Below, piece after piece: positions 1 through 2,461 of a stretch of 2,461 bases of DNA. Every line of letters starts with the position of its first letter. The first letter of the stretch is position 1. The notes beneath the pieces were generated by a model. The model did no database searches and had not been told where the DNA came from. It saw nothing but the letters and a program-made list of their open reading frames with translations. Where the stretch lies: the IMG/VR virus record IMGVR_UViG_2671180770_000028. One strand, 5' to 3'. Source of the DNA: a virus (lineage: Duplodnaviria; Heunggongvirae; Uroviricota; Caudoviricetes). The position numbers were made by a program, and so were the translations under genes.

Positions 1-144
1 GATATGCCTGCCGGTCACGGTCACATGACGCTGGAGTTTTCGGTATCAGCATGGCTGGTGAATAACTGGTATCCCACAGCAAGTATCAGCGATTTGCTTG
101 TTGTGGTGATGAAGAAATCCACCGCAGGTATCACGATTAGCTGA
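1..144 (+). CDS. 3' end of an upstream gene (partial, start lies outside the window); probably the tail-tip/host-specificity J-like gene by synteny with lambda (J-lom-stf)
   Basis: Frame +1 is open from position 1 to the TGA at 142-144 (translation ...[38 protein letters not shown]), while the other two + frames hit stops within the first 65 nt. It lies directly upstream of lom and is followed by an intrinsic terminator. The functional assignment rests on gene order only; I cannot confirm the sequence identity from memory. Confidence 0.4.
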
Positions 145-163
145 ATTTTATAACCCATATACG

Positions 164-187
164 GGCGCCAGAAATGGCGCCTTTTTT
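164..187 (+). terminator. Rho-independent terminator: 7-bp GC-rich stem (GGCGCCA / TGGCGCC) with a GAAA tetraloop, followed by T6
   Basis: Seen directly: 164-170 GGCGCCA, loop 171-174 GAAA, 175-181 TGGCGCC (exact reverse complement), then TTTTTT at 182-187. It sits 20 nt after the upstream stop codon. Confidence 0.75.
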
Positions 188-211
188 ATTGCAGAAAAGC
201 GAGAGGTAATT

Positions 212-283
212 ATGCGTAAACTTTATGCCGCCATTTTGTCCGCAGCCATTTGTCTGGCCGTATCCGGTGCGCCTGCATGGGCG
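212..283 (+). other. Signal peptide of Lom (24 aa, predicted signal peptidase I cleavage after A-W-A)
   Basis: Positively charged N-terminus (MRK), a hydrophobic core (LYAAILSAAICLAV) and an AxA-type cleavage motif (AWA then S). Read directly from the translation. Confidence 0.75.
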
Positions 284-811
284 TCTGAGCAGCAGGCCAC
301 GCTGAGCGCGGGGTATCTTCATGCCCGGACGAACGCTCCCGGCAGCGATAATCTTAACGGGATTAACGTGAAATACCGTTATGAGTTTACGGACACGCTG
401 GGAATGGTGACGTCATTCAGCTATGCAGGAGACAAGAATCGCCAGCTGACCCGTTACAGCGATACCCGCTGGCATGAAGATTCCGTGCGTAACCGCTGGT
501 TCAGCGTAATGGCGGGGCCGTCTGTGCGCGTGAATGAATGGTTCAGCGCGTATGCGATGGCGGGTGTGGCTTACAGCCGTGTGTCGACTTTCTCCGGGGA
601 TTATCTTCGCGTAACTGACAACAAGGGGAAAATGCACGATGTGCTGACCGGAAGTGATGACGGTCGCCACAGCAACACGTCTCTGGCGTGGGGGGCTGGC
701 GTGCAGTTTAACCCGACCGAATCCGTGGCCATTGATATTGCTTATGAAGGCTCCGGCAGTGGTGACTGGCGCACTGACGGTTTCATCGTGGGGGTCGGTT
801 ATAAGTTCTGA
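212..811 (+). CDS. lom: Lom-like outer membrane protein (Ail/Lom/OmpX/PagC family 8-stranded beta-barrel), prophage lysogenic-conversion gene
   Basis: 199-aa ORF with a GAGAGG Shine-Dalgarno at 201-206, 5 nt before the ATG. The N-terminus is a typical Sec signal peptide (MRKLYAAILSAAICLAVSGAPAWA, then SEQQ). The C-terminus ...VAIDIAYEGSGSGDWRTDGFIVGVGYKF matches the lambda Lom C-terminus as I recall it, ending in the aromatic terminal residue (KF) typical of outer-membrane beta-barrels. The internal GINVKYRYE and SVMAGP..SAYAMAGVA motifs are also Lom/Ail-like. Confidence 0.93.
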   Translation: MRKLYAAILSAAICLAVSGAPAWASEQQATLSAGYLHARTNAPGSDNLNGINVKYRYEFTDTLGMVTSFSYAGDKNRQLTRYSDTRWHEDSVRNRWFSVMAGPSVRVNEWFSAYAMAGVAYSRVSTFSGDYLRVTDNKGKMHDVLTGSDDGRHSNTSLAWGAGVQFNPTESVAIDIAYEGSGSGDWRTDGFIVGVGYKF

Positions 812-837
812 TTAGCCAGGTAACACAGTGTTATGAC

Positions 838-865
838 AGCCCGCCGGTTCAGGCGGGCTTTTTTT
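838..865 (+). terminator. Rho-independent terminator between lom and the tail fiber gene: 8-bp stem, 6-nt loop, T7 tail
   Basis: Seen directly: 838-845 AGCCCGCC, loop 846-851 GGTTCA, 852-859 GGCGGGCT (exact complement), with a T run at 859-865. It lies 27 nt after the lom stop and 12 nt before the fiber ATG. Confidence 0.8.
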
Positions 866-876
866 GTGGGGTGAAT

Positions 877-1206
877 ATGGCAGTAAAGATTTCAGGTGTA
901 CTGAAAGACGGCACAGGAAAACCGGTAGAGAATTGCACCATTCAACTGAAAGCCAGACGGACCAGCAGCACGGTGGTGGTGAACACGGTGGCCTCTGAAA
1001 ATCCGGATGAAGCCGGTCGTTACAGCATGGACGTTGAGTACGGGCAGTACAGCGTTATTCTGTTGGTGGAAGGATTCCCGCCATCCCATGCCGGGACCAT
1101 CACCGTGTATGAAGATTCTCAACCGGGGACGCTGAATGATTTTCTCGGTGCCATGTCGGAGGATGACGTCCGGCCGGAGGCACTGCGTCGTTTTGAACAA
1201 ATGGTG
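877..1206 (+). other. Conserved N-terminal tail-attachment region of the side tail fiber (lambda Stf-like, about 110 aa)
   Basis: Residues 1 to about 110 (MAVKISGVLKDG...GRYSMDVEYGQYSVIL...GFPPSHAGTITVYEDSQPGTLNDFL...) track the lambda Stf N-terminus closely from memory. Similarity falls away once the Ala-rich stalk begins. Confidence 0.7.
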
Positions 1207-2190
1207 GAAGAGGCAGCGCGTCATGCCGGGGAGGCGAAGAAGAATGCCGGAGAGGCAGAGACGTCCGCGAGGAATGCCGGCATATCAGCCAGTCAGGCAG
1301 AAAAGAGCGCTGCACATGCTGACACTTCAGCAGGATATGCATCGGAGTCAGCCCGGCAGGCGGCAGAAAGTGCAGCCTCAGCAAAGCAGTCAGAGGAGGC
1401 GTCCTCGTCCTCGGCTTCTGCGGCCGCTCAAAAAGCCAGTGAGTCATCACAAAGTGCAGCAGAAGCTGAATTGTCAAGAAAGACGGCAGAAAGTGCAGCC
1501 GGTAATGCAGCCAGGGATGCAACGACCGCAACAGAAAAAGCCCGGGAGTCAGCAGAAAGCGCACAGTCAGCGGAACAAAGCAGGATAGCGGCGGAAGAAG
1601 CCGTAAACCGCATCCCCACCGTGGTGGGGCCTCCCGGGCCAAAGGGGGAACAGGGGCCCGCTGGCCCTCAGGGGCCGAAGGGAGATAAAGGAGAGCGTGG
1701 TGACACCGGCCCTGTCGGGGCAACCGGCGAACGGGGACCGGCAGGTGATGCTGGTCCGGCAGGCCCGCAGGGGCCGAAAGGTGACAGGGGAGAGCGGGGA
1801 GAGGCCGGTCTGACGGGAAATGCAGGTCCACAGGGTCCAAAGGGAGATACCGGTGCGGCAGGCCCGGCAGGCCCACGGGGACCGAAAGGAGAAACAGGTG
1901 CGGCTGGCCCGGTAGGGGCAACCGGACCTCAGGGGGCGAAGGGCGACCCGGGGGAGACGCAAATACGGTTCCGTATGGGGCCGGGAAACATTATTGAGAC
2001 AAACAGCAATGGCTGGTTCCCGGATACAGATGGCGCACTCATCACCGGACTGACCTTTCTTGACCCCAAAGATGCCACACGGGTTCAGGTTTTTTTTCAG
2101 CATTTGCAGGTCAGGTTTGGTGACGGGCCATGGCAGGATGTTAAGGGGCTGGATGAAGTGGGCAGTGATACAGGCAGAACAGGAGAATGA
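877..2190 (+). CDS. stf: Side tail fiber protein with a collagen-like triple-helix domain: lambda-Stf-like N-terminal region, Ala/Ser/Glu-rich stalk, 37 Gly-X-Y triplets and a short C-terminal globular domain (prophage-fiber C-terminal type)
   Basis: The ORF-track frame is 871..2190. I place the start at ATG 877 because the product then begins MAVKISGVLKDGTGKPVENCTIQLKARR..., which matches the lambda Stf N-terminus as I recall it (MAVKISGVLKDGTGKPV.NCTIQLKA...); GTG 871 would add two residues (MN). A purine-rich GGGG sits at 868-871. The stop is TGA at 2188-2190. The domain layout is read directly from the translation. Confidence 0.9.
   Translation: MAVKISGVLKDGTGKPVENCTIQLKARRTSSTVVVNTVASENPDEAGRYSMDVEYGQYSVILLVEGFPPSHAGTITVYEDSQPGTLNDFLGAMSEDDVRPEALRRFEQMVEEAARHAGEAKKNAGEAETSARNAGISASQAEKSAAHADTSAGYASESARQAAESAASAKQSEEASSSSASAAAQKASESSQSAAEAELSRKTAESAAGNAARDATTATEKARESAESAQSAEQSRIAAEEAVNRIPTVVGPPGPKGEQGPAGPQGPKGDKGERGDTGPVGATGERGPAGDAGPAGPQGPKGDRGERGEAGLTGNAGPQGPKGDTGAAGPAGPRGPKGETGAAGPVGATGPQGAKGDPGETQIRFRMGPGNIIETNSNGWFPDTDGALITGLTFLDPKDATRVQVFFQHLQVRFGDGPWQDVKGLDEVGSDTGRTGE
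1207..1626 (+). other. Low-complexity Ala/Ser/Glu-rich stalk of the fiber (probable alpha-helical or coiled-coil shaft), carrying internal in-frame DNA direct repeats
   Basis: The translation is dominated by A, S, E, Q and K with recurring AESA, SAAEAE and ARESAESAQSAEQS motifs. An exact 17-nt direct repeat CGGCAGAAAGTGCAGCC occurs at 1361-1377 and 1484-1500, both copies encoding A-E-S-A-A in frame. Confidence 0.65.
1627..1959 (+). repeat. Collagen-like repeat region: 37 consecutive uninterrupted Gly-X-Y triplets (111 aa) within the tail fiber CDS
   Basis: The translation GPPGPKGEQGPAGPQGPKGDKGERGDTGPVGATGERGPAGDAGPAGPQGPKGDRGERGEAGLTGNAGPQGPKGDTGAAGPAGPRGPKGETGAAGPVGATGPQGAKGDPGET has Gly at every third position with no break and is rich in Pro at X and in charged K/R/E/D residues. 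The DNA shows a strong 9-nt-scale GGN-CCN periodicity and raised GC content. Confidence 0.92.
1960..2187 (+). other. C-terminal globular domain of the fiber (about 76 aa; prophage tail-fiber C-terminal domain type; candidate distal receptor-binding or trimerisation cap)
   Basis: After the last Gly-X-Y triplet the sequence becomes non-repetitive and aromatic-containing (QIRFRMGPGNIIETNSNGWFPDTDGALITGLTFLDPKDATRVQVFFQHLQVRFGDGPWQDVKGLDEVGSDTGRTGE), consistent with a folded terminal module. The family assignment is from memory of E. coli prophage collagen-like fiber proteins and is not verified. Confidence 0.55.
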
Positions 2191-2191
2191 C

Positions 2192-2461
2192 ATGAACATA
2201 CTAAAAAAACTTATGCAGCGTCTGTGCGGTTGCGGAAAGCATGATGACCGTGAAAACGGGGAGTTACTTACAGCACAGCTGCGGCTGGGACCGGCAGACA
2301 TTCTGGAGTCAGATGAGAATGGCATTATCCCGGAGCAGGCCAGGGTAATCACGCAGGTGGTGATACTGGATGCGGATAAAAAGCAGATACAGTGCGTGGT
2401 AAGACCGCTGCAAATTCTGCGTGCTGACGGGACGTGGGAAAATATTGGCGGGATGAAATAG
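2192..2461 (+). CDS. Small hypothetical protein (89 aa, acidic, no signal peptide or transmembrane segment evident), translationally coupled to the tail fiber gene; function unknown
   Basis: ATG at 2192 follows the fiber stop codon (2188-2190) by 1 nt, and a strong AGGAGA Shine-Dalgarno at 2181-2186 lies inside the last fiber codons, 5 nt upstream. The ORF ends at TAG 2459-2461. Translation: MNILKKLMQRLCGCGKHDDRENGELLTAQLRLGPADILESDENGIIPEQARVITQVVILDADKKQIQCVVRPLQILRADGTWENIGGMK. Alternative in-frame starts exist at 2153 (with AAGGGG 5 nt upstream) and 2138. I do not recognise the protein. Confidence 0.55.
   Translation: MNILKKLMQRLCGCGKHDDRENGELLTAQLRLGPADILESDENGIIPEQARVITQVVILDADKKQIQCVVRPLQILRADGTWENIGGMK

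Follow-up and report, generated by a model that had tools for sequence, protein, structure and literature searches.

The gene lom lies in lambdoid prophages between the tail-tip gene J and a side-tail-fibre gene, and has already been treated in the literature as a moron and as a lysogenic-conversion gene. This position raises the question of how lom is transcribed, that is, whether it forms a self-contained unit that is active in the lysogen or is cargo served by transcription arriving from upstream. We examined the question in a window of 2461 nt (the whole stretch of DNA that was analysed), in which every gene is on the + strand.

Gene organization of the window

The order of elements in the window is J 3′ end, hairpin T1, lom, hairpin T2, side-tail-fibre gene and small fibre-C open reading frame (ORF). 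The genes and their translation signals are as follows.

1..144, + strand: 3′ end (last 47 codons and stop) of a J-type tail-tip/host-specificity gene; Pfam Ig_GpJ_C, E = 3.5e-10, profile positions 88-135 of 135
201..206, + strand: lom Shine-Dalgarno sequence GAGAGG, read from the sequence, 5 nt ahead of the ATG
212..811, + strand: lom, encoding an Ail/Lom-family 8-stranded outer-membrane beta-barrel protein of 199 aa; Pfam Ail_Lom (PF06316), E = 1.7e-117, residues 1-199 against profile positions 1-199
866..876, + strand: ribosome-binding region of the fibre gene, GTGGGGTGAAT, read from the sequence; it adjoins the T-run of T2
877..2190, + strand: side-tail-fibre (Stf-like) gene; Pfam phage_tail_N (1.7e-69), Collagen (2.5e-18) and Phage_fiber_C (9.3e-34)
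2192..2461, + strand: small ORF downstream of the fibre gene, 89 aa, with a second Phage_fiber_C domain; Pfam Phage_fiber_C, E = 1e-34

Over its full length, the window matched Stx2a- and Stx1a-converting phages and E. coli O145 and O157 prophages (95-97% identity). The annotation of these records names the products host specificity protein, Lom and tail fibre, the first of them appearing as host specificity protein J in the matching Stx phage records. Of 5426 complete E. coli genomes, 4835 matched the window at least in part (median 2 places, up to 16), and in 686 a match covered at least 80% of it; EHEC genomes hold many near-identical copies of the junction, which complicates read mapping. 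From the N- to the C-terminus, the fibre protein consists of a prophage tail-fibre domain, an Ala/Ser/Glu-rich segment, collagen-like Gly-X-Y repeats and a fibre domain, the C-terminus sharing 32% identity with the 89-aa ORF. The J-to-lom spacer is 67 nt long and the lom-to-fibre spacer 65 nt. The window is the distal end of the putative late (tail) operon of a lambdoid prophage of the Stx-phage type; both Q and the late promoter are located outside it.

The N-terminus of Lom, MRKLYAAILSAAICLAVSGAPAWA, is a Sec signal peptide with a predicted cleavage site after AWA, as read from the translation, and the C-terminus (...GYKF) ends in Phe, an aromatic residue typical of beta-barrel outer-membrane proteins. 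The full-length profile match, the signal peptide and the C-terminal aromatic residue together place the predicted product in the Ail/Lom family. The protein shares 47% identity with lambda Lom. Comparison of lom with J (taken from the relative L002) and the fibre gene showed no GC or codon anomaly that would mark lom as foreign: the GC contents were 0.563, 0.577 and 0.594, and the GC3 values 0.63, 0.69 and 0.53, respectively.

Predicted intrinsic terminators on both sides of lom

The original prediction had placed strong terminators at 164-187 and 838-865, and our analysis recovered a hairpin at each position. These hairpins and a conserved motif in the first spacer are as follows.

147..156, + strand: conserved spacer motif TTTATAACCC, between the J stop codon and T1; found in nearly all T1 variants, with or without lom
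163..187, + strand: T1, the resident J-distal intrinsic terminator (predicted); stem 163-170/175-182, GAAA loop, T-run to 187
838..865, + strand: T2, the intrinsic terminator travelling with lom (predicted); stem 838-845/852-859, 6-nt loop, T7 to 865

Both elements have the anatomy of an intrinsic terminator, with a G+C-rich stem, a short loop and a U-tract on the sense strand and a gene upstream. The 8-bp stem of T1 contains 6 G-C pairs (folding energy -15.7 kcal/mol, z = -3.3) and that of T2, also 8 bp, contains 7 (-18.2 kcal/mol, z = -3.4). A stringent scan of the window, requiring 8 or more base pairs in the stem, 6 or more of them G-C, a loop of 3-8 nt and a T-run, detected T1 and T2 only on the + strand and nothing on the - strand, and gave 0 matches in 1000 first-order Markov simulations of the window. 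The two hairpins occupy the window's only two sizeable intergenic spacers. The spacings had been given correctly as well: the lom ATG (212) is 25 nt past the T1 T-run, T2 starts 27 nt past the lom stop codon (811), and the fibre ATG at 877 is 12 nt past T2. With 11 nt between the T2 T-run, which ends at 865, and this start codon, and with the ribosome-binding site (RBS) adjoining the T-run, there is no room for a fibre promoter, as had been claimed.

The hairpin sequences were then compared among relatives. When 20 distinct T1 variants of related loci were aligned, pairing held in 97.5% of cells, and 3 of the 8 pairs showed two-sided compensatory changes (G-C to A-U and C-G to U-A). The covariation score was reached by 0 of 500 shuffles, and in a control in which the partner was slid by 1-3 columns pairing fell to 34-61%. 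The predicted T1 hairpin is under selection. T2 was nearly invariant among relatives, with a wobble pair retained in 6 of 9 changed cells; since its stem hardly varies, covariation says nothing for or against it.

Hairpins also recur at these positions with different sequences. Lambda has a hairpin of unrelated stem sequence at the T1 position, and Gifsy-1, PhiR12_2 and an E. albertii prophage have hairpins of unrelated stem sequence just ahead of the fibre RBS. Conservation of position while the sequence turns over is expected of functional terminators. In every context examined, a T-run was followed by the fibre RBS, and a predicted terminator directly 5′ of the fibre RBS is a constant feature of the junction. 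It is very improbable that the hairpins are instead chance palindromes, or protein-binding or REP-like elements. A lenient scan does give chance some footing, since its 3 hits, T1 and T2 among them, did not exceed the chance level (2.2±1.5 in shuffles). Against this alternative stand the result of the stringent scan (2 versus 0 in the 1000 simulations) and the restriction of its hits to intergenic positions on the sense strand. The invariant T-run, the compensatory changes in T1 and the recurrence of unrelated hairpins at matching positions in the four other prophages tell against it as well. No known RNA family was present in an Rfam scan of the window (E <= 1), which also counts against it; the only hit, to a human lncRNA model, scored 23 bits where the gathering score is 50 and was discarded as chance.

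The lom cassette and its empty sites

Filled sites (the window, L162 and 2G7b) were compared with empty sites (ev207, L172 and others, of which ev207 and phage 21 were read directly), and the comparison delimited one segment.

191..864 (±2 nt), + strand: lom cassette, a present/absent segment comprising leader, lom and T2

This cassette is 674 bp long, starts 3 nt past the T1 T-run and begins with a 21-nt leader that contains the Shine-Dalgarno sequence, which is kept in all lom+ variants and in lambda. With slashes marking the joints, the alignment of filled and empty sites gave the boundaries ...CCTTTTTTATT/GCAGAAAAG...GGGCTTTTT/TGTGGRG... The filled site reads ...GGCGCCTTTTTTATT/GCAGAAAAGCGAGAGGTAATT-ATG lom ... 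GGCGGGCTTTTT/TGTGGGG... and the empty site ...GGCGCCTTTTTTATT/TGTGGAG..., the 2-nt ambiguity of the boundaries corresponding to a TT microhomology common to both joints. In ev207, the J stop codon precedes the same T1 sequence, and TTGTGGAGTGAGT-ATG, with the fibre start codon, comes immediately after T1. The lom-less junction is spanned by 29 phage records (including phage 21, mEp460, ev017, 4A7, 1H12 and Tritos), and its exact motif was found in 97 IMG/VR stretches, about 90 of those examined having the arrangement J–T1–fibre with the same T1 family. The phage 21 record (OL657228) carries an annotated terminator and RBS at exactly the J–fibre junction.

Because lom-less relatives carry the same T1 ahead of the fibre RBS, T1 is resident and lies outside the insert. 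In this phage group the basal order is J, a predicted intrinsic terminator and the fibre RBS, and only T2 belongs to the cargo. The description of lom as a terminator-bracketed moron thus holds in that lom is presence/absence cargo between J and the fibre gene with a hairpin on each flank, but the bracket did not arrive as a unit: T1 is resident in lom-less relatives and T2 alone travels.

The association of T2 with lom is itself qualified by the comparison with lambda. The T2 spacer is 96% identical to that of lambda, and it is part of a block of 88-98% identity that starts about 90 nt before the end of lom, at about 720, takes in T2 and ends inside the fibre gene at about 1200. Upstream of about 720, lom DNA is only about 50% identical to lambda, which places a mosaic joint inside lom at about 720. 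Contig L090 retains T2, and from window position 813 has unrelated DNA, with a TerB-domain ORF inside, in place of lom. The lambda block and this contig suggest that T2 may be tied to the fibre side as much as to lom.

Three candidates for clean empty sites were rejected: L090, for the unrelated DNA joined at 813; L151, a rearrangement that joins a non-lom coding sequence inside T2; and L144, which has an insertion of ~1.95 kb, possibly an IS element, between lom and T2. A scan of genome contigs returned mainly lambda DNA in assemblies of unrelated bacteria, together with few informative enterobacterial loci.

In other phages the slot holds different cargo: in Gifsy-1 an 80-aa ORF whose hydrophobic N-terminus, by eye, resembles a signal peptide, and in PhiR12_2 a 163-aa ORF. 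Downstream of each ORF comes a terminator of its own that abuts the fibre RBS, and a Pfam search of the two ORFs gave no match. In E. albertii, lom plus extra DNA fills the slot, again with a terminator at its end and the fibre RBS right behind.

At least three T1/J-end haplotypes were seen in both lom+ and lom- states; as the same haplotypes carry both, the two states have been shuffled among backbones. The direction of change is a separate matter. It is possible, though we think it doubtful, that lom is ancestral and that nothing was inserted, the lom-less junctions having arisen repeatedly when the T-runs of T1 and T2 slipped or recombined illegitimately. The microhomology at both joints (TT and T-runs) favours such losses, and is compatible with deletion between T-runs as well as with insertion. 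Long residence of lom is also suggested by the two lom alleles, with only 47% identity, that occupy this slot alongside the same T2, and identical T1 haplotypes with and without lom agree with loss as well. However, homologous recombination in the flanks can shuffle both states, so that the shared haplotypes favour neither direction, and the unrelated cargo in the slot of Gifsy-1 and PhiR12_2 fits a site prone to gain.

Search for a lom promoter

A moron transcribed in the lysogen would be expected to bring a promoter, and the original prediction, which had found no convincing sigma-70 promoter in the spacer, suggested that it might lie within the 3′ end of the upstream gene. The first part of this statement was confirmed by consensus and weight-matrix scans, which agree. 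The sigma-70 consensus scan of the whole window returned no sites. In positions 1-230, the best weight-matrix score was 6.0 bits, a value matched or beaten by 90% of shuffles, and the site with this score would start transcription inside lom. By calibration, lambda pR scored 13.4, lacUV5 13.7 and pRM 11.1 bits; all of these scores are approximate, with matrix frequencies after the Hawley-McClure compilation. The placement of the promoter in the 3′ end of J was not borne out: besides the low best score, a comparison of 71 lom+ loci, whose J ends differ, showed no site of 9 bits or more that was conserved in position within 2 kb upstream of lom. Sigma-70 scans are blind to activator-dependent and alternative-sigma promoters.

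Two further considerations limit where a promoter could be. The cassette has no room for one, because its leader is only 21 nt long, and a promoter inside J would not stay linked to lom, because J 3′ ends differ among loci. Any J-borne promoter for lom must, moreover, transcribe through T1. The motif TTTATAACCC is kept despite the differing J ends and resembles a -10 box (TATAAC), and the weight-matrix scan found no -35 partner for it. A lom signal in the lysogen, if there is any, comes from a weak or non-consensus promoter or from leakage through T1, and not from a classical cassette-borne promoter.

Transcription of lom in the lytic cycle and in the lysogen

Our preferred explanation, to which we assign a probability of roughly 0.7, is that the locus is the end of a late operon in which a resident T1 is followed by lom and T2 as cargo and in which Q provides read-through. 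During lytic growth, as inferred from lambda biology, Q-modified RNA polymerase from the late promoter would pass both T1 and T2. J, lom and the fibre genes would be co-transcribed as one transcript after induction, since no promoter is recognisable for lom or for the fibre gene. Because its RBS adjoins the T2 T-run and leaves no promoter room, the fibre gene would have to rely on read-through of both hairpins. This need fits Q-type antitermination in a lambdoid late operon, and a review of Stx phages states that Q allows read-through of downstream terminators there. In a repressed prophage, which lacks Q, the terminator anatomy suggests that T1 would stop stray transcription leaving J and that T2 would keep any transcription of lom out of the fibre genes.

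The autonomous expression of lom in the lysogen that the original prediction included is an assumption taken over from the lambda literature, which does not speak with one voice. Transcription of lambda lom in lysogens is reported (Reeve & Shaw 1979; Chen et al. 2005). In an array study of the lysogen, Osterhout et al. failed to detect lom, and they state that little is known about its promoter. Strong expression of Lom in the lytic cycle was reported by Liu et al. 2013, as cited elsewhere. For Stx phage 24B, where lom has other genomic surroundings, constitutive expression in the lysogen was reported. The 24B_1 small RNA, described as lying "downstream of lom", was set aside, as it belongs to another context (a 933W-type short-tailed phage) and its authors state that the sequence is absent from the equivalent region of lambda.

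These reports bear on two alternatives. One is a classical autonomous moron, in which a lysogen-active lom promoter in the J 3′ end, or overlapping T1 and the leader, would work independently of the late operon, with T2 as the terminator and T1 as an upstream insulator. The reported transcription of lambda lom in lysogens, the use of the term moron for the lom product, the constitutive expression reported for 24B and the terminator that follows lom all agree with it. We nevertheless consider it unlikely, because the cassette offers 21 nt only 5′ of the ATG, the best upstream sigma-70 score falls below the 11-14 bits of known promoters and is reached by most shuffles, the 71 lom+ loci share no positionally conserved candidate, a J-borne promoter would need to cross T1, the GC content of lom is not deviant, and lom went undetected in the lysogen array of Osterhout et al.

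The other alternative treats lom as a plain late tail-operon gene with no autonomous expression, the hairpins serving mainly as RNA 3′-end or stability elements, or as insulators that silence the fibre genes in the prophage. The absence of a promoter from our scans, the strong lytic-cycle expression given in the secondary citation and the one lysogen array study in which lom was undetected are what this reading would lead one to expect, and a terminator stands 5′ of the fibre RBS whatever sits upstream, which suggests a role linked to the fibre gene and not to lom. Conversely, Lom or its RNA has been reported from repressed lysogens in older work and in one array study, it is not obvious what an outer-membrane adhesin would contribute to virion assembly, and the presence/absence polymorphism shows that the phage can do without the gene. 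We regard this alternative, too, as rather improbable, and give roughly equal weight to a weak or regulated promoter that escaped our scans and to lom as essentially a late gene.

A more far-reaching reading can be put forward as speculation that we hold to be quite unlikely. The J/fibre junction would be a hotspot of cargo exchange with the T-runs of terminators as joints, and lom cassettes would be units of a promoterless gene plus a terminator. Lysogenic expression, if any, would then come from leakage through T1 or from an unrecognised non-sigma-70 or activator-dependent promoter involving TTTATAACCC. If this reading were true, it would describe a moron variant in which the terminator, and not the promoter, defines the mobile unit.

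Significance and comparison with known systems

The junction is ordinary, being the already described lambda-type J–lom–stf junction in a Stx-phage-type backbone. Lambda has hairpins at both positions, and the J-distal terminator is annotated in phage 21. The small additions made here are that T1 is resident, that the exchange unit is a gene plus a terminator without a promoter, and that a predicted terminator always stands ahead of the fibre RBS. They matter little beyond annotation. The start of lom transcription in the lysogen is an old and modest question, and it bears on claims that Lom aids the adhesion of uninduced lysogens.

The closest known system is the lambda J–lom–stf (orf-401) region, which has the same gene order, the same spacer lengths, a hairpin with a T-run at both positions and the same Shine-Dalgarno sequence, and whose T2, lom 3′ end and fibre 5′ end are 88-98% identical to the window in DNA sequence. 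Tandem terminators distal to lambda J were reportedly mapped by Luk and Szybalski in 1983. The two regions differ in the Lom protein (only 47% identical), in the unrelated stem sequence of T1 and in the end of the fibre gene: lambda has the Stf distal part, whereas the window has collagen-like repeats and a Phage_fiber_C end, as in O157 and O145 prophages. The lom-less lambdoids (phage 21, ev207, mEp460 and 1H12) share with the window the T1 family, the T-run, the RBS and the fibre start, but are without the 674-bp segment of lom and T2. At the J/stf junction of Gifsy-1 from Salmonella, a small cargo ORF likewise sits in the slot and is followed by a terminator abutting the fibre RBS; the 80-aa cargo is unrelated to lom and the terminator sequence is different.

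Morons, in the summary of Juhala et al. 2000 given by Cumby et al. 2012 (PMC3594210), are phage additions with their own promoter, their own terminator and a deviant GC content. As with morons in the sense of Juhala and Hendrix, such as HK97 gene 15, lom is an added gene that separates two genes which are neighbours in relatives, since 191-864 is absent from lom-less junctions; the cargo is followed by its own predicted terminator, T2, and its product is of a host-benefit type, belonging to a family of outer-membrane adhesins. It differs from them in that the added DNA has no promoter within its 21-nt leader, with none recognisable upstream in the consensus, weight-matrix and 71-locus scans, and in that its GC and GC3 values do not deviate from those of J and the fibre gene. 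The label "moron" for lom therefore rests on its presence or absence among relatives and on its terminator, and not on a visible promoter.

Fibre gene and downstream ORF

Segments of the side-tail-fibre gene (877–2190) and of the 89-aa ORF that follows it (2192–2461) are listed here in window coordinates.

about 1230–1610: long Ala/Ser/Glu-rich stretch, 5′ of the collagen-like repeats in the fibre gene
1620–1960: collagen-like Gly-X-Y repeats in the fibre gene (Pfam Collagen, 2.5e-18)
1963–2154: Phage_fiber_C, first copy, at the C-terminus of the fibre protein
2273–2458: Phage_fiber_C, second copy, in the 89-aa ORF

The GC content was raised to approximately 0.70 in the collagen-like repeat region (1620–1960). 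The two copies of Phage_fiber_C shared 32% identity (E = 3e-13), and a single nucleotide separates the fibre stop codon from the start of the 89-aa ORF. A run of eight T residues was observed at 2090–2097, within the region encoding the C-terminal domain of the fibre protein. Because the frame of the downstream ORF is open from 2060 onward (ORF 2060–2461), a one-base slip at this run would join the fibre gene to the downstream ORF; this arrangement is probably coincidental.

A contig search of genome assemblies (L273–L294) returned matches to the fibre N-terminus in unrelated bacteria, including Pseudomonas, Shewanella, Oceanobacillus, Bradyrhizobium and Kitasatospora. These matches showed approximately 81% identity to the query, a value equal to that of phage lambda; some of the contigs were about 48.4–48.5 kb in length, and several record names stated a coverage of about 1x. 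The matches probably represent contamination with lambda control DNA.

The slot between J and the fibre gene

The interval between the stop codon of J, the tail-tip gene, and the upstream hairpin T1 contains a short motif.

147–156: TTTATAACCC, resembling a −10 box

This motif, which has no −35 partner, was kept across the variants of the J end, in loci with and without lom alike. If transcription started at TTTATAACCC, the T1 hairpin would lie at the 5′ end of the RNA.

Alignment with lambda (L001) over 720–1200 placed a mosaic joint inside lom. The final ~90 nt of lom, the downstream hairpin T2 and the 5′ end of the fibre gene were 88–98% identical to lambda, and the remainder of lom showed ~50% DNA identity and 47% protein identity. 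In the IMG/VR contig L144 (about 500–2455), ~1.95 kb of additional DNA, possibly an insertion sequence, separates lom from T2, and window positions 830–834 are apparently duplicated at both of its joints. In L090 (1–2440), J and lom are replaced by unrelated DNA that contains an ORF with a TerB domain and brings a terminator of its own, while T2 and the fibre gene are retained; the joint corresponds to window position 813, two nucleotides past the lom stop codon.

Gifsy-1 (L164, 2205–2447) and PhiR12_2 (L166, 1827–2318) each carry a small cargo ORF instead of lom in this slot. The two ORFs differ from each other, and neither matched a Pfam family. Both have a separate terminator downstream, which in either case adjoins the RBS of the fibre gene.

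Follow-up and report, generated by a model that had tools for sequence, protein, structure and literature searches.

A collagen-like side tail fibre of the EPclA class with a lambda-type anchor, adjoined by a small gene related to its own tip domain

Introduction

The stretch of DNA analysed here (the window, 2,461 nucleotides of the Caudoviricetes record IMGVR_UViG_2671180770_000028) carries at positions 877-2190 an ordinary copy of a characterised side tail fibre gene, that of the EPclA class found in E. coli Shiga-toxin-type prophages, and the small ORF that follows it is, as judged from its sequence, a free-standing paralogue of the fibre's own PfC tip domain. The fibre is not new, since its architecture has been published and both it and the small ORF have curated RefSeq family names and are annotated in hundreds of genomes. 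The locus as a whole is probably best read as an EPclA-class side fibre of a lambda-like prophage from the EHEC/Stx-phage gene pool, together with a separately translated accessory protein encoded by the small ORF. A first-pass annotation had described the fibre as a lambda-Stf-type anchor fused to a non-lambda distal module; its observation was partly confirmed and its interpretation partly supported.

Collagen-like fibres of this kind are carried by phages that spread the genes for Shiga toxin and for type III effectors among E. coli strains, so that their binding targets and their construction bear on which strains get converted. A conserved PfC paralogue adjoins every such fibre, in long- and short-tailed Stx phages alike. 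The PfC knob itself is nearly invariant, and recent cryo-EM work casts doubt on BamA as its ligand.

Architecture of the fibre and its surroundings

All the features described lie on the plus strand. The window opens with the 3' end of a J-type gene, the counterpart of the lambda central tail fibre (1-144; Pfam Ig_GpJ_C, E 3.5e-10), where gpJ is annotated in relatives, and continues with a full-length lom gene encoding an Ail/Lom outer membrane beta-barrel (212-811; Pfam Ail_Lom, E 1.7e-117). A pattern scan found a terminator-like hairpin with a T run in the J/lom gap (163-190) and another in the lom/fibre gap (838-866), and in phage 434 terminators are annotated at the equivalent positions.

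The fibre ORF (877-2190) is real. It runs from an ATG at 877 to a TGA at 2188-2190 and encodes 437 residues in the order PfN-PCoil-Col-PfC that defines the EPclA architecture. The PfN domain is recognised by Pfam phage_tail_N (PF08400) over residues 1-133, with an E-value of 1.7e-69 and positions 1-133 of the 134 of the model. The segment of lambda Stf type comprises residues 1-117 (877-1227), of which residues 1-93 form the collar, or tail attachment, and the remainder a linker and the beginning of the coiled coil. The PDB entry 9e7m_Ta, 'Tail fiber protein', matches residues 1-93 with an E-value of 1.9e-51, and cryo-EM of Ur-lambda placed 12 copies of residues 1-91 at the gpV/gpM junction, where they form a collar (PMC12617516).

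Beyond this segment lies the stalk, or PCoil, at residues 118-250 (1228-1626), whose translation is rich in Ala (31%), Ser (19%) and Glu (14%); the PCoil segment aligns without gaps to that of an O157 EPclA. It is followed by a single collagen domain, predicted to form a triple helix, of 37 Gly-X-Y triplets with no interruption at residues 251-361 (1627-1959; regular-expression count and Pfam Collagen). The C-terminus is the PfC knob, Pfam Phage_fiber_C (PF06820), at residues 363-426 (1963-2154; E 9.3e-34, model 1-64 of 64), ending in an 11-residue tail (427-437). Its coding region includes a T8 tract at 2090-2097 (Val404-Phe-Phe), and the pN/pS of the domain is 0.22 among 61 distinct relatives. 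A Pfam search found no Peptidase_S74 domain in the window fibre. Sequence and profile searches of the PDB for relatives of PfC gave chance-level matches only. The phi24B authors report that structure prediction failed for the C-terminal domain of the fibre.

Trimerisation of the fibre

The window fibre is 97% identical to the copy of O157:H7 TW14359, while its exact allele is absent from about 15 billion catalogued proteins; EPclA copies have been reported to be more than 90% identical among themselves (PMC3368898). In the same study, AUC, SEC-MALLS, CD and EM showed recombinant EPclA (rEPclA) of O157 Sakai to be a homotrimer shaped like a dumbbell, in which the collagen region forms a genuine triple helix. 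By SEC-MALLS, rEPclA, Col-PfC and PfC alone were all trimers, rEPclA trimerised when expressed alone in E. coli, and Col-PfC was quick to refold after melting; PfC was shown to drive trimerisation and to renucleate the helix of the collagen region (PMC3368898). The identity to the TW14359 copy suggests that the window fibre, too, forms an EPclA-like homotrimer with a collagen triple helix. The proposal that the fibre might fold without a dedicated Tfa, made in the first-pass annotation, is thereby borne out for the recombinant EPclA of O157 Sakai.

These elements can be brought together in a working model. The N-terminal ~93 residues would act as a collar of lambda Stf type that fixes the fibre to the junction of tail tube and tip, and three chains would run from there as an Ala/Ser-rich coiled coil into the 37-triplet collagen triple helix and on into a small, beta-rich PfC knob. 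PfC would self-trimerise and set the register of the collagen helix from its C-terminal end, so that a lambda-type Tfa would be unneeded for trimerisation, as has been shown for a relative.

Mosaic origin

That tail fibre genes are mosaic is textbook knowledge. On sequence comparison the same holds for this fibre, in which an anchor of lambda type is joined to a distal module unlike that of lambda, with the similarity to lambda ending near residue 117. In comparison with lambda Stf (orf-401), residues 1-93 are 92.5% and residues 1-117 are 88% identical, and nothing significant was found past about residue 153; against lambda orf-314, which holds the distal gp37-like rod and the C-terminal receptor-binding region, no alignment had an E-value below 1. 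The resemblance of the stalk to lambda is compositional only and not significant. At the level of DNA, the lambda-like patch extends over about 721-1200, with 85-95% identity within it and about 55-65% on either flank. The distal part has other relatives: residues 249-437 are 94% identical to the podoviral fibre of AU6Stx1, whereas the N-terminus is only about 30% identical to it.

These comparisons uphold the earlier claims that roughly the first 110 residues are of lambda Stf type and that the rest of the protein departs from lambda Stf. They also support the suggested modular exchange, since podoviruses of the 933W type carry the same distal module, with 94% identity, on an unrelated anchor. 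The gene would then be a mosaic of three parts, in which a lambda-type anchor passes into the stalk near codon 117 and the stalk is succeeded from about codon 249 by a cassette. This cassette would consist of collagen, PfC and the small ORF, and would be shared with the unrelated anchor of the 933W-type short-tailed Stx phages.

The further claim that no lambda-type tfa lies downstream held in relatives. Because the window ends exactly at the stop codon of the small ORF, it was judged only in relatives that are 96-97% identical, and there no intact tfa was found in the 2-8 kb downstream. A few relatives keep the 3' end of a lambda-type tfa only, and these fragments look like a scar of fibre exchange.

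The small ORF downstream of the fibre

The small ORF (2192-2461) encodes 89 residues (9.9 kDa). It had been described as a small gene that is unrelated to the fibre and is not a tfa; the latter half of that description is correct and the former is not. BLASTP gave no alignment to lambda Tfa, and PF06820 is the sole Pfam match at E<=1, which places the ORF outside the Tfa family. That match, at residues 28-89 (nt 2273-2458), has an E-value of 1e-34 and is to the very family of the fibre tip; in direct comparison the product is 32% identical to fibre residues 364-425 (E 9e-11). Over its full length it belongs to PHROG 576 (E 7e-60). The PfC part is preceded by an N-terminal extension of 27 residues with a conserved LCGCGK motif. 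The N-terminus, MNILKKLMQRLCGCG, was also considered as that of a lipoprotein or secreted protein and was rejected on inspection, as it has no hydrophobic core and an atypical lipobox.

A Shine-Dalgarno sequence, AGGAG, is located inside the last fibre codons (2181-2185), 6 nt 5' of the ATG of the small ORF. The junction, AGGAGAATGAC followed by ATG, is near-uniform in 75 relatives, with a single change in or just 5' of the Shine-Dalgarno sequence in 4, and the small ORF begins 1 nt past the fibre stop in 83/83 loci with upstream sequence. Purifying selection is visible over the whole gene: pN/pS is 0.13 overall, 0.055 in the PfC part (58 distinct nucleotide sequences) and 0.27 in the first 27 codons.

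The small ORF was found in 296 phage records and the fibre PfC also in 296, with the same breakdown by organism. Co-occurrence of the two could come partly from tight linkage, with a spacing of 1 nt, and not from function. At least 999 contigs carry the exact sequence of the small ORF, where it is called 'phage tail fiber C-terminal domain-containing protein', and proteins at least 90% identical to it are encoded by 933W (L0122), 434, lambda_2B8 and long-tailed Stx phages. Relatives of the small ORF occur only in E. coli, E. albertii and C. rodentium, among which there are many attaching/effacing pathogens. The C. rodentium copy (L086-L089) belongs to a degraded prophage remnant, in which the fibre is internally deleted and frameshifted and the first codons of the small ORF have a 1-nt deletion, and it is therefore uninformative on the junction. 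In Stx2-86, the collagen fibre ends differently, in a Peptidase_S74 chaperone domain, and the gene behind it is not the PfC ORF but one for a Gp38_N adhesin.

Searches of defence-system libraries (PADLOC) and of NCBIfam returned nothing for the small ORF, and sequence and profile searches of the PDB returned no related solved structure. An AlphaFold2 model made from an alignment of 11 sequences was unusable (mean pLDDT 52, pTM 0.34). At the protein level, the tables in the supplement of 10.64898/2026.04.10.717836 list two peptides of gp59, the homologue in phi24B, in the proteome of CsCl/sucrose-purified virions, with 3 PSMs each, and single C-terminal peptides of the fibre with 38-47 PSMs. 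By these tables gp59 peptides stand at roughly 7% of comparable fibre peptides, a count that carry-over could also give.

An accessory role is the reading that is preferred here. The small ORF would be a duplicated PfC domain with a 27-residue N-terminal extension, translated from its own Shine-Dalgarno sequence and an ATG region that overlaps the end of the fibre gene, in a coupled manner, and it appears to be inherited strictly together with the fibre tip. Its product may serve the fibre as an accessory protein, by recognising the PfC knob or by mimicking it. It would then either help in assembly or prevent aggregation, in the position of Tfa, or be a minor, sub-stoichiometric subunit of the tip. 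If the fibre uses a different accessory protein, as the first-pass annotation had envisaged, this product is the obvious candidate. Since rEPclA trimerises without it, a chaperone role would not be required for trimerisation; the low gp59 count listed for phi24B virions argues against a stoichiometric tip subunit. A more specific version, which we offer tentatively and with more doubt than belief, is that the small ORF represents a new kind of fibre partner. In this version a copy of the tip domain, encoded at the position otherwise taken by Tfa, would dock on the PfC knob, cap it or serve as a transient template for it, and it would thereby control knob-knob aggregation or assembly or add a second, exchangeable knob to some fibres.

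Alternative readings of the small ORF

The small ORF might instead be joined to the fibre, through a programmed +1 frameshift or through slippage on the T tract at 2090-2097, so that a minor long isoform would carry the second PfC as an alternative tip. Such a scheme is annotated in the GenBank note on KU977420 (AU6Stx1), which names the ORF 'atfT, alternate tail fiber tip' and expects +1 frameshifting on the basis of a predicted slippery sequence and pseudoknot, and the proteomics database of the phi24B authors contained the entry 'Fusion_6159_FS1/FS2', with a result labelled 'Spike or just gp59?' in the supplementary tables. The small ORF is read in the +1 frame of the fibre, and in nearly all relatives this frame has no stop in the 46 codons before the ATG, UUU_C occurs at fibre codon 406, and the few percent of the fibre level at which gp59 peptides are listed is a ratio typical of recoding products. 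Nevertheless, the 46-codon stretch has a pN/pS of 1.93 in the +1 frame compared with 0.21 for the same nucleotides in the fibre frame, and a stop codon lies inside it in one relative whose fibre and small ORF are both intact. The UUU_C of codon 406 is kept in all relatives, yet the T run ranges from 3 to 8; most relatives carry GGGTTTTTTT or GGGGCTGTTT at 2090-2097, and the run is T3 in GGGGCTGTTT (26 loci) and in GGGGATGTTT (4 loci) of about 85, so that the tract does not look like a conserved slippery site. By sequence reading, the stop-proximal GAA_UGA_C is not slippery. RNA 2086-2200 folds no better than its shuffles (z -0.54), and the AGGAG-N6-ATG start is canonical and conserved, in front of codons that are themselves under purifying selection. 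Moreover, a shift at the T tract would cost the first PfC its last 31 residues, including the most conserved strand. No junction peptide was found in the searched part of the phi24B proteome table, and the sole gel band listed with more spectra for the fusion entry than for the fibre entry sits at the low-mass end. In Stx2a phage records of the LC7278xx series a G2T7 tract does fuse fibre and small ORF, but this allele was found in 0 IMG/VR contigs as against 7 for the G2T8 of the window, and 2/3 indels that separate one relative (L091) from the window fall in T homopolymers; G2T7 may thus reflect faulty base calling. Phase variation through this tract was considered in its own right and rejected, as G2T7 is confined to that one GenBank batch, is unproven and possibly a homopolymer miscall, and the other in-frame variants are simple substitutions. 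Taken together, +1 recoding that gives two alternative tips is weakly disfavoured, and we give it a small chance.

The other alternatives deny the small ORF a part in the fibre. That the fibre needs no dedicated accessory at all, the small ORF being unrelated or incidental, would agree with the trimerisation of rEPclA on its own (PMC3368898) and with the lack of Tfa-family similarity in the small ORF. It is nonetheless an unlikely reading, given that the small ORF has PF06820 in common with the fibre tip, which by itself contradicts an unrelated gene, starts 1 nt past the fibre stop in every relative examined, matches the tip in number of records and in organism breakdown, and was replaced together with it in Stx2-86. 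The paralogy to the adjacent domain could alternatively mark the small ORF as the decaying, functionless remnant of a tandem duplication of the fibre 3' end. In prophages of this kind, frameshifts are common in the fibre genes (PMC3368898 Table 2). A remnant would hardly be expected to show such low pN/pS, to stay intact at >=90% protein identity across siphoviral and podoviral phages, to keep its Shine-Dalgarno sequence and ATG, or to yield the peptides listed for phi24B, which makes this explanation extremely improbable. The position of the small ORF at the border of an effector-carrying region, and the restriction of its relatives to a set of hosts rich in attaching/effacing pathogens, could also suggest a lysogenic-conversion or exclusion moron that acts in the host cell, like the T3SS effector genes found 3' of it in relatives. 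Against this, the pattern scan found 0 promoter-like sites in the window; translation of the small ORF is coupled to that of a late structural gene, and the ORF lies 5' of a terminator annotated in phage 434. It has no hydrophobic stretch resembling a signal peptide and no PADLOC match, and phages of the 933W type have it away from effector genes; we hold a moron to be very unlikely.

Relation to known systems

The closest counterpart of the window fibre is EPclA itself (e.g. ECs2717 of O157:H7 Sakai; Ghosh et al. 2012, PMC3368898). The two have the same order PfN-PCoil-Col-PfC, equal lengths (437 residues in total, 116 in PCoil and 111 in collagen; PMC3368898 Table 2) and the same genomic place after J and lom. 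Differences from the O157:H7 copy amount to about 13 substitutions, among them Val404, which makes the T8 tract. The downstream PfC ORF goes unmentioned in the EPclA paper (PMC3368898).

Lambda Stf has in common with the window fibre the collar domain, the linker and the first part of the coiled coil, as well as the place after J and lom, and its trimeric, Ala/Ser-rich proximal stalk is a further likeness. Where lambda has a gp37-like distal rod with an OmpC-binding C-terminus and Tfa, the window locus has instead collagen, PfC and a PfC paralogue. For the short-tailed Stx phages phi24B and 933W (lateral fibre gp61 = EPclB; gp59/L0122), the distal collagen and PfC are 94% and the small ORF 93% identical to those of the window, and the stop/start overlap between fibre and small ORF is as in the window. 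In contrast, their anchor is only about 30% identical and binds a podoviral adaptor ring, and their fibre, of 631-645 residues, has two collagen segments with a Pf2 repeat. Recombinant EPclB (rEPclB) has been reported to aggregate.

As a small, non-collagenous and autonomous trimeriser, PfC resembles the NC1 or C-propeptide of collagens, the foldon of T4 fibritin and the V domain of Scl2, and it renucleates the adjacent triple helix (PMC3368898), although it has no detectable relation to them in sequence or structure. Finally, the small ORF is comparable to the Tfa of lambda, Mu and P2 and to Gp38 of the T2/S16 type (e.g. gp22 of Stx2-86), which are likewise small genes straight after the fibre, are swapped with its distal end, and have products that are expected to act on the tip of the fibre or to be located there. 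It has no sequence relation to Tfa (PF02413) or to Gp38 and, unlike either of them, it is by its sequence a paralogue of the fibre tip.

Layout and relatives of the window

The window of 2461 bp holds four features, all collinear and on the + strand. A lambda-J-type central fibre gene is represented by its final 47 codons (1-144, Ig_GpJ_C). It is followed by lom (212-811; Ail_Lom, E 1.7e-117), then by the fibre ORF of 437 codons (ATG at 877 to TGA at 2188-2190) and a small ORF of 89 codons (ATG at 2192 to TAG at 2459-2461), whose stop ends on the window's last base. In a pattern scan, terminator-like hairpins were found on either side of lom (163-190 and 838-866), which is the usual layout of a moron within a late operon. 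A simple scan of the whole window gave no sigma-70-like promoter. Window-like DNA is present in 4835 of 5426 complete E. coli genomes, at up to 16 places per genome. Long-tailed Stx2a phages and prophages of O145 and O157 E. coli are 96-97% identical to the entire window; no database record is identical to it, the top match reaching 97%.

A lambda-type anchor on an EPclA-type fibre

Pfam matches in the fibre are phage_tail_N at residues 1-133 (E 1.7e-69), Collagen, and Phage_fiber_C (PF06820, PfC) at residues 363-426 (E 9e-34). Identity to lambda orf-401, the N-terminal part of Stf, amounts to 92.5% over residues 1-93 and 88% over residues 1-117; past about residue 153 only insignificant, compositional matches were obtained, and lambda orf-314 did not match the fibre. 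At the DNA level, a patch from ~721 to ~1200 is 85-95% identical to lambda, against 55-65% on both sides. Residues 1-93 also match the Ur-lambda tail chain 'Tail fiber protein' (PDB 9e7m, E 1.9e-51); in Ur-lambda, twelve copies of Stf residues 1-91 form a collar at the gpV/gpM junction, followed by a linker (92-101) and a coiled coil from residue 102 (PMC12617516). The orf-401 and orf-314 alignments, the DNA patch and the collar match together bear out the first-pass annotation, which had read the first ~110 residues as a lambda-type anchor and the rest as not lambda; past the anchor the protein does not resemble a full-length lambda Stf. The lambda-shared patch (721-1200) begins in the 3' end of lom, before the fibre gene, and takes in the intergenic terminator; the lom body and the J end are only ~55-68% identical to lambda.

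Further along, the fibre comprises a stalk of 133 residues (31% Ala, 19% Ser, 14% Glu), 37 uninterrupted Gly-X-Y triplets at residues 251-361, and the PfC domain with an 11-residue tail. EPclA of O157:H7 prophages is a 437-residue PfN-PCoil-Col-PfC protein with a PCoil of 116 and a collagen part of 111 residues, its copies being more than 90% identical to one another (Ghosh et al. 2012, PMC3368898). The fibre matches this architecture exactly and shows every sequence-level feature by which EPclA is recognized. Recombinant EPclA produced alone in a laboratory strain of E. coli is a soluble dumbbell-shaped trimer, and its collagen part is a true triple helix that melts at 42 C. PfC, alone or as a thioredoxin fusion, is also trimeric, and a melted Col-PfC fragment refolds immediately, showing that PfC can nucleate the helix (PMC3368898). 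The question whether the fibre trimerises alone is thereby answered positively on a relative; the fibre of the window is 97% identical to one O157:H7 copy of EPclA (TW14359).

Exchange of the distal end and lack of an intact tfa in relatives

The fibre has one junction with lambda near codon 117 and a second near codon 249. From the latter to its end, it shares 94% identity with the AU6Stx1 fibre, AU6Stx1 being a podoviral Stx1 phage of the 933W/phi24B type; over the N-terminal ~120 residues, identity between the two proteins is just ~30%. One 'collagen + PfC' end is thus found on two different tail-attachment domains, which supports the modular exchange suggested earlier.

The expectation that no tfa follows the fibre also held in the relatives surveyed: neither the 63 related loci that extend 2 kb or more downstream nor ten more genomic places with 8 kb downstream contain an intact tfa, and the small ORF is not Tfa-like. 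In about a dozen relatives, all that is left of a lambda-type tfa is its 3' end (residues 108-193 or 144-191, up to 92% identity), located 1.8-3.8 kb downstream of the small ORF, past effector genes. Such fragments lie at 7786-8043 in locus L005, 7347-7598 in L073 and 11773-11916 in L099; further carriers are L100, L107, L011, L043, L025, L093, L106, L050 and L061. In two other relatives (L065 and L084, 7831-8052) a fragment of the C-terminal part of lambda Stf was found. These fragments look like a scar left at the right-hand end when an ancestral stf-tfa module was replaced.

Beyond the small ORF, the relatives contain type III effector genes (NleG, NleH/OspG-like, NleC, EspM-like, EspN), IS elements or the prophage end. 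In L001, L003, L090 and L099-L108 the phage structural genes end with the small ORF, ahead of an exchangeable effector region, which also includes SopA-like genes. Phage 434, a lambdoid phage long used in the laboratory, shares both the fibre and the small ORF and has remnants of effector genes.

A PfC paralogue tied to the fibre tip

The downstream ORF had been described as unrelated, and this proved wrong: its residues 28-89 match PF06820 (E 1e-34), the family of the fibre C-terminus, and are 32% identical to fibre residues 364-425 (E 9e-11). No similarity to lambda Tfa was detected. Several features mark it as a genuine gene. Its ATG has an AGGAG 6 nt upstream, and the junction AGGAGAATGAC followed by ATG (Shine-Dalgarno, fibre stop, one base, start) is unchanged in nearly all of 75 relatives. 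Among 58 distinct nucleotide versions, pN/pS is 0.13 overall; the value is 0.055 for the PfC part alone, and 0.27 for the N-terminal extension of 27 residues, where an LCGCGK motif is conserved. Moreover, the exact protein occurs on at least 999 contigs, under the NCBI name 'phage tail fiber C-terminal domain-containing protein'. The Cys-Gly-Cys of the motif (window 2225-2239, residues 12-16) is kept even in the Citrobacter rodentium copy, while the residues around it vary. If the small ORF product were trimeric, six cysteines would come together; purely as an observation, this recalls the cystine knots by which collagen chains are held to each other.

Four lines of evidence tie the small ORF to the fibre tip. 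In tblastn, the fibre PfC and the small ORF each hit 296 phage records with identical organism breakdown; the small ORF starts one base past the fibre stop in 83 of 83 loci with upstream sequence; and it is conserved at 90% identity or more across long-tailed Stx phages, phage 434, lambda_2B8 and the short-tailed 933W (L0122). In Stx2-86, PfC is replaced at the end of the collagen fibre by an intramolecular chaperone domain, Peptidase_S74, and a Gp38_N-type adhesin gene occupies the position of the small ORF, so the partner gene is swapped along with the tip. The Stx2-86 fibre is of EPclD type, and the adhesin gene is accompanied by a cor exclusion gene (L109, 7174-9816); this position has thus been filled in another way.

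The small ORF family is narrow, a profile search of 1.84 billion representatives yielding 83 proteins, mostly fragments; relatives are found in E. coli, E. albertii and C. rodentium. The C. rodentium loci (L086-L089, 5479-6237) are a degraded remnant adjoining nleG, in which an internally deleted, frameshifted fibre (PfN fragment and PfC) precedes a small PfC ORF with a 1-nt deletion in its first codons and a restart at the Met8 equivalent. A distant protein of 565 residues (P0156) consists of four tandem ~82-residue repeats followed by collagen-like Gly-X-Y repeats. The second halves of these repeats are similar, with up to 50% identity (E 1e-7), to the C-terminal 34 residues of PfC (VVVLDAD...ILxVRRADGTWxEIPxLKG), so PfC-like units can be stacked along a fibre beside collagen.

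Separate protein or recoded fibre tip

The GenBank record of AU6Stx1 names the small ORF 'alternate tail fiber tip' with a predicted +1 frameshift, and the phi24B authors sought 'Fusion_6159' products, leaving the matter as 'Spike or just gp59?'. The small ORF is indeed in the +1 frame relative to the fibre, no stop codon interrupts that frame over the 46 codons upstream, and a T8 tract lies at window positions 2090-2097 (GGTTTTTTTT, Val404; GGGTTTTTTT, Gly, in most relatives). Even so, joining by +1 recoding is very unlikely. Over the same bases, pN/pS is 1.93 for the 46-codon +1 stretch and 0.21 for the fibre frame, and one relative with intact fibre and small ORF has a stop codon in the stretch. 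The T run is just T3 in about one third of relatives, the RNA downstream folds no better than shuffles (z -0.54), and shifting frame at the tract would cost the first PfC its final 31 residues. The part of the phi24B peptide table that was examined contains no junction peptide. In the LC7278xx Stx2a phage records (e.g. L091, ~5090), the tract reads GGTTTTTTT, with one T fewer, placing the fibre in frame with the small ORF as a predicted fusion. This allele occurs in none of the IMG/VR contigs (the window's allele in 7), and two of the three indels between L091 and the window fall in T homopolymers, so the fused allele may be a base-calling error.

A separately translated product is the reading followed here. 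In the supplement of the phi24B cryo-EM preprint, two peptides of gp59, the phi24B homologue, are listed from purified virions (ADGTWENIGGMK and VITQVVILDADKK, 3 spectra each), against 38-47 spectra per single C-terminal fibre peptide and 2267 for the whole fibre (10.64898/2026.04.10.717836). The product is thus expressed and accompanies virions through purification, but amounts to a few percent of the fibre; such a level is more in keeping with a trace assembly factor or a minor component than with a tip present in stoichiometric amounts. Its predicted structure (pLDDT only 52) is unusable, no related solved structure was found, and no paper discussing it was found.

Comparison with known systems

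Both genes are already in databases, the fibre is also in the literature, and the swapping of fibre ends to give mosaics is classical among tailed phages. For the PfC knob, which hardly varies, the phi24B work doubts that BamA is the ligand (10.64898/2026.04.10.717836). The small ORF is no member of the Tfa family, yet it stands in the position of Tfa. The favoured reading of its product is a putative accessory protein, translated separately, that would recognise the PfC knob or mimic it and would be the positional counterpart of Tfa or Gp38.

Follow-up and report, generated by a model that had tools for sequence, protein, structure and literature searches.

The 89-codon open reading frame that closes the window (the whole 2,461-nt stretch of DNA analysed here) is the known stand-alone PfC gene of a tail-fibre module and, in our judgement, held with moderate confidence, a non-essential accessory of that module. 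It is not a new gene. It is already catalogued in Pfam, PHROGs and RefSeq, and it had been noted and even deleted in the Stx phage Sp5, so that as a discovery it matters little. Its interest lies in the combination of a strongly conserved, fibre-coupled copy of a fibre knob, found with four different fibre architectures, and yet no phenotype in K-12. The gene may have a bearing on the adsorption of Stx phages to their natural, O-antigen-bearing hosts.

The small gene and its junction with the fibre gene

The window starts within the tail-tip gene J, of which it holds the last 144 nt. The next gene is lom (212..811, plus strand), which encodes an Ail/Lom outer-membrane protein (Pfam PF06316, E 1.7e-117, in line with the PGAP annotation) and lies directly 5' of the fibre gene. 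The latter (877..2190, plus strand) specifies a collagen-like side tail fibre of 437 aa with the domain order PfN, coiled coil, collagen, PfC (Pfam PF08400, PF01391 and PF06820). In architecture and length this fibre agrees with the EPclA type described for O157 prophages (Ghosh et al. 2012, PMC3368898). Its own PfC domain covers residues 363-426 (1963..2154, plus strand; PF06820) and is the paralogue of the domain encoded by the small gene.

Terminator-like hairpins with a T-run were found after J (163-182) and in the intergenic region between lom and the fibre gene (838..859, plus strand; the same positions are 8838-8859 in locus L001). As these two elements bracket lom, the fibre gene and the small ORF must rely on read-through, i.e. 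antiterminated, late transcription. Both hairpins are GC-rich and end in T-runs, and from its flanks lom itself has the look of an insulated moron.

The small gene occupies 2192..2461 of the plus strand (89 codons and a TAG stop) and is read in the +1 frame relative to the fibre. The fibre stop TGA (2188..2190) is followed by a single spacer base, C (2191), and then by the ATG at 2192, and a Shine-Dalgarno sequence AGGAGA (2181..2186, plus strand) is embedded in the final fibre codons, 5 nt 5' of that ATG. These positions agree with those given in an earlier sequence-only reading, which had placed the ORF 1 nt after the fibre stop and had proposed that it is co-transcribed and translationally coupled with the fibre. 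The proposal is well supported by the conservation of the junction. Of 87 related copies, taken from viral contigs and from annotated records, all have TGA-C-ATG, 82 agree exactly in the longer junction AGAACAGGAGAATGAC plus ATG, and 86 carry an intact small ORF. Moreover, pairwise comparison of 56 intact alleles gave a pN/pS of 0.12 for the whole ORF, with the first 27 residues (0.26) less constrained than residues 28-89 (0.045). The identical junctions, the intact copies and the low pN/pS together imply that the small ORF is more than a chance frame, namely a genuine gene on which purifying selection acts strongly, and the concern that it could be spurious is contradicted by the same counts.

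The encoded protein has a pI of 5.75, with 13 acidic (D+E) and 12 basic (K+R) residues. Thus, the earlier description as acidic is correct, though marginally so. A GRAVY of -0.27 and a longest hydrophobic stretch of only VITQVVIL are consistent with the stated lack of a signal peptide and of transmembrane segments. We considered a Cor-like exclusion lipoprotein, as residues 11-14 (L-C-G-C) resemble a lipobox, but the preceding KKLMQR is not hydrophobic. The idea of a lipoprotein or a metal site at LCGCG was dropped, as the Cys is replaced by Gly in the Salmonella homologues P0184 and P0190.

Two further features of the fibre gene are recorded here. The fibre frame is broken in about 18 of the 87 copies (open frame of at most 354 codons, contig-end cases excluded), in line with the observation by Ghosh et al. 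that defective EPclA* fibres are numerous; all but one of the same 87 keep the small ORF intact. In addition, long antisense ORFs of 261 and 273 aa (1567-2352 and 1100-1921, minus strand; also 1436-2290, minus strand, in locus L087) cross the collagen repeats and reach into the small ORF, and the phi24B record annotates one such CDS (vb_24B_37c). As the pattern of selection favours the forward frame, these antisense ORFs most likely arise as a side effect of the G+C-rich Gly-X-Y repeat.

Family membership, paralogy and predicted structure

Residues 28-89 of the small protein match the complete Pfam profile PF06820 (Phage_fiber_C, 'PfC'; profile positions 1-64 of 64, E 1e-34, 119.2 bits against a cut-off of 25), and the whole protein (1-89 of 89) matches phrog_576, 'tail fiber protein' (E 7e-60, 200 bits). 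The PGAP/RefSeq product name is likewise 'phage tail fiber C-terminal domain-containing protein'. The profile search that the sequence-only reading had suggested thus returned PfC and tail-fibre families, and its view of the ORF as unrecognised and devoid of a motif does not hold. A profile search of NCBIfam with the 89-aa protein gave no match. The Tfa families (Tfa, Caudo_TAP, DUF4376) were absent from the matches in Pfam, NCBIfam and PHROGs at E up to 1, where only PfC and tail-fibre families appeared. The relation to the neighbouring fibre is direct, as the PfC domain of the small ORF is 32% identical to that of the upstream fibre (BLASTP, E 9e-11).

The junction together with the ORF was found in 698 of 5,426 complete E. 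coli genomes, with a median of 10 and a maximum of 15 copies per genome; an EHEC genome carries some ten copies of the stand-alone PfC gene. The same combination occurs in 296 phage records, mostly of Stx-converting phages. According to protein searches the stand-alone form is restricted to E. coli, E. albertii, Citrobacter rodentium and Salmonella enterica (~50-60% identity), and an exhaustive HMMER search of 1.84 billion cluster representatives gave only 59 matches, almost all of them fragments or chimeras of the same family, so that no wider family emerged from it. The exceptions were the repeat proteins P0174, P0179 and P0183, whose likeness to PfC is confined to its C-terminal half and which carry a unit of the form ...VVVLDAD...G.L.VRRADGTW.EI... 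in tandem. P0179 is a collagen-containing protein of 565 aa with four such units and P0174 has nine matched stretches; the C-terminal hairpin of PfC may be a more widespread fibre repeat unit. A few singleton proteins (P0068, P0091, P0035 and P0015) have the PfC of the small ORF fused to fragments of J (DUF1983), Lom, CII or a tape-measure-like protein, with junctions near ...ADILESDENG. These fusions are probably deletions or mis-assemblies in genomes with multiple prophages.

The counterparts in Salmonella prophages provide a view on the age of the arrangement. There, a stand-alone PfC gene of 79 aa overlaps the end of a non-collagen fibre gene that itself ends in PfC. More specifically, the start of the small gene overlaps the fibre end by 14-23 nt, AGGAGG is found upstream, and a similar hairpin and then cargo follow downstream. 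One of these Salmonella fibres is composed of PfN, Phage_fiber_2 and PfC, and the tail of a second Salmonella fibre is also paired with a small gene. The identity of a fibre PfC to its stand-alone neighbour is 32-35% in every lineage. A comparison of E. coli with Salmonella gives about 60% for the stand-alone copies and about 41% for the fibre PfC copies. The duplication is therefore old, and both copies were kept together while the rest of the fibre changed. In one Salmonella prophage (L088) J and the gene for the PfC-tipped fibre are separated by an SGNH/GDSL-lipase-like gene (3193-4551), which may serve the adsorption module as an accessory, either by modifying the O-antigen or as an esterase.

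The small protein can be divided into two parts. Residues 1-27 (2192..2272, plus strand) form an N-terminal extension with a predicted helix at residues 3-11, which carries the motif M-x-I-[LF]-K-K, followed by a low-confidence linker. This motif is kept in the Salmonella homologues and Cys14 is not. Residues 28-89 (2273..2458, plus strand) form the PfC domain, which is predicted to be all-beta. An AF2 monomer model based on an alignment of E. coli sequences only was discarded (pLDDT 50.6), whereas inclusion of the Salmonella homologues raised the mean pLDDT to 76, with values of 86-92 over residues 31-80, which comprise six beta strands, about 60 for the helix 3-11 and below 50 for the linker 13-24. 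The conserved PfC residues in the small protein include R31, G33, P34, I37, G44, P47, T54, L59, Q74, G80 and W82. The top fold matches of the model in the PDB were with the tail fibre of phage Mu (8ju3 and 5yvq). In 5yvq, an entry listed as a fibre-chaperone complex, the match is to chain A, and in 8ju3 it is to fibre protein S, not to a chaperone. Sequence searches of the PDB, both with the protein and with the family profile, returned nothing meaningful.

Compared with the PfC domains of the EPclA and EPclB fibres (PMC3368898), the small protein thus belongs to the same domain family over the full profile, and its predicted all-beta fold agrees with the CD data for the fibre PfC. It differs in being about 32% identical and free-standing, in having an N-terminal helix and linker of its own, and in lacking both the collagen stalk and the 11-residue C-terminal tail of the fibre.

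Orthologues in Stx phages and the possible role of a free knob domain

The stand-alone PfC gene lies directly 3' of a PfC-tipped fibre gene in the window and in every other context inspected; the pairing is without exception. Four fibre architectures precede it: EPclA in long-tailed prophages, EPclB in the short-tailed Sepvirinae and the two Salmonella fibre types. In the Sepvirinae Stx phages VT2phi_272, P27, phi24B and VT2-Sakai (Sp5) an EPclB-type fibre gene of 645 aa is followed by one base and then by the 89-codon gene, and the pair is surrounded by the other genes of the virion block, among them more tail genes on the downstream side. ORF68/ECs1229 of Sp5 and the 'hypothetical tail fiber protein' of phi24B (ADN68460; gp59 in a 2026 preprint) are orthologues of the ORF in the window. 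In fact, the Sp5 protein is identical to that of the window at 83 of 89 residues (93%), with a single difference in the PfC domain. All three share the SD-TGA-C-ATG junction after a PfC-tipped collagen-like fibre and a hairpin after the stop. They differ in that the Sp5 and phi24B copies follow the 645-aa EPclB lateral fibre of a short-tailed phage inside the virion block, whereas the copy in the window belongs to a long-tailed lambdoid prophage, where it comes after an EPclA side fibre of 437 aa and no other gene separates it from the cargo. Nothing further was found in the literature on the side fibres of phage lambda_2B8.

The orthologue has been studied directly. In a series of in-frame deletions of late genes in Sp5, Mondal et al. 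2016 (PMC5155283) found that the fibre gene ORF67/ECs1228, whose product was located at the tail end by immuno-EM, is essential, whereas ORF68/ECs1229 is not: the deltaORF68 phage still forms plaques and lysogenises on K-12. As deltaORF68 is infectious and deltaORF67 is not, the small protein is not a required chaperone under those conditions; a partial helper role stays compatible with the deletion. The sequence-only reading had offered 'fiber accessory or chaperone' as one option, of which the accessory direction stands, while membership of the known chaperone family (Tfa) does not, the orthologue being dispensable where the fibre is essential (PMC5155283).

The likeness to the Tfa group is one of position. 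Like lambda Tfa, Mu U (TfaMu) and P2 G (Pfam Caudo_TAP), the small ORF lies right after a fibre gene and is co-expressed with it. It is set apart from them by the lack of a Pfam Tfa match and by the dispensability of the orthologue next to an essential fibre. The Tfa protein of Mu reportedly remains at the fibre tip, an observation attributed to North et al. in 2019, and we take PDB entry 5yvq to be the Mu fibre-Tfa complex of that same work.

The phi24B preprint (doi 10.64898/2026.04.10.717836) has a bearing on expression. The peptide table of its proteome supplement lists VITQVVILDADKK and ADGTWENIGGMK from gradient-purified virions, with 3 PSMs each; these peptides are identical to residues 52-64 and 78-89 of the window protein. 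In the same supplement the C-terminal fibre peptide GLDEVGSDTGR reaches 47 PSMs and the fibre as a whole 2,267 counts. The entry carries the remark 'Spike or just gp59?' in the authors' table and is not taken up in their main text. The phi24B orthologue is thus translated and co-purifies with virions, although only at a low level, which settles for the orthologue the question of expression that the sequence-only reading had raised. Considering 3 PSMs per peptide against 47 for the fibre C-terminus and 2,267 for the whole fibre, it is unlikely that every fibre bears a stoichiometric cap, and the small-protein peptides could stem from trace contamination.

Taken together, we favour the following scenario. 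The small gene is an ancient duplicate of the terminal knob domain of the collagen-like fibre, equipped with a short N-terminal helix and linker of its own, and would be transcribed with the fibre gene on the late transcript. Ribosomes that finish the fibre would then translate the small ORF via the conserved SD-TGA-C-ATG junction, and free PfC protein would thus be made at the time and place of the fibre's own C-terminal knob. For the fibre copy, as distinct from the small paralogue, SEC-MALLS has characterised PfC as a module for trimerisation and nucleation, by which the collagen stalk is able to refold (Ghosh et al. 2012, PMC3368898). By analogy, the stand-alone PfC may form a small beta-rich trimer as well, and it may act on or with the distal knob of the fibre, either as a transient assembly helper or cap or as a low-copy tip partner.

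A more specific version of this scenario, to which we would assign only a small chance, is that the free trimer docks on the PfC knob of the fibre as a trans-acting tip module, in low copy or conditionally retained, and thereby alters the receptor or glycan specificity on natural O-antigen-bearing hosts. If it were true, the gene would represent a host-range accessory that is common to long- and short-tailed Stx phages and invisible in K-12 assays. A duplicated fibre-end domain would then serve as its own adaptor, according to a logic unlike that of the unrelated Tfa chaperones.

Mondal et al. suggested that ORF68 constitutes an 'intragenomic reservoir' (PMC5155283), i.e. a spare PfC cassette that could be swapped by recombination with the C-terminal domain of the fibre and so create fibre variants. 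Rare chimeras do exist: P0150 combines the N-terminus of the small ORF with the PfC of a fibre, and P0066 combines collagen with the PfC of the small ORF, joined at the shared 11-nt word GGGACCGGCAG. However, P0150 is a singleton, and P0066 comprises four member sequences, at a contig edge and with an 11-nt microhomology junction. Moreover, the two PfC-coding segments are just 53.9% identical in DNA with a longest in-register exact run of 7 nt, and fibres with a stand-alone-type PfC are essentially absent from the ~300 family members retrieved per search. The selection observed acts at the protein level (pN/pS 0.045), and a cassette would need neither the conserved SD and ATG of its own nor the N-terminal extension. 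We therefore regard a reservoir role as improbable.

The absence of a phenotype in the Sp5 deletion (PMC5155283), the low abundance in virions and the persistence of intact copies beside the many frame-disrupted fibre genes of defective prophages would also suit a remnant without function, left behind by an old rearrangement of the fibre and carried along with the fibre gene. Such a relic is hard to reconcile with a domain pN/pS of 0.045 over 56 alleles and with 86 intact copies out of 87. In addition, E. coli and Salmonella have both kept an intact coupled gene (~60% identity) in spite of the change of fibre type beside it, and we consider a leftover quite improbable.

It could be argued that the small ORF is no independent gene but an alternative C-terminus of the fibre, reached by a +1 shift at or near the fibre stop, which would yield a minor isoform with two tandem PfC domains. 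Indeed, the +1 frame relative to the fibre, in which the ORF is read, is open from 2060, and skipping one base at the TGA would read ...TGE-D-MNILKK without interruption. Fusion entries (Fusion_6159_FS1/FS2) are part of the MS database of the phi24B authors, who labelled them 'Spike or just gp59?'. Against this, the SD and ATG are conserved as an independent start, Salmonella included, where that start overlaps the fibre end by 14-23 nt. No slippery motif is present at the stop, and Mondal et al. saw no frameshift signal either (PMC5155283). The phi24B peptide table contains no junction peptide among the entries covered, versus 47 PSMs for GLDEVGSDTGR. Programmed frameshifting of the lambda G/GT kind involves a slippery site and no independent initiation; the small ORF presents the opposite on both counts. 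We thus hold a fused isoform to be very unlikely.

A shift further upstream was dropped too. The window has a T8 run at 2090-2097, within the PfC-coding region of the fibre. It originates from an allele-specific GGT-to-GTT change (Gly to Val; RVQVFFQ here, RVQGFFQ in most copies). Most alleles read GGT TTT TTT, and a shift at this site would destroy the fibre PfC. One database protein (P0121) is a frameshift fusion that spans the T8 region, in which the frame of the small ORF is open; the run is probably a sequencing- or slippage-prone site and not a programmed signal.

The end of the fibre module

The position of the small gene relative to the variable region of the prophages provides a separate line of evidence. 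The stop of the ORF is followed by a hairpin, AAAAACCGGAG-TCCGG-CTCCGGTTTTT (-23.4 kcal/mol, z -5.0), at a distance of at most 40 nt in 76 of 82 loci. It was missed by a simple terminator scan, probably because its A/T-extended stem consumes the T-run, and was confirmed by folding. Past this hairpin the 82 loci diverge into about 50 different downstream sequences, including nleG-type starts, whereas the small ORF remains near-identical whichever cargo comes next. The next genes in annotated genomes encode NleG7, a kinase and SopA-like effectors or belong to IS elements, and the effector cassettes start about 45-70 nt past the ORF stop. A search of both strands over the 3 kb surrounding the gene revealed no site resembling a sigma-70 promoter. 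PADLOC-DB, which tests known defence models only, gave 0 families at E up to 1.

The small ORF belongs to the fibre module and is not prophage cargo, considering its place within the virion block of the Sepvirinae, the divergence that sets in only after the hairpin, the lack of a promoter site and the lack of a PADLOC match. The stand-alone PfC gene thus marks the true end of the tail-fibre module, and the exchangeable effector region begins past its hairpin. The inspection of downstream neighbourhoods across prophages that had been proposed on the basis of the sequence indeed yielded the hairpin followed by NleG and other variable cargo, but the 'cargo position' assigned to the ORF itself was off by one gene. 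It is true that lambdoid morons and effector loci (lom, bor, nleG cassettes) occupy the same neighbourhood 3' of the tail fibre genes. The small ORF differs from these in its location on the phage side of the hairpin, in the lack of a promoter-like site and in its homology to a virion domain. Morons are characterised by a promoter and terminator of their own, variable presence and a function unrelated to the virion, whereas this gene is coupled, fibre-homologous and present independently of the cargo.

The cargo interpretation envisaged in the sequence-only reading, be it a moron, an effector, an exclusion or defence function or the start of a new system, is therefore largely refuted: the ORF is the last gene before the exchangeable region (NleG, kinase, IS elements, SopA-like genes) in long-tailed prophages and its family occurs in T3SS-bearing enterics (E. 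coli, E. albertii, C. rodentium, Salmonella), but it is a paralogue of a fibre domain without a PADLOC match or promoter-like site, it precedes the conserved hairpin, it lies between virion genes in the Sepvirinae, and it is near-identical irrespective of the cargo that follows.

Two observations concern the boundary itself. In 11 of the 82 loci (L027, at 5040-5185, and L023, L028, L031, L033, L035, L036, L068, L073, L074 and L080) a degenerate second copy of the last ~110 nt of the ORF plus hairpin is found after the first cargo gene, an nleG-like ORF, so that the cargo cassette is flanked by direct repeats of the 3' end of the ORF and its hairpin. This repeat looks like a recombination anchor for the exchange or accumulation of effector cassettes. 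In addition, PGAP annotates a 67-nt pseudogene fragment of a 'tail assembly protein' right after the ORF stop, overlapping the hairpin (10461-10527 in both L001 and L002), which may be the remnant of a tfa-like gene that was once located 3' of the fibre module.
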